This document shows positions 1-58,516 of a stretch of DNA of 58,516 nucleotides, piece after piece (positions within the stretch are counted from its first letter, which is position 1; every line of letters begins with the position of its first letter). This DNA is from a virus (taxonomy: Duplodnaviria; Caudoviricetes): IMG/VR virus record IMGVR_UViG_3300023179_000123, positions 1 to 58,516 of that record; one strand, 5' to 3'. The position numbers and the translations under genes are program-made. The notes under the pieces were generated by a model. That model ran no database searches. It was given only the letters and a program-made list of their open reading frames with translations, and was not told the origin of the DNA.

Positions 1-1
1 C

Positions 2-586
2 TCCCCCTGCTACCAATAATGGGTTTCCTGATCTAAATATTCCACAATATCCACCACCTCCGCCGCCATATTGATTATCCCCGCCTGTAGTAGAGGATCC
101 TCCCCCAAATGGAGCATTAGTAGATCCTGGTCTGTTAAATCCTCCTCTTGGTACTCTGACAACTAAAGTTTCACTTGGGGTAACAGGTATTAAACCTCTT
201 GAATGGCCTCCGCCTCCGCCGTAGGATCCTCTTGACCATCCTCCAGAAGACCCTCCTCCTCCGCCTCCTGCCCATAATTTAACGTAAATATAATTTACTC
301 CGGCAGGTATAACGAAATTCTGGTCTGATGTATTAGATGTAAATGTTACTCTTGTTTTTCCTGAAGTATTAGCGAAACGACTGTTTAAATCTAATGGTAA
401 TGAGAATCCAACTACATTAGCGGTCAATCTAGAATTACTAGTGTCTAAAGATACTCCAAAATTAGAACCTATCGCATTTATTCTATTTGTTTGAACATTT
501 CCAGAAAATCCAGCCAATATAGTACCGTTTTCTATATAACTAGTTCCAGAAGTATCTTGAATTACATTAACTTTTAGTGTACTCAT
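2..586 (-). CDS. Glycine-rich tail fibre tip/adhesin-like protein, runs off the window edge
   Basis: Not in the ORF track. ATG at 586 reads MSTLKVNVIQDTSG...FVIPAGVNYIYVKLWAGGGGGSSGG..., open to the window start. Confidence 0.7.
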   Translation of the reverse strand, partial: MSTLKVNVIQDTSGTSYIENGTILAGFSGNVQTNRINAIGSNFGVSLDTSNSRLTANVVGFSLPLDLNSRFANTSGKTRVTFTSNTSDQNFVIPAGVNYIYVKLWAGGGGGGSSGGWSRGSYGGGGGHSRGLIPVTPSETLVVRVPRGGFNRPGSTNAPFGGGSSTTGGDNQYGGGGGGYCGIFRSGNPLLVAGG

Positions 587-588
587 TT

Positions 589-1410
589 TTACCTAACATA
601 TATTTCTACTCTTGCGCTACGATTTATACCTGTAGTATCTTGACAGCAGCCTATATAATCTCCAGCTGAATATTGTGCGCCAGTATTTTGCTGATTACCT
701 AGTAGTCCTATTCCACCTATAACATCATCACTACCCATATCACCATTTGGATATAATCCTCCGCCGTTTTCATTCCAGCCAAATCCCCACCGTGTTCTAG
801 TATAAGGACTTTGATTATTGTAGTAGTTAAATCCATAGAAACGAACATCAGTTTGGCTACTAAATACTCCGCTAGCCCATCCACTAAAATTTTTAGCGTC
901 TCTAATAAAGTAGCGACTTACAGTATTCCATAATGTTATAGGTACTATTCTGGTTCCACTATTATAAAAATTATTTTCTAGCCATATCCAGTTGCCTAGC
1001 CCAGCTATACTGCCACCAGCACCTATATCTGGCCAGCGTGCCAACATATCTTTGGCGGAAAAATAATTCATAGTATGAAACTTTGCATCTCCATCATTTT
1101 GATTAGTTTCCGTAGGATTTAGTGTATTAACAGTAGTCCAATAACTTGAATTATAATTAAATGTATTACCACGAGTAGCTTTCATTATCATCATCCAGCC
1201 ACCGCCGTCATAACTGTTATTCATTATACAGTATACTGGCGTTGCACCTACTGTAGGTAAATCTATCCAATAAACACCATCAGTATTAGTTCCAGTTAAT
1301 GTTTTAATTGCAGCTGCACTTAGGGCTGCTCTAGCAGCACTAGATCCATCTCTGACTAGAGAAAATCTTTTACTGTATCCACCTCCAGAAAAACTACCCC
1401 AAAACGGCAT
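589..1410 (-). CDS. Putative adhesin with fibrinogen-like domain
   Basis: DGVYWID...VYCIMNNSYDGGGWMMIMK motif; located in the fibre cluster. Confidence 0.65.
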   Translation of the reverse strand: MPFWGSFSGGGYSKRFSLVRDGSSAARAALSAAAIKTLTGTNTDGVYWIDLPTVGATPVYCIMNNSYDGGGWMMIMKATRGNTFNYNSSYWTTVNTLNPTETNQNDGDAKFHTMNYFSAKDMLARWPDIGAGGSIAGLGNWIWLENNFYNSGTRIVPITLWNTVSRYFIRDAKNFSGWASGVFSSQTDVRFYGFNYYNNQSPYTRTRWGFGWNENGGGLYPNGDMGSDDVIGGIGLLGNQQNTGAQYSAGDYIGCCQDTTGINRSARVEIYVR

Positions 1411-1412
1411 TT

Positions 1413-1961
1413 TTATACAAAACTTGTTTGAGCTGCGAAAACAGAATATGTGTTAGATGACGTTTTAATAACACTAACATTATAGATATCTGCCTTATTA
1501 GCTGTTCCGGTAGTAGGCGCACTACCTTGCCATCTTGTTACAACACCTGTTGTTGTACCATCAACTTGAATTGTATTACTAAAATACGCAGTAGAACCAT
1601 TATTAACTATGATAACATAGGATTCAGAAGTGCCTATAGGAAATACATTTAGACCAGTAAAATTCATAGCGAAATTAGCAGTATTATTTGCTGTATGTAA
1701 AACTATACCTCTTTCTGTACCATAAATTTGTACGGCACTTGGAGGAGTAGTTTCTATTCTAACTACCTCAGTCACACTAGATTGAAATATAACTTGAGGT
1801 GTTAAGGTTATAGTATTACTTTGCAATCTGACATAATCAGTACCAAGAGCAAATGGAACACCATTACTAATTACTAACCCTGAAGATTCGGGTCTTAAAG
1901 TAAAGTTATTTAGGCCTACTGTGTCTAGGCCAACTTGAACGTAATCTGTTTTAATTGTCAT
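1413..1961 (-). CDS. Tail fibre distal/adaptor protein
   Basis: Likely start MTIKTDY at 1961 (ATGA overlap). C-terminal WQGSAPT...DIY...VFAAQT is paralogous to 3154..3774. Confidence 0.55.
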   Translation of the reverse strand: MTIKTDYVQVGLDTVGLNNFTLRPESSGLVISNGVPFALGTDYVRLQSNTITLTPQVIFQSSVTEVVRIETTPPSAVQIYGTERGIVLHTANNTANFAMNFTGLNVFPIGTSESYVIIVNNGSTAYFSNTIQVDGTTTGVVTRWQGSAPTTGTANKADIYNVSVIKTSSNTYSVFAAQTSFV

Positions 1962-2383
1962 ACTATTGTCCAATCGCCCAAAACTGTTACTGTAACGCCG
2001 GGTGTGATAGAAATAGGACCAGCACTTACTGCATTTTTATCTGCTGCTACAGTATAACTTACTGTTACTGTTTTATTATTTTCATAAAATATTTCATCAT
2101 TACCACCACCTGTTGCTCCCCCACCAATTGATCCCCAAGTTCCTCTGTATCCCTCAAAACGGGTAGTTGTGGTATTGTAACGTAACATGCCATTGGCAGC
2201 AGAACCTGGTCTACTTGAAGTAGTACCATTTGGGACAGTAATGTATTCGCCAGAAAAAGAAATATTAGATGCTAAATCTGCAGAAACAACTGCCTGATTT
2301 TGTATCATTGAAGTAGTTATAGCATTGGCCTGTATCATGGCACTTGTTATAACATTTGGTGTTAATACTTTTAGAATAGGCAT
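1958..2383 (-). CDS. Short tail fibre-like structural protein
   Basis: VPNGTTSSRP...GMLRYNTTTTRFEGY fibre motif and C-terminal SAGPISI...WTIV motif. Confidence 0.6.
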   Translation of the reverse strand: MPILKVLTPNVITSAMIQANAITTSMIQNQAVVSADLASNISFSGEYITVPNGTTSSRPGSAANGMLRYNTTTTRFEGYRGTWGSIGGGATGGGNDEIFYENNKTVTVSYTVAADKNAVSAGPISITPGVTVTVLGDWTIV

Positions 2384-3154
2384 TTAAACTCCAAATCTAG
2401 CTCGTTGTGCGTTAAAATTAGTCGCAATTTCCGTAGCATCAAGTACTCTATTATAATATCTTACTATATAATAATAACCATTATACGAACCATAATCACC
2501 ATACCCTATTCTCGAACCTGAACTTAAAACCCTTGATCTGCCAGATGTTCTTACACTACCGCCAACATTTGTAGCATTAACATACATAATAGGTGTTTTT
2601 CCAGAATAAACGAAAACTACATGTGACGGTACAGAACTGGATATAGAAGTTGATACATTGGAAGATACTGATAGATAACTGTTAGCATGTTCGTTACCCA
2701 TAATACCATTTGTACCTACACTAAAACCTGCTCCACAATCACTGTTTCCTCTATTATCAGATGATATGACATGTCTGTGATTTGTAGAAAAAGTATTTAA
2801 TCCATGTAAAGGGGTTGTGTCTGTGGGTCTGCACCAAATCTCATAAGTAAAATCATCTGGTGCTCCAAAATCGACAGGCCATGACCAACCATTACCACCC
2901 CCATTATTAGAAAAACTTCCTCCATAATCCGCAGCTGAAAATGGGGGACTACCCTGCATATTCCATGCAGCTGACCCTGCTACTAAATTATTCCATGATG
3001 ATCCGCTACCTGGATAACTGGCTGGATTACCTGCGTCCAAATGAACAGTTAGACCCGAAGTAACTCCGGTGAATGTTAATCCACCGCCTCCTGTACTACC
3101 CCTTTGTCCATATCCTCTAGAGCTACCTGGCCCAATAGCCTGCAAAAATGGCAT
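2384..3154 (-). CDS. ConA-like lectin/LamG-domain adhesin
   Basis: GLTVHLDAGNPASYPGSGSSW...FTYEIW...VRYYNRVLDATEIATNFNAQRARFG. Confidence 0.75.
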   Translation of the reverse strand: MPFLQAIGPGSSRGYGQRGSTGGGGLTFTGVTSGLTVHLDAGNPASYPGSGSSWNNLVAGSAAWNMQGSPPFSAADYGGSFSNNGGGNGWSWPVDFGAPDDFTYEIWCRPTDTTPLHGLNTFSTNHRHVISSDNRGNSDCGAGFSVGTNGIMGNEHANSYLSVSSNVSTSISSSVPSHVVFVYSGKTPIMYVNATNVGGSVRTSGRSRVLSSGSRIGYGDYGSYNGYYYIVRYYNRVLDATEIATNFNAQRARFGV

Positions 3155-3774
3155 TAAGCAAACCTCGTTTGAGCAGCAAAAACAAAAAATGATGTAGGTG
3201 ACAATGCACTATCTATAGCATATTTAACTATAGTATATGAATAAAAATCAATAGAATTAGTATTACCTGACGTAGGTGCAGATCCACCTTGCCAGAATAA
3301 CGGATAAAATGCTCCATCTACTCTGACTCTATTTGCAAAATATGCAGTTCCCCCTTGCCTAGCAGCCACTACTACCGTTATGCCTTGATTAATTTTAATT
3401 AAACTTGACAATGCTACATCAGTTGCCGCTATAAAATTAGGAGTCCATGCTGCGGTTGAGGGTTGATTATAGATTACCACCCCTCCCTCTAAAACATTTA
3501 TATCAACATTACCTGATAAACTATTATTTAATACTTTTATATTTTCTATAACTCTATTCAAACCATTTAGAATGACAATATCACCAAGAGAAACATTTCC
3601 TGTTGCGGTCACGTTTCCTGCTAACGTAGTATTAGAATATGAGAATGTATTAGGTGTACTAATAGTCCCGCCCATAGCAAGATTTTTATCTATATAAACA
3701 CCGCCGCCGCTGGTTGACAGTTGGTTTCTACCAACCATCAAACCATTTTCTTCTAATACTATTTTAGTTAACAT
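3154..3774 (-). CDS. Tail fibre distal/adaptor protein
   Basis: C-terminal WQGGSAPTSGN...DFYSYTIVK...VFAAQTRFA, paralogous to 1413..1961. Confidence 0.55.
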   Translation of the reverse strand: MLTKIVLEENGLMVGRNQLSTSGGGVYIDKNLAMGGTISTPNTFSYSNTTLAGNVTATGNVSLGDIVILNGLNRVIENIKVLNNSLSGNVDINVLEGGVVIYNQPSTAAWTPNFIAATDVALSSLIKINQGITVVVAARQGGTAYFANRVRVDGAFYPLFWQGGSAPTSGNTNSIDFYSYTIVKYAIDSALSPTSFFVFAAQTRFA

Positions 3775-6700
3775 TATGCTTGTGCTTCAGTCCAGCTTAA
3801 ACGAGCTTGAATATTTGCAGGACCTGTTCCCGCATTTCTTGCAGCAACAGTTACAACATCAGGTCCATCTGGATACAATCCTGTTAACCCTGGGGCCGAG
3901 CCAACGCCTCCGCCTAAAATTGAATTTGCTAAATCCCTAACTTGATTCAAATCCTGTTGAATTGTTTCAAACGCTGTAGAACCTGCACTATTAACAGCAT
4001 AGAAACCATAAATTACTTCACCCCCTGTTACAGAAGCCGCGCCCGAATGATCGCAAACTTGAGACAAACTAGAAGTACCAGTTGCAATCGATCCAAACGT
4101 TCCTGGAGTACCACCTGATACCACACCATTTAATACTAAAGTAACAAGAAAACGACCATTAGTCACAACATCCAATTGTCTTAGAGTTACCTGCATTCTA
4201 TTAACTAATTCTTTTAAGCCGAATGTGCTAGGAATACCACCATCAACTGAAGGGGCTGCTCTTAAACTAAACAATGCATAATTAGAACCTTGGGGGATAG
4301 CTGTATCAGTAGTTTCACCATAAGTAAATATAAAAGATTTATCATCATCAAATCTACCATCCATAATAACAGATGTTCCCCAATGGCTTACTGTTGGAGC
4401 AAATTGTGGAGAATGTAAGAATATTGGAATTGGTAAAGTATTTGAAAAATTGTGATTAGTTGCAGTTTGACCCATAGGTCTGATTGTATATGTAACAGAG
4501 CTATTGGTCGAAATGGCACCTGTACTCATAGTTAATATACTAGGAGATCCTAATACTTTTCTTACTACAAATGTTCCTCCCGGCACGCCTGGGCCGTAAA
4601 TATATGCACCTTCTTGTATGGCAGTTAAATCAGATGAGGTTGATACATTGGGACTATTCAAAGTTGTCGATCCTGTAATAGTTCCTCCCGCTAATCCTCT
4701 AGTTAACCCAGTAAATGTCGTAGTAGTTTTGCCAGTGTAATTAACAAATTCGCACCCTCTTGGATTATCTATGAATAAAATACCACTGCTTGGGAATAAA
4801 GATGTATTAGCAACAGTTACAGAGGTATCTACGTTAGCTAAATTAGCAGTAAGAACAGTGTTTAATGCATTAGTATGGGTTTCATATCTAGCAGGCAAGT
4901 TGCCCGAGCGCATATATGCTTCATAATTAACATTATTGTTTACAAATCTATGGCAATAAAATACCCTACCTGCAGTATCTCTAAATCCAAATCTAATGGC
5001 ACCTGCACCGTACCAAGAGTAGTCTATATAAAACATTTGCATCTTGGTTAAGTCTAAATTATATCCAGACGATCCTGTACCATCACACCTATCTATATTC
5101 CATTGTGATTGAGGTATTTTAGTTTCAGTAGTTTTAGTGACTATACATTGAGAAGGTTGAGCTATTGATGGTCCTCTATATGCCGGCAATATATTCATTA
5201 CAGTATCTGATTCTATATTGTCTACTCTATATGACTGCCCCCTTATAACAATATAGTCTCCAGGAGACAACTGTTTAGCAAATTTAGTTGTTGTATTATT
5301 TACCGTAGCACCTACTACACGAGAACTTCCCTGCGTAACATTAACAAATCCCGATAATTGTTCAATTGATCTACGACGAACAGCATATATCTGTTGCCCA
5401 TCATATTCAAAGAATACTCCGTTTTGAGAGTCAAATAATCCAAGTCTAATAGCTGCTCCATACCAAGTACTTACTGATACTGTTATAATACCAGTAGCTA
5501 TTGAACTTGAGGGGGTTGTGATTGCTACATAATTAAAACTATTTGGGTTTATAACTTCATTTACTATAAATGTGCCATTGTAACCAGATTCAGTGGCTCC
5601 TGTAACTACTACAGTAACACCTGGTAAAAGTTGATGTGTAGTTTTAGTAATTACTGTTACTAGAGTACCCGATGATCTCATATCGTCAACATTGAAATTG
5701 GGTTTTACAATAGTTCCTGTACTTACCTGAATACCTTTACCCGATTGATAACGAAAATATCTACGAGTTTGCCTAATAGTTTGTAAATTATGCCCTGGAT
5801 TGCCTGTAGTAAATTGTACACCACCGTCAAATGGTCTATGAATATAAGTGCCATCTGGTCTTGGATATACAGATGCTGCGGAAATTGTTCCTGTAGGAGT
5901 TAAATCTGCAACCACTTCAAATGTATTAGCAGTTAGCACTCTAGAAACCGTCCACGATCCATTGGGCGGATTGGACGATGCTGAAGCGCCAGTAATAAAC
6001 ACCCCGTTTCTCAAAGTTAATCCATGGGGTTCCTCTGTTTGAATACTAATAACGTTGCCTGAATATGTGGGTTGTGTTGCTAAATTGTAATTAGCATTGG
6101 AATAGAACGTACCAGTATACGCAGTTGTTAACGATAAATTATAGATATTAGTGTCCATTGTTGCACTAAATGCTGGCGTAAATGGAAATTTAGCATTATA
6201 GGAAAATGAAGTGCCCGCTACGTTACTTGAAACAATAAATCCGCCATTAGCACCTGAAAAATCTGTATCATTGATTAAGATAGGTGTGCCAATTGCAGGA
6301 GGATTACTTGTATTAAAGGTAATGACAGATGAGTTAGCAGTAGCATTAGCACCAGTAATTACAATAGGATTTTGTGTATTGGTGAAAAAACAAGGTTTAT
6401 TGTTTAAAAGAGTTAATGTTTCCCATTTAGTAGGTTGTAATCCATATTCAAAGTCGGTATCAATTAATGATTGAGGGGTGGATACTCTAAATTTACCTAC
6501 CGGATCTTGATATTCTTCAGATGGGTCAAATTTTTCATTTATTTCATCATAGGTTATTTGCAATCTATCAGTACTAGACATACTTGTAGTATTATATGAC
6601 AATACTAAAGTAGTGGTAGCGCTTGTAGTAGAAGTATTTTGAGCAATGGTATAACTAGTGGCCGTTAGAGTCGGATCACTAAAATTATAAATTACAGTAT

Positions 6701-6818
6701 TATTAGTTACATTAGTAATAAGTAATAATCTTTCTCTTTGAATTACTCTAGTAATTACTAATGTTCTAGTAGATGGTACAAATACATAATCTGTTTCTGG
6801 AAGGACTCTTCTTGCCAT
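3774..6818 (-). CDS. Large virion structural protein (tail/fibre associated)
   Basis: 1014 aa, T/S/N-rich and beta-rich; LLLITNVT N-terminus, DTDFEYGLQPTKWE and RQTRRYFRYQSGKG motifs typical of T4-like aquatic phages. Confidence 0.6.
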   Translation of the reverse strand: MARRVLPETDYVFVPSTRTLVITRVIQRERLLLITNVTNNTVIYNFSDPTLTATSYTIAQNTSTTSATTTLVLSYNTTSMSSTDRLQITYDEINEKFDPSEEYQDPVGKFRVSTPQSLIDTDFEYGLQPTKWETLTLLNNKPCFFTNTQNPIVITGANATANSSVITFNTSNPPAIGTPILINDTDFSGANGGFIVSSNVAGTSFSYNAKFPFTPAFSATMDTNIYNLSLTTAYTGTFYSNANYNLATQPTYSGNVISIQTEEPHGLTLRNGVFITGASASSNPPNGSWTVSRVLTANTFEVVADLTPTGTISAASVYPRPDGTYIHRPFDGGVQFTTGNPGHNLQTIRQTRRYFRYQSGKGIQVSTGTIVKPNFNVDDMRSSGTLVTVITKTTHQLLPGVTVVVTGATESGYNGTFIVNEVINPNSFNYVAITTPSSSIATGIITVSVSTWYGAAIRLGLFDSQNGVFFEYDGQQIYAVRRRSIEQLSGFVNVTQGSSRVVGATVNNTTTKFAKQLSPGDYIVIRGQSYRVDNIESDTVMNILPAYRGPSIAQPSQCIVTKTTETKIPQSQWNIDRCDGTGSSGYNLDLTKMQMFYIDYSWYGAGAIRFGFRDTAGRVFYCHRFVNNNVNYEAYMRSGNLPARYETHTNALNTVLTANLANVDTSVTVANTSLFPSSGILFIDNPRGCEFVNYTGKTTTTFTGLTRGLAGGTITGSTTLNSPNVSTSSDLTAIQEGAYIYGPGVPGGTFVVRKVLGSPSILTMSTGAISTNSSVTYTIRPMGQTATNHNFSNTLPIPIFLHSPQFAPTVSHWGTSVIMDGRFDDDKSFIFTYGETTDTAIPQGSNYALFSLRAAPSVDGGIPSTFGLKELVNRMQVTLRQLDVVTNGRFLVTLVLNGVVSGGTPGTFGSIATGTSSLSQVCDHSGAASVTGGEVIYGFYAVNSAGSTAFETIQQDLNQVRDLANSILGGGVGSAPGLTGLYPDGPDVVTVAARNAGTGPANIQARLSWTEAQA

Positions 6819-6828
6819 TTCTTTTCCT

Positions 6829-7308
6829 TTAATAACCCAACATAATATTTATTGGTGAATAAGGTGTTTGTTTAGTTGTAATATTTTGTGCTGTTAGATA
6901 TTTAATAGTACCATTAAATGACATCCAACGAAGCGGTGGTGTGGAGAATACTATATTAGATGAACTTATCTCATACCCTGAATTGAAGGGTTCAATCTCA
7001 GATAAATTTAAATAATCATGTAAATGTTCTGTAGCTTGTATGGGAAAATTTCCTAGATAAATTTTTAATGCATATGGGCTTTTAGGTATAACCGATACGC
7101 CATTGACTTTTAGCGGAAAGATTTTATCAATACCATTAAATAACGGCGATATATCATCAAGTATATCTTCTGATCCTGCGCCAGTACTAGGAGAATTACT
7201 TACTGTTAAATTTCCAGTAAGTACTATATTACCTATTGTTACATTAGCTAATTGAGCAGAATTACCTAAAAGTTCTTTTACTAGATAGGTTGAATATTGT
7301 AATGCCAT
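6829..7308 (-). CDS. Virion structural protein, hypothetical
   Basis: Likely start MALQYSTY at 7308 (TAATG overlap); LDDISPLFNG..FPL motif. Confidence 0.55.
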   Translation of the reverse strand: MALQYSTYLVKELLGNSAQLANVTIGNIVLTGNLTVSNSPSTGAGSEDILDDISPLFNGIDKIFPLKVNGVSVIPKSPYALKIYLGNFPIQATEHLHDYLNLSEIEPFNSGYEISSSNIVFSTPPLRWMSFNGTIKYLTAQNITTKQTPYSPINIMLGY

Positions 7309-10300
7309 TAGTTTAACAATCTCCAACCATATGTTACGTTAAAATAAACAAATCCAAAATATGAATCTTCTGTATCAGATTCAAAATTATCGAATTGCCC
7401 CATGATTTTGCTACCGTTTCTTAAAATGGTCAATTTCTTAGTATCGAATGAACTGGTACCATCCAAGAAATAAACAGTATCCCCAAGTCTCGGATTTGGT
7501 GGTAAATTTATAAATGCAGGAACTGCTGCAGTGTTTACAATATATTTATATCCAGGTGCTGCAGTAGCATTCCCGGATATTTCTGCCCAACGTTCTGAAA
7601 CTGTAGCTATGGGCGCATTGCCCATATGAGTAACTTCAATTGATACATTTGCTGGAGGTGCTTCATTAAATGTTAGTACTGAACCAGATAAAGTATACTC
7701 TGTTTGGTGTTGTTTTAATCCATCAAACGATACTAATAATGCAGCTCCGCTACTTGGAGTTCTACTTAATGAAAACTGTGTGTTGGAACCGTTTGCTGTA
7801 AACGAATCTACTGCAAAACCTTCCCCCAAATCAACAAACGTGCCTACAGATAAAATATCACCTGCTTCTGCGCCCACTAATAAAGTAACTGCAGTACCGT
7901 TAGACGTATAATCTAATGTTGGTTCAAGTAATACACCATTAAGGTGTACTTGCATTCTTTGTGTACTAGGTATAATAAGTATCTGGGATGTATCATCAGT
8001 TCCAGCAAATATTGTTTGCGACGCATTAGCTGTATATCTGTATTTCTGGTAGGCAGCAACATTTGATGAAAGAGTAGCTGGTCCCCAAGTATTACCTAAC
8101 CATGTCAGTGCTTGTCCTGTTGTTGGCGCAGTGTTTGAAACATTTTTTAATTGTCCTATTACTAATTCGTTCTGTGAATTACTAAATGTTCTTACGAAAA
8201 TATTTGCGCCAGAATCAGGGGCGGAAGTAAATGCCAATACGCTATTAGTTATATTATAATTATAACTTGGTTGTTGTATAACACCATTAACGAAAACTAA
8301 AGCTTGATTTGAATCTCCACTAATATAACTTAAATTAAAGTTAGTATTACTACCATCTCCCAAGAATTCTTGGTTAGCTACTGTGCCAAGGAAAAACTTA
8401 GTATTATATACAGAGTCTGTGGAAAAATATTTTACAGAAATTACAGAATTGGATGAGGGTATTTCATCAAATACCAAATATTGACCTGAAGTAGTGTAAT
8501 TATTTGGATAATTTTGATTTATTCCATCCACATATACTAATACATTATTAGGTGTGGCTGGAGTGAATCCCATGTTAAAAGACGTGTTCGTCCCATCACC
8601 ATAGAATATAGATGTTTGTTGTGCTCCTATTAAAAGAACATTTGAACCCCCTCCTCCACCAGAAACAGTACCGGGTTGCCAGATATTACCTGACCATACT
8701 AATGCTTGTCCTGTGCTGGGTACAGTATTGCTTACATCTAAAAATATACTTAAGTTAGATGTAGCTAATCTAGCATCTACTCTAGCATTTGTAAAATATA
8801 GATTAGCGCCCTCTGATATATTAGATGTATTTAATACTATGGTGCCATTAGCACCATTAACTGAGGTGACGCCTCCAGTTACAGTTATAATACCATTTGC
8901 TTGGTCATAACTTCCTGATCCTGATACTGAAATGGCAGACCTAACTCTGCTGTTAGTGTAATATAGATTAGTGACTTCTGATACATTAGCAGTGGTTAAT
9001 AATGGACTTATATTAGCATAAACACGAGTATTTGTATAATAAAGATTAGTGACTTCTGATACATTAGCAGTGGTTAATAATGGACTTATATTAGCATAAA
9101 CACGAGTATTTGTATAATAAAGATTAGTGCCTTCTTCTATATCAGTTGTACTGGTTGCTAAATTATAATATGCAGTACCATTATTGGTAAATTGCCATCT
9201 ATCAGTACTTTCATTCCATTTTAAATCTACATTAGCACTTGATCCTCTGTTAACTAAAATTCCTGCGTCAAGTACAGGAGATCCGGTATGATTAGAATTT
9301 AGAACTACTTGATTATCTGCAACTGTTAATGTTTGAGAATTTAATGTAGTAGTATTACCAGATACTATCAAATTACCTGTTACTACAGCATCCCCCGCTA
9401 TAGTAATAGTTGTAGATGTAATATCATTACTATATAATCTACCATTAACTGTAATGTCATTTACAGTGACAAAATTAATGTTAGCCGCATTACCTAAAAG
9501 TGTGGTAATATTAGCACTATTTACAACCAATCCATCGGTCCTAGATTGTAGTAATGTCCCGCCCAAATCAATAGTGTTTCCTGAAAGATATAAATCTTTC
9601 CATCTATTTGTCGCATTACCTAAATTATAAACCGAATTCTGTGAAGGTATTATATTGCCATCGAATGCAGTGAAATAAGATTTAACTCTTGCATTAGTAT
9701 AGTAAAGATTTCCGCCCTCAGCGATATTGGTAGTAGTTAATACTACAGCGCCGTTCGCACCATTAACTGTTGTAACCCCGCCAGTAACTGTAATAATACC
9801 ATTCGCTTGGTCATAACTACCTGATCCTGTTACTGAAATAGCTGCTCTAGCACGAGCATTTGTGAAATATAGATTTGTGCCTTCAGCTATTTGAGTAGTT
9901 GTGGAATTTAAAACATTAGCTACAGGAGTAGGTTCCCATAAACTTGTTGCACCGTTATAAACTAAGATATTATTTGCAACAGGTGTAATATATGCTGCAA
10001 AATCGCCCAAATTGCTTAAGTTTAAATCTATTTGTTCTGATGAAAAATACCTATATGAAATATAAGCATTTGTTTCAGGCGGCGAAGTAAAGGTTAAAAC
10101 ATTTGAACTAACAGTGTAGTTTTGTATAGGTGTTTGTAAAACAGAATCTACAAATACTAATATAGCATTAGCAGATTGAGGAACAAAGGTTAAATTATAA
10201 TTTGAAGTACTATTATTTCCATAAAATTCACCAGTAAATAATCTACCTATTAAAAATGCATTAGATGTATCTGCTGAAATTACACCAGTATTGGAATTAT

Positions 10301-13300
10301 AAACTATACCTACACCTGCCGAAAGAGCTGCCCTTGCTCTTGCATTAGTAAAATATTGATTAGTTAATTCTACTACATTAGCAGTTGTTAAGTCTGCAGT
10401 TTTAGCATAACCTAAAAGATTGGCATCAAAACTTATTGATTGAGGAGTCGCATTAGTATTAAGAGTAATAACAATATTATTACCAGGTATAAATCTAACG
10501 GTATCTAATCCAGATGCTACAAGATTTGCTTGTCCTAGTACGTTCCAATATTTAAATGTTGAATTTAATTGTACTTTTGCTATACCATTCGCTCTATCTA
10601 AAACCTCAAATCCAGAATCAGAATCAAATTGTAAAGTATTTACGTTGGCAACACTGGTAGTAGCTACATTCGAAATATTAACTAACTGTACTTGTAACCC
10701 AGAAGTAATAATACCTGTAGTTACATTGTAGTTAATACCATTAGCAGCACTAATAGAGCTTCTTACTCTAGCATTGGTATAATATAAATTTGTACCTTCA
10801 GTTACATTACTTGTGGTTAAATCTACGACATTTGCTTTTAGGTTTAATAATCCAATTACATTGGAATAAACACGAGCATTTGTATAGTATAGATTTGTAA
10901 CTTCTGCAACATTGGCAGTAGTTAAATCTACGACATTTGCTTTTAGGTTTAATAATCCAATTACATTGGAATAAACACGAGCATTTGTATAGTATAGATT
11001 TGTAACTTCTGCAACATTGGCAGTAGTTAAATCGACTACGTTGGCTTTATTATTAAGTAATCCAATTACATTGGAATAAACACGAGCATTTGTATAGTAT
11101 AGATTTGTAACTTCTGCAACATTGGCAGTAGTTAATAATGGACTTATATTTGCATAAACTCTAGCATTAGTGTAGTATAAATTAGTACCTTCAGTAATAT
11201 TAGAAGTAGTAGCACCTTGAATTATATTTGCATATAATATATTAGCTCTTACTGCACCTGGAACAGTAATATTACCAGTATTGTCAAAAGTGAAGTTGTA
11301 ACTACCAGCAATAACTATAGTATTAGAGCCAGTGCCAATTAAATTGCCGCCAATATTTCCCGAATAGTTGGGAAGTAAAACAGTTACATTGGAATAAACT
11401 CTAGCATTAGTATAATATAAATTCGTTAATTCTGCAACATTAGCTGTAGTTAAAAGAGGACTAATATTGGAATAAACACGAGCATTTGTATAATATAAAT
11501 TCGTTAATTCTGCAACATTAGCTGTAGTTAAAAGAGGACTAATATTGGCATAAACTCTAGCATTAGTATAATATAAATTCGTTAATTCTGCAACATTAGC
11601 TGTAGTTAAATCTACTACGTTGGCTTTATTATTAAGTAGTCCAATAACGTTAGCATAAACACGTGCATTAGTATAGTATAGATTTGTTCCTTCAGTTACA
11701 TTGCTTGTAGTCAAATCTACGACATTTGCTTTTAGGTTTAATAATCCAATTACATTCGAATAAACTCTAGCATTAGTATAATATAGATTTGTGACTTCTG
11801 CTACGTTAGCAGTAGTTAAAAGAGGACTAATATTGGCATAAACACGAGCATTAGTGTAATATAGATTACTGCCTTCAGCTATATTTGATGTAGTAGCACC
11901 TTGAATTATATTTGCATATAATATGTTTGTTCTAATTGTACCTGGTGCAGAGAAAACACCTGTATTATCAAATACATAATTGTAACTACCAGCTAATATT
12001 ATTGTATTCTGCGTGGTTCCTACTATATTGCCGCCTATATTACCTGTGTAGTTAGGTAATAAAGAAATTACATTAGAGTAAACTCTTGCATTAGTATAAT
12101 ATAAATTTGTTACTTCAGAAACATTAGCTGTAGTTAATAATGGATTGATGTTCGCATAAACACGTGCATTGGTATAATATAAGTTAGTACCTTCAGTTAC
12201 ATTGCTTGTGGTCAAATCTACGACATTTGCTTTTAAGTTTAATAATCCTATTACATTAGAGTAAACTCTAGCATTAGTATAATATAAATTCGTTAATTCT
12301 GCAACATTAGCTGTAGTTAAATCGACTACATTAGCTTTTGCGGCGAAATTCGGTGTTAAATAAGCGCCTACTCTAGCATTTGTATAATATAAATTAGTGC
12401 CTTCAATTAAATTAGAAGTAGTATGATTTAATAAAGTACTTACTGTTCCTGTTACATTTCCAATAAAACCACTAGCTTGAACGTTTGCTAAACGAAATGT
12501 CGTATTACTTGTGTCTATAAATATCGATGTGTCCGGTTCTGGTTCGTAATTCTCAAAGAATTTCCATATACCATCTGTTGCATCTCTAAACAACCCAGAA
12601 TGATGATATATTCCGTCGTTATACCCACCCGCAAATCCTAGATCTGGATTCGCAGATGCTTTTATAAATGCATTGCCGCCTGTAACATATGAATCAGTGA
12701 CATTACTAGAAATAGTAATAGTATTAGCAGTAACAGCAATGATTGGAACGTATGAAGTATTAAAGGTAGAAGGATTCACACCTGTAACTCTAACTACGTA
12801 TCCTACCTGTTCATTATGTGTTCCTGCTACAGTGTATGTTACATTTGACCCATTTCCTACAGCATTAGTTATATTTTCAGCAACTGCCTCATTCAGATAA
12901 ATCATATTATCAGAAATGGATACCGATCTAGTGTTCAAAAGTGTCGCATTTCCAGCAAAGGTGACATTACCTGTAACTAATAAATCTTTGAATTCAACGG
13001 AAGATGATGTGGCAACATTCTGCCCGATGGATATGACACCTGTGGTATTACTATATGTTACACCAGTACCACCGGAAATAGCTGTTCTAACTCTACTATT
13101 AGTGTAATACAGATTAGTGGTTTCCACCACATTTGCCGTAGTTAATTTTGGAGTTACGAACGAGTCTACTCTATTATTTGTATAATAAAGATTAGTTCCC
13201 TCATTCAAATTTGATGTAGTATTGCCAGAAGTTAAGACAGAATTGCCTTTAACTATAATATTTTTATTAGATTCAAATGAATCCGACGCAGTTCTATATA

Positions 13301-14051
13301 AAAGATTAGCATTTACATAATCTATAACTATACCTGAACCATCAGTGGCGGCAGCATTTGGCGCACCATTGGACAATACAATTACTTTATTATCTACCTG
13401 CAATGTAGCAGAGATAACTAAAATATTTGAATTAATAGCTGTAATATTACCTAATACAGTAAGATTACCTTCTACGATTAAATCATGTAGTGAAAGATCG
13501 GTATTAGTTAGAGCTGCGCGCGCTCTTGCATTCGTAAAATATAAATTAGATAATTCAGCTACATTGGCTGTGGTTAATAATGGACTTATATTAGCATAAA
13601 CACGAGCATTGGTGTAATATAGATTACTACCTTCAGCCAGATTGCTTGTAGTAGCACCTTGAATCACATTAGCATAAAGAATATTAGTTCTTACCGCACC
13701 TGGAATAGTAATATTACCAGTATTGTCGAAGGTAAAGGAATAACTACCTGCTATTACGCTAGTATTAGTATAATTACCTATTAAGTTGCCTGCTCCTATA
13801 TTGCCAGTGTAATTTGGCAATAAACTTGTTACGTTTGAGTAAACACGAGCATTAGAATAAAAAAGATTGGCCGATCCCTCAATCAAACGATCTGTATTAC
13901 CAGCACCTAGTAAAAATATATTTCCAGTGCCATCTTTGGTAAAAAGTTGTCGATCAGCAAGATTAACCGCAAGTTCACCTACGGCCACGTTGGCAGCGTC
14001 AGGCACTCTCCCTGACACCGAGGAGCGTTTAATTTGAAATTGATTAGGCAT
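7308..14051 (-). CDS. Giant repeat-containing tail fibre (2247 aa)
   Basis: N-terminal QIKRS...GELAVNLADRQLF (Mtd_N-like anchor), about 27 TTxNxxExxNLYYTNAR repeats, and several F.GDG....F.L...LVFVDG beta domains. Confidence 0.8.
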   Translation of the reverse strand: MPNQFQIKRSSVSGRVPDAANVAVGELAVNLADRQLFTKDGTGNIFLLGAGNTDRLIEGSANLFYSNARVYSNVTSLLPNYTGNIGAGNLIGNYTNTSVIAGSYSFTFDNTGNITIPGAVRTNILYANVIQGATTSNLAEGSNLYYTNARVYANISPLLTTANVAELSNLYFTNARARAALTNTDLSLHDLIVEGNLTVLGNITAINSNILVISATLQVDNKVIVLSNGAPNAAATDGSGIVIDYVNANLLYRTASDSFESNKNIIVKGNSVLTSGNTTSNLNEGTNLYYTNNRVDSFVTPKLTTANVVETTNLYYTNSRVRTAISGGTGVTYSNTTGVISIGQNVATSSSVEFKDLLVTGNVTFAGNATLLNTRSVSISDNMIYLNEAVAENITNAVGNGSNVTYTVAGTHNEQVGYVVRVTGVNPSTFNTSYVPIIAVTANTITISSNVTDSYVTGGNAFIKASANPDLGFAGGYNDGIYHHSGLFRDATDGIWKFFENYEPEPDTSIFIDTSNTTFRLANVQASGFIGNVTGTVSTLLNHTTSNLIEGTNLYYTNARVGAYLTPNFAAKANVVDLTTANVAELTNLYYTNARVYSNVIGLLNLKANVVDLTTSNVTEGTNLYYTNARVYANINPLLTTANVSEVTNLYYTNARVYSNVISLLPNYTGNIGGNIVGTTQNTIILAGSYNYVFDNTGVFSAPGTIRTNILYANIIQGATTSNIAEGSNLYYTNARVYANISPLLTTANVAEVTNLYYTNARVYSNVIGLLNLKANVVDLTTSNVTEGTNLYYTNARVYANVIGLLNNKANVVDLTTANVAELTNLYYTNARVYANISPLLTTANVAELTNLYYTNARVYSNISPLLTTANVAELTNLYYTNARVYSNVTVLLPNYSGNIGGNLIGTGSNTIVIAGSYNFTFDNTGNITVPGAVRANILYANIIQGATTSNITEGTNLYYTNARVYANISPLLTTANVAEVTNLYYTNARVYSNVIGLLNNKANVVDLTTANVAEVTNLYYTNARVYSNVIGLLNLKANVVDLTTANVAEVTNLYYTNARVYSNVIGLLNLKANVVDLTTSNVTEGTNLYYTNARVRSSISAANGINYNVTTGIITSGLQVQLVNISNVATTSVANVNTLQFDSDSGFEVLDRANGIAKVQLNSTFKYWNVLGQANLVASGLDTVRFIPGNNIVITLNTNATPQSISFDANLLGYAKTADLTTANVVELTNQYFTNARARAALSAGVGIVYNSNTGVISADTSNAFLIGRLFTGEFYGNNSTSNYNLTFVPQSANAILVFVDSVLQTPIQNYTVSSNVLTFTSPPETNAYISYRYFSSEQIDLNLSNLGDFAAYITPVANNILVYNGATSLWEPTPVANVLNSTTTQIAEGTNLYFTNARARAAISVTGSGSYDQANGIITVTGGVTTVNGANGAVVLTTTNIAEGGNLYYTNARVKSYFTAFDGNIIPSQNSVYNLGNATNRWKDLYLSGNTIDLGGTLLQSRTDGLVVNSANITTLLGNAANINFVTVNDITVNGRLYSNDITSTTITIAGDAVVTGNLIVSGNTTTLNSQTLTVADNQVVLNSNHTGSPVLDAGILVNRGSSANVDLKWNESTDRWQFTNNGTAYYNLATSTTDIEEGTNLYYTNTRVYANISPLLTTANVSEVTNLYYTNTRVYANISPLLTTANVSEVTNLYYTNSRVRSAISVSGSGSYDQANGIITVTGGVTSVNGANGTIVLNTSNISEGANLYFTNARVDARLATSNLSIFLDVSNTVPSTGQALVWSGNIWQPGTVSGGGGGSNVLLIGAQQTSIFYGDGTNTSFNMGFTPATPNNVLVYVDGINQNYPNNYTTSGQYLVFDEIPSSNSVISVKYFSTDSVYNTKFFLGTVANQEFLGDGSNTNFNLSYISGDSNQALVFVNGVIQQPSYNYNITNSVLAFTSAPDSGANIFVRTFSNSQNELVIGQLKNVSNTAPTTGQALTWLGNTWGPATLSSNVAAYQKYRYTANASQTIFAGTDDTSQILIIPSTQRMQVHLNGVLLEPTLDYTSNGTAVTLLVGAEAGDILSVGTFVDLGEGFAVDSFTANGSNTQFSLSRTPSSGAALLVSFDGLKQHQTEYTLSGSVLTFNEAPPANVSIEVTHMGNAPIATVSERWAEISGNATAAPGYKYIVNTAAVPAFINLPPNPRLGDTVYFLDGTSSFDTKKLTILRNGSKIMGQFDNFESDTEDSYFGFVYFNVTYGWRLLN
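8945..9150 (-). repeat. 78-nt coding tandem repeat within the fibre gene
   Basis: TNLYYTNTRVYANISPLLTTANVSEV duplicated with near-identical DNA. Confidence 0.85.
10760..12425 (-). repeat. Array of 78-nt and 105-nt coding repeats within the fibre gene
   Basis: 15 NLYYTNARV units with 26-aa or 35-aa period, interrupted by two longer spacer modules. Confidence 0.9.
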
Positions 14052-14100
14052 TATTTCCTTGCTATGTAGCCAATAAATGCTCTATATAGAGCACATCATT

Positions 14101-14108
14101 TATTTATA
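14101..14108 (-). promoter_or_regulatory. T4-type late promoter TATAAATA
   Basis: Exact consensus, intergenic, 50 nt upstream of the giant fibre ATG. Confidence 0.8.
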
Positions 14109-14109
14109 A

Positions 14110-15489
14110 CTATGTATTGGTTATGGTAAATATTATTGGGTTTGATAAAGAAGGCAACGAAGCATTACTTGATGCGCTAAAACCTGTAGAATTAAAAGTA
14201 CAGTTATAAAGACCTACAGCAAGATAGTAAGTTCCTGCTGAAAGAGATACGGGAGAACTGGGCGCATTTTCCGAACCGGCTCCAGAACCTGGAATTTGGC
14301 TTTCTAAATTCCCAGCAGAATCATCATCTTTCACTATAAGATTGCCCGAAGAATTGTATAATGCTATTTCAGTATCATAACCATTGGTTGTGGGGGCAGT
14401 AGTAGCGGTAAATGTTCTTGTAGATCCTAAAATAAATTTGTACCAAGCGATATTATTTAATACGTGATTGCCGGAGGGATTCACTGACGCATTTGATTCA
14501 TTACTTGAAATAGTAATAGGCGCCAGAACAGTATGACTTATTGAACTTGATGATGATGTTGATACACTATTCCACGCTTGAATAGAAAAAGTGCAATCTT
14601 CAGTAACAGTTTCTGATACACTTGTAGTAGAAGAATTAAAATGTTTATAGATTGAGCCATTTTTATATAATCTAACTACATCTGCGTTTGATGTGGACCA
14701 TGATAATGTAGTACTTCCTCCGCCTATACCAAAACTACTTGTACTTGAAGAAAAGCTACTAATTGAAGGGCTACCTTCTGCGGTATAAGTATCATTTAAA
14801 CTAACAATAGTAGTTCCTACTAATGTGCCGCTATGGCTTCCAGTTCTTACTTGAAATGTTAGTGATTCTGTTCCTTCAGTTAATCTATCAGGAGTTACAG
14901 TAAATGTCTTACTTGCTGATCCAGAACTAACCGAAAAAGTACCAGTCTCAGTAGGCGTAGCCTCTAAAGTTGCATATTCTGGTTGATTCGCAACATCAGC
15001 TAAAAATTGATTTAAAGTATTGTAATTATCTATTAAAAAATTATTGGTGTGATAATCAACTGCTACGGTAGATTCTGGGAATCTACCCAACAATCTTGTA
15101 TATACCTTGTTAACTATACTTCCATATCCTGTTGCTCCGCTACTCGAATATGAAGTATTTTGATATGTATAATTAGCAGCATCTAAATCTCTAGTGTTAA
15201 CACCACTTAAAGTATAATATAGTGTAGTTCCATTTGCAACATATTTTGTAGTTGTGGTAAAGGTTAATGAATCGCCCTCATTAGCAGATGCTGCACTAGA
15301 AGATACAGTGTATGTTAAATCTTGTCCGCCGCAATCCGCACTAAGTCTTATTTGTCCTGTTGTAATTGAAGGATTTCTATTCGCACCTAGAGTTCCTCTC
15401 AATCCTAAATTAGAATAAGATGTACTTCCAGTAAAAAAGTTATAAACTTGACTAAATGTTATCTGTGAACCTACCGCGGGAGTACCCAT
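14110..15489 (-). CDS. Tail-tip adhesin-like protein (Calx-beta-like, DUF4214-like insert, Ig-like and PPC-like domains)
   Basis: SANEGDSLTFT...DRLTEGTESLTF; VNKVYTRLLGRFPE; YDTEIALYNSSG...DDDS...LSAGTYYLAV; follows the S74 fibre. Confidence 0.6.
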   Translation of the reverse strand: MGTPAVGSQITFSQVYNFFTGSTSYSNLGLRGTLGANRNPSITTGQIRLSADCGGQDLTYTVSSSAASANEGDSLTFTTTTKYVANGTTLYYTLSGVNTRDLDAANYTYQNTSYSSSGATGYGSIVNKVYTRLLGRFPESTVAVDYHTNNFLIDNYNTLNQFLADVANQPEYATLEATPTETGTFSVSSGSASKTFTVTPDRLTEGTESLTFQVRTGSHSGTLVGTTIVSLNDTYTAEGSPSISSFSSSTSSFGIGGGSTTLSWSTSNADVVRLYKNGSIYKHFNSSTTSVSETVTEDCTFSIQAWNSVSTSSSSSISHTVLAPITISSNESNASVNPSGNHVLNNIAWYKFILGSTRTFTATTAPTTNGYDTEIALYNSSGNLIVKDDDSAGNLESQIPGSGAGSENAPSSPVSLSAGTYYLAVGLYNCTFNSTGFSASSNASLPSLSNPIIFTITNT

Positions 15490-18400
15490 TACTTAGCTAA
15501 CCTTTTAACTAATTCTTTTAGTTCTTCGATTTGAGATTGTTGTTCTTTAATTGCCTCGATTAACAACGGGACAATTTTTTCATATCTAACTGCTTTGTAG
15601 CCATCGTCTTTTTTCGCAACTACTTCTGGTAATACTTTTTCTATTTCTTGTGCAATAACACCAATATCTTGTTTTCTAACAAAATATCCATCCTCACCGC
15701 CTCTAGAATTAATATAATCTTCAGTCCAATCAAAGTTCACACCTCTGATACTTAGCAACTTTTCTAAAGGATTTTGAATGACCGCAACATTTTCTTTTAA
15801 TCTTTCATCTGAAGAATAATATGCTGTTATCTCACCTGTAGCAGTAATGGATCCCGTTACTGTTAAAGAACCAGTACTTAAAGATTGATTGGTAGATGTT
15901 CCTCTTGCAGTAACAGTAGCTAATGTATCAGTTTCTGAATAACTAGTAATATATCCCCTAGTAGTCACATAGTTTTCTGTGGCATATCCAGCAAGTGCCG
16001 AAGATGTTATAAAATTCGCACCATTAGTTAACTGGTTGGTATTAGTTGGTATTGTAATAACACCTGATCCACTATTGTACCCACCTGATCCTGCAGTAAA
16101 ACTTAATGAGGAAAGAGTAATGTAACCAGAACCATTAGTTAATTGATTTGTATTAGAAGGAATAGTTGGTTTATTACTTAAATCTGTATAGCTACCGCTG
16201 AAATTAGAATAACCATAACCAGCTGAAGCATGATTGCCCCAACCATATGCTGTATCCCAATTAGCAGTTTTTTCTGTACCGTTACTAACAAATCTTATAT
16301 TAGTGCCATCATTGTAAATTCTATTATTATTACTTACTGTATTAGAACTGGGTGGTATGAATAAATTATTGCCATATCTTAAAGTAATACCATCTGTAAC
16401 TAAACCATCGTCAAACGTCTTTACGCCACCAATAGTTTGTGTTCCAGAAGTACTTACGTCTCCCGTGCCTAGTTTAGTACCATCATAATATAATCCATCA
16501 GATTTACCGATTAAGTCTTTACTTACACCTCCAAATGTAAATTTAACATCAGTTGTATAAAGGTTTCCTGGGAAAGATGTTTTGCCATCTGAGCCATAAA
16601 ATGTAATCGCTTTATAACTAGTGGTACTAGGTGTCTTAACAGACAAACTTATATTATCCCCTACGTCTACCAAAGTTCCTGTTGGATAATTAGTATTTGC
16701 AGCAGCATTAATCCATAAAGCACTTTGTGACAATATCGGAGAAGTAAATGTCTTGACCCCGGTTAATGTTTGATTTGTAGCAGTCAAAACATATGAGGTA
16801 TTAGAAGTTAGTACATACGAAGTATTTGAAGTTCTAACAACTGAAGCATCAACTGCTACTGCATCCGCACTCACCGTGATACCATCACCTTGGCCGACAT
16901 TCAATGTTACATCTGGACCACCTTCACTAGACCCCGTTAATCCACTTCCCGCTGTAACAGAAGTAACATCACCTCCGCCGCCACCTGATCCAGTTATAGT
17001 AATGGTATTGGCATCTGTTCGAGCAATTGAAACTGTGCCTGCCCCTATTAAATTAACGTTGTCAATTGATGAATCTGATCCAGTTATTCTTATATTTGCG
17101 CCAGATGTAGCTGTTTCAGCACTAATACCGTAGGTCGTGTTAGTATCTGTATCAGGGGGGGTCGCCCAGGAACCATCTGCTCTCAAGAAGTTACTAGTAG
17201 AACCAGTTGCTTTAGGAAGCGTAGATGTGCCGTCAATAGTTATGCCTGTGGGTTGGAAAGTTACTACGTCAATTGCAGTGCCTGCTTTTGACAATCCATA
17301 TGTATTTGATGATAAAGAATAATATATTGAACCTTTATTATTAACAGCACCAAAATTTATAGTATTTGATGTTAAATACGTACTATTTAAATAAGTAGTT
17401 CCAGAAAATGTCTTTGTACCAGTTATAGTTTGCGTTCCTGCAATTAAAACGTATGAGGTATTAGAAGTTAGTACATACGAAGTATTTGAAGTTCTAACAA
17501 CTGAAGCATCAACTGCTACTGCATCCGCACTCACTGTGATACCATCACCTTGGCCGACATTCAATGTTACATCTGGACCAGATTCGCTAGTTCCGGTTAA
17601 TCCACTTCCCGCCGTAACAGAAGTAACATCACCAGTGCCACCTCCTCCTTGTAATCCAGTTATATCGAGGGTAGATGTGGCATTTTGAAAATAAAGACGC
17701 CCACCACTACCAAATATTCTATGTGTTGCTGATGTATTTAAGTTAATGAATCTATCATTAGCAATCAATATATTACCAGTAGTAGTAGTGTTAGCAGCAT
17801 TTAATTGTATCTGCCCTGTACTTCCTGCGGAATCTATGTAGATTACATTACCATCTGGGACATAAGCTTTTGGTCCTGAATTGGCTGATACACCATTAAA
17901 ACCATTTAAAGTTAGATATAGCTTATTAGTGTTCGGACCCAATCCATTCAAAACCACATCGCTTGAAAATGTTTTGGTTCCAGTAAATGTTTGACTTGTA
18001 CTTAGAGTTGCTAAATAATCAGTATTAGCTGCGAATGAACCACTAGACGTAATAGTGGTCGGATTAGCTATTATACCGGTTCCCGCAGTTAATGATACTG
18101 CACCTGAACTTGTGCCAATAGTACTACCATTTATAGTTGATCCTGCAGGTAAATTGACTATACCTGCGCCCGGAGATGTTATTTGCGCACTGCCTAGATA
18201 TATAGTAGAACCTGATAGATATAAATCTTTCCACCTAAAATTAGAAGCACCCAAATCAAATATATTGTTAGAGGACGGCAATAAATTAGAAGATATTACT
18301 GCCGAATTACCATTTGCATTAGCGTTTAGTTTAAATATAACATTACTATTAACACTAAATGCCATATGGTCATAAATATTGTCATAGTAAATACTAGTAT

Positions 18401-20939
18401 CAGCAGTATCATTTACATCATCTACAAAATTTAATGCTGCTCCGCCTGATTTATTTAAAATAATCATACCATTCGAATAGATACTATCTGCTACTAAAGT
18501 ATTAGCTATTCTAATTTCACCACTAACAAGCACATTGCCGGCCAATACGTTTCCAGTAATACTAGCATTTGAAATATTGGTGCTTGCAATACCCGCAGCT
18601 AATCTTGCATTTGATACTGCTCCTGTGGTTACATCTGATACTTGTGTAATAGAACCAGAGCCGCCACCGCCGCCTGCTCCTTCTAGGCCAGTTATATCTA
18701 ATGTATTTGTACTATTTTGAAAATAAAGACGCCCACCACTACCAAATATTCTATGTGTTGCTGCTGTATTTAAGCTAATAAACCTATTAGTACTGATTAG
18801 TATATTACCGGTTGAAGCAACATTGGCCGCATTTAATTGTATCTGTCCTCTACTAGCATTAGCATCTATGTAAATTACATTGCCATCTGGCGCAGTGGGG
18901 CTAGAATTCGCACTAATTTGGTTTAAAGAATTTAATGTAAGATATAATTTACTACCACCTGGGGCATCACCTTGCCCATCTAAAATAACATTATCATCAA
19001 ATACCTTCATACCAAAGAATGTTTGAGTTCCAGTAGTTAGATAGGTATTACCAGAAGTAGCAATAACATTATCAGTAACAAGAGTTACAGCACCAGTTTT
19101 GCCATTAACTGATGTTACACCTGCACCTGAAACTGCTTGAGTAATATTAATTGTGTCAGTTGTATTTTGAAAAAATAAACTACCACCGCTAGCAAATAAA
19201 CGATGAACTGATGAGGTATTAAGATTAAGGAATCTATTATTAGCAATCAATATATTACCGGTTGAAGCAACATTGGCCGCATTTAATTGTATCTGTCCTC
19301 TACTAGCATTAGCATCTATGTAAATTACATTGCCATCTGGCGCAGTGGGGCTAGAATTCGCACTAATTTGGTTTAAAGAATTTAATGTAAGATATAATTT
19401 ACTACCACCTGGGGCATCACCTTGCCCATCTAAAATAACATTATCATCAAATACCTTCATACCAAAGAATGTTTGTGTAGTATTACTTACAAACACATTT
19501 GAAACAGTTTGAATAATATTGTCTGTATATAAAGTTACAGCACCAGTTTTGCCATTAACTGATGTTACACCTGCACCTGAAACTGCTTGAGTAATATTAA
19601 TTGTGTCAGTTGTATTTTGAAAAAATAAACTACCACCGCTAGCAAACAATCTATGTGTTGCGTCTACATTTAAATTTAAACTTCTATTAGATGGTAAACT
19701 AATATTTCCTGTAGCTACAATATTATTAGCATATAGATTTATAGTTCCACCGTTTTGAAACGTACCTAAAGTTAATGTCTTAGTAACACCATCTCCATAA
19801 ATTGCAGTATTGCCTGGGACATCTAGGTATAAGGTTGGACCAGTTACACCTGTGCCAGCAATAAAAATATTACTTGAGGTTCTTACATTAGCTCCAAAAC
19901 TGATTGAATTACCATTTGCATTAGCCTTTAATGCTAATAATACATTTCCGTTAACACTAAATGCCATATGGTCATAAATATTGTCATAATAAATACTAGT
20001 ATCAGCAGTATCATTTACATCATCTACAAAATTTAATGCTGCTCCGCCTGATTTATTTAAAATAATAACAGCATTAGCACGTACATTATCTGCTAAAATA
20101 CTAGAATCAACTCTAATGTCACCTGTTACTAATACATTACCTGCATTGATATTTCCACTAGTCCCATTAGAAAGATTAATAGTACTAGTGGAATTTTTGA
20201 AATATAGTTGACCGCCAGATGCGAATAGATAATGAGAACTCTCCACATTTAATCTAAGTACTGCATTAGCTGGCATAATAACATTGCCATTAGCAACAAT
20301 ATTACTAGTATAAAGATTAAGTGTACCACCGTTGGTATTGTTACCAATTGTTATTACATTTGCGGCCGCTGGATCAGACGATGAAATAGAATTTGCCTGT
20401 ATAGCATTCCAACCAGGAATATCTAAGTATAATGTAGATCCTGTAGAATCTAATCCTTTACCATTTAAAAACACATCACCGTAAAAATATACTCTAGCAT
20501 TTGCATTATCTTGTATTACATTACCTCTAAGATATGCATTATCAGAAATATAGGTATTATAGGAATCAATAAAGACATTGCCTTGTCTTGAATTGGAATT
20601 GATATAGATGTAATTAGGACCAATAGAATATATTTGATCTACACTTGATGCTCCAAGAAACAAATTGCCCCGATAGTAATCACTAGATCTATCTAAAACT
20701 ACGTTTCCAGTAACGCCTATAGTATTTGGTGTTTTTAAGTAAAAACCTGTTCCTACATTGCCGCTCCATGCGTAACTTGGCCTAGTAGCAGATGAAGTAA
20801 TATTTGCTAGAAATTGTCCACCATTGTACAACCCCGCAAAATTACTATTAATTTTTTGAAAGGCAGTTCTTAAAGGATCACCAGTATTATCATTAGCTGC
20901 GCTTCCAACACCTATTACTAATACGTTACTTGTTAGCAT
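15489..20939 (-). CDS. Tail fibre with C-terminal peptidase S74 intramolecular chaperone
   Basis: N-terminal GSAANDNTGDPLRTAFQKINSNF attachment motif; C-terminal SSDERLKENV...GVIAQEIEKVLPEVV...IVPLLIEAIKEQ. Confidence 0.85.
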   Translation of the reverse strand: MLTSNVLVIGVGSAANDNTGDPLRTAFQKINSNFAGLYNGGQFLANITSSATRPSYAWSGNVGTGFYLKTPNTIGVTGNVVLDRSSDYYRGNLFLGASSVDQIYSIGPNYIYINSNSRQGNVFIDSYNTYISDNAYLRGNVIQDNANARVYFYGDVFLNGKGLDSTGSTLYLDIPGWNAIQANSISSSDPAAANVITIGNNTNGGTLNLYTSNIVANGNVIMPANAVLRLNVESSHYLFASGGQLYFKNSTSTINLSNGTSGNINAGNVLVTGDIRVDSSILADNVRANAVIILNKSGGAALNFVDDVNDTADTSIYYDNIYDHMAFSVNGNVLLALKANANGNSISFGANVRTSSNIFIAGTGVTGPTLYLDVPGNTAIYGDGVTKTLTLGTFQNGGTINLYANNIVATGNISLPSNRSLNLNVDATHRLFASGGSLFFQNTTDTINITQAVSGAGVTSVNGKTGAVTLYTDNIIQTVSNVFVSNTTQTFFGMKVFDDNVILDGQGDAPGGSKLYLTLNSLNQISANSSPTAPDGNVIYIDANASRGQIQLNAANVASTGNILIANNRFLNLNTSSVHRLFASGGSLFFQNTTDTINITQAVSGAGVTSVNGKTGAVTLVTDNVIATSGNTYLTTGTQTFFGMKVFDDNVILDGQGDAPGGSKLYLTLNSLNQISANSSPTAPDGNVIYIDANASRGQIQLNAANVASTGNILISTNRFISLNTAATHRIFGSGGRLYFQNSTNTLDITGLEGAGGGGGSGSITQVSDVTTGAVSNARLAAGIASTNISNASITGNVLAGNVLVSGEIRIANTLVADSIYSNGMIILNKSGGAALNFVDDVNDTADTSIYYDNIYDHMAFSVNSNVIFKLNANANGNSAVISSNLLPSSNNIFDLGASNFRWKDLYLSGSTIYLGSAQITSPGAGIVNLPAGSTINGSTIGTSSGAVSLTAGTGIIANPTTITSSGSFAANTDYLATLSTSQTFTGTKTFSSDVVLNGLGPNTNKLYLTLNGFNGVSANSGPKAYVPDGNVIYIDSAGSTGQIQLNAANTTTTGNILIANDRFINLNTSATHRIFGSGGRLYFQNATSTLDITGLQGGGGTGDVTSVTAGSGLTGTSESGPDVTLNVGQGDGITVSADAVAVDASVVRTSNTSYVLTSNTSYVLIAGTQTITGTKTFSGTTYLNSTYLTSNTINFGAVNNKGSIYYSLSSNTYGLSKAGTAIDVVTFQPTGITIDGTSTLPKATGSTSNFLRADGSWATPPDTDTNTTYGISAETATSGANIRITGSDSSIDNVNLIGAGTVSIARTDANTITITGSGGGGGDVTSVTAGSGLTGSSEGGPDVTLNVGQGDGITVSADAVAVDASVVRTSNTSYVLTSNTSYVLTATNQTLTGVKTFTSPILSQSALWINAAANTNYPTGTLVDVGDNISLSVKTPSTTSYKAITFYGSDGKTSFPGNLYTTDVKFTFGGVSKDLIGKSDGLYYDGTKLGTGDVSTSGTQTIGGVKTFDDGLVTDGITLRYGNNLFIPPSSNTVSNNNRIYNDGTNIRFVSNGTEKTANWDTAYGWGNHASAGYGYSNFSGSYTDLSNKPTIPSNTNQLTNGSGYITLSSLSFTAGSGGYNSGSGVITIPTNTNQLTNGANFITSSALAGYATENYVTTRGYITSYSETDTLATVTARGTSTNQSLSTGSLTVTGSITATGEITAYYSSDERLKENVAVIQNPLEKLLSIRGVNFDWTEDYINSRGGEDGYFVRKQDIGVIAQEIEKVLPEVVAKKDDGYKAVRYEKIVPLLIEAIKEQQSQIEELKELVKRLAK
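16792..17580. repeat. Near-exact direct repeat of about 130 nt, 660 nt apart
   Basis: 16792-16920 vs 17452-17580, one mismatch seen. Confidence 0.8.
18801..19646. repeat. Exact direct repeats with 450-nt period inside the fibre gene
   Basis: 18801-19025 = 19251-19475 and 19083-19196 = 19533-19646 by eye. Confidence 0.9.
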
Positions 20940-20975
20940 CTGTTTTTTCTCTAGTTGAACTTAGTTTAATCATTG

Positions 20976-22670
20976 TTATACTGTTTTAATATCCATTTTT
21001 CTAATGGAAGGAGATACTGCAGAATTGGTTGAAAGAAAATCTATTCGTATTACGAATTTATTAAATTTTCCATTATAAGTGATACCCGTATTAGTAGTAT
21101 AAGTTAATCCAGTCAATTTTTGATAGATATCCCTCACATATGTAGTTTTATCCGTCACGTTAACTAATGACACATCTTTTTTCCTTGGTAATTCCGTCCA
21201 TTCTTTACTAGCTAAATCATTATCACCTACAGCCAATACCTTGCAGTAAACTTTAATACTTGTATCTGTAGGTTTATTAACACTAACTTCTACACTTAAA
21301 CCACTGAATTCTTTACCATCTTCTACTGAATATAATTTAGAAACATATGTAGATTCATTTGGTAAAGTCGAAGCTGTACTAGTTGTTAAGGGCAAATCAT
21401 TTACAACAATGAAATTAGTAGTTTCAAGATCAAGTATAGGGCTTACGTATTGATTTTGATTAGTGAATGTTGTGCTAATTTTAACATCACCGACAACATT
21501 AGCAGTTCTATTGGAGTCAAGTATTGTCAAATATTCGGGTGCTAGACTAGTTGGAGTACCAGGAAAAGCACCATTTTTCTTAGTGTATATTGAATAATTA
21601 ATAGATGAAACACCTGTAAATACTTTCTCAGAAGGCTTAAAGGTATATTTATTGTAATAATCCGTAATCGATGTGTCTTTACTAATAATATTAAATGTAG
21701 CTGAACCTGTAGCAAAAGAAGCAATATTTATTTTAAAACAAATATCGGTATCTAAATCGGGATTAGCATAATCACCCGTATTAAATAACCTTCTTACATT
21801 TTGATTAGAAGAAACAGTATTAGTACTAAAATATTTTTCTTTACCTACCGTACCTGAGAAAAGTTTATAACTACCAGAGTCAGATAATACGCATATAGCA
21901 TACTCAGAATTCGGTAATAGATATATCGGTTTTTTAAAAGTAAATCTAGTGTACAATGCTCTTAGATCTTCTTCAGTATATAAAGTAGTAAAACCCCCAT
22001 ACGGTATGGTAACTTGCTGAGGACTTTTTACCACATAGCTTTCTGCTAATACAAAAGAGTTTGAAGGAACACCACCTGATACGTTTCTTAATTCTATAGC
22101 CACAGTTTTATTAGTAGTATCTTTATCATAAAAATATAAATCTACTGATGTTGCAAAAACCCCGTTTGGATATACTGCAGGATCAACATAAAATACCTGT
22201 GCTAAAGGTTCTACATATGCCTTTTTAGTTTGCCAATCAGCAACATCCACACTTAAGTCTTTAATGGTTGAATCGGCTGATCTTAATAATACATCAGTAC
22301 TTTCTAATGTTACTAATTTTACATCAGGTGAAACTATATATTGAGTAGTTGCGTATGATTTACTGCTCTCAAAACTAACACTTGAATCACCAAACTGTAT
22401 TTCAAGAACACCCGCAGGGAAATTTAAAGTATAATCACTTGGGAGAATAATTGTCCCAGTAGCCATTCCATAAGCATCCGTTCTTATCAAGGCACCAAAA
22501 TTTTGGCCGTTCTGTTTGGTATAATTCGAAATAGATTTTTTATTAATGTAAGGATAGATATAAGTATAGGCAGGCATACCATAAATTTCAAAATTTATGA
22601 TAGCAGACCCTGCTATGTTACTATATACTCCACCTTCAGTGCCACTAGTGTTATAAACCCCTGCAACCAT
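20976..22670 (-). CDS. Baseplate-associated structural protein, DUF4815/VrlC-like C-terminal part
   Basis: EPLAQVFYVD...GVFATSVDLYF...FKKPIYL...EYAICVLSDS...SPILDL. Confidence 0.65.
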   Translation of the reverse strand: MVAGVYNTSGTEGGVYSNIAGSAIINFEIYGMPAYTYIYPYINKKSISNYTKQNGQNFGALIRTDAYGMATGTIILPSDYTLNFPAGVLEIQFGDSSVSFESSKSYATTQYIVSPDVKLVTLESTDVLLRSADSTIKDLSVDVADWQTKKAYVEPLAQVFYVDPAVYPNGVFATSVDLYFYDKDTTNKTVAIELRNVSGGVPSNSFVLAESYVVKSPQQVTIPYGGFTTLYTEEDLRALYTRFTFKKPIYLLPNSEYAICVLSDSGSYKLFSGTVGKEKYFSTNTVSSNQNVRRLFNTGDYANPDLDTDICFKINIASFATGSATFNIISKDTSITDYYNKYTFKPSEKVFTGVSSINYSIYTKKNGAFPGTPTSLAPEYLTILDSNRTANVVGDVKISTTFTNQNQYVSPILDLETTNFIVVNDLPLTTSTASTLPNESTYVSKLYSVEDGKEFSGLSVEVSVNKPTDTSIKVYCKVLAVGDNDLASKEWTELPRKKDVSLVNVTDKTTYVRDIYQKLTGLTYTTNTGITYNGKFNKFVIRIDFLSTNSAVSPSIRKMDIKTV

Positions 22671-22694
22671 TTTCGCCTCTTGATTTTAATTATT

Positions 22695-25600
22695 TTAGAA
22701 TTCTTTTAATTCAGTTTTCAAGGGATTGCCACCGCCCCCACCTCCCCCAATACCTGCCCCATTATGAATAAACACTATATTATCAAAATTGTTATATGCA
22801 GTTCTTATCGCATTGTCTAAGGCATCTAAATATGCTTGAGCATTGCTAGATGACGTAAAAGTATTTACAACATTTCCAACAAAAATAGGATCAGGAGAGG
22901 TGCCTTGATTTATTATATTGTAATTAACCGTAGTATATTCTGGAATGTAAGTTATGGATCTAACATCATTCACACCTGTTTCCAAAACAACATTATTTTT
23001 AGTAGATGCCTTCGGTGTAATAATTATTCTGCCCTGTTGAGATTTTAACTCAAAAGGATTAACAACTATAGGTCCATCGACCGAAGCCTCGACAAAATCT
23101 ATCATAGCCACTTGTGAATATCCCATACTAATTGTATTAGATGTATTTACTATCTGCGAAGGTAATGCGACGGTATCTAATTCAAACTCTAAATTGTCTG
23201 TTTGAGCAGTAGCCCCAATGGCGCCTGTTGACCCATCAAACGAACATGTTGTATTAACTAAATCTATTGATTTGCTTGGAGTACCATTTTGAAAGAATGA
23301 TTCTGACACAGAAGAAATAATTTGATATTGTATATTATCATCATCAGAAATGAATTGATTAGATTGGTTAAGATTCTTCAATAAATTAATTATCAATCCT
23401 TCCAACGTACCAATTCTAGTTTCCAAATCAGCTATATCCTTCATTGTATAGCGTTTTCTAGGAATTAAATTTATTATTACTTCATTTCTTGTCATAGTAT
23501 ATGGTGCCACATCTGCAATCCCTAGTACTATTTCCTCGGTTGGATTTAATTGCACTATAGGCAAAGGTCTTGACAAGGCAGGGATACCTTCTTTAACAAA
23601 TATTCTACCTCTTTTGTCTAATAACAATAAATCTTTTCTGCCAACGTAATAATTATAGTTAGTATTCAAATTATACTCATCTATGTTTGCAGGTGTAATA
23701 GCAGGAGCCATATTATATTCATAATTACGATAAGTGGCATCGAACACAGTAGCAGTCAAATCGTATCTTCTAGGTCTAAAGTCAATTACATCAGATAGAT
23801 CCACATAATTACTTGCATCTGTTTTATGTATGGGTATTTGATCGTATGTCAATCCAGCATTTAAATAAGTATTCGCAACTATTGGACCAGTGCCGGTATG
23901 AGTAAAATAATTGAATAAGAAAAATACGTTCGCTTTATTTGTGGTATTAGATACTGCACCATGGTCATAGTAACTATCTCTTTGCCCATTATCTAAAATA
24001 TAAAGATTCAAATTATCAGCGCCCAATGGTGAAAAATTAGCAGACGGGAATGAAGTATCAACTGTAGTAGTAACGTTACAATAATAAACTACATTATTAT
24101 AACCAACTACATTTCCTTTCACATAAGTGATACCTGAAGTCCAAACTCCACCGTAAGTATTATTGGTAGGAAGAGTATTTGCATATAATATTTTGTAAAC
24201 GTCACTTTTGCCCAAGGTTACAAAAGAATTGCCTACATTGCCTGCTCTTGTGAAGTTTAAAATTGCTGCTGCAGTAGTGACGGTTTTTGATCTGTAATTT
24301 ACTTGACTTATTGACCCTCGTACTCTTTTAGTCACTAATATGTCAGCCGCACCATTAAAACTTGCATCTTTAGTTCCTATTTCCAATTGAGTAGAAGTAT
24401 TTAATCTTAAATAGCTTGGATCAAGTCTAAAGGCACCTTTTACTGTAGAACCACTTGCAGTAGTAACAGTCATAGTATAATTAGTATTAAGCACTGTACC
24501 TATCATACTACCCGCACCTACATCACCTACCCATGTCTCATTTCCAGTTAAATTAATAACAGCATTTCCTGATGAAAATGCTTGATTTTTGATTGTCGTT
24601 CTATAGTAAAAATCTAATGTATTTGGATCGATACCAGATATACGTGTATTTAATAATCCAAAATATCCTTTCTTATTAAAAGAATCAAATAATTGAGTGC
24701 CGTCAGTCACATTTGTGAACGCTTGATTATTTACGTTGGCTTTAAAAGTATAAGCTCCGGAAATATTTGCAGCAAAACTTCTAACATTTGCAAAAGTATT
24801 AGTTTCCATATTAACACGATGGAAATATAACCTATATACCTTTTTAGCAACCGAAGATTTTACTGAATCAAGCTCTATAGATTTGATAGTAGCAGTACCG
24901 ATTTTATTATTAAGTGTGTAGCTACCATGAAGCTCTACGTTAGCATAGATGTCCACATTACTAGGATTTATAATGGAATTAGCGAAATCTTCTACTAAAG
25001 TGTAATGCCCAAATCTAGTTCCAATAGAAGAAGCAGTAGCTATTTTAAAATCTCTGCCTTTTCTAATTTTTACTATTTGAGAAGGTATTTTAACAAGATT
25101 ACCACCTATAAAATACATACCACCTTTAGATGTATATTCTACATTACCCGATTCAACGCTCCATGATTTTTGAAAATTAATTTCTTCAATATTATAGTTG
25201 CCAGATTCAAGATATGTTCTATCTGCAAGTTCTTTGGATAAAGGATTTTCAGTTTTTTGCCTGCTAACTAAACTAGTCTTATCACCAAGATAATTTTTGA
25301 TAGCAATAAAGTTATCATATAACCCTCGAGCAGGTTGTCCATATGTATCTAAATTAACAACTACGTACGCTACATTAGCTTTTAATCTATCAGCACCTGG
25401 GGCAAAGTAATTGGTGCTTCCTACCGCTGGATCTAATAAAGCTGGATCATCTTCATACCCCAGATTAACAAACTCTAAATTAATACCAGCACTCTTATAA
25501 GGAGTTGAATTATACTTATCAATTAAAACATTAGCAGCGGGCGATTGTATGAAAAAACCATTCTTATAAAATACGCCAGGTGTAATATATGAATAAAGAG

Positions 25601-26357
25601 GCAACTGTGTATTCTCTCGAATAAAACTTACCACACCTAGTGATGCATCTATTTCTATCGGTGATACTTTATTTAATTCCAATTCTGTAGATGAGACTAC
25701 TTTTGAAACATATAATCCAGTATCACCATTAGATATAACTAGGCTTGGATGATTTACATAATCACCTGCTTTAATATCTGTTGTGGCGGATGATAATGTC
25801 ACAATTCTTGAATATTGGTGGATATTACAAGTGCTAGTGTATATTATGTTAGCAGCAGTATTGGCAGTTGTGGCAGTAGCAGTAACAGTTGTGCATGCTG
25901 CAGCATTTTCTGTATTGTAAAAATACAACACCTCGTTAGGATTTAAAATACCAAGTTTGGATCTACCTGATGCTCCTTGACCTGTCCATCTAATAATTAA
26001 AGTTTGTGGATCACCTACTGTACCAGAATCTGCTGCATAAAATTGTAATACTTTACCCACTACATTCGAAGTAGTGCCTCTTACATACTTATTAACTACT
26101 GCTGAAGTAAGCGGTGTTGAATTAGAAATTCTAATAGAACGTGTAGAATAATCTTCAGTCAAAACAGCACCCTGTAATACTACACCATCATCTACCACAT
26201 AATTACCAAGTGTTTCTATTTGATTTTGAAGAATACTTTGAAGCTGAGTTAATTCCCTAGCTTGTACAGCTACTCCAGGTTTAAATAAAACCCTATGATA
26301 ATTATCAGTAGGGTCATAGTCATCATTATAAGGAAAATTATTAGTTATAACGGCCAT
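22695..26357 (-). CDS. Baseplate-associated structural protein, DUF4815/VrlC-like N-terminal part
   Basis: PYNDDYD...YHRVLFKPGVAVQARELTQLQSILQNQIE; APGADRLK; LADRTYLESGNY; KRYTMKDI. Confidence 0.75.
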   Translation of the reverse strand: MAVITNNFPYNDDYDPTDNYHRVLFKPGVAVQARELTQLQSILQNQIETLGNYVVDDGVVLQGAVLTEDYSTRSIRISNSTPLTSAVVNKYVRGTTSNVVGKVLQFYAADSGTVGDPQTLIIRWTGQGASGRSKLGILNPNEVLYFYNTENAAACTTVTATATTANTAANIIYTSTCNIHQYSRIVTLSSATTDIKAGDYVNHPSLVISNGDTGLYVSKVVSSTELELNKVSPIEIDASLGVVSFIRENTQLPLYSYITPGVFYKNGFFIQSPAANVLIDKYNSTPYKSAGINLEFVNLGYEDDPALLDPAVGSTNYFAPGADRLKANVAYVVVNLDTYGQPARGLYDNFIAIKNYLGDKTSLVSRQKTENPLSKELADRTYLESGNYNIEEINFQKSWSVESGNVEYTSKGGMYFIGGNLVKIPSQIVKIRKGRDFKIATASSIGTRFGHYTLVEDFANSIINPSNVDIYANVELHGSYTLNNKIGTATIKSIELDSVKSSVAKKVYRLYFHRVNMETNTFANVRSFAANISGAYTFKANVNNQAFTNVTDGTQLFDSFNKKGYFGLLNTRISGIDPNTLDFYYRTTIKNQAFSSGNAVINLTGNETWVGDVGAGSMIGTVLNTNYTMTVTTASGSTVKGAFRLDPSYLRLNTSTQLEIGTKDASFNGAADILVTKRVRGSISQVNYRSKTVTTAAAILNFTRAGNVGNSFVTLGKSDVYKILYANTLPTNNTYGGVWTSGITYVKGNVVGYNNVVYYCNVTTTVDTSFPSANFSPLGADNLNLYILDNGQRDSYYDHGAVSNTTNKANVFFLFNYFTHTGTGPIVANTYLNAGLTYDQIPIHKTDASNYVDLSDVIDFRPRRYDLTATVFDATYRNYEYNMAPAITPANIDEYNLNTNYNYYVGRKDLLLLDKRGRIFVKEGIPALSRPLPIVQLNPTEEIVLGIADVAPYTMTRNEVIINLIPRKRYTMKDIADLETRIGTLEGLIINLLKNLNQSNQFISDDDNIQYQIISSVSESFFQNGTPSKSIDLVNTTCSFDGSTGAIGATAQTDNLEFELDTVALPSQIVNTSNTISMGYSQVAMIDFVEASVDGPIVVNPFELKSQQGRIIITPKASTKNNVVLETGVNDVRSITYIPEYTTVNYNIINQGTSPDPIFVGNVVNTFTSSSNAQAYLDALDNAIRTAYNNFDNIVFIHNGAGIGGGGGGGNPLKTELKEF

Positions 26358-26368
26358 TTTCGATCTTT

Positions 26369-28048
26369 TTAGAATTTAATTACTAAATTAAATGATTCAG
26401 TTTGTGATGGACTTCTATTGATAGCAGGATAAATATTTTCTACAAAGAAAACTTCTCCAGAATCATGGTAGATACTTGGATTATTTTTAGTTGAAATAAT
26501 TCCAATGGCACCCGAACTTAGTCCAGTTATCCTCTCACCTATTTGAAATTCTTTAGAATTACTAGTAGAATCTTCTGATTGGATATATCTTAAATATTTA
26601 TTATCAGCCGATACATAAACTATGTACGCATTTGCTCCGGATATATTTCCAGAAATATATTCATCTGTTACAAATGTTACAATGGAATTGCTAGATAAGT
26701 TTAAGGAATAATTACCATTTATTGTATTTACTGTCGCCGTAGCATTAGTAGATCTTATTAAGGGGTTTTTAATAAGTCCTATTCTTCTATAATTATGTGG
26801 AATAAAATTATCTTCATTGTATGAAATGGATGAATACGCCATAACATAAAAAGCACCCAATTCTTGTTTTGGAGAAAACCCATGCCCGCCCTGTGGGCCT
26901 ATTATTGCCTTGGCTTTAGCATTTGCCCCGCCTGCAGTATCAGTAATAGTCACGTTTGCGAATCTGTACTTTGATCCAGTATTAGTTATATTTAATTTAT
27001 CTATAACATTATTCACAACATTTGCAGTAGCAGTAGCACCAGTACCATCTCCAGTAATAGTAACAGTAATAGTACTATTTGTAATATAATTGGATCCAGA
27101 ACTTATTATTTTTATATGATCAATTGATCCATCTGTAGCAGTTTCTACAACACTAACTTCGGAGTCTATTGGCATATAATTATTAGTCAGAAATACCTGA
27201 TCTTGACTTTCTATGGTATACAAATATTTCCATTTATAACCATCTGCATATTGTTCAACATAATTAGTTGTCAGTGTTGGTTCTACTGTAGATACACTAT
27301 TATTATTTGCAATACATTTAAAAACATTATTGGCAGAATTTACTACATAAAAAGCATTCCCCATTAATGTCAAATCTTCATTATCATAGATTCGATAGGC
27401 CGTATTATTTATCCAGTTATAGCGCGGGACTACCAATTTTAACCCAGTATTGGGTATTCGTTTTAGGGCAATAATTTCATCCCAAAATTTGTAATCATAC
27501 GTATCGGTTTCTCTGAAAGAAAATAAATCTTCTCCATTTATAAAATTAGACGTTTCCACTGTTCTTCTAGTAGATACACCTGCGCCTATAACTGTATTTG
27601 CCCAGTAATTTAATCCTGGAACATCGGGGGCTCGTAAAAAATACGTATTATATAATTGCGTAACAAATGCTACATTTGAGCCAGAAAAACTACCTGCTAT
27701 ATTTGCATCTGCAATATATTCGCGAGTCCATTTATTAGGCCTACCTGTAAACACATACAAAGTGTTTATGGTGTTGCCCTCGCCCTGTAGAAAGTTTAAT
27801 TCTACCTGTCTTCTACTAGACAAAGACGCACCTAAAACAGTATTCACCCAATAATTTAATCCCGGAGAATCAGGAGTTCTTCCTAGATAATATTCATATA
27901 ATTCAGTTACAAAATTAGTATCATTACCAACAAAAGTGCTAGCAATATTAATATCCTGCGGAACATTACTAGAAGCAGTGACTTGAAACTGATTTATAAA
28001 AGATTCGGCAGAAGCTACCTTTAACTTTAGGGATATTTTAGATGTCAT
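26369..28048 (-). CDS. gp8: Baseplate wedge subunit gp8-like, with two DUF4214-like inserts
   Basis: LVVPRYNW, VFKCIAN, DGYKWKYLY, IGPQGGHG...ELGA, YRRIGLIKNP motifs; synteny. Confidence 0.8.
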   Translation of the reverse strand: MTSKISLKLKVASAESFINQFQVTASSNVPQDINIASTFVGNDTNFVTELYEYYLGRTPDSPGLNYWVNTVLGASLSSRRQVELNFLQGEGNTINTLYVFTGRPNKWTREYIADANIAGSFSGSNVAFVTQLYNTYFLRAPDVPGLNYWANTVIGAGVSTRRTVETSNFINGEDLFSFRETDTYDYKFWDEIIALKRIPNTGLKLVVPRYNWINNTAYRIYDNEDLTLMGNAFYVVNSANNVFKCIANNNSVSTVEPTLTTNYVEQYADGYKWKYLYTIESQDQVFLTNNYMPIDSEVSVVETATDGSIDHIKIISSGSNYITNSTITVTITGDGTGATATANVVNNVIDKLNITNTGSKYRFANVTITDTAGGANAKAKAIIGPQGGHGFSPKQELGAFYVMAYSSISYNEDNFIPHNYRRIGLIKNPLIRSTNATATVNTINGNYSLNLSSNSIVTFVTDEYISGNISGANAYIVYVSADNKYLRYIQSEDSTSNSKEFQIGERITGLSSGAIGIISTKNNPSIYHDSGEVFFVENIYPAINRSPSQTESFNLVIKF

Positions 28049-28066
28049 CTTAAATTAAAATATTTA

Positions 28067-31060
28067 TTATGATATTGTTATAACTACATTACTAGATTTT
28101 TCAGCAACAGATGTTGTTTCTTTTACTATTTTAGAAAATTGTGCAAACCCTGCAGGGTGTAGTATATTATTAACAGTATCATTCCAAACTGATGAATCAA
28201 GTTTAGATGATATTTCATACGCAAATGGTTGATATTTAACAGGGCCTTCTTCAGTACTAGCTTTCGCCCTACCTTGTACTACCGTCAAATCTGATAATAA
28301 ACTATCCTGCTTATTCCATTTTCCTAAGTATGTTCCTATTACACCGGTGGATAAAGTAAGATTCGCTTTTTTACTTTTCAATATAAAAAGATATCCAGAT
28401 GTTGTGGATGGATAAGACGCACTAATGTCTGCAGTGAAGATAGTATTATCAGCGGTTATTACGTCAGAATCTGCATAGATTATTATATTTCCTAGAGGGG
28501 CACTGGCAACATCTATTGTAAATTTATTTCTTGCGGGTATATCGTTAATTTGATAAACGCTATATTCTTGAGATGCCGCCCGTTGTATTTCCTGTAAATA
28601 ACTAGCAGAATTTCCAGTAAACCTTATTAATACATTATCACCTGCATTCAAATCATGCTCATAAGACAACGTAGCATATAATACATTAGCATTGGAAGTA
28701 TAATAAGAACCACGAATTTTTACATTAGGTGTATAAACTGTAGCCTCAGGTATTGAATTAACTATGTAAGTTAAATTTTGCAAGTTAGCAAAAATATTAG
28801 GATTCACATTACTTACTGCTACTTTATTCCCTTCTATATAGTTACCTCTAATAGTAACAAATTTAGATGCCGGCCATGGATTATTTGTAACAGGTTCGCC
28901 ACCTGCATTCATAAACTCAATACCATATTTTTGAGTTTTAGCGTTCCCTTGTCTAGTGTCGCCTATGTAATTATCTATAATATATAAATTGGAAGTGCCA
29001 TCGAAAGCAATACCAGATTTGCTCCAATACTGAGGATTAATACTTATGCTAGTATTAGCACCATTATTGTATACTATACAATTGGCTACTGTAATGTTAT
29101 TAGAAAATCCTTCAGTTCTAATTCCTGTTAATCCATTATTATAAGTTACACATCTAGTAATAATAACATTTTCAGCTCTTAAATCTATACCCGACTCACT
29201 ATTACCAAAACATACAGCGTCTACAATAACAATATTCCCAATATTAGCAGAATAATTGCCATAGATACCAGCAGCACCTAGAGCTCCGCCTAGTGATGGA
29301 TAAGTGACTTTACCATTATTATAAAATCTACCACCATACACGTAGTTGCCACTTGTACCAAATATAAATCCATCTAGATCATTATTAGTACTTTCACAAT
29401 TAATATAATAATGATTTCCTACAGCTCCAGAATTTGATGCTCCGTTCCATAATCCAGATTTGACATTCCCGCTATTTTCCACCTTAACATTTTTGGCAAG
29501 ATTATGTGTTGAATCAGAAAATCCTAATCCTATACCGTATACGTTCGATACTAATACATTATCAACAATAATATTATTTGAAAGATACGTTAAAATACCA
29601 TAATTATCTTGATTCGCAACATTAGCAAAACTTTTATTTCCATCAACCTTTAAATCGGCAATATATACGTTTGAATTTAAAACGTTTCTAATAGCAAGAT
29701 TTGAAATTCTAGAAATATTACTACTTTTCTTTAATATTGTGGCAATGCCAGCACCAAATACAGTAACATTAGATGGGATATCTATATAATTAGATAAAAT
29801 ATACGTTCCTGAAGGGATATAAACATTTGCCCTACCAATAGATGTTGCCAATGTGCCTGCAGCATTAAGTGCTGATTGTATTGCACTATCATCTATAGTT
29901 ACACCATCTCCTGTTGCATTATATGGAGCTGATTTAACATTTATGGATTGAGAAGCTAAAACCGAAGGTATAAAGAAACCAGAGGGTATTGGGAATGAAT
30001 TAGGTTGAGTATAATTAGGCAAAGAAAAACCATTTGCCTTTGGAGCAAAGTATACTAATTTTGCTTCTTGTATAGCACCAAAATTACTAAGATCTCCATT
30101 ATCCTGTATCTTAGTTACTATACCTTTTCCTTTATATCCCTTACTATCTATGTAAATATCATCATTAATTTGATAACCAAATCCACCATCTATTATGTTA
30201 ATTTTAGTTAGAGTACTAAATGGTCTAACAAAACATGTCGATGTTTCACCTACAACAAATGTATCAAACTCGACCTGCCTTCTAGTGAAAATATTTCTAT
30301 CTAACAAATCAGTCCAGTAATCTACTCCAGCAGTTTCGCCTGTCCTCTTAAAATATGTAATATATAATTCTTTAACAAAATTTCGGTTGTTTCCTTTGAA
30401 AGAATACGCCAACCTTTGATCGTCAACTGATGTTCTTGTAACAAGTTTGGATCCCGCCACTAATTCATCCACTAGAAAATTTCCATCAATACTACCTGGT
30501 TGTATTAATAGTTCAACCACATCTAAGTTATTATCATTGTGTAAAGTAACTTCTATCACAGTGGCTTGCGCGGTGGATACCTGTCCCTTGATTCTAGTAT
30601 TTTTAAGTATAAAAGGATCTCCACTTATAAGGTATGCTTTAATTACCTTTGGCTCATTCCAATTTCCATCAGATGCCTTCAGAACATAATCATACGGTTT
30701 TTTTACTTCTACGTCTACACCATATAATATTCGAAACAAATACTTAAAGGATAAATTATTGCCTTTTGATTTAAAAAAATCTCTTAAATATTTTATTACT
30801 ACTTTTTTATTAGCAACAATTTCTAAAGGCAATCCGGGCCCATAGTTTTGTAAAAATACATTAATTAACGAATCTATAGTATTATCGAGGTCATGATATT
30901 TAACAGAATTTTGTAATAATTCTTGTGCGTATTCATCTTGTTCTAGATATTCATAGTATCTTTCTAAGAACGTTACAAATGTGGGATAATCCTCTCTTAT
31001 AAATTCGGGTAGTTGGGATGATACCCTGGTCGATATTCTTTCTGTTATTCTATTAATCAT
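28067..31060 (-). CDS. gp7: Baseplate wedge initiator gp7-like, with DUF4214-like and pectate-lyase-type beta-helix inserts
   Basis: QLPEFIREDYPTFVTFLERYYEYLE, FFKSKG...LFRILYG...VLKASDGNW; C-terminal YQPFAYEI...LHPAG; lies between gp6 and gp8. Confidence 0.7.
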   Translation of the reverse strand: MINRITERISTRVSSQLPEFIREDYPTFVTFLERYYEYLEQDEYAQELLQNSVKYHDLDNTIDSLINVFLQNYGPGLPLEIVANKKVVIKYLRDFFKSKGNNLSFKYLFRILYGVDVEVKKPYDYVLKASDGNWNEPKVIKAYLISGDPFILKNTRIKGQVSTAQATVIEVTLHNDNNLDVVELLIQPGSIDGNFLVDELVAGSKLVTRTSVDDQRLAYSFKGNNRNFVKELYITYFKRTGETAGVDYWTDLLDRNIFTRRQVEFDTFVVGETSTCFVRPFSTLTKINIIDGGFGYQINDDIYIDSKGYKGKGIVTKIQDNGDLSNFGAIQEAKLVYFAPKANGFSLPNYTQPNSFPIPSGFFIPSVLASQSINVKSAPYNATGDGVTIDDSAIQSALNAAGTLATSIGRANVYIPSGTYILSNYIDIPSNVTVFGAGIATILKKSSNISRISNLAIRNVLNSNVYIADLKVDGNKSFANVANQDNYGILTYLSNNIIVDNVLVSNVYGIGLGFSDSTHNLAKNVKVENSGNVKSGLWNGASNSGAVGNHYYINCESTNNDLDGFIFGTSGNYVYGGRFYNNGKVTYPSLGGALGAAGIYGNYSANIGNIVIVDAVCFGNSESGIDLRAENVIITRCVTYNNGLTGIRTEGFSNNITVANCIVYNNGANTSISINPQYWSKSGIAFDGTSNLYIIDNYIGDTRQGNAKTQKYGIEFMNAGGEPVTNNPWPASKFVTIRGNYIEGNKVAVSNVNPNIFANLQNLTYIVNSIPEATVYTPNVKIRGSYYTSNANVLYATLSYEHDLNAGDNVLIRFTGNSASYLQEIQRAASQEYSVYQINDIPARNKFTIDVASAPLGNIIIYADSDVITADNTIFTADISASYPSTTSGYLFILKSKKANLTLSTGVIGTYLGKWNKQDSLLSDLTVVQGRAKASTEEGPVKYQPFAYEISSKLDSSVWNDTVNNILHPAGFAQFSKIVKETTSVAEKSSNVVITIS

Positions 31061-32900
31061 TTCTAGCTACTATAGAATAAGCAATTCCTTTAGCTACATT
31101 ACTTACCGAATCTTCATTGGAATCATCTAGTACTAATATTTGTGCTTTATCTACTAAGATATCATAATAACCTGGTTGTAAATCGGCGTTTATTTTCAAA
31201 TTAGTTTGTCCCGACAAATAACCATCTGGCGAAATGGCTGTTATTTCTATATCTCCGCTATAATAATATACTTTGCCTATATTGTCTAATATCCTAGTAC
31301 CTGTTAGATAATTAAATAATGCCAGTGTGCCTGTCCCATTATTGTCAGGAATAGTGGAATCCGGGATATCTTTTATGACGCAACGTATTACTAATGTATT
31401 GGTTGTGACAGTAAATACTGAAGAATATATAGAATTTGGCAGTATTCTGTTATTAAATTTAATAATGTTATTTCCGTAATAGGTATTAACAGTATTTAAA
31501 ACAGGAGTTAATCTTTTTTGCAACTTTGGTACTATTGTGCATCCAAATATAGACGTATCTATATCGATTATATTGTTTAATAATTTTACTAAATAAAAAT
31601 TTAAATTAAATTTTTGTAAATTTAATCTAAAATATTCTTTTAATGCATTATCTGTGAAATTTTGAATTTGAACAGCAGATAAAGTGGTTAATTTTGGATT
31701 GTATTTTACTTCTACACTAAATCCTACGTAAATATATTCAGGATCAATAAATTCCGGCGTCAATCCGACTATTTGTTTAGTACTTAACAAATTATTTTTT
31801 ATATCATTTTTAACAGCATCGCTAATTACGTAACCGGTGAATGGTTTTAACGATATAATTACTTTACCATATTTAGGAGGCACATTATTTTCGCCGCCCC
31901 AAACCGAAACAGATTCAGCATATGGATAATATTGAAGAATTAACGTTTTATAATCATCTACAGTTACTGCTCTGTCAAGAGTTGCATATGCTTTGGGCGC
32001 ATTAAATTTTAATTCAGTAATCGTTTCTCGTACAGCTCCGCCTGTTGAATTACTCACTGTAGTAACAGTTACGGTTCCTCCCCCTATTGTTCCCCCGAAT
32101 GAGAAAGATTGGTCTAATACTGATGAATAATTAGCAGATGCCCCGAAAGATACAACATAATATATTGTTACTATATTTCCAGCTGATAATTTTTTGCCTA
32201 AAATACCATCACCAAAATAAATTTCATATTTTCCTTTAGTGTTTTCCTCAAGAAAAAATACTTTAGAATCTCCATCTATAGATAAAATACTAGAAACTTT
32301 TGTATATGTTGTAGTAGTAATATTGGTGGATGATTCTTGTACAGTAACATACAAGGAATTAGTGTCGATATCTAGATTAGGTATTTCATATTTTTCGTTG
32401 GGGCCTGGGTCGATAACATTAAACTTAAAAGATAAAGGAGACCCCTCTATAATTGTGACATTTTCAAATATGTAATTTCCATTTAATGGATTTATAGTAA
32501 CAGGATCAGTATTTACAAAGTTAAATGTTGTATCATCTATAGATGTAGTAAACTGAGAATATCTTGGTAATGTTAATGAAACAGGAGCCCCAGCCAAATT
32601 TGTTACTGTAATATCTACTACAGCGCTTGCACTTTTTATTGATCTAGGTAGATATCCAAATAATTTAGCAATAGAAACTACAGACTGTCTTTTAACTGCG
32701 GAATCAATAAACATCTCATTGGCAAGCATATTTGCCAAATATGCGTTGTAATGTGTATTATAAGATAATATATCCAATAATACCGACATAGTAGAACCTT
32801 CAAAATCATAATCTGTAAATTCAGATTGAGATTTTAAATAATTTTTAAGATTACTTTTGATAGCATCAAAGTCTAATTCTGCTATTCTAAGATTAGCCAT
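31053..32900 (-). CDS. gp6: Baseplate wedge subunit gp6
   Basis: ELDFDAIKSNLKNYL...DYDFEGS; YFGDGILG; RAVTVDDY; VWGGE. Confidence 0.93.
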   Translation of the reverse strand: MANLRIAELDFDAIKSNLKNYLKSQSEFTDYDFEGSTMSVLLDILSYNTHYNAYLANMLANEMFIDSAVKRQSVVSIAKLFGYLPRSIKSASAVVDITVTNLAGAPVSLTLPRYSQFTTSIDDTTFNFVNTDPVTINPLNGNYIFENVTIIEGSPLSFKFNVIDPGPNEKYEIPNLDIDTNSLYVTVQESSTNITTTTYTKVSSILSIDGDSKVFFLEENTKGKYEIYFGDGILGKKLSAGNIVTIYYVVSFGASANYSSVLDQSFSFGGTIGGGTVTVTTVSNSTGGAVRETITELKFNAPKAYATLDRAVTVDDYKTLILQYYPYAESVSVWGGENNVPPKYGKVIISLKPFTGYVISDAVKNDIKNNLLSTKQIVGLTPEFIDPEYIYVGFSVEVKYNPKLTTLSAVQIQNFTDNALKEYFRLNLQKFNLNFYLVKLLNNIIDIDTSIFGCTIVPKLQKRLTPVLNTVNTYYGNNIIKFNNRILPNSIYSSVFTVTTNTLVIRCVIKDIPDSTIPDNNGTGTLALFNYLTGTRILDNIGKVYYYSGDIEITAISPDGYLSGQTNLKINADLQPGYYDILVDKAQILVLDDSNEDSVSNVAKGIAYSIVARND

Positions 32901-33301
32901 TATCTTACTCTATTAATTAGCGTGGTTAACTTTATTGGTTCTACTCTATTTTGTATTCTAAACTCTAAAGTAACTTGAATAGAATTTGCGTCTTCTTCGG
33001 TTAAAATTTGAACTCTATCTAATATAACTCTAGGTTCGAATTTTTTTACTGTATTGAAAATAGTCTGTTCCATGACCCTTTTCATTATCGGATCATAATT
33101 TTCAAACATTAGATAATACAATTGACAACCTATTTCTGGATGAAAGGGGCGCTCATAATTTTTAGTTAAAATTAAATTACGTAAGGAAGCCTTAATAGCT
33201 TCTTCGTCAAATTTTTTGGTAACATCCGCGGTTGCTGGATTTTTAGTAAATACTAAATTTAAATCTGAAAATTGCCTAACTTTTCTGTTAATAGTTGCCA
33301 T
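32900..33301 (-). CDS. gp25: Baseplate wedge subunit gp25
   Basis: AIKASLRNLILT...ERPFHPEIG...FEPRV. Confidence 0.93.
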   Translation of the reverse strand: MATINRKVRQFSDLNLVFTKNPATADVTKKFDEEAIKASLRNLILTKNYERPFHPEIGCQLYYLMFENYDPIMKRVMEQTIFNTVKKFEPRVILDRVQILTEEDANSIQVTLEFRIQNRVEPIKLTTLINRVR

Positions 33302-33558
33302 TAATTTGCCAATACGTTGGTTGAACCACCTGTACTATCAGTTTTCATAGAGTCATTCCTACTATCTCTATCTCCTTGTCGACAAACCCTCTTGCCACCA
33401 ACAAACACTGTAGAACTTCCCTCGACCATTCTATCCCCTCTTGTATCAAGATCATTCTCAACTAGTATCGGTTGACCGTTAACAAGAACTGAAGTAATGC
33501 TACTTATTTTAGTATCATTACGAGTATCTTTGTCACCATTTCTAGATATACCAGGCAT
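33301..33558 (-). CDS. PAAR-like spike tip protein (gp5.4-like)
   Basis: 85 aa with three pseudo-repeats, VLVNGQP, GSSTVFVGG, GSTNV; lies between gp5 and gp25. Confidence 0.8.
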   Translation of the reverse strand: MPGISRNGDKDTRNDTKISSITSVLVNGQPILVENDLDTRGDRMVEGSSTVFVGGKRVCRQGDRDSRNDSMKTDSTGGSTNVLAN

Positions 33559-33569
33559 TTTATTATTTA

Positions 33570-35909
33570 TTATGCTAGTTGTGTAAGTCCATCGCCGTAT
33601 TTGGCGTGATTGTTGAATGTCATAACTTGATTACGTCTTTGTTTTGGATTCACTGAAATATGTATCCAAGGATTATTTGTAGTAGAAGCGTATTCAAGTA
33701 ACAATTGGTCGTAATTTAAAACTTTAGCTAAAGCATTAGCTATTTTAAAATATTCCTTTTTACTGACACCTTTGAATTGAATATCAACTGCCAATCCTAG
33801 TGGATGTTGTGATGTTGCAGCTGAGCCTGCAGCGTATCTAAATCCAGAAGTTATATACATATTAGGATAAAGTTTCAATACTGGTTCACATATATTTAAA
33901 GCAACTGCTTGTAGGTTATACAATATTTCACCGTAACTTAATCCTCTCTGGGCAGTTAATTTAGCAGCACTAACTGCTGCTTTAGATGATAACATTGCCA
34001 AAGTAAAATTAGGTGATAATTGGAAATTATCTGGCGCAACTGACAATTTCTTCAATTCATTACTTGGCATAATAAAATCAGTTACTCCTGTTCTAGGAGA
34101 CTCTGATTCTAATCCAACAACAGGATCCTCGAATCTTTCTTGTTGAACTACACCAGCACAAATAGCATTGTTTTTTGTCTTTTCTATTTCTTCTTGGCTA
34201 GCACCAGGTTCTTCCGCAGTTAAACAATATTTATCTCGTAATGATAATGTTTGCGGATCATCAAGTTCAATATAGTTGATATCTTTTCTACCTTCAATCA
34301 ATCCAGCAAAAGAATTGTTTGCATTAGCAGCGTTGGCAGACCTTGAGGCATCAACGGACCCAGCAGCAGGAGTAGTTGGATTAAACTCTATTGGATTGGC
34401 GGTCACATAAAATTTATTTGCTTTTTGATATATTGTATCGCCTGTTTCTCTGTAAGAATTACTAGTAATTTTCTCAAATAATTCATCTGATGTCTCATAT
34501 AATGAACCGTCTACATACACATGCTTATCTATACCAACTTCTTCATATGAATTTTTAATAGTTTTATAATAACTAACATTAGAAGTATTATAAACAGTAT
34601 TAGATAATAGATGTAGATTACCTTCACTTTCTACATTTATTGTAGTATTAGATAATATATGCATTTCATTATCTGCTTCAATATAGACATTTGCACTTCT
34701 AATACTAACACTTTCAACTGCGGACAAGTTTAAAGTGCCGCCTGCTTGAGCAGTAATATCATTGTGGCATGTGATATTAGTGTCGCCCTCTACTTCAATG
34801 TTTGCGTCATTGCCAACGTAAATATTACAAGCACCATTAACTGAGATATCTGTTCTACCTGCTATAGCAATTTTACCATTACGATCTATAATCTCATAAC
34901 TAGAGCCAACTGCTCTTTTTACTACTGACCCATTTGCATCTATTTCAATAAATGTGCCAGATTTATGATATACATGTAATCTTTCTGCGCCTGGAGTGTC
35001 ATCTATTTCTATTATATGACCAGCTTCAGTTTGAGTAACTTTATTATATGGATATTCGCCTTTATATGGAGATTCCGGTTGATCCCATGCATCCCCACCG
35101 GGCAACTTGGCACCCCTCATTCTATTTTTATTCTTATCCTGAACAACTGTTCCTTGAGCATCACCTGTAGCCAACTTATTGGTATCTGGTTTTCCCTTAT
35201 ATTCCTGCGTAGGATAAGTTGCGGTTGGATCAGTGAATCCTTTTCTAGATTCTTCTAATTTTACTTTATTACTATCATTTAAAACATTAAATTGTTTTAC
35301 TTGAGTTAAGGTTTGTGTTGCTTGCGCATCATTATAGGTTTGTGTATATGACTGTATAGCTTGTGATGTATTTCCGCTGCTAAAAAGATTAACTGCGGAT
35401 TGTATAACAGGATTAACTACTGTACCTTTAGAAAATACACCATTAGAATAATTATTTAAAGATGCGGTAACAGATTGAGAAATAACTGGGAGTAAAGAAT
35501 TAATCAATCCATTTTTAATATTACCCAAACCTAAAATATTTTGTACGTCTTTAGGCGCATTGAATGAGATTAAATTATTCAATTCTTTTGTAGCAAGTCC
35601 AGATACTTGATTAGTAATACCTGGAGTCATTACTGGACCTAGAACGTTAGTAACGCCGGTTGGTCCTAAATTTCTTGATACTAAATCTAATGGATTATAT
35701 GGACCTACTGCACTTGCTGGTATTTGATTTAAATTTTTATTCCCCTGCGCAATTGTTTGATTAACAATTGTAGATGCTAGATTATTGGCAATACTGCTAA
35801 GTGATAGATCCATAGCTCTCGCTTGAATGGGAGAGACATTATAACTTGTCAAAGACGAAGTTAATGAATTTAGTATATTTATTTTTAGTGTGTTAGTTAT
35901 GTCGCTCAT
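33570..35909 (-). CDS. gp5 C-terminal half: beta-helix spike plus peptidase M15-like domain
   Basis: YPYNKVTQTEAGHIIEIDDTPGAERLHVYHKSGTF; C-terminal ITSGFR...SQHPLGLAVDI...WIHIS. Confidence 0.85.
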   Translation of the reverse strand: MSDITNTLKINILNSLTSSLTSYNVSPIQARAMDLSLSSIANNLASTIVNQTIAQGNKNLNQIPASAVGPYNPLDLVSRNLGPTGVTNVLGPVMTPGITNQVSGLATKELNNLISFNAPKDVQNILGLGNIKNGLINSLLPVISQSVTASLNNYSNGVFSKGTVVNPVIQSAVNLFSSGNTSQAIQSYTQTYNDAQATQTLTQVKQFNVLNDSNKVKLEESRKGFTDPTATYPTQEYKGKPDTNKLATGDAQGTVVQDKNKNRMRGAKLPGGDAWDQPESPYKGEYPYNKVTQTEAGHIIEIDDTPGAERLHVYHKSGTFIEIDANGSVVKRAVGSSYEIIDRNGKIAIAGRTDISVNGACNIYVGNDANIEVEGDTNITCHNDITAQAGGTLNLSAVESVSIRSANVYIEADNEMHILSNTTINVESEGNLHLLSNTVYNTSNVSYYKTIKNSYEEVGIDKHVYVDGSLYETSDELFEKITSNSYRETGDTIYQKANKFYVTANPIEFNPTTPAAGSVDASRSANAANANNSFAGLIEGRKDINYIELDDPQTLSLRDKYCLTAEEPGASQEEIEKTKNNAICAGVVQQERFEDPVVGLESESPRTGVTDFIMPSNELKKLSVAPDNFQLSPNFTLAMLSSKAAVSAAKLTAQRGLSYGEILYNLQAVALNICEPVLKLYPNMYITSGFRYAAGSAATSQHPLGLAVDIQFKGVSKKEYFKIANALAKVLNYDQLLLEYASTTNNPWIHISVNPKQRRNQVMTFNNHAKYGDGLTQLA

Positions 35910-36991
35910 GCTTTTATTAATGATAATAATTTTTGTTTTTCGCTACGGTATCTTGTTCTAACACCTGCTTTAATTGAATCGTTGCTAGATTTGAATAAAG
36001 TATCAACACTTGCTATTTTATATTCAGAAACTACTTCAACGATTTCTTTATCAGTTAATTCTGCCTTATCTTTTAACGGCACGGTAAAAACACTAGTTGC
36101 GTTAGGACCCAATTGAACCGCAGTAGACCAAATTAAATCTTGAACAGCAGGACCAAATTTACTAACTAATAATCCTTTTCGTTCTAAATTAGCGACCATC
36201 ACATCATAATATTTTTCTTTAATATACGTATGTTGGTCATTTTTGAACGCTTGTGTATTTTTACCTGCTATTTCTTTCCATTTATTATCAAAAGCCGAGG
36301 TGCCCGGAACTAAATCAGTAAATTGATCTTTGAATTTAGAATATCTTAAATATTGTACTACAGGCGACACTTTCGCATTAGGTCTCGCTTTACCGTTCGA
36401 CATAACAGCAGGTAAATAAGATGCGAATTGGTATGTACCATAAGAAGCACCACCGAAATCTCCTTTGGCAGCTCCATTATAATCATTGATAGTTCCAGGA
36501 CCTTTGCCGCCCGATTCATATTGTTCTGAAGTTTGGCCAAGCTCCCACCCTTCAACTTGCGGTACCCCTGATCTAATTGGTTCGCCTTGACTATCCGTTA
36601 CCACATTGCCTTGCGAATCTTTTAATATTCCATCATTTTTATTTTGTACAGATTCTTTTTCATCAGGAGATAGAAAAGACTTTGGAGGAGTATTAGTAGC
36701 AATAGTACCCAACATTGCAAGTTGTTGCATATCCTCGCCATCTAGGAAAAATCCGAGTACCCAAGTTCCAGTTACAGGACCTAATGGTGTTGATCCTATT
36801 CCTGATATACCTGCAGATGTTATAGGTTGAATTGGCAAAGCCCAAGGCAAATCTTCAGTTGGCAATACTTCCTTATTATCTGTATGGTATCCAAATATTC
36901 TAACTCTACATCTACCTAATTTTTCAGGGTCCATCCTATCTTCAACGACCCCGATCCACCAGATAAATCCATCTTTACTAAAAATTCTCAT
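35906..36991 (-). CDS. gp5: gp5 N-terminal half: OB-fold plus VgrG3-type lysozyme-like domain
   Basis: WWIGVVEDRMDPEKLGRCRVRIFGYH...LPWA; SEQYESGG..GPGTI...GGASYGTYQ...WSTAVQLG. Confidence 0.85.
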   Translation of the reverse strand: MRIFSKDGFIWWIGVVEDRMDPEKLGRCRVRIFGYHTDNKEVLPTEDLPWALPIQPITSAGISGIGSTPLGPVTGTWVLGFFLDGEDMQQLAMLGTIATNTPPKSFLSPDEKESVQNKNDGILKDSQGNVVTDSQGEPIRSGVPQVEGWELGQTSEQYESGGKGPGTINDYNGAAKGDFGGASYGTYQFASYLPAVMSNGKARPNAKVSPVVQYLRYSKFKDQFTDLVPGTSAFDNKWKEIAGKNTQAFKNDQHTYIKEKYYDVMVANLERKGLLVSKFGPAVQDLIWSTAVQLGPNATSVFTVPLKDKAELTDKEIVEVVSEYKIASVDTLFKSSNDSIKAGVRTRYRSEKQKLLSLIKA

Positions 36992-38352
36992 CGACCAATA
37001 CCTCTAGATGCTACAGGTTTTAAATTATCTTTAACTACCTCACAAACCATTTTATGTTCTGATTTTTTTATCATATGATGTATCGCAGTTATAATATAGT
37101 ATCCTGAATATAAAGGATCTTCATATTCTTGTTCTGTTGTAGCATCATCTGTAGGTTTTAGTCCAGGAAAACTTAAATACATTTGCGACCCAACTTCTAC
37201 ATCTGTTCTGCCACTTATTGTAATATTCAATCTGAATTGAAGTAAATCTAAAAGATTTGATCTTCTATTTCCATAGATATCCTTCATCTTTTCATTTACA
37301 TTATCGTTAAATCCAGTAAATAATTTTGGTTGCACAGGATAAAAAGATATATTAGTTAAAGGATTTCTTATAATTTCTTCAGACTCTAAACTAAAAAATG
37401 GGGAGGGGTTAGCGTCCAAATGTGCATAATCAAAATATTTTTGGGTATGATCGTAGTCTACAGGGTCATAAATTTTATTATTTAAATCCAATGTTATAAG
37501 CCTATTTGCCAAATAACCATTGGTGTAATTTTTAAATATATCTAACCCATCTATCTGAGAAAAATTGTTAATAATAAATAATTCTTTACCAATATCTACA
37601 CTCGATGATGCTCTTATATTAGGTACTGCTAAATTATAGGTCCCGAGATATAGTTTATTTTTTCTAGCAGTTTCAAAAAGATATTCTATAGTAGTTAAAT
37701 AGAATGATTTATTTGATTCGAAGAAAAGAAAACTACATGCTTTGCCTTCAGCTGGAATTGCTTTAGATGCAAGCCATTGTATAATTTTAAAGGGAGTCCA
37801 TCCTGGACTTATAAATTTTACTTTATTCTTTGTTTCTACTAAAATTCTTAATTCTGAATTATCAAGTTCTTTAGCGATTTTTTCGGAAGTATCTAATTCC
37901 ATATTTTGAGAAATATAATTAGAAAATATTTCTCCAATGACATCGCTTATTAATCCTTCAAATTTTTTAAATATAGGAAGATTTACATCATATATTATTT
38001 CTGCGGAAACAAAATTTAATGTATATACTTGTGTATTTTTATCGCGTACTACTGATCTATTTTCTATACCTACTATTCTAAACATCTTTTTAATTTTTTG
38101 CTCAAATGAGGGAGTAACAACTTCAAGTAAAAGTAATTCCTCTCCCACAATGGGCAAAATTTCAATAAGGTTTCTGCTATCTGATAAGGTTATTTTTCCT
38201 CGCAAACAAGGTCTATAAATGTCCTCATACAAATTCAATTCCAAAAAGTAATCATCTAAATCAATTAGAACACCTGTTGAGCTAAAAATTTTGACAGTCT
38301 TGATATAAACATCACCAGCTTTCTCTAATTTTTGCGTATGATCTTTATCCAT
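36988..38352 (-). CDS. Baseplate hub protein (gp27-like)
   Basis: LNLYEDIY...G.ITLSD...LPIVGEE; FLFFES; YSGYYIITAIHH; lies between gp53 and gp5. Confidence 0.7.
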   Translation of the reverse strand: MDKDHTQKLEKAGDVYIKTVKIFSSTGVLIDLDDYFLELNLYEDIYRPCLRGKITLSDSRNLIEILPIVGEELLLLEVVTPSFEQKIKKMFRIVGIENRSVVRDKNTQVYTLNFVSAEIIYDVNLPIFKKFEGLISDVIGEIFSNYISQNMELDTSEKIAKELDNSELRILVETKNKVKFISPGWTPFKIIQWLASKAIPAEGKACSFLFFESNKSFYLTTIEYLFETARKNKLYLGTYNLAVPNIRASSSVDIGKELFIINNFSQIDGLDIFKNYTNGYLANRLITLDLNNKIYDPVDYDHTQKYFDYAHLDANPSPFFSLESEEIIRNPLTNISFYPVQPKLFTGFNDNVNEKMKDIYGNRRSNLLDLLQFRLNITISGRTDVEVGSQMYLSFPGLKPTDDATTEQEYEDPLYSGYYIITAIHHMIKKSEHKMVCEVVKDNLKPVASRGIGR

Positions 38353-38358
38353 ATTAAA

Positions 38359-39096
38359 TTATAGAGGTCTTATTTTATTTTCTAATTCTTGTTCTATTGT
38401 AGAAACAAATTCAGGTTTTAGAATTCTAATTCTACGTTTACCCTCATTTAATCGTTCTTCGTATGTATAATTAGAAATAGAAGTTATTAATGCCCCAGCT
38501 GGCCCATTCACTTCATTGCCGTCGCCATTCTCATAGTGATGTGTTTTTCCTAAATGATCAGAAAACAATTTAATATAGGTTGATCCAGATTCAGCAGTGA
38601 AACTAGCACTGGATACATTAAAGCTAGTATAATTTCCATAAATGTAATTTACTGTATAATTACCATTATTACCAGAATTACTCGCACCAGAAATTTCTAC
38701 TATGTCGCCAATGTCAAGTGTTTTTATAAAACCTATAACAGCAGAATCAGAAGAAGAGACTGTGCTGCCAGTCATAGCAATATTTATTGATCGTACTGAA
38801 TGATATTTATCTTTGCAAAAATTAATTAAATCCAAATTAGATAACGGCCATTCAAAACGAGGATCCAAAATATCATTTGTAATTAAAATTACCCAATGTA
38901 ACAAAGGGTTGCCATAAACCTTGTCAGCTAATATTTCTGGAGTTTCGCCATCTTTTATGTCATATTCATCAAATGCAGTATAATTATTTTTTGTTTCTTG
39001 AGCAACAGCTACTCTACGAAATATATCGGTGACAATTTGACCAGACGCATAGTCGTCTAAAGTATAAATCATAAAAGGAAATTTTTCGAAATACAT
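38359..39096 (-). CDS. gp53: Baseplate wedge subunit gp53
   Basis: MYFEKFP; YDIKDGETPEILADKVYG...HWVILITN...WPL; NYTYEERLNEGKRRIRIL. Confidence 0.9.
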   Translation of the reverse strand: MYFEKFPFMIYTLDDYASGQIVTDIFRRVAVAQETKNNYTAFDEYDIKDGETPEILADKVYGNPLLHWVILITNDILDPRFEWPLSNLDLINFCKDKYHSVRSINIAMTGSTVSSSDSAVIGFIKTLDIGDIVEISGASNSGNNGNYTVNYIYGNYTSFNVSSASFTAESGSTYIKLFSDHLGKTHHYENGDGNEVNGPAGALITSISNYTYEERLNEGKRRIRILKPEFVSTIEQELENKIRPL

Positions 39097-40250
39097 TAGT
39101 AGCCTTCTCTAGCTTTTTCTCTAGTGATAAGTTCAAGTTCTCTAAATCTTAACGACATTATAATTTCTGTTGGAGCACCGTTTCTAAAGGTTGAAAATCC
39201 ATCCGTGCTTCCATATTCTATTTGCATATCTTCTAATGCACACGCACCAAATTTATGAAAATATGAATTTTCTTCATTACCAAAATAATATGTTATTTGA
39301 AATTCAGAAGGATAAATGAAAAACAATTTTTCGGGAGAAACCTCTGGAAGCATATGTTCTTTAAACATATCTATAATCTTTTTAATTGTTCTACTTTCCT
39401 TCTCACTCTTAGGTAAAAATCTATATTTAAAAGCAAACGTTCTAAAATCTATTTGTTCGAATAAAACTTCTCTAAATGGATTGGTGGTTACTTTCGCAGA
39501 TGCTCTTAGTAAATCTGTTGCTGGAATTCCTGCTATCTGGGGAATTTTACCTAAAGCCATTCCCATAGCTGCTTTGGCCTCACCAGACATTACAACATCT
39601 TTGGCTGTACCAGTAAGTGTGGATGATTGGCTTAAAAGACCAGCCAGTGCTCCTAAACTTTTGGTAGAATATTCTGCAGCATATCGAACAGCGGGTCTTT
39701 CTTCTACATGTAATGCGATTACCTGTTTTAGTCTCTCCATTTTATCGGGTTTCAAAATATCTATATTTTTTCTAATAGTACCGACGGCAGCAGCGGTTCC
39801 TTCAGCCGCAGCCAAAGTCGTTCCTGCTACAACAGCTCCTCTCGCTACGGTGCCACCAAGACCTTTACCACCTACCCCAGGTATCATTTTAAAAATATTC
39901 TTGGCGCCGAAATAACTAATCGCCCCTGCGCCTAGAGTAAGTGCTGCTACTTTATCGAAGGCATTACCTGCAGCTTCTGGAGATAATTGCGCTTGGTTAT
40001 CCCTTCTGACTTCATACCCCTCATACGTATCGTATTCTTTTTTAAACTTAGATTTACCTCTAACATTAATGGCAAATTCTACATAGTGCTGCAGATCAGA
40101 TGCGCCTAAATTGTCAGGATATTTTATTACATCTAACTCATGTCTATCTCTATATTTAGGATCCTGTAGAATCGGAGAAGTACGAGACCTCATTAGGTCC
40201 TGTTGTCTTTGCTCTTCTGCTGCGTCTTGTCGTGAGGTGGTATCTGCCAT
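39096..40250 (-). CDS. gp48: Baseplate tail-tube cap gp48
   Basis: NPFREVLFEQIDFRTFAFKYRFLPKS..E...II..F...M.P; LRFRELEL. Confidence 0.85.
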   Translation of the reverse strand: MADTTSRQDAAEEQRQQDLMRSRTSPILQDPKYRDRHELDVIKYPDNLGASDLQHYVEFAINVRGKSKFKKEYDTYEGYEVRRDNQAQLSPEAAGNAFDKVAALTLGAGAISYFGAKNIFKMIPGVGGKGLGGTVARGAVVAGTTLAAAEGTAAAVGTIRKNIDILKPDKMERLKQVIALHVEERPAVRYAAEYSTKSLGALAGLLSQSSTLTGTAKDVVMSGEAKAAMGMALGKIPQIAGIPATDLLRASAKVTTNPFREVLFEQIDFRTFAFKYRFLPKSEKESRTIKKIIDMFKEHMLPEVSPEKLFFIYPSEFQITYYFGNEENSYFHKFGACALEDMQIEYGSTDGFSTFRNGAPTEIIMSLRFRELELITREKAREGY

Positions 40251-40259
40251 CGAGGCACC

Positions 40260-40267
40260 TATAAATA
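40260..40267 (+). promoter_or_regulatory. T4-type late promoter TATAAATA (gene 4 operon)
   Basis: Exact consensus in the divergent intergenic region. Confidence 0.8.
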
Positions 40268-40279
40268 AAGGATATTATT

Positions 40280-40287
40280 TATTTATA
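40280..40287 (-). promoter_or_regulatory. T4-type late promoter TATAAATA (baseplate operon)
   Basis: TATTTATA on the + strand, upstream of gp48. Confidence 0.8.
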
Positions 40288-40292
40288 TCAAT

Positions 40293-40751
40293 ATGTACAC
40301 TAATACCTACAAGGGCAAGTATAGAGTTCAAAATCCTAAGAAATATCATGGGGATTTGAACAATGTAGTCTACAGATCACTTTGGGAATTGCGATTTATG
40401 AAATGGTGCGACATGAATCAGTCTATAATAGAATGGGGGTCAGAAACCATTGTTATTCCATATCGTTCTCCTGTAGATAGAAAAGTACATAGATATTTTG
40501 TGGATTTTTATATAAAAGTCCAAGACAAAACAGGTAAAATTAACCGATACTTGATTGAAATTAAACCGGAAAGATTCACTAAACCCCCTGCTATACCAAA
40601 AAGAAAAACTAAACAATTTATTGAAGAAGTTTTTCAATATGGAGTAAATGAAGCTAAATGGAAAGCAGCATTTGAATTTTGTGAAGACCGTAAATGGAAG
40701 TTTATGATTTTAACAGAAAAAGATTTGGGCATTGAAACTCTTAATAAATAA
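40293..40751 (+). CDS. gp4: Head completion nuclease gp4
   Basis: YKGKY...NPKKY.GD...YRSLWE...WGSE...HRYFVDF...IEIKP...NEAKW. Confidence 0.93.
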   Translation: MYTNTYKGKYRVQNPKKYHGDLNNVVYRSLWELRFMKWCDMNQSIIEWGSETIVIPYRSPVDRKVHRYFVDFYIKVQDKTGKINRYLIEIKPERFTKPPAIPKRKTKQFIEEVFQYGVNEAKWKAAFEFCEDRKWKFMILTEKDLGIETLNK

Positions 40752-40756
40752 TAATT

Positions 40757-41320
40757 ATGGCAGAAGATATCTTTAAAAATATAAGGCAATCAGCAGATAA
40801 TACCGAGAAATCTTATTCTTGGTATCAAGAACAAATCAAAAAATTATCTGGTGTTAGCGCAAATAATCTTTTACGTAATTCAATTCTCACTAATAGATTG
40901 CGCCCCGGGGAAATGTATCTTTTTATGTATGATCCGAAGCACAAGGATACTTTGCCCTATTACGACAAATTTCCTTTAGTATTACCTTTTAGAGTAGTAC
41001 CAGATGGATTTTTTGGTATCAATCTGCACTATCTTCCCTATTTAGTAAGATATAAACTATTGGGTAGATTATCAGAACTTGCGACTGATAATAAACTTAA
41101 TGATAAAACCAGAATAGCAATTTCATGGAATATATTGCAATCGTCTTCAGTTTATTCACCAGTTAATGCTTGTGTCAAACATTACTTAGAAAAACAAATA
41201 AAAACTAGATTTCTCAAAATACCTTATCCAGATTGGTTAATTGCATCACAAATGCCTTTAGAAAAATTTGTGGGTAAAAGTAAAACCGAAGTTTGGAAAG
41301 AAAGCCAGAGTAAATATTAA
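40757..41320 (+). CDS. gp2: DNA end protector gp2
   Basis: MYLFMYDPKHKDTLPYYDKFPLV...GINLHYLP. Confidence 0.92.
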   Translation: MAEDIFKNIRQSADNTEKSYSWYQEQIKKLSGVSANNLLRNSILTNRLRPGEMYLFMYDPKHKDTLPYYDKFPLVLPFRVVPDGFFGINLHYLPYLVRYKLLGRLSELATDNKLNDKTRIAISWNILQSSSVYSPVNACVKHYLEKQIKTRFLKIPYPDWLIASQMPLEKFVGKSKTEVWKESQSKY

Positions 41321-42027
41321 TGCCTACCTTCAATTTAGATAACTTTAAATCGACAGTTTTTAATACCGGATTAGCAAGAACTAATAGATTTGAAGTAATA
41401 ATTACTCCGCCGGCCGCACTACAAACATCTACGGAAACATCAAGATTGATAAGTTTGCTAGCAGAATCTACTAATTTTCCTCCCATTAATGTATCAGTTA
41501 CTTCTCAAAGAATTTTTGGCCCAAGTTATCAAAGACCCAAATTTATTGAATTTGGAGGAGACAGCATTATAATAAATTTTTTAGTTGATACTGATATGCG
41601 AGTTAAACGATTTTTTGAAGATTGGATTGAAACTATTATTGAACCCGAAACGTATCTAATTGGATATCAAGATGAATATGCTTCAACATTAACTATACAT
41701 CAATTAGATGAGGAAGAAAATACCGTTTATACTATAGATATTTTTGAAGTATTCCCCCGTTCTTTAAACATTATGGATTTAAACAACACAAATCAAAATA
41801 GTTTTCATAGATTAGCTGTATCTTTCGCATATAGATATTGGTCATCTAAAGGACCAACTGACGGCAAAAATCCTGTTATTATACCCCAGTCTAAATTCAG
41901 AGAAAACTATGATAAATTTACTGCCAATAAAAAGGCAGCATCAGAAAGAAACACTTTTGTAATACCGGATGGGACATCAAATCAGCCCGTAGGAGGCAAC
42001 ACTACGCAAACTATTCCGGGAGCTTAA
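41320..42027 (+). CDS. Tail tube-like protein (gp54/gp19 family)
   Basis: GLARTNRFEV...FFEDW...YQDEY...I.QL...EVFP...L.VSFAYRYW. Confidence 0.8.
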   Translation: MPTFNLDNFKSTVFNTGLARTNRFEVIITPPAALQTSTETSRLISLLAESTNFPPINVSVTSQRIFGPSYQRPKFIEFGGDSIIINFLVDTDMRVKRFFEDWIETIIEPETYLIGYQDEYASTLTIHQLDEEENTVYTIDIFEVFPRSLNIMDLNNTNQNSFHRLAVSFAYRYWSSKGPTDGKNPVIIPQSKFRENYDKFTANKKAASERNTFVIPDGTSNQPVGGNTTQTIPGA

Positions 42028-42042
42028 TTATTAGGAGTTATT

Positions 42043-42741
42043 ATGCCTTTACCAACACTTGAAGTACCTACTTATACAGCTAAACTACCTTCTACTAACC
42101 AACATATAATCTATAGACCTTTTCTAGTAAAAGAACATAAAATTCTTTTAACGTTATCCGAAGCAGATAATGAGGAAGTATCCAGAGTGATAGCACAATT
42201 AGTTGATGCTTGCACGTTTAAAAAATTAGATATTGAAAAATTAGCTAGTTTTGATTTGGAATATTTATTCTTATTGTTAAGAGCTAGGTCAATCGGCGAA
42301 ACAATGGATTTAGTTTTGACCTGCAAAAACTGTGGTCATAAAAATGATGTTAAAACTAACTTACTAGAAGCTAAAGTTGTAAGACCAGAAGACCATAACA
42401 AAATTATTCGAATTAATGAAGGTATTTCATTAGTTATGAGATATCCTAAGTTAAAAGATATATTGCATTTTTTTCAAAATACGAATCAAGAAGAAATTTA
42501 TAACTTTGTATTAGATAGTATAGAATCGGTGATAGTAGAAGAAGAAGTATTTGATACAAAAGATCAAACCAGAGAAGATCTGGATACATTTGTAAATAGT
42601 ATGTCAAAAGCGCAATTCGATTTAATCGAAAATTTTTTCAATACTATGCCAAAAGTAGTACAGCACATAGAAAAAGAATGCGAAAGTTGTAACTTTAAAA
42701 ATGAGGTCAATTTGGAGGGCCTCGAAAATTTTTTCGTCTAA
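42043..42741 (+). CDS. gp26: Baseplate hub assembly chaperone gp26
   Basis: YRPFLVKEHKILL, FDLEYLFL.LRARSIGE, two CxxC, ends EGLENFFV. Confidence 0.9.
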   Translation: MPLPTLEVPTYTAKLPSTNQHIIYRPFLVKEHKILLTLSEADNEEVSRVIAQLVDACTFKKLDIEKLASFDLEYLFLLLRARSIGETMDLVLTCKNCGHKNDVKTNLLEAKVVRPEDHNKIIRINEGISLVMRYPKLKDILHFFQNTNQEEIYNFVLDSIESVIVEEEVFDTKDQTREDLDTFVNSMSKAQFDLIENFFNTMPKVVQHIEKECESCNFKNEVNLEGLENFFV

Positions 42742-42923
42742 GTCTTTCTCAAGATAATCTAGCAAATTATTACAGATTAAACTTTTCTCTAATGCATCAT
42801 CATAAGTATTCATTAACTGAAATAGAGAATATGTTACCTTGGGAAAGAGATATTTATGTATTATTACTAACGCAGTATATAAAAGAAGAAAATGAGAGAA
42901 TAAAGAATCAACAAAATGGATAA
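42735..42923 (+). CDS. gp51: gp51-like hub assembly protein; first ATG at 42792, probably also or mainly reached by -1 frameshift from gp26
   Basis: Missing from the ORF track. Reads RLSLSQDNLANYYRLNFSLMHHHKYSLTEIENMLPWERDIYVLLLTQYIKEENERIKNQQNG*. Confidence 0.85.
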   Translation, partial: RLSLSQDNLANYYRLNFSLMHHHKYSLTEIENMLPWERDIYVLLLTQYIKEENERIKNQQNG

Positions 42924-44631
42924 CAATATTCCAAATCAAACCAATGATATTTCATGGAAATCCATTGTTGAACAACTAAAGAAAAATTCTGATAAACAGC
43001 ATAAGGATTTTATCGCCGGTGCTGCATTAAACAGAAAAGAGTTAAACGATTTAGAAGAAGGTATACTGCGCCTCAATAAAAATTTAGAAAAATTAACTAA
43101 AATTATTTCTAGTTCCACAGTTTTAGAAAAAGCCAATACGATAAACTCAAAAGGCATAAGTAGAACAAGTGGGACAAGTGTCAATGTAGTAACTAATCCT
43201 GAAATGAAACGGTCTATGCGAGAAGGCAATAGACCTGTCAATATTGGAGATGTATTTTCTAATTTTATTAATAAAGATAGCAGAAGCCCAGACAACTATT
43301 TCTTTCAATCTAATAAAGAAGCAAGACAAAGAGAAGAACTACGTATTCAGCTGAAGAAAGGTGAGATTAATCAGCAAGATTACGACGAACAAAATGAAAA
43401 GATAGGTAAATCTGGTGGATTTAAAGATTTCTTTAAAGATTTTAAAGAAGGATTAGTGGATGTTAAAAATTTCTTTACTAACAAAAATGTAGTTCAATCA
43501 GAACAATCCAAAGCATCTGTTAGTGAAGGGATAGATAAAACAAATATAGACCAAGTACAAAAAACAGATAATGTTCTATTAAATGAAGTAACTACTATAC
43601 GCAAAATACTTGAAAATAATTTTAAGAAAACTAAGCCGTCTGCTGATAGGAAAAATAAAGAACGTCCAGCGTCTAGTAATGATATAACAATCTATAAACC
43701 AAAACAAACAACTAACAGAAAATTAATAGGTGATAGTTCTAGAATTATTGATGTGCAGGCAAAAGAAGTAAAAAGTAAACCATTGTTATTAGGTTCTAGT
43801 GGACAAAATCAAATACAAAGTGCGCCGGCAGCATCTGTACCTATGTTACTTGCCCCATCCAAATCGGCTGACGTAATAGATGTAGAAGCTAAACCTGTAG
43901 AAGAAGCTAAACCTGGTATTAGTGTGGGAGATATTTCAATAGGCGGAGGAATAGCAAATGCAGCTAAAGCCGGGTCTAAGTTGGGCGGATTTTTAAAAGG
44001 TGCAGGCAGAGTGTTAGGTAAAGCAGCACTACCGTTGGCTGCTGCAACGGCTGCGTATGAGGGATTTACTGGTTACAATGAAGCTGCAGATAATTTGGAC
44101 ATAAAAGATAGAGAAGCAACATTCGGCGAAAAATTATCCTCAGCTGGCGGTAATATCGTATCGGGATTGACTTTTGGACTTATAGACAAAAAAGATGCTT
44201 CAAAAGGCATAGCTAATTTCTTTGGTGCAGGAGCAGACAAAAAAGATTCTCAGCCTAGTAAAAGTGAAACCAAAGATACTTTTATTGCAAATGAACCTGT
44301 AATAAAAGATAAGCCATTGTCAGAAAAACAACTAGCTGCTATGAAAATGTCTATGGATATGGGTAACACGTATTCGCCTGAAATCATGGCAAAATATAAA
44401 GAACAGACTATGTTACAGCCAATTAAGAAATCAGAGGAAGTGACCCCTTTAAGTGAGGAAAATCAAGCACTAAAGGGACAAAATACACAAGCAAACAATA
44501 CTACAGTTATTAATAACAACAATAATCAAACTCAAGCACCTGCTCAATCAGCAGTAGGTTCAGCCCCAGCAACAAGGCCAGAACAGTCCTCATTAGAAAA
44601 ATATTTAGATCGACAATCAGTGTACGCATGA
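42916..44631 (+). CDS. Putative tape measure protein (gp29-like)
   Basis: 571 aa, helical/low complexity, Gly-Ala hydrophobic segment, terminal NNTTVINNNN; follows gp26/gp51. Confidence 0.65.
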   Translation: MDNNIPNQTNDISWKSIVEQLKKNSDKQHKDFIAGAALNRKELNDLEEGILRLNKNLEKLTKIISSSTVLEKANTINSKGISRTSGTSVNVVTNPEMKRSMREGNRPVNIGDVFSNFINKDSRSPDNYFFQSNKEARQREELRIQLKKGEINQQDYDEQNEKIGKSGGFKDFFKDFKEGLVDVKNFFTNKNVVQSEQSKASVSEGIDKTNIDQVQKTDNVLLNEVTTIRKILENNFKKTKPSADRKNKERPASSNDITIYKPKQTTNRKLIGDSSRIIDVQAKEVKSKPLLLGSSGQNQIQSAPAASVPMLLAPSKSADVIDVEAKPVEEAKPGISVGDISIGGGIANAAKAGSKLGGFLKGAGRVLGKAALPLAAATAAYEGFTGYNEAADNLDIKDREATFGEKLSSAGGNIVSGLTFGLIDKKDASKGIANFFGAGADKKDSQPSKSETKDTFIANEPVIKDKPLSEKQLAAMKMSMDMGNTYSPEIMAKYKEQTMLQPIKKSEEVTPLSEENQALKGQNTQANNTTVINNNNNQTQAPAQSAVGSAPATRPEQSSLEKYLDRQSVYA

Positions 44632-44652
44632 AAAAGGGGCAGGCCCCTTTTT
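44631..44652. terminator. Bidirectional intrinsic terminator
   Basis: AAAAAGGGGC-AG-GCCCCTTTTT between convergent operons. Confidence 0.85.
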
Positions 44653-44663
44653 CCGATTGCTAA

Positions 44664-44894
44664 TTATTTCTTAGCTTGTTCCGCTGGTTTTTTGTCATCA
44701 ACTGGTTTCCCATCTTTACCAACTGGCTTAACCTTTGGCTTATCGTTATCTTTCTTAGAATCTTCTTTCTTTGGCTCTTCCTTCTTAGCTTCTGCTTTAG
44801 CAGGTTCAGCTTTTTTAGCATCCTCTTTTTTGGCGTCTGCTGCATATGCGAAGGAAAGACCAAGTGCTGCGAATAGTGCAATTAAAGTTTTCAT
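44664..44894 (-). CDS. Small exported Lys/Ala/Glu/Asp-rich protein
   Basis: Signal peptide MKTLIALFAALGLSFAYA; AAGGA RBS. Confidence 0.8.
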   Translation of the reverse strand: MKTLIALFAALGLSFAYAADAKKEDAKKAEPAKAEAKKEEPKKEDSKKDNDKPKVKPVGKDGKPVDDKKPAEQAKK

Positions 44895-44987
44895 TTTTTA
44901 TTTCCTTAAAATTAAAAATTGACAATTCGTCATCCTTCAGTCGATCCAAGGTCACTATTAGTGAACGGGAGTCGAATCCAGCTAAGA

Positions 44988-45917
44988 CTACTCGTCGTTT
45001 GCTAGTTTAGCGAAGTACGAAATAGACTCTGAGTCGTCATCAAAATCTAAGTCCTTAGCTGGAGCATTAGATTTAGTAACAACTTGAGTCTTTGGAGGAC
45101 GTACTCCTTCTCCTCCGGACGTTGGGTCATCCAAGTCCACATTTTCTGCTTTTTTGCCAGATGTAGTAACACCTGAGGTAAGAACCATATTCAATTTGGT
45201 TTTTAATTCATCGTATGATTTAAAATTCTTGGGGTCAAGAAATTCTTTTAACGAGTATTCGGATTTCCATACAGATTCAATTTTAGAATCATCATCTGAA
45301 ACTGACGAAACAGATTCAAATTCTGATTTATCATAATTACGATATCCTTCAACGTTGCGAATTTTTAGTTTAAAATTTGCACCTTCCCAAAAGTCAAACA
45401 CGTTAACTGGTTTTTCATCCTCGAATTGAGGCTCTGCCTGATCTTTAATTTTTTCCCAAATTTTCTTGCCATATTTAAACAGAAACACTTTGCCCTCATT
45501 CTCTGGATGAGCGGGGTCCTTTAATACTAGAATATTTGAGATATAAGTTAGACGTCGTTTCTGTTTTCGAGCAATTTCTTTATTGGATTCAATACCAGAA
45601 TTCCAAAGTTCAGTATTAAGCTCGGATACGGGATCGGTCTTGCCGATTGTGGTCAAAGAATTTTCAATATACCATTTTCCGCCTGGTCCTTGAAAACCAT
45701 GATTCCAAATTTGGACAAAGGGTAGATCTTCACCAGAAGGCGCTGGAAGAAATCTAATTACTGCGTAACCATTCCCAGCTTTGTCTACTTCCGGTTGCCA
45801 GAAGCGATTGTCCTCAGATTTGCCTTGGCCTGGATTAGAGATCTTTTCAACTTCTTTCATCAGGGCATCAAAGCCACCACGAGATTTACGAAGTTCAGAT
45901 AGAGATGTAAATGCCAT
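44988..45917 (-). CDS. gp32: Single-stranded DNA-binding protein gp32
   Basis: GNGYAVIRFLP, HGFQGPGGKWYIENSLTT, FDFWEGANFKLKI, acidic tail. Confidence 0.96.
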   Translation of the reverse strand: MAFTSLSELRKSRGGFDALMKEVEKISNPGQGKSEDNRFWQPEVDKAGNGYAVIRFLPAPSGEDLPFVQIWNHGFQGPGGKWYIENSLTTIGKTDPVSELNTELWNSGIESNKEIARKQKRRLTYISNILVLKDPAHPENEGKVFLFKYGKKIWEKIKDQAEPQFEDEKPVNVFDFWEGANFKLKIRNVEGYRNYDKSEFESVSSVSDDDSKIESVWKSEYSLKEFLDPKNFKSYDELKTKLNMVLTSGVTTSGKKAENVDLDDPTSGGEGVRPPKTQVVTKSNAPAKDLDFDDDSESISYFAKLANDE

Positions 45918-45955
45918 TTTAATGCTCCTTTATAAGCGACTGTATAAGCGTTGTA

Positions 45956-46147
45956 TTAGCGTTTTTTAATTTTTGAATTACTAAATGCATAATCATAAAA
46001 TTCATCAAACGCATCATCTGTCTCTTTATTTTGAGATAATGCCATATTATAAAATAAATTTCTATGCTTGTCAATACGATGTTTACCTTTTTCTATTTTT
46101 TTAATTTTGACTTCTTTGTCAAATTCATCACGTTTTGTCTTACTCAT
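45956..46147 (-). CDS. Hypothetical protein
   Basis: GGAG upstream, fills an operon gap. Confidence 0.65.
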   Translation of the reverse strand: MSKTKRDEFDKEVKIKKIEKGKHRIDKHRNLFYNMALSQNKETDDAFDEFYDYAFSNSKIKKR

Positions 46148-46165
46148 TTTTAAAAACTCTATCTC

Positions 46166-46390
46166 CTATGCGGTATCGTCTTCTCTATTAGCAACTACAA
46201 TATATGGCCACTGAGAAACACGTTTAGTAATTTCCTGTTGATTAACTGCAAGTTTAACTAAATATCTTTGAGTTTCTTTCAAAGATTCTGATAATTGAGT
46301 AATATTATCTTGAATTATTGCCATATTCTTCTCAATATCAACTATCTTTTGTTGGGTTATATCCAATGATTGTTCTAAAAATTCGCTCAT
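46166..46390 (-). CDS. Hypothetical coiled-coil protein
   Basis: Heptad-like sequence; 5' end overlaps gp59. Confidence 0.6.
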   Translation of the reverse strand: MSEFLEQSLDITQQKIVDIEKNMAIIQDNITQLSESLKETQRYLVKLAVNQQEITKRVSQWPYIVVANREDDTA

Positions 46391-46961
46391 ATTTTTCTAA
46401 ATCTACTTTAAGAAAAGGTTTATATTTGTCTATTAGTCTAGATATGTCTGGCCATAATACTGTATCAGTTATATGATGATTAAAACTATCTCTATAATTT
46501 AATATTTGTTCTAGTATTACTAAAGTTTCAATATTAATAGTTTTTCTTAAATATGCTTTTATTATATATGGATGTTGACCTTTGGTAATGGAAAATAAAT
46601 GGTTCAAATCAAATTTATTATCTTCCATTTCTTGAACAAGTTTATTTAAATCATTTTCAAAATTATAGTGAAGTGCTTCCAATCTTTTTTTCCATTGAAT
46701 ATATCTTTCGTTTGCCTCAGTATCAAACACACCTCCCCATCTATCACCTGATACAAAATTAGCAATTAAAAAGTTCGCTACTTCTTCATCAGAATAATTT
46801 TTAGCAATTTTGTTAATTGCGTATAAATCTTTTCTTTTTAAAAACGCTGTTTTTGTTGCCCTCACCTTGCCTTTTTGCTTAACTACATCATATTTATCTG
46901 TAGTAAAATGTAATTTTAATGCTAGATAAAATCTATAAACTTCAAACGCATCCATTATCAT
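46338..46961 (-). CDS. gp59: Helicase loader gp59
   Basis: YLALKLHFTTDKYD...F.KRKD...ETLVIL...KYKPFL; 33-59-32 synteny. Confidence 0.92.
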   Translation of the reverse strand: MIMDAFEVYRFYLALKLHFTTDKYDVVKQKGKVRATKTAFLKRKDLYAINKIAKNYSDEEVANFLIANFVSGDRWGGVFDTEANERYIQWKKRLEALHYNFENDLNKLVQEMEDNKFDLNHLFSITKGQHPYIIKAYLRKTINIETLVILEQILNYRDSFNHHITDTVLWPDISRLIDKYKPFLKVDLEKYERIFRTIIGYNPTKDS

Positions 46962-47209
46962 AAAGGAAGTTTGCCTCGTTTTTTCAAAAAATTCTGCTCT
47001 TCAGCTTCCAATTGTATTTTATCCTTTAAAGATTTATTAATAAGTCCTGCAATATTTTCAATATCAATATCTATTTCTTCACAATAAGAAATAACTGCTT
47101 CCATATAACCAATTTTTGTATCCTGCACTTTTTTCTCAATGTACAAAGAAAATTCGTTTGGTGATCTAAACTTCTTGGTTATTATTAAACTATCTGTTAT
47201 GGGTTTCAT
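46958..47209 (-). CDS. gp33: Late transcription coactivator gp33
   Basis: FSLYIE...YMEAV..YCEE..ID...LINKSLKDKI..EA...NFL. Confidence 0.92.
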   Translation of the reverse strand: MKPITDSLIITKKFRSPNEFSLYIEKKVQDTKIGYMEAVISYCEEIDIDIENIAGLINKSLKDKIQLEAEEQNFLKKRGKLPL

Positions 47210-47250
47210 TCTATTTCTTATTTTAATATATTAAGGTATAAAAGTCTATA

Positions 47251-47586
47251 CTATTTGAACAAAATCAATGATAACATTACAGCATGGACAACAAATCCAA
47301 AACCAATAGTGATAATCATTAACATATCTTTTAAAATAGCTGCGCGCACAAAAAACATTATTAAACCACCCCAAATAAACAATACTAATTCTATAGGTGG
47401 GGTCTTATCAGACAGCCCAGCCATTAGACCCACTAAAGTTGGGATAGTTGCAGCATGTACTAGTAAAATACCAATCCATGAAATAGTTTCGGCAGTTGCT
47501 TGTGTTAAGTTATTTTTACAGTAATCAATAACTTTATGAAGATCAAATTTTGGTAGTTTAATTTTAGATTGTATAGGTAAGTTCAT
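47251..47586 (-). CDS. Small membrane protein (about 3 TM segments)
   Basis: Three hydrophobic segments; follows the cell wall hydrolase. Confidence 0.7.
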   Translation of the reverse strand: MNLPIQSKIKLPKFDLHKVIDYCKNNLTQATAETISWIGILLVHAATIPTLVGLMAGLSDKTPPIELVLFIWGGLIMFFVRAAILKDMLMIITIGFGFVVHAVMLSLILFK

Positions 47587-47590
47587 TTTA

Positions 47591-48121
47591 TTATTTGTAA
47601 AAAATATGGTTTCCGATAACTGCTACTTTTTCTTTTCGCCATCTAGGTTTAACATAATTGGCATGATAATACATAGCTTCGTTGAGAATTTCTAAGCGAA
47701 ATCCTTCCAACAAAACCTTTTTTGCTACAGCATAACATTCACTATACGAATCTTGGAATAATACCTTTTTATTTGCCTGTGGTTCACAGTACCAACTAAA
47801 TTGACACACTATTCTTTCCATAAAAATATTTTTTTGATAAATTACTTTACAAATATCGCTAGGGAAAATTCCTGATTCTGATCTATTAATAGTAACCTGT
47901 GCTACAGCTACCTTGCCTTCAAACGATTCTTTCCCTGCTTCAAAGTAAATATTTCTAGCCAAACATTCAAGTTGTCTTTCACGTTCTGCCATAGTAGTAT
48001 ACTTAGTTTCTACGTTTTCTGTTCTTAAATTTTCAAGTTTATAGTTTATATACTTCAAAAGTAAATTACCAACAAGTAAAGCAGAAAGACAAGTTAGTAA
48101 TATTTTTATTATTTTGTCCAT
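47591..48121 (-). CDS. SleB/Hydrolase_2 cell wall hydrolase with N-terminal anchor
   Basis: CLARNIYFEA..E...GKVAVAQVTINR...CQFSW...YYHA.YV.P.W...IGNHIFY. Confidence 0.9.
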   Translation of the reverse strand: MDKIIKILLTCLSALLVGNLLLKYINYKLENLRTENVETKYTTMAERERQLECLARNIYFEAGKESFEGKVAVAQVTINRSESGIFPSDICKVIYQKNIFMERIVCQFSWYCEPQANKKVLFQDSYSECYAVAKKVLLEGFRLEILNEAMYYHANYVKPRWRKEKVAVIGNHIFYK

Positions 48122-48130
48122 AGAATCTCC

Positions 48131-48156
48131 AACAGGGGGTATACCCCCTGTTTTTT
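48131..48156. terminator. Perfect hairpin with a T-tract on the + strand only
   Basis: AACAGGGGG-TATA-CCCCCTGTT-TTTT. Confidence 0.55.
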
Positions 48157-48421
48157 ACTGCCTAATTGGTTTTTCAGCCGATGGGATTTGTGAAACAAAT
48201 CCATTAAGCATATTTGCCTTTTTTATAACAACTTCTTCATGAGGAAAGGCTGGAAGATCTGGTTGGAGGGGTAAAGGTTCGCCGCGCTGTCTTGCATTTT
48301 CACAAGCGGTTTGCCAGTTGTTTTCTGATACTGTACGCTTAGCAAAATAATCCTCACTAAGCATGTCTTTCGACAACTTTAATAACTCTAAACGAATTTC
48401 GAATGGTGTCATATTACTCAT
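48155..48421 (-). CDS. Conserved phage hypothetical protein
   Basis: AGGAG RBS; MSNMTPFEIRLELLKLSKDML. Confidence 0.8.
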   Translation of the reverse strand: MSNMTPFEIRLELLKLSKDMLSEDYFAKRTVSENNWQTACENARQRGEPLPLQPDLPAFPHEEVVIKKANMLNGFVSQIPSAEKPIRQ

Positions 48422-48457
48422 TTACTTCTCCTTTGTGTTTGTGTGTAATAATAAAAA

Positions 48458-48703
48458 GGCAGTTCTTTGGGTAACAAGGTGAACTGCCAATGCCCCGTCA
48501 GGTTTAAGCGGCTAGCTTAAGGTCCTGATAAAAATAGTCGTCGTTTGCGTCTATTTGCTTTTGCTAGGATTACGTCCTTCGCCTGTCGAGCAGCCTCAAA
48601 AGATACTTTACAGTCAATCGATACCAATTCATCCCCCTCGTCTTGGAGATGCCGAGATTCGAACTCGGGTCTTGCCCAGATTTCTCAATTTTGGTTTACT
48701 GCT
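48458..48703 (-). ncRNA. ssrA: tmRNA, circularly permuted (two-piece) gene
   Basis: Acceptor piece first (T-arm CCGAG-TTCGAAT-CTCGG, then CATCTCC-A ending at 48644), 7-nt spacer, then GGGGATG from 48636 (G3.U70). Tag ORF 48548-48504 ANDDYFYQDLKLAA* follows ATAGAC. Confidence 0.92.
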
Positions 48704-49370
48704 ATTCTTTAGTTAATCTTTCATATTCGTTTCTATACAATAACAAATACTTAACCCAATTATCCCTTTTTTCAAAAAATACTTGCGGGTAATCATTTTC
48801 TACAGCAATGATTATAACTAATCTATTTATTGGAACACCGGTTAATTCTTCGTACATTATGGAATATGCTGCACATTGCATAAAGTATGAATGGATATGA
48901 TCTTTTTCTTTTCTTCTCGATGAAGTTTTAAAATCAATTACCGCCAATTTGCCTTTATACTCACCTATACAATCAACTGTACCAGAAAGGCGCAGGTGAT
49001 TAGAATACATTTGTTGTTCTTGACAATGAACATTATCTATGTTTTCTAGTATAGGTTGAATAGATAGAAAATTTTTAAGATCGAAAGGATTTTTAATTTC
49101 ACAATCTTCATTATTAATGTATTTTTCAACTATACTGTGTAATCTTGTCCCTCTACTGGCAGCCGTTTTTGAGATTCTTAACGCCTCAGCTTCTCCAACT
49201 CTTTTACGCCATTCTATAAGTCCTTGTTTATTGTGTAAAGAAAGAATTGTAGTAACTGAAGGATACTTATTGCCGTCAGGTGTTATATAGTATCTGGTAC
49301 CATCTGGTCTTGTTACTCTTTCCAATTTAGGTATGGGCTTCGTTGTCCCAACATGATAAAATTGCTTCAA
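48702..49370 (-). CDS. PD-(D/E)XK exonuclease
   Basis: YPSVTTIL...RGTRLH...GTVDCI...IDFKTS...YFMQCAAY. Confidence 0.9.
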   Translation of the reverse strand: MKQFYHVGTTKPIPKLERVTRPDGTRYYITPDGNKYPSVTTILSLHNKQGLIEWRKRVGEAEALRISKTAASRGTRLHSIVEKYINNEDCEIKNPFDLKNFLSIQPILENIDNVHCQEQQMYSNHLRLSGTVDCIGEYKGKLAVIDFKTSSRRKEKDHIHSYFMQCAAYSIMYEELTGVPINRLVIIIAVENDYPQVFFEKRDNWVKYLLLYRNEYERLTKE

Positions 49371-49373
49371 GTA

Positions 49374-50006
49374 CTATCCCTGCAATATTTCAATAGCATG
49401 ATTATAATGTTTAACACGATCTTCTAACCCAATGAAGCCGCCATTAATACGTTTTGTTATCATTTTTAAATCTTGAATATCTGCCAATTCATTTAATTTA
49501 TTAGAAGTCCAGAACCAACAGGCAGAATGAAGCGCATAATATGGTTGTGTTAGTACATCTGGGTTCTGAAGTAAGGTATCATCCTCAAACATAGCCATAC
49601 TGCATCTTTGATAATTTGATTTACCGGTAAGTTGAATCAGACCTCTGCCTCTATATCTATAGCCTTCGCCTGAAGCTTCAGGTCCATTACCCATTCTATT
49701 TGCATAAACCCGGTTAGCAATTTTTTCAGGTTGTCTGTGGTATTGTTGTGCAATCTCAGCAGTTGGGAAATATTTTGGGAAAACTTTTCTTAAACCATCA
49801 GCAGAATAATTTAAATTCTCAGATAATAAAGTGAAACCGCCAGATTCATGCGCACATTGGGCAATGAATGCAGCAGTTCTAGCAATATCATTAATCTCAT
49901 ACTGAGGCAACACATCAACTAATGATTCATACCATTCACTTAAATTTTTGACACGAGGTATAAGATGTTGTAGTTGTTCCTCAGTAAAATCGAAATCAAA
50001 TGACAT
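49374..50006 (-). CDS. Glycoside hydrolase 19 endolysin
   Basis: FIAQCAHESGGF, YRGRGLIQLTG..NY, ITKRINGG..GLEDR. Confidence 0.92.
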   Translation of the reverse strand: MSFDFDFTEEQLQHLIPRVKNLSEWYESLVDVLPQYEINDIARTAAFIAQCAHESGGFTLLSENLNYSADGLRKVFPKYFPTAEIAQQYHRQPEKIANRVYANRMGNGPEASGEGYRYRGRGLIQLTGKSNYQRCSMAMFEDDTLLQNPDVLTQPYYALHSACWFWTSNKLNELADIQDLKMITKRINGGFIGLEDRVKHYNHAIEILQG

Positions 50007-50382
50007 TGTTTTTCTCCTTAAAATCTTTTATAGCAGCCTTGATCGCATCCTCTGCCAATATGGAGCAGTGTATTTTAACGGGTGGTAACGCAAGTTCTTC
50101 TGCAATTTGAGTATTGCGAATAGTGCCGGCTTCGTCGAGACTCTTACCCTTGACCCATTCCGTAACGAGCGAACTAGACGCAATCGCTGAACCACATCCA
50201 TATGTTTTAAATTTAGCATCCGTAATGATTCCATTTTCATCTACCTGTATTTGTAGTTTCATTACATCTCCGCAAGCAGGTGCGCCAACCATGCCTGTAC
50301 CTATTCTTTTCACTTCTTTAGCAAAAGAGCCAACATTACGAGGATTTTCGTAGTGATCTAATACTTGAGAAGAGTAAGACAT
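49996..50382 (-). CDS. iscU: Fe-S cluster scaffold IscU
   Basis: Start MSYSSQVLDHYENPRNVG at 50382; GAPACGD, GCGSAIAS, LPPVKIHC. Confidence 0.96.
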   Translation of the reverse strand: MSYSSQVLDHYENPRNVGSFAKEVKRIGTGMVGAPACGDVMKLQIQVDENGIITDAKFKTYGCGSAIASSSLVTEWVKGKSLDEAGTIRNTQIAEELALPPVKIHCSILAEDAIKAAIKDFKEKNNVI

Positions 50383-50383
50383 T

Positions 50384-50704
50384 TTATGCAGCGAAAGATG
50401 AGCCACAACCACAAGTAGTTGTAGCGTTAGGATTTTTGATTACAAACTGTGCAGATGCTATATCTTTTTTATAATCTATTTCGGCTCCATCCAGATAGGA
50501 CATGGACATGGCATCAACTAATAATTTTACCCCATCTTTTTCTAATACAAAATCATCATCACCTTGTTTTTCATCAAATGTAAAACCATACTGAAATCCC
50601 GAACAACCTCCGCCCTGAATAAAAACTCTTAAAGGTGATGATTCATTTTCTTCTAATTGAACTTGTCTGATCTGATTGAAGGCTTTGTCTGTAACTGTTA
50701 ACAT
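50384..50704 (-). CDS. erpA: A-type Fe-S carrier ErpA/IscA
   Basis: [11 protein letters not shown] and [14 protein letters not shown]. Confidence 0.92.
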
Positions 50705-50850
50705 TATTCTACCCTAGTATAATTGAGAATATTACCGACACCATATTGGGCTTCTCCGAGCATTTTAGCTTCATAATCATTATTTGCCCAAATAATAGTT
50801 TCTGCAGTTTGTAAACTATTTATTCTTACCCAAAGTTTATATTTGTACAT
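50704..50850 (-). CDS. 48-aa hypothetical protein
   Basis: Below the ORF-track cutoff: [53 protein letters not shown]-coupled to erpA. Confidence 0.75.
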
Positions 50851-50858
50851 TTTAAAAT

Positions 50859-50886
50859 AATAATAGGGCCATCTGACCCTATTATT
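50859..50886 (-). terminator. Hairpin downstream of phoH
   Basis: AATAATAGGG/CCCTATTATT stem followed by ATTTT on the minus strand. Confidence 0.55.
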
Positions 50887-50890
50887 TATA
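50883..50890 (-). promoter_or_regulatory. T4-type late promoter TATAAATA
   Basis: Exact consensus in the gap after phoH, upstream of small ORF-erpA-iscU-endolysin. Confidence 0.7.
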
Positions 50891-50895
50891 CCTCC

Positions 50896-51636
50896 CTAAT
50901 TGCCATATTGTTCTTCGTAATTCATCCTAGCTAAGATATACTCTTTTACAATTTGAGATCTAACTATATCATCCACTCCAAATTCGAAAGTTTTAACTGA
51001 TGGCATCATATCTGCGATGACCATAAATTTTTTGAGACCAGACATATCTGTTTTCTTATATAAATCAGTTTGTCTAAAATCTCCGCAGAAAATAATTTTT
51101 GATCTTTCCCCTATTCTAGTGAATATTGAGTTAAGTTCCATATCTGTCATATTCTGGCATTCATCAACTATAATTATAGCGTTATCTAATGTAATACCTC
51201 TGACAAAAGATGTTATTAAAAATTGAATCGCTCCTTGTTCTGATAGTCGTTGATAAGCATCATGTCTTCCAAATAGATCATGACATATTTCTATATAGGG
51301 TTCAGTATAGACTTCTGTCTTTTCTTTTTCGTCACCTGGTAGATGACCAATATCTCTACTTGGAACTGCTGATCTTACAATAACTACTTTTTCATATGGA
51401 TTCGATCTATCAAGCACCTCCTCTAATGCGTGATATAATGCGATAAATGTTTTTCCTGTTCCAGCCACACCATGAAGTAGCATGACTTTTGATTTATTAT
51501 AATACTCGAAAAATCTCCTTTGATTTTCTGTCAATGGCTCAATTACTTTTAACTGATCTAGTCTTATCTTTAGTTTATTATTAGCTAAAGTAAGTTGAGG
51601 CTCAGATTGTAATTGAAATTGTTTTTGTTTTGCCAT
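50896..51636 (-). CDS. phoH: PhoH-family ATPase
   Basis: GVAGTGKT, IGHLPG, VRGITL, IIVDECQN, CGDFRQTDL, DIVRS; start MAKQK after GAGG. Confidence 0.95.
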   Translation of the reverse strand: MAKQKQFQLQSEPQLTLANNKLKIRLDQLKVIEPLTENQRRFFEYYNKSKVMLLHGVAGTGKTFIALYHALEEVLDRSNPYEKVVIVRSAVPSRDIGHLPGDEKEKTEVYTEPYIEICHDLFGRHDAYQRLSEQGAIQFLITSFVRGITLDNAIIIVDECQNMTDMELNSIFTRIGERSKIIFCGDFRQTDLYKKTDMSGLKKFMVIADMMPSVKTFEFGVDDIVRSQIVKEYILARMNYEEQYGN

Positions 51637-51713
51637 GTAGCCCTCGTAAAAAGTAAGCGAGGACAACAGAATTATCTATTGTCCTCCAGGAGATGAATTG
51701 TTGAAAAAGTCAT

Positions 51714-51974
51714 TTATCGTCTAGATAGTTTGTTCGCCAAGTTACTTCGATAATTGTTACTATGTATCTTAGACAGAACTTCTCTAAAACCATCGTCAAC
51801 CGTTTTGACTCCTAGACGAACCGAGTCTCCTATAGCGGCGGATGACGACTGAAAATGGGTTTGATTATTTTTAGATTTACATTCTGGACACTCTTGATTT
51901 GTTCTTTCAGTCATAGAACAATATAAGTTAAATACGTGTCCACAATCATCACACTTTAGATCATAAAATGGCAT
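51714..51974 (-). CDS. FmdB-family zinc-ribbon protein
   Basis: MPFYDLKCDDCGHVF...CPECKS; start at 51974. Confidence 0.85.
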   Translation of the reverse strand: MPFYDLKCDDCGHVFNLYCSMTERTNQECPECKSKNNQTHFQSSSAAIGDSVRLGVKTVDDGFREVLSKIHSNNYRSNLANKLSRR

Positions 51975-52512
51975 AGGTTTCCTGCATAAAATTTGGTATA
52001 GGTCGTTTTTTCCATGATGCCAAATGCTGCTTGGCACCTACGTAATAATTTATATATGATCTGATGCTATCTCCAGTAACCTTATATTGATCAGGCATAG
52101 CAGGAGTCGGTTGAGTAAAAGGGCCTTTAGGAATATTTATCGGATAAGGATAAAAATGTGTCATCAATCTTTCTGCTGAATGATGTTTACCATATCTATG
52201 GGTATATTCTTGTAGGAGGTAAAACCAAAGCCTGTACAACCATTTATAATTTTCATTAGATGCTCTAGTCCAAATACCCGAAGGATGGAGAATATGGCTT
52301 GCCTTCCATAACACATTTTCTCGTTCATCTGGTAATAACCAACGTTTAATATTTCTATTGTTGGCAGTCTTACCATAATATTCTTTGCCGTCTAGTACTC
52401 TATGGGCAGTAGACATTAGCTGCCCATATTCTAGAATCATTTTTACAACATGTTTATCATTATGCAGTTTAGCACACTCTGCAGGATCGGGGTGCAGATA
52501 AAAAATATTCAC
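51961..52512 (-). CDS. DenV-like pyrimidine dimer glycosylase family protein
   Basis: MNIFYL...A..H.DKHVVKMILEYGQLMSTAH...HPS..W...EYTHRYGK.H. Confidence 0.75.
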   Translation of the reverse strand: MNIFYLHPDPAECAKLHNDKHVVKMILEYGQLMSTAHRVLDGKEYYGKTANNRNIKRWLLPDERENVLWKASHILHPSGIWTRASNENYKWLYRLWFYLLQEYTHRYGKHHSAERLMTHFYPYPINIPKGPFTQPTPAMPDQYKVTGDSIRSYINYYVGAKQHLASWKKRPIPNFMQETYAIL

Positions 52513-52844
52513 ATATACTCCCTTAAAGGAATTTCTTCAACATTAGATAAAATTTTAGTTATAAGTTTTTCAGCAATGAAGGAAAATAATTTACTTTCCC
52601 TAGCTTCTCTTAATGAGTTTATTATAATGATAGGATCAGTTTTTGTCAAGTTATCTTGACAAACTTTAAAAGATAGGTTACCAAAATGGTTAACTACTAA
52701 AATAGTTATTTCTATTTCCTCGTCTGTATACAAGGGAATTTTATAACCTTTAGTGACGTTGATATCTGGAAATTTATATAATTTAGCTGGCATTTTTTTG
52801 CGAGTATATTTGTATTTATATCTCGCATGCCTTTTTAGTCCCAT
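52509..52844 (-). CDS. Hypothetical protein
   Basis: Tightly packed in the operon. Confidence 0.65.
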   Translation of the reverse strand: MGLKRHARYKYKYTRKKMPAKLYKFPDINVTKGYKIPLYTDEEIEITILVVNHFGNLSFKVCQDNLTKTDPIIIINSLREARESKLFSFIAEKLITKILSNVEEIPLREYM

Positions 52845-53461
52845 AATCCCCGATAGTATTTTCCAAATAGGCGAAGTCCGTTATCAATACGTTTTTCATG
52901 CGCATCCAAACCTTCTCTATCAACTTTGATAGCCTCCATATGATCTTTAAAATTATCAAATTTTTCTGTAGGATGCGTATAAAATTGTTTAGTACTATCT
53001 TCCATAGCACATTGTTCAAATGTCCAGATTAATTCCTCCATCACCCAATCCCAACGCTTAAAATGATTTTCATCTACGTCATAATCATTTTCTTTTGGGG
53101 GAGCAGCAGTGGATTTAAGATGTTCAGGGACATCCTCATCATCAACTTGGGGAGCACCATGTTTGGTTGCATGAAGTTGTTTAAGCATGGGGACAATAAT
53201 CATTGCAAGGGTATGATCCATACCCCACGTGTCCCATTTATCAATATGAATTTTGATATTACGTTGTCTTTTGCTTTGAACCCACTCACAGAAATCATTT
53301 ACCCAAGTAGATGCCAACCACTCTGATAACTTATCATGTAGGCGATAATCCCAACGTTTTTCTAGTTCGTCGCTTGGATATTTCTCGTGCCAAAAGAACA
53401 AAGCATCGACAATTTGATATGGGCCGACCCAATTTTTATATGGACCTATTTTTACTTTCAT
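52835..53461 (-). CDS. Conserved phage hypothetical protein
   Basis: IHIDKWDTWGMDHTLA.II.PML.QL...GLRLFGKYYRGLWD. Confidence 0.8.
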   Translation of the reverse strand: MKVKIGPYKNWVGPYQIVDALFFWHEKYPSDELEKRWDYRLHDKLSEWLASTWVNDFCEWVQSKRQRNIKIHIDKWDTWGMDHTLAMIIVPMLKQLHATKHGAPQVDDEDVPEHLKSTAAPPKENDYDVDENHFKRWDWVMEELIWTFEQCAMEDSTKQFYTHPTEKFDNFKDHMEAIKVDREGLDAHEKRIDNGLRLFGKYYRGLWD

Positions 53462-53772
53462 TTTTGTATAGCTACTCTAAGTAATTGAACTTGATCTGAA
53501 GGCGCAATGTAAACATGAGCCATATATTGAGTTTCATATGTTTTTGGATCTACAAATTTTGTAAACTTTATAAAATTATCTTGAATCAGTTTATTCGCAA
53601 TAAATCTTGATAATTTTTCTTTTATTTCTTCAGCTGGATTATCACTAGTTATTGTGGCCAAAGCAGGTTGAGTATATCTAGCAGCTAATAGTTTACCTTG
53701 AATGGGTATGTCTTTATATGTATAACTTATCTCAGAATAATCATCCTTATACTGATTTGGCCAATTCATCAT
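53458..53772 (-). CDS. Hypothetical protein
   Basis: GAGGAG RBS; ATGA coupling to the next gene. Confidence 0.7.
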   Translation of the reverse strand: MMNWPNQYKDDYSEISYTYKDIPIQGKLLAARYTQPALATITSDNPAEEIKEKLSRFIANKLIQDNFIKFTKFVDPKTYETQYMAHVYIAPSDQVQLLRVAIQK

Positions 53773-54178
53773 TTACTTCTCCTCTGAATACTCTACATTT
53801 CCAATGTCCATAGTCTGTTTGTGACAACGTATAGGTTAAATTCTTTAAGCCTTTTAATTTATCAATAGAAGATATTTGAAGATTTGCTATTAAATATGGA
53901 TCCTCTACATCACCGATTGCGAATTCATGTAAAAACTCTCCATGAGATTTTTCTTCTTCCTTTTTAGGATCCCTTAATAATTTCCATGTATCATTAAAAG
54001 CCTCAGATAAACTATTATCAATTAATTCAAATTGATCTGATAATTCGTATAAAACTGTTTTTATTTCATCCTTCGACATTTCCTCAGCAGAAATACTTAA
54101 TGCCTTAAGCATTTTAATTCTAGTATGTAATTCCATGAGATTAGTTTCAAGAGTAGAAAGTGGTCTTTGTAATTTCAT
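53747..54178 (-). CDS. Hypothetical protein
   Basis: ATGA-coupled to the ligase gene. Confidence 0.7.
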   Translation of the reverse strand: MKLQRPLSTLETNLMELHTRIKMLKALSISAEEMSKDEIKTVLYELSDQFELIDNSLSEAFNDTWKLLRDPKKEEEKSHGEFLHEFAIGDVEDPYLIANLQISSIDKLKGLKNLTYTLSQTDYGHWKCRVFRGEVNDELAKSV

Positions 54179-55506
54179 TTAATCCTCTTACTATCATCAG
54201 CAACATTTTTATCTTCGCGTAATTCAATAAAAGTCGGCAAGAATAAACTTTCTACGTTGCCACCTTTGTCCTGAATACGAGCATTATATTTGACTGTGGC
54301 AATCTTTCCTACAGTATAGTCAACCGTAAATATATCTCGTTGTTCATCGGAATACCCTGAACCAACATTTACTCGAATCGCACCATCCGCTGATTCACAA
54401 ATTAATGCGCCAAGACGATTTTTATTCTTACCAGTACCTTTTTCCCAACCAACAATCATTAGATCGCATTCAAGTTCTGCTTTAAATTTAACTTGATCTT
54501 TACTTCGTTTGTCTTCCCAAATACCATGCATGGACTTAAGAATAATACCTTCTTGCCCTTCATCCAAAAACTTATTAAATAACTTATCTGCAGTATATTG
54601 ATTATCTACTACAATAGTTTCCACAATGTTAATTAGATTCTTAAGAGCAGACTTTTTTTGAAACTTAGCATGTTTATCAACTAATTCGCTGAAACGAGTC
54701 TTGTATGGAACATTGTATTTGCCTTCGAGAAAACCATTAATAGGAATCACATCCCATAAAGTAGCACGAACCATCTCGCCTTCTTTTTGAGACTGGGTAC
54801 CTTTAATTGCTTTGGTAAGAATACCATTGCCTGTTTTACGATCAAGTGGTTTGCCTGCACTATCAACAACTAAAAGCTCACCATCAAATACACAATCAAT
54901 ACCGTAAACTTCTGCAAAGTGAATAAATGCTTTACCAAATAAATCTGAAGCAATATCTAATTGTCTACCATTGCGACTTCTAAATTCTACTTTTCCACCA
55001 CGGACGATAGCGTTGAAGCGCATGCCATCCAACTTAAGCTGGACATAGGACGGGAATCCAATTTTATCGACAAGCTTCTGTTCGAATCCAGAAGCCAACA
55101 TGACTGGGTAGGTTTTGATAAGACCCGGCCAGATTTTGTTGATAGTGGGTTCACCGACTCCGCAACGAAGGTCTTGTTTGATGATCCTCTCAATAACGCT
55201 GGCATCTTTTTCATTTAGCGATTCCAAAATATAGGTTAGGTGTTCAATGGCGGCGTTGCCTGTCTTTTTACGAGTAGCGAATTCTTTTTCAAGTTCATTC
55301 ATTGCCCAATATAAGGTCGGAACAGGGATATAGACTTTGGATTGATATACTGGGATTTTTCGAATATAAAAACTAATCATCGGATCATATGCTAAACGAA
55401 ATGCATTTTTAAGTACATCGTTGCCAGCATGTTGCCGAAGAATCGCTTCTTTGGCAAGGCGCGAATTATCTGCAGCAAGAGCTTCTAGAATTTCAAATAC
55501 GCTCAT
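54175..55506 (-). CDS. gp30: ATP-dependent DNA ligase gp30
   Basis: KLDGMR motif I, FDGEL, EGIILK, LFLPTFIELREDK. Confidence 0.95.
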   Translation of the reverse strand: MSVFEILEALAADNSRLAKEAILRQHAGNDVLKNAFRLAYDPMISFYIRKIPVYQSKVYIPVPTLYWAMNELEKEFATRKKTGNAAIEHLTYILESLNEKDASVIERIIKQDLRCGVGEPTINKIWPGLIKTYPVMLASGFEQKLVDKIGFPSYVQLKLDGMRFNAIVRGGKVEFRSRNGRQLDIASDLFGKAFIHFAEVYGIDCVFDGELLVVDSAGKPLDRKTGNGILTKAIKGTQSQKEGEMVRATLWDVIPINGFLEGKYNVPYKTRFSELVDKHAKFQKKSALKNLINIVETIVVDNQYTADKLFNKFLDEGQEGIILKSMHGIWEDKRSKDQVKFKAELECDLMIVGWEKGTGKNKNRLGALICESADGAIRVNVGSGYSDEQRDIFTVDYTVGKIATVKYNARIQDKGGNVESLFLPTFIELREDKNVADDSKRIK

Positions 55507-55517
55507 TATAGTACCTA

Positions 55518-55655
55518 TTAAGAATAAAATACGTTAGCTTGTTTGTTGTTCTTTATTTTGCGTTTATACGCAGTCTTATCCTCTACAATACGAGGACGAT
55601 ATTTTGGCGTACGAAGATCTTTTGCTACAGGATTACGTCTTTTTACGGTTTTCAT
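55518..55655 (-). CDS. Small basic protein resembling ribosome rescue factor ArfA
   Basis: True start lies downstream of the promoter and GGAGA RBS: MKTVKRRNPVAKDLRTPKYRPRIVEDKTAYKRKIKNNKQANVFYS*. Confidence 0.6.
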   Translation of the reverse strand: MKTVKRRNPVAKDLRTPKYRPRIVEDKTAYKRKIKNNKQANVFYS

Positions 55656-55676
55656 CATCTTCTCCACTATTTCATT

Positions 55677-55705
55677 ATTATATAGTAAAATGATAGCCGT
55701 GTCAA
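55677..55705 (-). promoter_or_regulatory. Consensus sigma70-type early promoter
   Basis: TTGACA-17 nt-TATAAT. Confidence 0.88.
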
Positions 55706-55735
55706 CCGAAGGGTTATACATTATTTGCTTATTTT

Positions 55736-55927
55736 TTAAGCATGGAATGGTTGGATTTCAGTATTCACACCAAACGTTACAGATGCAAACGTGTGGTGCT
55801 CTTGTAAAATTCTATCTTTTTCTTGTTCCAATCTAGTTAGAGAATCATACACTCCAACAATTAAATTTTTTCTTACCCGGCCCTTTTTATCGTTCCATTT
55901 TGCTTCCAAAATATACAAATGTTTCAT
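55736..55927 (-). CDS. Hypothetical protein
   Basis: ATGA-coupled in the operon. Confidence 0.7.
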   Translation of the reverse strand: MKHLYILEAKWNDKKGRVRKNLIVGVYDSLTRLEQEKDRILQEHHTFASVTFGVNTEIQPFHA

Positions 55928-56271
55928 TTAATCATATCCTCTAAGGTAATGGAATCACCTGGTTGAACTTCAGCAATATGTTCCCATGTAGTAACATTAT
56001 CTGAAAACAAATCTACAATTTGAATAGGACTAAGTGCTTGGATATTTCCAGTAGTGTAACTATGGGTTGAATTCATACTTCCCCCACCTGTCAACACAGT
56101 ATATTGATTGGAGTTAAAAATACTAGATGAGGATAATGTATTTTTACTCGGAGCGTCTATCATTTTAAAAAATTTATCAACAGCATTTTCTAAGTCTTCC
56201 TTGAAATAGATACTCGAATCCTCATACGCGAATTTTTTCTGATCAGAATCAAACTCAATTTTGAACTTCAT
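55924..56271 (-). CDS. Hypothetical protein
   Basis: ATGA-coupled, GAGG RBS. Confidence 0.7.
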   Translation of the reverse strand: MKFKIEFDSDQKKFAYEDSSIYFKEDLENAVDKFFKMIDAPSKNTLSSSSIFNSNQYTVLTGGGSMNSTHSYTTGNIQALSPIQIVDLFSDNVTTWEHIAEVQPGDSITLEDMIK

Positions 56272-56543
56272 GCTACTTCCCTCATAGTTGCAGAATTGGT
56301 AATTGTTTCATATAGTGTTTCAAATTCTTCATGCTCTTCAATTTCAGCATTAAAATTTTGCTTATGATATACTTTTGCCATACGACGAAAAGTTTTCTTC
56401 GAAAGATTCTGCTCGTCGCAAATATTTTTAATTGCTTCTCGAATGAAATCTCTTTCTGCTTCAATACGAGTCATTGATCCACTAATTTCTTTCATGCAAT
56501 CAAGAATTGCTTTACGATCCGATGGACTTGATGGGATTGTCAT
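56268..56543 (-). CDS. DsbA-like double-stranded DNA-binding protein
   Basis: E.S.SMTRIEAERD.I...FRRMAKVYHKQNF..E..E...FE.LYE; near rnh as in T4. Confidence 0.65.
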   Translation of the reverse strand: MTIPSSPSDRKAILDCMKEISGSMTRIEAERDFIREAIKNICDEQNLSKKTFRRMAKVYHKQNFNAEIEEHEEFETLYETITNSATMREVA

Positions 56544-56557
56544 AATATACCTTTAAA

Positions 56558-56938
56558 TTAGCGACGCATACTTGCAAAGTCTTTTGCCTGTTCGTCGCTG
56601 AAGACAGGTTGCAGACAAGATTTATGAACAATAGAAACACCCAGTACCTTGTTGCCAGTATAAACAGGATTTTCTTTTTTAGCAGCAACAGACGCACCAC
56701 TGTCATGACTTTTGATATGAGATGTAGTATCTCTACCCGGAGGAATCTTAGGTAGACTAATTGATCTAGTGATGAAACGAGGGATCCCAGTTTTCTTGGT
56801 CTCAAGTTTTTTCTGCAACTGAGACCATTCAATTTCAAGTTCTAATGCTTTGCGTTTTGCCTCAGCAGAGGCAAACTTAATCTTACCTTTTTTCTTTCCA
56901 GTTGTGGAAAGCCAGGGACCAACTAGATGCATTGTCAT
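56558..56938 (-). CDS. Conserved basic hypothetical early protein
   Basis: AGGAG RBS; YTG..VLGVSIVHKSCLQPVFS...A.DFASMRR. Confidence 0.8.
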   Translation of the reverse strand: MTMHLVGPWLSTTGKKKGKIKFASAEAKRKALELEIEWSQLQKKLETKKTGIPRFITRSISLPKIPPGRDTTSHIKSHDSGASVAAKKENPVYTGNKVLGVSIVHKSCLQPVFSDEQAKDFASMRR

Positions 56939-56962
56939 AACAAACTCCTATCAATAACGATT

Positions 56963-56991
56963 ATTATATAGTAAACAGTATTACTTGTCAA
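56963..56991 (-). promoter_or_regulatory. Consensus sigma70-type early promoter
   Basis: TTGACA-17 nt-TATAAT. Confidence 0.9.
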
Positions 56992-57139
56992 ATGCCCTGT
57001 ATTTCATAAAACCTATTGATCTAGAATCATAAACTGGATCTTTAGGTATTATTCCAGAAATTGACCACTCACTTGGTTTAGGTAGGTCCCTTTTGGGTGG
57101 TCTAAAGTAGTCTATTATTTTTTGGAAGGGACCGAAGGC
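56981..57139 (-). CDS. 52-codon -1 frame extension of the 57115..57612 gene (predicted frameshift product)
   Basis: Open frame AFGPFQKIIDYFRPPKRDLPKPSEWSISGIIPKDPVYDSRSIGFMKYRAFDK* has no usable start and begins at A_AAA_AAG. Confidence 0.65.
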   Translation of the reverse strand, partial: AFGPFQKIIDYFRPPKRDLPKPSEWSISGIIPKDPVYDSRSIGFMKYRAFDK

Positions 57140-57145
57140 TTTTTT
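57063..57145 (-). promoter_or_regulatory. Predicted -1 ribosomal frameshift signal (slippery heptamer plus pseudoknot)
   Basis: A_AAA_AAG 57145-57139; stem GGTCCCTT/AAGGGACC; second stem GACCAC/GTGGTC. Confidence 0.7.
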
Positions 57146-57612
57146 GCTAGTTTTTTCTTTTCTTCAACTACAGGATTTTCTGTCGGTGGCGGCAGTAATC
57201 CGGGGAAAGCCTCAAAAACTAATTCATAACTAAGAGAGGAATACTTGGTTTCAAGTTTACGATCTTTTGCTAAGCACAATGCTTCAGCTTCTTGCCAATG
57301 AATACCCTCTAGTAATTGAACAAACAATTGTTCTTTACGAATCTTGGTCAAATTTACATCATCACGAGTCCAGATGTAAATTCTTCTAAATTCAGCATAC
57401 AAATTAGTTTCTGAATATCCGTATGGAATTTCTTTATCCTTTTTAAAAGGAGGTTCACCCTCAGGTAAATTTACTTTAGCAAGAGGGTGGTAATTAATCT
57501 CAAGAAGCCCCTTTAGAGGAAGGGACTCATACTTTCGCAATACTGCAATTTTATCTTGTTTGGTTTTTACTTTTTCAACTTCCTCAAATACTTGAGGTAC
57601 AAATGTTTTCAT
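57115..57612 (-). CDS. Conserved T4-like hypothetical protein
   Basis: LPEGEPPF...LYAEFRR.Y.W...RKEQLFVQLLEGIH..EA; TAATG-coupled to rnh. Confidence 0.85.
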   Translation of the reverse strand: MKTFVPQVFEEVEKVKTKQDKIAVLRKYESLPLKGLLEINYHPLAKVNLPEGEPPFKKDKEIPYGYSETNLYAEFRRIYIWTRDDVNLTKIRKEQLFVQLLEGIHWQEAEALCLAKDRKLETKYSSLSYELVFEAFPGLLPPPTENPVVEEKKKLAKKPSVPSKK

Positions 57613-58502
57613 TAAAAATCTCCAATAACATCCATCATGTTCTTCATTTTGTTCATGATGAAATAGTTAAGCAAATGGCTTCTATCTTTTGATGGTTGAT
57701 CCACAAAGTTATTTATAATAGCTTCTTTTACATTTGATGGAATCATTGTAAAATCTACAAGTTGCTTATTTCTGTTATAGTTTTTAATAAAAATGTCATC
57801 TGTAGGCATTGAGGATGGATTATCTAACCACGACGATAACCTTTTTGAGGAAATTGGCTTTTGTCGTTCCCCAGCAACGATTGAGTCGTCTCCGGATAAG
57901 ACATTTGGGACTCCATCACCTTTATCGCCCCGGATTGTATGTTCCAATACATATCTCTCCGGCGTTGTGTCAGCTTTAACATATTTCTTTTGAATCGAAG
58001 AGAATTGTTTGACATTCTTGTACCTCTGCAATTGAATGAAATCATGATCGCCAGAAATAATCAAAAATGGTTTTGGATCTCCATCAGCAAAAGGTGAAGC
58101 GTTTACTAGATCATTTGTCTGAGACCACTCTGCAAGAACAGCAATGACATCATCAGCTTCTGCTCCGTCGACATTTACAACTCTGTATGGAAATACTGCA
58201 GCAATTTCATCTCTAATAGTAGACAAGGTCTCAAAGATCATCTTCCAGTCATAACCAGATTCTTCTCTTGCCTTTTTTCGCATTGCTTTGTAGTATGGAA
58301 AAACATCTCGGCGCCAGTAATTACGATTATCGCAAGCAATGACAATATTGCCAAATTCTTGACCGAATTTGACCTTGTAACTTCTAATCGAATTGATAAT
58401 CATATGTCGAATCAAACCAACATTGATCTCTACATCTGTTCTGCCGCCAAGTTCCATCATTAGATTGGAAATAGCGGTTTGATTGTAATCAACTACTATC
58501 AC
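57612..58502 (-). CDS. rnh: T4-type RNase H / 5'-3' exonuclease
   Basis: IVVDYNQ, YWRRDVFPYYKA.R, AEADDVI, ISGDHDFIQLQ, GDKGDGVPN. Confidence 0.95.
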   Translation of the reverse strand: MIVVDYNQTAISNLMMELGGRTDVEINVGLIRHMIINSIRSYKVKFGQEFGNIVIACDNRNYWRRDVFPYYKAMRKKAREESGYDWKMIFETLSTIRDEIAAVFPYRVVNVDGAEADDVIAVLAEWSQTNDLVNASPFADGDPKPFLIISGDHDFIQLQRYKNVKQFSSIQKKYVKADTTPERYVLEHTIRGDKGDGVPNVLSGDDSIVAGERQKPISSKRLSSWLDNPSSMPTDDIFIKNYNRNKQLVDFTMIPSNVKEAIINNFVDQPSKDRSHLLNYFIMNKMKNMMDVIGDF

Positions 58503-58516
58503 TTTCTTTAGCCTCA

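Follow-up and report, generated by a model that had tools for sequence, protein, structure and literature searches.

The window, by which we mean the whole 58.5-kb stretch of a virus record that was analysed, carries a tmRNA locus on its minus strand at 48703-48452. The gene is permuted: the T arm and the 3' strand of the acceptor come first, followed by the acceptor's 5' strand and then the tag frame. The acceptor piece (48644..48703, minus strand; 60 nt before CCA addition) is delimited by the alignment to the Rfam family RF04321, by sequence and by covariation, and holds the T arm CCGAG-UUCGAAU-CUCGG (48668-48652), the acceptor 3' strand CAUCUCC (48651-48645) and the discriminator A73 (48644). 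Next comes an intervening segment of 7 nt, AGACGAG (48637..48643, minus strand), in which CCA is absent; it is read directly from the sequence and is identical in a related contig, L002. The coding piece (48453..48636, minus strand), delimited by the same three kinds of evidence as the acceptor piece, supplies the acceptor 5' strand GGGGAUG (48636-48630), which pairs with CAUCUCC to give a 7-bp acceptor stem with a G3.U70 pair, and includes the D-loop-like GGUAUCGA. Two P2 pairings join the pieces, AGCAG (48703-48699) with CUGCU (48593-48589) and CAAAA (48693-48689) with UUUUG (48601-48597), and there are further P2 strands on the 5' side (UGG, 48678-48676; CAA, 48674-48672) and on the 3' side (UUG, 48617-48615; CUG, 48613-48611). 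The PK1-region hairpin AGGA-CGUAA-UCCU (48578-48566) stands ahead of the tag frame (48504..48548, minus strand), which is read in the sequence from a GCA resume codon (48548-48546) to a UAA stop (48506-48504) and encodes (A)ANDDYFYQDLKLAA. ARAGORN calls the same tag in two related loci, L009 and L099, and it recurs in L009-L011, L027 and L044.

Beyond the stop codon, where the RF04321 alignment ends, lies a 3' element (48453..48496, minus strand) made up of GGGG (48496-48493), a hairpin with the strands GGCAGUUC (48488-48481) and GAACUGCC (48465-48458), and a run of five U (48457-48453). The hairpin aligns to a conserved helix of the betaproteobacterial tmRNA family RF01850. Its loop holds CCUU at 48479-48476, part of a motif, CCUUGU(U)AC, that is kept in relatives and is complementary to the upstream GGGG. 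The coding piece of a two-piece tmRNA is described as typically having both PK1 and PK2 (PMC3985003), and GGGG and the loop motif probably form the PK2-like pseudoknot, a pairing that we infer, since it is invariant and covariation is no test of it. In the window the 3' element would also act as a terminator, yet its hairpin is more than that, being a conserved part of beta-type tmRNA; the near-identical copy on L002 has the hairpin with no U-run after it. A terminator scan of the window did not call the hairpin, because it accepted loops of up to 8 nt only and this loop has 15 nt. The acceptor pairing, G3.U70, AGACGAG, the P2 helix, the tag and the 3' hairpin with its U-run, all of which had been listed in the first-pass annotation, are thus present on the minus strand; its reading that no CCA is encoded after A73 is likewise confirmed, as the bases that follow are AGA.

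The gene upstream encodes a PD-(D/E)XK (Cas4-like) exonuclease (48702..49370, minus strand; PHROG 298, E = 1e-71; Pfam PDDEXK_1, E = 3e-7). Its ORF runs into the 5' end of the acceptor piece, and its TAG stop (48704-48702) shares bases with the start of the tmRNA. Downstream, in the same orientation, is a gp33-like late-transcription coactivator (46958..47209, minus strand; Pfam PF16805, E = 3.7e-23), which is also found in the annotation of the Methylophilales phage Melnitz. PHROG and Pfam matches identify further T4-type genes in the window: baseplate genes of the gp5, gp6, gp25 and gp48 types and, besides the exonuclease and the gp33 coactivator, gp32, gp59, PhoH and a DNA ligase. Among cultured phages the closest are cyanomyophages, Pelagibacter phage HTVC008M and Melnitz, at just 35-56% protein identity, and blastn of the tmRNA locus against 50,697 cultured phage records gave zero nucleotide matches. 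The record is estimated to be 35% complete, its G+C content ranges from 29 to 38%, and RNA runs from the same study as the best-matching records are labelled 'freshwater metagenome'. To judge from this gene content and source, the tmRNA gene is carried by a genome fragment of an uncultured freshwater T4-like (Kyanoviridae-like) myophage. The order PhoH, PD-(D/E)XK nuclease, tmRNA, gp33, gp59, gp32 is common to the window and Melnitz, and the slot between the nuclease gene and the gp33-gp59-gp32 cluster appears to be a conserved site for tmRNA.

Two other features of the window deserve mention. NifU-like (49996-50412, minus strand; PF01592, E = 7e-52) and IscA-like (50384-50704, minus strand; PF01521, E = 1e-20) Fe-S assembly proteins are encoded between PhoH and an endolysin-like gene, and resemble auxiliary metabolic genes. 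Two huge minus-strand ORFs, 7308-14051 (2247 aa) and 15489-20939 (1816 aa), occupy the structural region beside the baseplate genes.

The RNA family search, made by Infernal with Rfam 15, matches RF04321 (tmRNA_permuted) to 48703-48504 over model positions 1-213 of 213, with 111.4 bits against a gathering threshold of 47 and E = 6e-21; a search of the window's own virus record with this model gave the same result. The first-pass annotation had called the locus a phage-encoded, circularly permuted tmRNA gene, and this is borne out by the RF04321 match together with the T4-like setting. RF01850 (beta_tmRNA) matches 48754-48452 with 84.6 bits against a gathering threshold of 84, a bare margin of 0.6; the alignment includes the conserved loop hairpin but not the G+C-rich hairpin at the end of the model, and relatives score 89-112 bits with this model. 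ARAGORN (including v1.2.41) called no gene in the window, so that the check by tmRNA models proposed earlier came out positive with the permuted Infernal model and negative with ARAGORN. The window shares this fate with others: ARAGORN 1.2.41 failed on 6 of the 19 sources tested (the window, L002, L004, L058, L231 and L007), and on four of these (the window, L002, L004 and L007) RF04321 reaches 108-115 bits.

Comparison with relatives supports the fold. Twenty-seven beta-like sequences with short spacers (18 from viruses, 9 from bacteria) were aligned and scored with a hand-written structure of 27 pairs: 96.2% of the cells are paired, against 41-55% with slid partners. Two-sided changes occur at 20 of the 27 pairs, and the observed score was reached by none of 500 shuffles. 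The pairing of the T and acceptor helices is partly circular and not independent, as both helices were selection criteria, and the G.U at acceptor position 3 found in 27/27 aligned relatives was likewise required by the selection pattern. For the helices outside the selection (P2c, P2a and the PK1 hairpin), 93-95% of cells are paired and 13 of 15 pairs show double changes; for the two P2 helices the figures are 93% and both-side changes at 9 of 11 pairs, a compensated example being CAAAA/UUUUG in the window versus CGGAG/UUUCG in L058. The tmRNA fold is backed by covariation across relatives. The minimum-free-energy fold of the 252-nt precursor recovers the acceptor stem and the 3' hairpin but does not surpass shuffles (z = -0.91); a single-sequence fold is uninformative for a pseudoknotted two-piece RNA.

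How usual is such a gene among the relatives of this phage? With the nuclease protein as query, 358 related viral stretches were found and 80 loci kept, and a pattern search of these nuclease-anchored loci (T arm, acceptor strands and spacer) identified a tmRNA in 65. Some of the other 15 loci are cut short and others have the tmRNA outside the flank; L008, for instance, is the same contig as L002, on which 4.8 kb separate the tmRNA from the nuclease gene. Whole-record searches with RF04321 gave a match in 42 of 50 related viral records (41 above the cut-off) and in 3/3 cultured phages tried, Melnitz, Mosig and HTVC008M. This carriage bears on the idea that the locus is a leftover of host origin, a fragment of bacterial ssrA acquired through imprecise excision or remaining at an integration site, and is not maintained as a phage gene. 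The ssrA gene is reported to be a frequent integration site, with fragments in prophages (PMC9004378). The gene in the window is nevertheless complete (acceptor piece, coding piece, tag and 3' element); the surrounding genome is T4-like, of lytic type and low in G+C; and the slot is occupied in the 42 related records and in Melnitz. Moreover, the tRNA-like motifs CAAGAC and GGUAUCGAUUG are confined to viral contigs among the sequences examined, and neither a near-identical bacterial chromosomal ssrA nor a flanking integrase or attachment site was seen. An origin as a remnant is therefore very unlikely.

The spacer between the pieces is where the window departs from its clade. In 64 of the 65 relatives CCA is encoded and followed by a remainder of 29-177 nt (spacer 32-180 nt), which mostly forms a closed stem and has ..UGAU at its end; the remaining relative, L007, has CCU and a 54-nt spacer. 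None of the 65 has a short CCA-less spacer, and that of the window is therefore unusual within its own clade. Many of the long spacers share a layout: a few bases after CCA comes a GGAG resembling a Shine-Dalgarno sequence, followed by the ATG start of a small ORF. Spacers of 85-180 nt occur in L059/L060/L084, L080/L081, L061, L085 and L066, and one of 145 nt in L357 (Melnitz); the Shine-Dalgarno and ATG were seen inside those of L059, L061, L080, L085 and Melnitz, and some of the ORFs reach or enter the acceptor 5' strand. The spacer of the window is the cargo-free extreme, the opposite of these long ORF-bearing spacers. A second T-arm-like motif lies inside the spacers of L009-L011 (85 nt) and L042 (75 nt), GGTTCGAATCC and GGGTTCGATTCCCCACCA, and these motifs may be tRNA-like passengers. 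The T loop varies as well: UGCGAAU occurs among the relatives' tmRNAs, and an atypical GGCAGUA replaces UUCGAAU in L007 (4682-4760), L099/L044 and L357 (Melnitz). L007, with its CCU in place of CCA, is the closest relative by nuclease gene, at 93% identity.

Short spacers do recur on other viral contigs. On L002 the acceptor piece is identical to that of the window at 60 of 60 positions, the spacer is the same, the coding piece is near-identical, the tag is again ANDDYFYQDLKLAA, and the flanks have 71-88% identity. L004 and L006, from two further records, have a second CCA-less spacer of 7 nt, AAACAGG, with the tag ANDDYFGEIRLAA and a compensated T stem, CCCGG/CCGGG. The diverged L193 and L231 also combine a CCA-less spacer of 7 nt with an intact, LAA-ended tag frame. 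The shortest design is that of L003 (6943-7126) and L005, which have the same sequence: the spacer is CCA alone, 3 nt, and ARAGORN calls the tag ANDAVYELAA. As the encoded 3' end abuts G1 there, a single RNase P cut would make both mature ends.

Segment by segment, the tmRNA of the window is a mosaic. Its tag domain is identical to that of L099/L044 at 81 of 81 aligned bases, and the similarity continues with 98.1% identity in the 3' tail and 98.3% over 297 nt further downstream; the tRNA-like domain of L099/L044, with CCA and a spacer of 41 nt, is unrelated. In this domain the window instead resembles L058 (CCA, spacer of 91 nt), at 83.1% identity in the acceptor piece and 90.2% in the P2-bearing 5' strand. 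The change of partner puts the breakpoint near 48587, immediately 3' of the P2 helix, so both strands of the tRNA-like domain moved together, the swapped part being 48587-48703. A join of this kind, an L058-like tRNA-like domain on an L099/L044-like mRNA-like domain, is what might be expected if a chimeric metagenome assembly had produced the short spacer or the mosaic. Such an artefact is scarcely credible: between its diverged flanks the independent contig L002 shows this acceptor piece and spacer again, and L004 and L006 supply the second 7-nt CCA-less variant from records of their own. The tRNA-like domain of the window appears, on these comparisons, to have been swapped as a cassette.

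The first-pass annotation read the gene as a minimal phage tmRNA whose loop would need unusual processing. A wider comparison does not support this. Genome and viral contigs were scanned for a T arm and acceptor 3' strand with the acceptor 5' strand 0-20 nt further on. Among the matches listed from genome contigs, 73 of 85 have no CCA, and 33 of the CCA-less ones, mostly from Prochlorococcus (CTATTT and similar), have a spacer of 6 nt; CCA-less spacers of 5-17 nt are found in the Prochlorococcus and Synechococcus genes listed. Among the matches listed from viral contigs, about 71 of about 121 loci with spacers of at most 20 nt (a few of them duplicates) are CCA-less, the CCA-less spacers being mostly of 4-7 nt. 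Genes of the beta type (Accumulibacter, Rhodocyclaceae) usually encode CCA and 3-6 nt more in a spacer of 6-9 nt, such as CCACTGC, CCACGAC or CCACTGA. AGACGAG and CCACGAC are of equal length and differ at three positions, both C's of CCA and the last base of the spacer; another beta-type spacer close to AGACGAG in length and letters is CCACTGG.

Burkholderiaceae provide a bacterial counterpart. Among 121 genomes sampled, 7 have a strong permuted ssrA; four of these genes have 7-nt spacers (CCACTGG, AAACTGG, TATCAGG and TATCAGG), three of the four without CCA, and the remaining 3/7 have spacers of 35-52 nt with CCA. The gene with AAACTGG lies on a contig (L304) of 61% G+C, with MatE, ABC-transporter and DUF748 genes as neighbours. 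Short CCA-less spacers are thus ordinary in bacteria, cyanobacteria and other phages, and that of the window is best read as the common beta-type spacer of CCA plus 4 nt with two C's substituted, not as a new processing design. Curators of the tmRNA database describe the CCA position as 'not always encoding CCA' and list 79 phage sequences in a collection of 97,179 (PMC11915505), and a phage survey counts 53 two-piece structures called by ARAGORN among 133 unique phage tmRNAs, 50 of the 53 being aquatic (Buchholz et al. 2022, PMC9004378). The phage lists of these two sources may already include the CCA-less beta-like sub-type with GGUAUCGAUUG.

The same comparison helps to decide whether the gene is a decoy or is decaying, its RNA, which has no encoded CCA and an acceptor stem shut by a short loop, remaining unmatured and uncharged and being either inert or a sponge for host SmpB and ribosomes that would inhibit trans-translation in the host. 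As CCA is near-universal in the nuclease-anchored clade, kept by 64 of 65 relatives, its loss in the window could be decay, and the gene is rejected by ARAGORN. There is also a precedent for a decoy in mycobacteriophage DS6A, whose tag-less tmRNA-like RNA is reported to inhibit endogenous tmRNA in E. coli (PMC11915505). The locus in the window, however, retains an intact tag frame and resume-codon context, G3.U70, A73 and all helices, and the helices are compensated in the diverged CCA-less copies. In Prochlorococcus, where the gene must work, CCA-less spacers are the rule among the matches listed, and in the Burkholderiaceae genome of contig L304 the CCA-less 7-nt design is the sole RF04321 match and hence the only permuted ssrA found. 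We consider a decoy or decaying gene unlikely, and predict with good but not full confidence, on the strength of these sequence comparisons, that the two-piece tmRNA gene (ssrA) of the window is a working gene of the phage and belongs to the betaproteobacterial type.

A functional gene of this kind would be transcribed together with or just after the nuclease gene, and transcription would stop at the 3' hairpin and U5. A promoter scan found 5 promoter-like sites where 5.1 were expected, with none above chance directly upstream of the tmRNA. No RNA run was listed as containing this stretch, and in the contigs of three metatranscriptome runs there is a single 159-nt contig, 90-95% alike and covering only 48461-48588, which comes from the tag domain of a relative and so bears neither on the RNA ends nor on expression in this phage. 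Host RNase P would then cut 5' of G1 (48636) to give two pieces, and either 3' exoribonucleases of the host or its tRNase Z would trim the 7-nt tail of the acceptor piece as far as A73 (48644). A review names RNase P and tRNase Z as the enzymes that 'probably' process permuted precursors (PMC3985003). As CCA is not encoded, it must be added after transcription, presumably by the host CCA-adding enzyme, and host AlaRS would charge the RNA with alanine through G3.U70 and A73. In tmRNA, alanylation is reported to be determined by just these elements and the 5' end to be made by RNase P (PMC3968760). Host SmpB and EF-Tu would bring the charged RNA into stalled ribosomes of the infected cell, translation would resume on the tag frame, and the LAA-ended tag would send the product to host proteases.

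Searches for SmpB (PF01668) and CCA-adding enzyme (PF01743) genes found none in the window (35% of a genome) or in five related records, two of which are near-complete (100% and 92%). From this we infer that the host supplies both; the earlier suggestion of CCA addition by the host is in keeping with it, host enzymes being the likely source. What the phage would gain is a matter for speculation: ribosome recycling might be kept up while host mRNA and the supply of host tmRNA decay.

Several known systems resemble this one in part. Phage T4 has CCA-less tRNA genes, whose products depend on the host both for 3' processing and for its CCA-adding enzyme. The RNA of the window is tRNA-like too, and its 3' end would likewise be trimmed and given CCA by the host, although the T4 RNAs are ordinary tRNAs and not a permuted tmRNA. 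Melnitz (GenBank MZ577097.1; its tmRNA annotated as SsrA), the pelagimyophages and the window phage are all T4-like aquatic myophages with a permuted tmRNA, and in Melnitz it occupies the same slot as in the window. The spacers differ, that of Melnitz having CCA and 145 nt and that of Mosig CCA and 47 nt, against 7 nt without CCA in the window. The Melnitz tmRNA has been grouped with alphaproteobacterial ones and a glutamine riboswitch has been reported (PMC9004378). The best sub-model for the window is beta_tmRNA, unlike that alphaproteobacterial placement, and an Rfam search of the window for riboswitch families gave none at threshold.

With the betaproteobacterial tmRNA (RF01850) the window shares the architecture, the 3' hairpin loop CCUUGUUAC, tags of the ANDxxF..LAA type and the short spacer. 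It differs in being phage-borne and low in G+C, in its longer tag (14 codons), in having GGUAUCGAUUG as D-loop-like motif in place of GGUUUCGAC, and in having no separate G+C-rich terminal hairpin as in the RF01850 model. Two-piece tmRNA was reportedly described by Keiler in 2000, the picocyanobacterial form (RF01851) by Gaudin et al. in 2002 and the betaproteobacterial form by Sharkady and Williams in 2004. The picocyanobacterial tmRNA and its cyanophage copies have a very short CCA-less spacer, as the window does, but belong to another lineage, with a different T-stem, P2 and tags (ANKIVSFSRQTAPVAA-like).

A bolder reading goes beyond the single swap in the window: phages would exchange a tRNA-like unit of ~115 nt (acceptor piece, spacer and 5' strand with the P2 helices) independently of the tag domain, and the CC replacement in 7-nt spacers would be selected, not neutral. 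Spacers with CC replaced are AGACGAG, AAACAGG, AATCTGG and AATCAGG in phages and AAACTGG and TATCAGG in Burkholderiaceae. We put this forward tentatively and think it rather improbable as a whole; if the replacement is selected, one possible reason is that maturation is thereby made dependent on the host CCA-adding enzyme.

The locus extends the known set of phages with two-piece tmRNA by a further uncultured one, T4-like and from freshwater, and it indicates that a short CCA-less spacer is a normal state of permuted ssrA genes of the beta and cyanobacterial types. ARAGORN is the tool of most phage annotators; as it misses a sub-group of which RF04321 finds members, surveys based on it undercount phage tmRNAs. 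Finally, the spacers of this clade, between 3 nt where CCA stands alone and 180 nt where small ORFs are included, offer a convenient natural series for the processing needs of permuted tmRNA.

Follow-up and report, generated by a model that had tools for sequence, protein, structure and literature searches.

A probable remote homologue of the ribosome rescue factor ArfA encoded by an early-type gene of a T4-like aquatic phage

Introduction

In Escherichia coli, ArfA (YhdL; Pfam family PF03889) acts on the ribosome together with release factor 2 (RF2). In the sections of two studies drawn on here, ArfA residues 31-48 are placed in the mRNA tunnel and residues 21-30 in the A site, with Pro23 packed against A1492/A1493 and Q27-E30 forming an additional strand of the RF2 sheet (PMC8012679, PMC5378476). 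According to the same sections, L19, L24 and F25 bind RF2 residues W319, V198 and F217, the L19 and L24 contacts account for the strict preference for RF2 over RF1, and the A18T substitution leaves RF2 recruitment intact and blocks its activation. The shortest active form described there is truncated at N47, and truncation after M40 abolishes activity; a KH pair, also present in BrfA, occupies a pocket of the tunnel. The arfA gene itself is translated from a stop-less mRNA and is consequently repressed by tmRNA (PMC8012679, PMC5378476).

BrfA of Bacillus subtilis and ArfT of Francisella are comparable to the peptide described here in proposed mode only: a basic tail enters the mRNA channel, and the RF2 sheet gains a strand. 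For ArfA in phages, a search of main texts found just two mentions, both at the level of annotation. In the text available, gp30 of Pelagibacter phage HTVC027P was named from a PF03889 match and is highly expressed early and late (PMC12753301), and g10 of Citromicrobium phage RXM was named ArfA in a passage that does not state the basis (PMC8953757); neither text includes a test of ArfA activity. In Table 1 of a survey covering 15,259 genomes, none of 2,376 Alphaproteobacteria is listed with arfA (PMC11633108). A two-piece tmRNA is known from the T4-like OM43 phage Melnitz and from pelagimyophages, and the available text of the Melnitz report, which describes this tmRNA, contains 0 occurrences of ArfA (PMC9004378).

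Here we describe a 45-aa peptide gene in a phage of this T4-like aquatic kind, which carries such a tmRNA as well. Like HTVC027P gp30 and RXM g10, to which we liken it by annotation, the gene represents a phage-encoded ArfA lineage of the kind named in phages of Alphaproteobacteria; unlike gp30, which was named from PF03889, it falls under the Pfam family DUF7230.

Results

A constrained small gene follows a consensus promoter

The window, by which we mean the whole stretch of DNA analysed, is a virus record of 58,516 bases with an estimated completeness of 35% and a G+C content of 34%. It comes from a T4-like aquatic myophage of the same type as phage Melnitz and the pelagimyophages, as the text available describes them (PMC9004378). 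Relatives of the peptide are found on viral contigs of 164-171 kb, and megablast of positions 54000-58516 against named phages gave no match.

Translation of the minus strand from 55658 to 55518 gives MMKTVKRRNPVAKDLRTPKYRPRIVEDKTAYKRKIKNNKQANVFYS followed by a stop, which is 46 aa when counted from the first ATG. The second ATG is present in 28/28 related viral loci, as is the GGAG ahead of it, and the codon preceding it is ATG in just 10/28; we therefore take the 45-aa form to be the true gene. Public gene calls, 'hypothetical' where they carry a name, often give instead a 67-aa frame that begins 5' of the promoter. The positions of the gene, its signals and its neighbours are collected in Table 1. 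Beyond the ligase gene lie PhoH, exonuclease and endolysin-like genes.

Table 1 Features of the window discussed in the text
Feature	Position	Strand	Details
CDS, 45-aa ArfA-like peptide (DUF7230)	55518..55655	-	second ATG at 55655; stop TAA 55520-55518
-35 hexamer TTGACA	55700..55705	-	12/12 match together with the -10; 28/28 related loci
-10 hexamer TATAAT	55677..55682	-	17-nt spacer after the -35; 27/28 related loci
Shine-Dalgarno GGAG	55662..55665	-	6 nt 5' of start codon; 28/28 related loci
ATP-dependent DNA ligase	54175..55506	-	PF01068, PF14743, PF04675; 11 nt past peptide stop
DsbA-like transcription regulator	56268-56543	-	neighbour of peptide gene
T4-type RNase H	57612-58502	-	neighbour of peptide gene
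DUF6433 protein gene		-	neighbour of peptide gene
Two-piece (permuted) tmRNA gene	48504..48703	-	Rfam RF04321, 111.4 bits vs cut-off 47; model 1-213 of 213

The preliminary description, made from the sequence of the window, had pointed to a 45-aa basic ORF that is the first gene after a perfect sigma-70 promoter. Both points were borne out: the peptide has a pI of 10.9, with 15 K+R and 3 D+E among its 45 residues, and its ORF is the first gene downstream of the TTGACA-17-TATAAT promoter, whose only departure at the -10 among the 28 related loci is TATACT at a single locus (L080). As a class, promoter-like sites were not enriched in positions 54000-58516 (16, compared with 16.7 +/- 4.2 in shuffled sequences), so the case for this promoter rests on its conservation. 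These data support the assignment of the peptide gene as an early-type gene under a host-type promoter.

Among 29 coding sequences, 22 of them unique, the mean pN/pS was 0.152, and variable sites were distributed 11/8/35 over the three codon positions. Given this ratio, the variation at third positions and the conserved promoter, GGAG and start codon, we conclude that the ORF is a real gene under purifying selection. The frame is very short, and the public calls of a 67-aa frame could suggest a chance ORF behind a promoter that serves the ligase gene. That reading was considered and rejected, since conservation already refutes it: the substitution pattern and the invariant GGAG and start codon (28/28) are joined by the existence of a Pfam family and of 967 matching clusters, described below, and we regard its probability as negligible.

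The peptide is a member of the DUF7230 family

On Pfam PF23876 (DUF7230), whose cut-off is 27 bits, the peptide scores 29.7 bits (E 6.8e-7), the match covering peptide residues 6-41 and model positions 2-36 of 42. Matches in PHROGs (20887, 2701 and 6310) are all to families of unknown function, and an NCBIfam scan of the peptide returned 0 families. A word-seeded search recovered 58 relatives, of which 53 share 78-100% identity with the query. The full profile search was far more productive, with 967 representative clusters (50% identity) at E<=1e-3, nearly all of proteins of 36-70 residues; their consensus reads R-N-P-x-A-K-D-L-R-T-P-K-Y-R-x-R-V-V-x-S-K-K-x-Y-x-R-K-x-K. On viral contigs, 394 loci encode relatives of the peptide.

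In the sequences examined, genes of the DUF7230 type are annotated 'hypothetical' wherever they are named. A literature search found no paper naming 'DUF7230'.

Profile comparison ties DUF7230 to ArfA

Direct comparison of single sequences did not connect the peptide with ArfA. PF03889 gave no row at E<=10 against the peptide and no match at E<=10 in six frames of the window, BLASTP of the peptide against E. coli ArfA (from NC_000913) gave no alignment, and phmmer against solved structures listed no ArfA, its best match being a lipoprotein with an E of 2.4. Family members scanned singly against Pfam gave a broader picture: of 149, 108 matched PF23876 and 17 matched PF03889 (E<=1, best 6.8e-8).

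We compared alignments with hhalign, using an ArfA profile that is shallow, as the homologue search behind it listed near-identical enterobacterial sequences only. Against these 20 enterobacterial ArfA sequences, the 149-sequence family alignment gave a probability of 82.2% (E 1e-5) over 40 columns, and the 10 closest relatives alone gave 37% (E 3.5e-4). Most members (117/149) have two aromatic residues spaced 11 apart, and 2/149 have the ArfA spacing of 14. To exclude any help from intermediate forms, we repeated the comparison with the 117 short-spacing sequences, leaving out 32 (26 unplaced by the pattern, 3 mis-measured, 2 with spacing 14 and 1 with spacing 12); the probability was 85.5% (E 5.6e-6). 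Both alignments contain a single 3-residue gap, which falls exactly at the GKG of the ArfA KGKGS motif.

Composition was controlled with 300 composition-preserving column shuffles of columns 1-56 of the ArfA alignment. The real score of 27.6 was reached by 0/300 (best 18.4, median 7.7), and the reversed ArfA alignment scored 10.9. When the family profile was searched against 177,635 distinct solved-structure sequences, six ArfA sequences were found with E values of 1.7e-4 to 1.5e-3, among them chains of E. coli ArfA solved with RF2 on the ribosome (5MDV, 5H5U, 5U4I and 5MGP); the next match was uS14, with an E of 0.91. In the Atlas, one stored homologue (P0047) led at rank 14 (score 0.91) to a cluster in which 23% of the members carry PF03889; we treat this as a lead only.

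The preliminary description had aligned the peptide with a stretch of E. coli ArfA on the spacing N...L..P..R.R....K...Y.RK, had remarked on the absence of KGKGS, and had suggested a profile search. The stretch it quoted is correct, corresponding to residues 14-42 of arfA translated from NC_000913; profile comparison reproduces the alignment and finds the similarity; and the peptide indeed reads KT-AYKRK at the place of KGKGS.

If the peptide were an unspecialised small basic protein that binds nucleic acids and has no role at the ribosome, its likeness to ArfA could stem from K/R-rich composition. The high pI and the 15 K+R would suit such a protein, as would the failure of single-sequence matching and the neighbouring DNA-metabolism genes (ligase, DsbA-like protein and RNase H). 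However, neither the shuffles nor the reversed alignment came near the real score, ArfA was the sole significant match among the solved structures, and the family includes both the 17 members that match Pfam ArfA and the KGKGS intermediates described in the next section. We therefore consider that explanation highly improbable. The tie between DUF7230 and ArfA is drawn from the profile comparison, the shuffles, the solved-structure search and the intermediates together; on these sequence grounds the peptide is very probably a genuine remote homologue of ArfA. Homology is thus supported by profile methods, though the Pfam ArfA model itself is unmatched.

Natural intermediates and chromosomal copies

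Two members of the family combine features of both groups. One (P0297) has the DUF7230 N-terminal half followed by KKGKGAYSRK, and another (P0254) carries KKGRGTWKR. In bacterial genomes, relatives of the peptide are encoded at 50 loci. Eleven of these, in Pelagibacteraceae, are ORFs of 35-40 aa in which N-x-I-A-K-D-L-R-S/T-P-K-Y-R/K-x-R-I/V-V is joined to KKGKGSF-x-R-K; one ORF of this KGKGSF type scores 30.5 bits on PF03889, over the cut-off of 25.5. The GKG-less form was found in other SAR11-like genomes and in HIMB59-like and SAR86 genomes. Since the intermediates join the DUF7230 N-terminal half to KGKGS, we conclude from the sequences compared that the GKG loop is a variable feature inside one family. 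The Pelagibacterales mini-ArfA, encoded by chromosomal ORFs of 33-57 aa that match PF03889, has nearly the same N-terminal half as the phage peptide; its tail is likewise basic, and its ORF is likewise closed by a stop codon. Unlike the phage peptide, it keeps KGKGS, ends earlier (35 aa) and is encoded by cellular genes.

A sample of 151 Pelagibacterales genomes contained 65 with a PF03889 match at E<=0.01, of which 26 were over the cut-off; one carrier is an unpublished genome (G462), without which the count is 64/150. The matches lie in frames of 33-70 aa in 62 of the 65, and the remaining three, in frames of about 366 aa, are probably spurious. DUF7230 was found in 5/151 and in none of the 65 PF03889 carriers. 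We considered and rejected mutual exclusion of PF03889 and PF23876 in this order, as an overlap of 0 where about 2 would be expected by chance is too weak. Among 301 genomes around one bacterial carrier, there were just 11 PF03889 matches. The chromosomal copies lie amid housekeeping genes. One setting follows polA and adjoins ribonucleotide reductase; the other is flanked by a response regulator and a sugar kinase.

Most positions important in ArfA are kept

We mapped the peptide onto E. coli ArfA and counted each position in the 117 short-spacing sequences (Table 2). The common core comprises the N, L, P and aromatic positions, R-x-R-V/I, K...Y-x-R-K and a basic tail. In the alignment, the A-site elements of ArfA (Pro23, the aromatic residue at 25, R26, R28 and strand 27-30) are matched by P18, Y20, R21, R23 and I24-V25. 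The hydrophobic patch for RF2 W319, with its small residue at position 18, is not: D14, K19, Y20 and K13 stand in its place, and the aromatic residue alone is kept. There is also no counterpart of the KGKGS loop, which in ArfA connects the RF2-docking strand to the Y-x-R-K motif. From these comparisons, key ArfA positions are mostly kept, and two hydrophobic RF2-contact residues are replaced.

Table 2 Peptide residues aligned with ArfA, with counts in the 117 short-spacing family sequences
Peptide	ArfA	Status	Occurrence
N9	N14	kept	106/117
L15	L20	kept	114/117
P18	P23	kept	117/117
Y20	F25	kept	aromatic 117/117
R21	R26	kept	R or K 113/117
R23	R28	kept	106/117
I24	V29	kept	V or I 109/117
K28	K33	kept	96/117
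Y31	Y39	kept	aromatic 117/117
R33	R41	kept	117/117
K34	K42	kept	97/117
A12	E17	changed	conserved 115/117
K13	A18	changed	conserved 92/117
D14	L19	changed	conserved 104/117
K19	L24	changed	conserved 113/117
KN (phage clade)	KH	changed	H in 45/117

The peptide covers positions that correspond to ArfA residues 7-54 and so continues 7 residues past the equivalent of N47. In length it takes in the minimal active region of ArfA, and its basic tail has 8 K+R in residues 26-39. The KH pair of ArfA and BrfA, which is also the DUF7230 consensus, reads KN in the phage clade of the window. Relative to E. coli ArfA, the N-terminal tail is 5 residues shorter and the hydrophobic C-terminal extension is missing; the phage peptide also stays below the Pfam ArfA model, lacks GKG, has D and K for L19 and L24, and has K for A18. 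We consider it likely that the peptide binds the ribosome in the mRNA channel.

We also inspected RF2 from five bacterial carriers of such genes. V/I198, F217, W319 and the switch loop are kept in these proteins, and no compensating changes were seen at V/I198, F217 or W319. The docking surface on RF2 therefore exists in the likely host lineages.

These substitutions allow two other readings of an ArfA-derived peptide. In one, it would plug the vacant A site and mRNA channel but leave RF2 inactive, serving as a blocker or a modulator that might hold stalled ribosomes, compete with host SmpB-tmRNA or ArfB, or steer stalled ribosomes to the phage tmRNA. Such a role would fit the K13 at the position where A18T recruits RF2 without activating it, the D14 and K19 in place of two residues of the W319 patch, the missing GKG loop and the shortened N-terminal tail. 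Against this, Pelagibacteraceae, SAR86 and other bacteria carry the same N-terminal half (AKDLR-T/S-PKY) in chromosomal genes with housekeeping neighbours, and it recurs in the Pelagibacteraceae ORF that exceeds the Pfam ArfA cut-off; a dominant inhibitor of rescue would be an unlikely resident gene of a cell. In addition, P18, Y20 and the R-x-R-V/I-V strand expected to dock on RF2 are nearly invariant. We regard a blocking role as unlikely.

In the other reading, the peptide would be a rescue adaptor of ArfA ancestry with a changed partner, working with RF1 as well as RF2 or with another GGQ protein. Francisella ArfT uses both RF1 and RF2, and the substitutions at the L19 and L24 equivalents, residues that set the choice of RF2 over RF1 in E. 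coli, are conserved in the family. However, RF2 of the five carrier bacteria keeps W319, F217 and V/I198, and the peptides keep the strand-forming stretch and an aromatic residue at the F25 position. A change of partner thus appears very unlikely, and we retain RF2-dependent rescue as the preferred reading.

The phage gene has its own stop codon

The stop-less mRNA design of E. coli arfA was not found at the phage gene. In the window the reading frame is closed by a stop codon, as it is in 28/28 relatives (TGA in 25 and TAA in 3), with the next gene starting within about a dozen bases. No terminator-like site was found on the strand of the peptide gene, nor on the minus strand between the peptide gene and the ligase gene. 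There was also no excess of folding, either in the 3' part of the message (z -1.04) or in the whole message (z -0.03). Thus, in contrast to E. coli arfA, this phage-borne gene lacks a hairpin or terminator that would make its mRNA stop-less and has an early-type promoter. Because the gene has its own stop codon, the peptide should be made regardless of tmRNA activity.

The tmRNA of the phage is a separate trait

The permuted tmRNA gene of the window (Table 1) lies about 6.8 kb downstream of the peptide gene and is not in one operon with it. A second Rfam model, RF01850, matches the envelope 48452-48754 with 84.6 bits against a cut-off of 84. Read from the alignment, the tag frame is ANDDYFYQDLKLAA followed by a stop, and it ends in KLAA. 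ARAGORN reported no tmRNA in the window, and no glutamine riboswitch was found there at the Rfam threshold. No SmpB gene was found in the window or in five near-complete relatives, so the phage tmRNA must use host SmpB.

The preliminary description had proposed that the phage carries two rescue routes, trans-translation and an ArfA-like factor, and had suggested co-occurrence with phage tmRNA genes as a check. Both components are present, in the form of the tmRNA and the ArfA homologue. Co-occurrence is seen from one side: near-complete genomes (96-100%) with a peptide relative have a permuted tmRNA in 5/5. Among 43 fragments (5-58% complete), a tmRNA match was found in 7 and was over the cut-off in 6. 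Most relatives chosen independently of the peptide had the tmRNA and no peptide gene. This control started from 80 relatives chosen by RNase H, nearly all of them short fragments, of which the five longest (14-69% complete) were used; tmRNA was over the cut-off in 4/5, and the peptide gene was present in 1/5. In the interval from RNase H to tmRNA, a sensitive local search scored the peptide gene at 69.8 bits for the window and at 57.9 bits for that one relative, and found none in the other four (best E 1.6 or worse). Conversely, two complete isolate phages have a homologue of the peptide and no tmRNA over the cut-off: Acinetobacter phage Acj61, with Acj61p003 near rIIA, and Pelagibacter phage HTVC115P, with gp18.

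The two genes vary independently in related phages, and the idea of one paired system is not supported. We conclude that the tmRNA is a trait of the phage lineage and that the peptide gene is an accessory that is gained or lost separately. Both may serve ribosome rescue.

Discussion

We describe a window gene that is best viewed as a short, GKG-less and constitutively expressed phage relative of ArfA, for which a rescue mechanism is plausible on the analysis presented here. On balance, we lean towards the view that the peptide is a phage copy of a short GKG-less ArfA branch and provides release-factor-dependent ribosome rescue. The loss of GKG, the replacements at L19, L24 and A18, the KN in the tail, the lack of stop-less control and the lack of a direct match to ArfA all count against this view.

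In the mechanism we propose, host RNA polymerase would transcribe the peptide and ligase genes from the consensus sigma-70 promoter. When a ribosome has stalled at the 3' end of a truncated message, its mRNA channel is empty, and the basic C-terminal half of the peptide (about residues 26-45) would thread into it. P18, Y20, R21, R23 and I24-V25, in the middle of the peptide, would occupy the A site, where the P-x-Y-R-x-R-V/I-V core would dock host RF2. RF2 would release the nascent peptide without a stop codon, and the ribosome would be freed for phage messages.

Early in infection, T4-like phages degrade host mRNAs, and ribosomes should be left stranded on the truncated messages. Their release would favour phage translation, especially where cells are small and contain few ribosomes. 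The peptide may also act against host defences that cut RNA, as the preliminary description had raised.

The same reasoning may extend to the whole family, although here our confidence falls short of even. Tentatively, DUF7230 could be an unrecognised class of GKG-less ArfA-type adaptors that forms the main release-factor-dependent back-up of streamlined aquatic bacteria (SAR11 relatives and SAR86), for which published surveys give no arfA. Many large phages might then have captured it, expressing it constitutively and with a normal stop codon from early promoters, and might use it to strip ribosomes from host messages broken in the takeover, independently of phage tmRNA.

If the rescue reading is correct, it would give a role to a large family of mini-proteins of unknown function (967 clusters, 394 viral loci) and would extend the range of ArfA-type rescue to Alphaproteobacteria. 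By losing the GKG loop and two RF2-contact residues, the family also shows, as a natural experiment, which parts of ArfA may be dispensable. Ribosome rescue would then be something that phages actively supply, beside the tmRNA described for the same phage group in the text available (PMC9004378).

Gene calls of the peptide family and a second promoter in the window

The family of the window peptide is usually called in public records of this phage group as a 67-aa frame (P0002–P0050, relatives retrieved by our searches). Since this frame begins upstream of the gene's conserved promoter, its start is probably mis-called. Separately, one representative of 135 aa, P0268, has the family motif in N-terminal position with ~100 more residues after it; this protein may represent a fusion, or its gene may have been called with read-through. 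The window has a second perfect promoter, which lies directly upstream of an ORF matching a family of unknown function.

Features discussed in this section
Feature	Record	Positions	Strand	Remarks
67-aa frame	window	55518-55721		usual public gene call
Two-piece tmRNA gene	window	48452-48754	(-)	Rfam score well above threshold; tag frame ending ...KLAA
Second perfect promoter	window	56963-56991	(-)	TTGACA-17-TATAAT; 5' of 126-aa ORF
126-aa ORF	window	56558-56938	(-)	matches phrog_27048
Acj61 homologue (L151)	Acinetobacter phage Acj61	2507-2632		

The peptide gene and the tmRNA

ARAGORN reported no tmRNA in the window, despite the Rfam-supported two-piece gene there, and no SmpB gene was found in the window or in the five near-complete related phages examined. 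Four relatives picked by their RNase H gene (L243–L246, from genomes G503–G506) retain both RNase H and tmRNA; the peptide gene is absent from the interval between the two in these phages, whereas the window has it in that interval.

Relatives in Pelagibacterales and cultured phages

Of the 151 Pelagibacterales genomes sampled, 62 have tiny chromosomal ORFs, with open frames of 33–70 aa, that match Pfam ArfA (for example, at loci L020 and L138), with 26 matches above the cut-off; one carrier, G462, is an unpublished genome. In a published survey, arfA was recorded in 0 of 2,376 Alphaproteobacteria (PMC11633108). Set against that figure, the Pelagibacterales mini-ArfA genes appear to have been overlooked so far.

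Homologues of the peptide also occur in cultured T4-like Acinetobacter phages, including Acj61, ZZ1, Ac42 and Henu6, where they are annotated as 'hypothetical' and adjoin the rIIA region. These cultured phages offer a tractable test system.

Follow-up and report, generated by a model that had tools for sequence, protein, structure and literature searches.

Beyond the stop codon of a short gene next to RNase H in the viral record IMGVR_UViG_3300023179_000123, the −1 frame stays open as far as the promoter of the next gene, which raises the question of whether this frame is translated and by what route ribosomes would enter it. The window analysed here is the entire record of 58,516 nt, estimated to be ~35% complete. 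Neither a tRNA gene nor a match to the gp45 family was found in these 58.5 kb, and Rfam gave zero matches at E ≤ 10.

The locus and its −1 frame

The genes and coding features of the locus are the following, all on the minus strand.

57612–58502, minus strand: upstream gene, T4-type RNase H/flap endonuclease, 296 aa (Pfam 5_3_exonuc_N and RNaseH_C; phrog_107, exonuclease)
57115–57612, minus strand: 0-frame ORF, 165 aa, DUF6433 (PF20025, E 8.9e-29; phrog_461)
57139–57145, minus strand: slippery heptamer A_AAA_AAG, codons 156–158 of the 0 frame, in X_XXY_YYZ register; an equivalent is present in 53 of 59 distinct relatives
56981–57139, minus strand: −1 extension, 52 codons (AFGPF...WS...P.DP.YD.R...YRAFDK) followed by TAA; from translation, peptide conservation, and the codon-position and synonymous signature
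56963–56991, minus strand: sigma-70-type consensus promoter TTGACA-N17-TATAAT for the next gene (56938–56558), 12/12 matches
56558–56938, minus strand: next gene, 126 aa, phrog_27048, hypothetical (ORF list and PHROG match)

The stop codon of RNase H overlaps the start of the DUF6433 gene. The best relative of the RNase H is that of Methylophilales phage Melnitz, with 48% identity; in Melnitz (L118 113–476), a tRNA-Arg(tct) and a gene for ribosomal protein S21 are located directly upstream of the RNase H/DUF6433 pair.

The 0 frame of the DUF6433 gene ends in ...CTA GCA AAA AAG CCT TCG GTC CCT TCC AAA AAA TAA, with GCA AAA AAG at 57147–57139. The initial annotation had proposed that A_AAA_AAG at 57145–57139 directs a shift into a −1 frame that is open for 52 codons, offers no start until 8 codons before its stop, and fills the gap to the next promoter. 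The heptamer is indeed present in the correct register, the sole ATG of the −1 frame lies 8 codons before the stop of the 52-codon open stretch, and the 12/12 promoter at 56991–56963 overlaps the last extension codons. After a slip, the peptide read in the −1 frame would be AFGPFQKIIDYFRPPKRDLPKPSEWSISGIIPKDPVYDSRSIGFMKYRAFDK, terminated by TAA at 56983–56981, and the predicted trans-frame product would comprise 158 + 52 = 210 aa. In the extension region, there is no ORF of at least 30 aa with an ATG, GTG or TTG start. The −35 hexamer TTGACA sits within the final F-D-K codons of the extension, and the same bases are thus constrained both as protein and as promoter.

Taken alone, the heptamer is unremarkable and no more than chance would provide; the DUF6433 gene of the window is Lys-rich and AT-rich, and contains 5 in-frame X_XXY_YYZ heptamers. 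Since the signals of the window are weak in isolation, the case rests on comparison with relatives. An assembly error as the cause of the frame break is ruled out by a contig from an independent freshwater study, which spans 56977–57641 with 1 substitution and no indel.

The explanation that we favor, and hold with considerable confidence on the strength of the sequence comparisons below, is a programmed −1 ribosomal frameshift of the dnaX type that gives rise to isoforms of 165 and 210 aa, the two proteins arising because some ribosomes would slip one base back just before the stop. Ribosomes on the DUF6433 mRNA would arrive at GCA AAA AAG with Lys-tRNAs on AAA and AAG, and would be slowed by an 8-bp helix, the 5′ arm of which starts 5 nt downstream. 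In a fraction of the ribosomes, both tRNAs would re-pair one base back, such that A_AAA_AAG is read as AAA AAA, and translation would continue for 52 more codons to the TAA at 56983–56981, yielding the 210-aa protein; unshifted ribosomes would translate 7 more codons, terminate at 57117–57115, and release the 165-aa protein. The long product alone would bear the tail, composed of an amphipathic helix, a linker, and the conserved end W-S...P-x-D-P-x-Y-D-x-R...Y-R-A-F-D-K. The signals, their conservation and the coding selection on the −1 frame are observed; the slip itself, its efficiency, DNA binding and the role of the tail are inferred.

Conservation and coding character of the extension

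Relatives were collected in two scans of IMG/VR viral contigs. With a protein query, 29 of 60 matched stretches were confirmed; a second scan with an alignment query gave 295 confirmed stretches out of 426, and the best 80 of the 295 were kept. L029 and L069 were left out as truncated at contig ends, and identical sequences were collapsed, resulting in 59 distinct sequences including the window. Each sequence was scored for an in-frame slippery heptamer after the last −1-frame stop, and for a −1 frame open for at least 104 nt past the 0-frame stop. Both features are present in 53 of the 59 distinct sequences, and the −1 frame extends 104–152 nt beyond the 0-frame stop. The initial annotation had made its proposal depend on conservation of the extension and the heptamer; with both conserved in 53/59, the proposal stands, and the inference of 165-aa and 210-aa isoforms produced by a −1 shift at A_AAA_AAG is well supported by this comparison together with the coding signature of the −1 frame.

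The heptamer is AAAAAAG in 25 of the 53 sequences, AAAAAAA in 24, CCCTTTG in 3 and CCCTTTA in 1. Four heptamer types at one place imply that the site has been kept despite sequence change. In 55 of the 59 sequences, the −1 frame stays open for 104 nt or more beyond the stop, compared with 3 of 58 scoreable sequences for the +1 frame, and in several relatives and clades the −1 frame opens merely 2–3 codons upstream of the heptamer.

The exceptions amount to six of the 59, namely L070 (into which its duplicate L071 was collapsed), L022, L025 and L026–L028. Neither heptamer nor extension is present in L026–L028, where the next gene begins immediately. The distant relatives L022 (2549–2615) and L025 (2961–3039) retain A_AAA_AAG and have an amphipathic, hydrophobic −1 tail of 19–20 residues (VL..I.SYVV.L.FTLW) that does not contain the W...YRAFDK module. 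At ~1980–2130 of each of the loci L070 and L071, there is no X_XXY_YYZ heptamer and the module, MRWFFGKK...YRGFDK, is a 44-aa ORF with its own ATG. In the sequence TAATG, this ATG overlaps the stop of DUF6433; an A_AAG tetramer lies ahead of it and a 9-bp GC-rich stem behind it. The module of L070/L071 may be either a stand-alone peptide made by translational coupling, or the product of a one-tRNA slip site.

Selection on the extension was assessed by a codon-position test, restricted to sequence past the 0-frame stop so that there is no overlap to confound it, on 17 phylogenetically independent pairs of equal length. The 151 differences split 31/23/97 over positions 1, 2 and 3 of the −1-frame codons (chi-square P = 6e-15). 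Changed codons are synonymous or non-synonymous in a ratio of 83/50 in the −1 frame (62% synonymous share), compared with 16/113 and 12/115 in the other two frames, and across the 53 sequences, which had been scored for an open −1 frame, these other frames contain 81 and 270 stops within the segment. The extension peptides can be aligned end to end; in 22 sequences that are 22–67% identical, positions with W, R, F and D do not vary, and conservation of D, R, Y, A and K reaches 90% or more. The common layout consists of an amphipathic, aromatic-rich start (GFFERILTWF-like), an acidic or proline-rich linker, and the C-terminal motif W-S..G..P.DP.YD.R.....YRAFDK. The substitutions in the extension follow the pattern of a coding sequence that is read in the −1 frame.

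These data bear directly on the alternative that 56981–57114 is untranslated and conserved on account of the promoter of the next gene together with RNA or DNA regulatory elements. While the perfect TTGACA-N17-TATAAT overlaps the last codons, and the nucleotides around TTGACA are highly conserved, the third-position excess and the synonymous share are specific for the −1 frame over the full stretch, the other two frames are interrupted by numerous stops, and RAFDK is kept with synonymous codons as well as where the promoter is displaced. Thus, K-F-R-A-F-D-K is kept in one clade with synonymous GCT, GAT and AGG codons and TTGATA, and RAFDK is kept in L006 and L044 though TTGACA sits after the stop, which also counters a reading of the C-terminal conservation as promoter only. 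An untranslated stretch appears very improbable indeed.

Coding in the −1 frame could also be accounted for by a separate protein of ~45–50 aa, produced by termination–reinitiation or from a non-AUG start, with the heptamer as a by-product of the Lys-rich tail. A-rich heptamers arise readily in such a tail, as the five in-frame ones in the gene of the window illustrate, and the ATG of L070/L071, together with the stand-alone, Met-initiated ORFs P0003 (46 aa) and P0007 (43 aa), implies that the module need not always be fused. However, an ATG giving at least 30 aa is present in 0 of the 53 relatives, and 29 of them, the window among these, have no ATG, GTG or TTG that would give a product of this length. 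The other 24 do contain a TTG or GTG inside the extension, but at unconserved positions between codons 7 and 23, all past the conserved amphipathic helix, and none of the 53 sequences has a start codon ahead of this helix. Furthermore, the heptamer holds frame and place through its four sequence types, the −1 frame opens just ahead of it, and an RNA helix follows at frameshift spacing. We regard a separate protein as improbable, and retain programmed frameshifting as the preferred explanation.

Protein databases contain few traces of the extension. A profile of the extension searched against 1.84 billion protein representatives returned 8 matches, seven of which are proteins of 37–93 aa, and one a 745-aa protein matched over 15 positions; no in-frame DUF6433 fusion was among them, and P0003 and P0007 are the two stand-alone matches with a Met start. 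A word-based search for in-frame fusions to DUF6433 among longer proteins gave 1 candidate, and none scored. The small ORFs that gene callers place here are truncated or mis-started only, and annotators gain a coding stretch of 52 residues that gene callers miss or mis-start. Chance matches only (E ≥ 4) were obtained by tblastn of the extension against the phage collection, and the DNA of the window had no match in 50,697 phage records.

RNA signals flanking the heptamer

The candidate RNA elements downstream of the heptamer in the window are the following.

57134–57138, minus strand: spacer CCTTC, 5 nt, between heptamer and stem 1; 4–6 nt in most relatives
57126–57133, minus strand: 5′ arm of stem 1, GGTCCCTT, from complementarity; invariant in the clade of the window
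57085–57092, minus strand: 3′ arm of stem 1, AAGGGACC, complementary to the 5′ arm; 33-nt loop
57097–57102, minus strand: loop arm of candidate stem 2, GACCAC, from complementarity only
57063–57068, minus strand: downstream arm of candidate stem 2, GTGGTC, on the conserved Trp-Ser codons, from complementarity only

For a signal of the dnaX type, the stimulatory structure is expected 5–9 nt downstream of the heptamer. The 5-nt spacer and the stem 1 described in the initial annotation (57133–57126/57092–57085) are borne out by the complementarity of the two arms, and the placement of the helix is kept in most relatives. For each locus, the best perfect helix with its 5′ arm 3–9 nt after the heptamer was compared with all other anchor positions. 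Stem 1 of the window (GGTCCCTT/AAGGGACC) has an energy of −9.9 kcal/mol and P 0.008, an equally good helix being found at 0.8% of the other anchors. A perfect helix of 8–14 bp that starts 4–6 nt after the heptamer (8 nt in L044) gives P ≤ 0.05 in 39/53 sequences, with a median of 0.007.

The arms of the stem differ by clade, yet stay complementary, as in GGTCCCTT/AAGGGACC, TTCTTTGAAC/GTTCAAAGAA, GGCTTCTTTG/CAAAGAAGCC and AACCTTCCTT/AAGGAAGGTT, and the position of the 3′ arm varies between near (loop of 11–15 nt), middle (28–33) and far (43–52). In an alignment of 51 sequences, stem 1 is 81% paired and the entire structure 74.9%, compared with 29–51% when the partner is slid. Covariation on the same alignment is weak, with 5 pairs changed on both sides versus 6.5 in shuffles (478/500), and a covariation score that is attained by 11/500 shuffles. 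The folding energy of the window is ordinary: the 84 nt after the heptamer have a z of −0.90, and 38 of 200 shuffles fold equally well. Across the relatives, the minimum free energy of 60 nt is ~1 SD below background, with a median percentile of 0.11 and 6/53 sequences at ≤ 0.05. Stem 1 is supported by its position and by the change of both arms from clade to clade, and may act as a stimulator.

A Shine–Dalgarno (SD)-like element, GGAG or GGGAGG, is present 9–10 nt upstream of the heptamer in 19/53 sequences, including all three CCCTTTG sequences. The loci with such an element include L019–L021, L039/40/48/56/74/85/100 and L078/98/101, and the spacing is dnaX-like. Its strongest form, at −10.6 kcal/mol, is found in the C_CCT_TTG clade, where a close downstream stem is mostly missing. 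No upstream SD-like element is present in the window, where the best anti-SD duplex has −1.0 kcal/mol; such an upstream stimulator is accessory, and not a requirement for membership of the dnaX type.

The flanking elements also help to discriminate between ribosomal and transcriptional slippage. In the latter, RNA polymerase would add one A in the run of six or seven, and some mRNAs would then encode the long form in frame. Such runs of 6 or 7 A make up 49 of the 53 sites, and one extra A would shift the downstream sequence into the −1 frame; however, runs of 6–7 are short for efficient transcriptional slippage, and 4/53 sequences use C_CCT_TTG or C_CCT_TTA, which contain no homopolymer. Nor is there any length variation at the run among the DNA contigs, and the conserved helix at 4–6 nt and the SD-like element at 9–10 nt would be stimulators that act on ribosomes. 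Transcriptional slippage is, in our view, distinctly improbable, and a ribosomal slip remains the preferred reading.

The initial annotation went further and proposed that the loop of stem 1 pairs downstream to form an H-type pseudoknot. The complementarity of GACCAC and GTGGTC holds at 57102–57097 and 57068–57063, whereas the pseudoknot itself fares less well: stem 2 is short, at 6 bp, the loops of 23, 4 and 16 nt are unusually long for an H-type fold, and a 6-bp match between loop and downstream sequence is frequent in shuffles. Within the clade of the window, stem 2 is extendable to 8 pairs with 95.8% of cells paired, and shows one compensatory pair (U-A, C-G, U-G), with 326/500 shuffles equal at n = 3 distinct sequences. 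Among the other relatives, at least 6 bp can be formed with the region of the Trp codon in 49/52, beating shuffles at 0.05 in 11/52; the corresponding match of loop and downstream sequence in L017 is ATCCGAC/GTCGGAT. Stem 2, and with it an H-type pseudoknot, is a possible additional element.

In the largest clade (e.g., L046 at ~1995–2010; columns 28–40 of the 51-sequence alignment), the stem 1 loop sequence CTGACC contains the TGA of the 0 frame. Its complement, GGTCAG, is found at the conserved Trp-Ser codons ~60 nt downstream.

With four heptamers, near and far stems, and an SD-like element that is present or absent, the relatives provide a natural series of frameshift signals for the study of stimulator exchange in evolution.

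Related systems and a possible role for the tail

The tau/gamma frameshift of E. coli dnaX combines A_AAA_AAG with a stem-loop a few nt downstream and an SD-like element ~10 nt upstream in a replication gene; its isoforms are alike N-terminally and diverge in a C-terminal part that binds partners, and the shift yields the short product. The DUF6433 locus shares with dnaX the heptamer, a candidate downstream stem, the association with replication and isoforms that would differ at the C-terminus, as well as the SD-like element in 19 of the 53 relatives. It differs in that the shift would yield the long product, in the unrelated gene family, and in the window being without an SD-like element. In the capsid gene of T7, gene 10A/10B, a −1 shift near the 0-frame stop lengthens the C-terminus of a minority product by ~50 residues. 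This is likewise a phage gene with a −1 shift close to the stop and an extension of ~50 residues, but the slippery site is another one, and the protein considered here is non-structural and probably DNA-binding.

A third parallel is the −1 shift in the tail assembly chaperone genes G/GT, which gives a short and an extended form, and which some lineages have replaced by separately encoded forms, as PMC10885494 cites for T4-like phages. The likeness lies in a conserved −1 shift near the 3′ end and in lineages without the shift (cf. L070/L071), the difference in the gene family and role, and in the alternative arrangement, which here is a stand-alone tail ORF and not a second fused copy.

No paper was found under the name DUF6433. 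The initial annotation had described the event as a recoding not reported before, which agrees with the literature consulted: within the portions covered on T4-like phage frameshifting, ligase and clamp, there was no description of a frameshift in the DUF6433 gene. The event would be a known −1 frameshift trick, in a gene family where none has been described so far in that literature.

Conserved recoding sites in phage genes are, to our knowledge, few once the tail-chaperone, capsid and transposase classes are set aside. The present site is located in the replication/repair module of T4-like phages that form a large, uncultured freshwater group. DUF6433 itself occurs in 475 phage records, mostly cyanophages, and two tblastn runs for non-cyanophage homologues gave cyanophages only among the matches listed. 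Heptamer and extension are absent at the end of the DUF6433 gene in S-RIM50, S-PM2, Pelagibacter phage HTVC008M and Methylophilales phage Melnitz (in Melnitz according to the annotation table). With these four cultured phages lacking the arrangement, the frameshift would characterise an uncultured lineage of freshwater T4-like phages; the sequencing runs that contain the sequence are lake and freshwater metagenomes.

The DUF6433 protein matches PF20025 with 100.3 bits against a gathering cut-off of 38.9, residues 8–121 corresponding to profile positions 1–114 of 115. An AlphaFold2 model based on 20 homologues has a pLDDT of 86.7, with a disordered Lys-rich tail from about residue 146. The best Foldseek matches are to the DNA-binding domain of T4 DNA ligase (5wfy and 6dt1; probability 1.00, E 1e-3 to 4e-3) over residues 1 to ~140, with TM 0.73 by 5wfy and 0.59–0.61 by query, and further matches are to other ATP-dependent ligases. 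The predicted fold of the DUF6433 domain thus resembles that of the DNA-binding domain of T4 DNA ligase, which links an uncharacterised Pfam family to the DNA-binding domain of DNA ligases. In PMC6212786, the T4 domain is described as a bundle of seven helices gripping the minor groove, in which the long loop that joins helices 3 and 4 contacts DNA. The model of the DUF6433 protein is similarly a helical bundle in which helices 3 and 4 are joined by a long loop, and in both isoforms the domain would presumably bind DNA.

Modeled alone, the tail has a low pLDDT of 64.9 and consists of one helix at residues 3–12 followed by coil, as expected of a docking tail. Its conserved ...YRAFDK end is probably a docking motif, and the most likely role of the tail is docking to a partner in lagging-strand processing. 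More speculatively, and as a tentative proposal only, the two isoforms could form a tau/gamma-like pair for lagging-strand repair. Through the domain that resembles the ligase DNA-binding domain, both would bind nicked or flapped DNA, and the shifted one alone would be tethered, via YRAFDK and the amphipathic helix, to a component of the replisome, for example RNase H, ligase, clamp or SSB. How much of the protein is tethered and how much is free would then depend on the slip rate, which clades might tune by different stimulators, i.e., a proximal or distal stem, an SD-like element, or possibly a pseudoknot onto the Trp codon. A predicted complex of the tail with three copies of the sliding clamp from a related complete genome scored 0.09, with the mark at 0.32, and carries no weight either way.

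The likeness to ligase does not extend beyond the DNA-binding domain. In contrast to T4 ligase, the DUF6433 protein lacks the nucleotidyl-transferase and OB domains, and is therefore not a ligase. An identity as ATP-dependent DNA ligase was rejected on the grounds of its 165 aa, a Pfam assignment to DUF6433 only, and no detectable sequence similarity to the ligase of the window or to PDB chains. The window does contain a gene for a 443-aa ATP-dependent DNA ligase (54175–55506, minus strand), ~1.6 kb downstream of the DUF6433 gene and in the same orientation, and the phage thus has a full ligase as well as a separate protein resembling a ligase DNA-binding domain. In Synechococcus phage S-SCSM1 (L112 2007–2504), a 165-aa DUF6433 homologue without catalytic domains is labelled ‘DNA ligase’, a label that was probably carried over because the protein resembles the DNA-binding domain of ligase in fold or profile.
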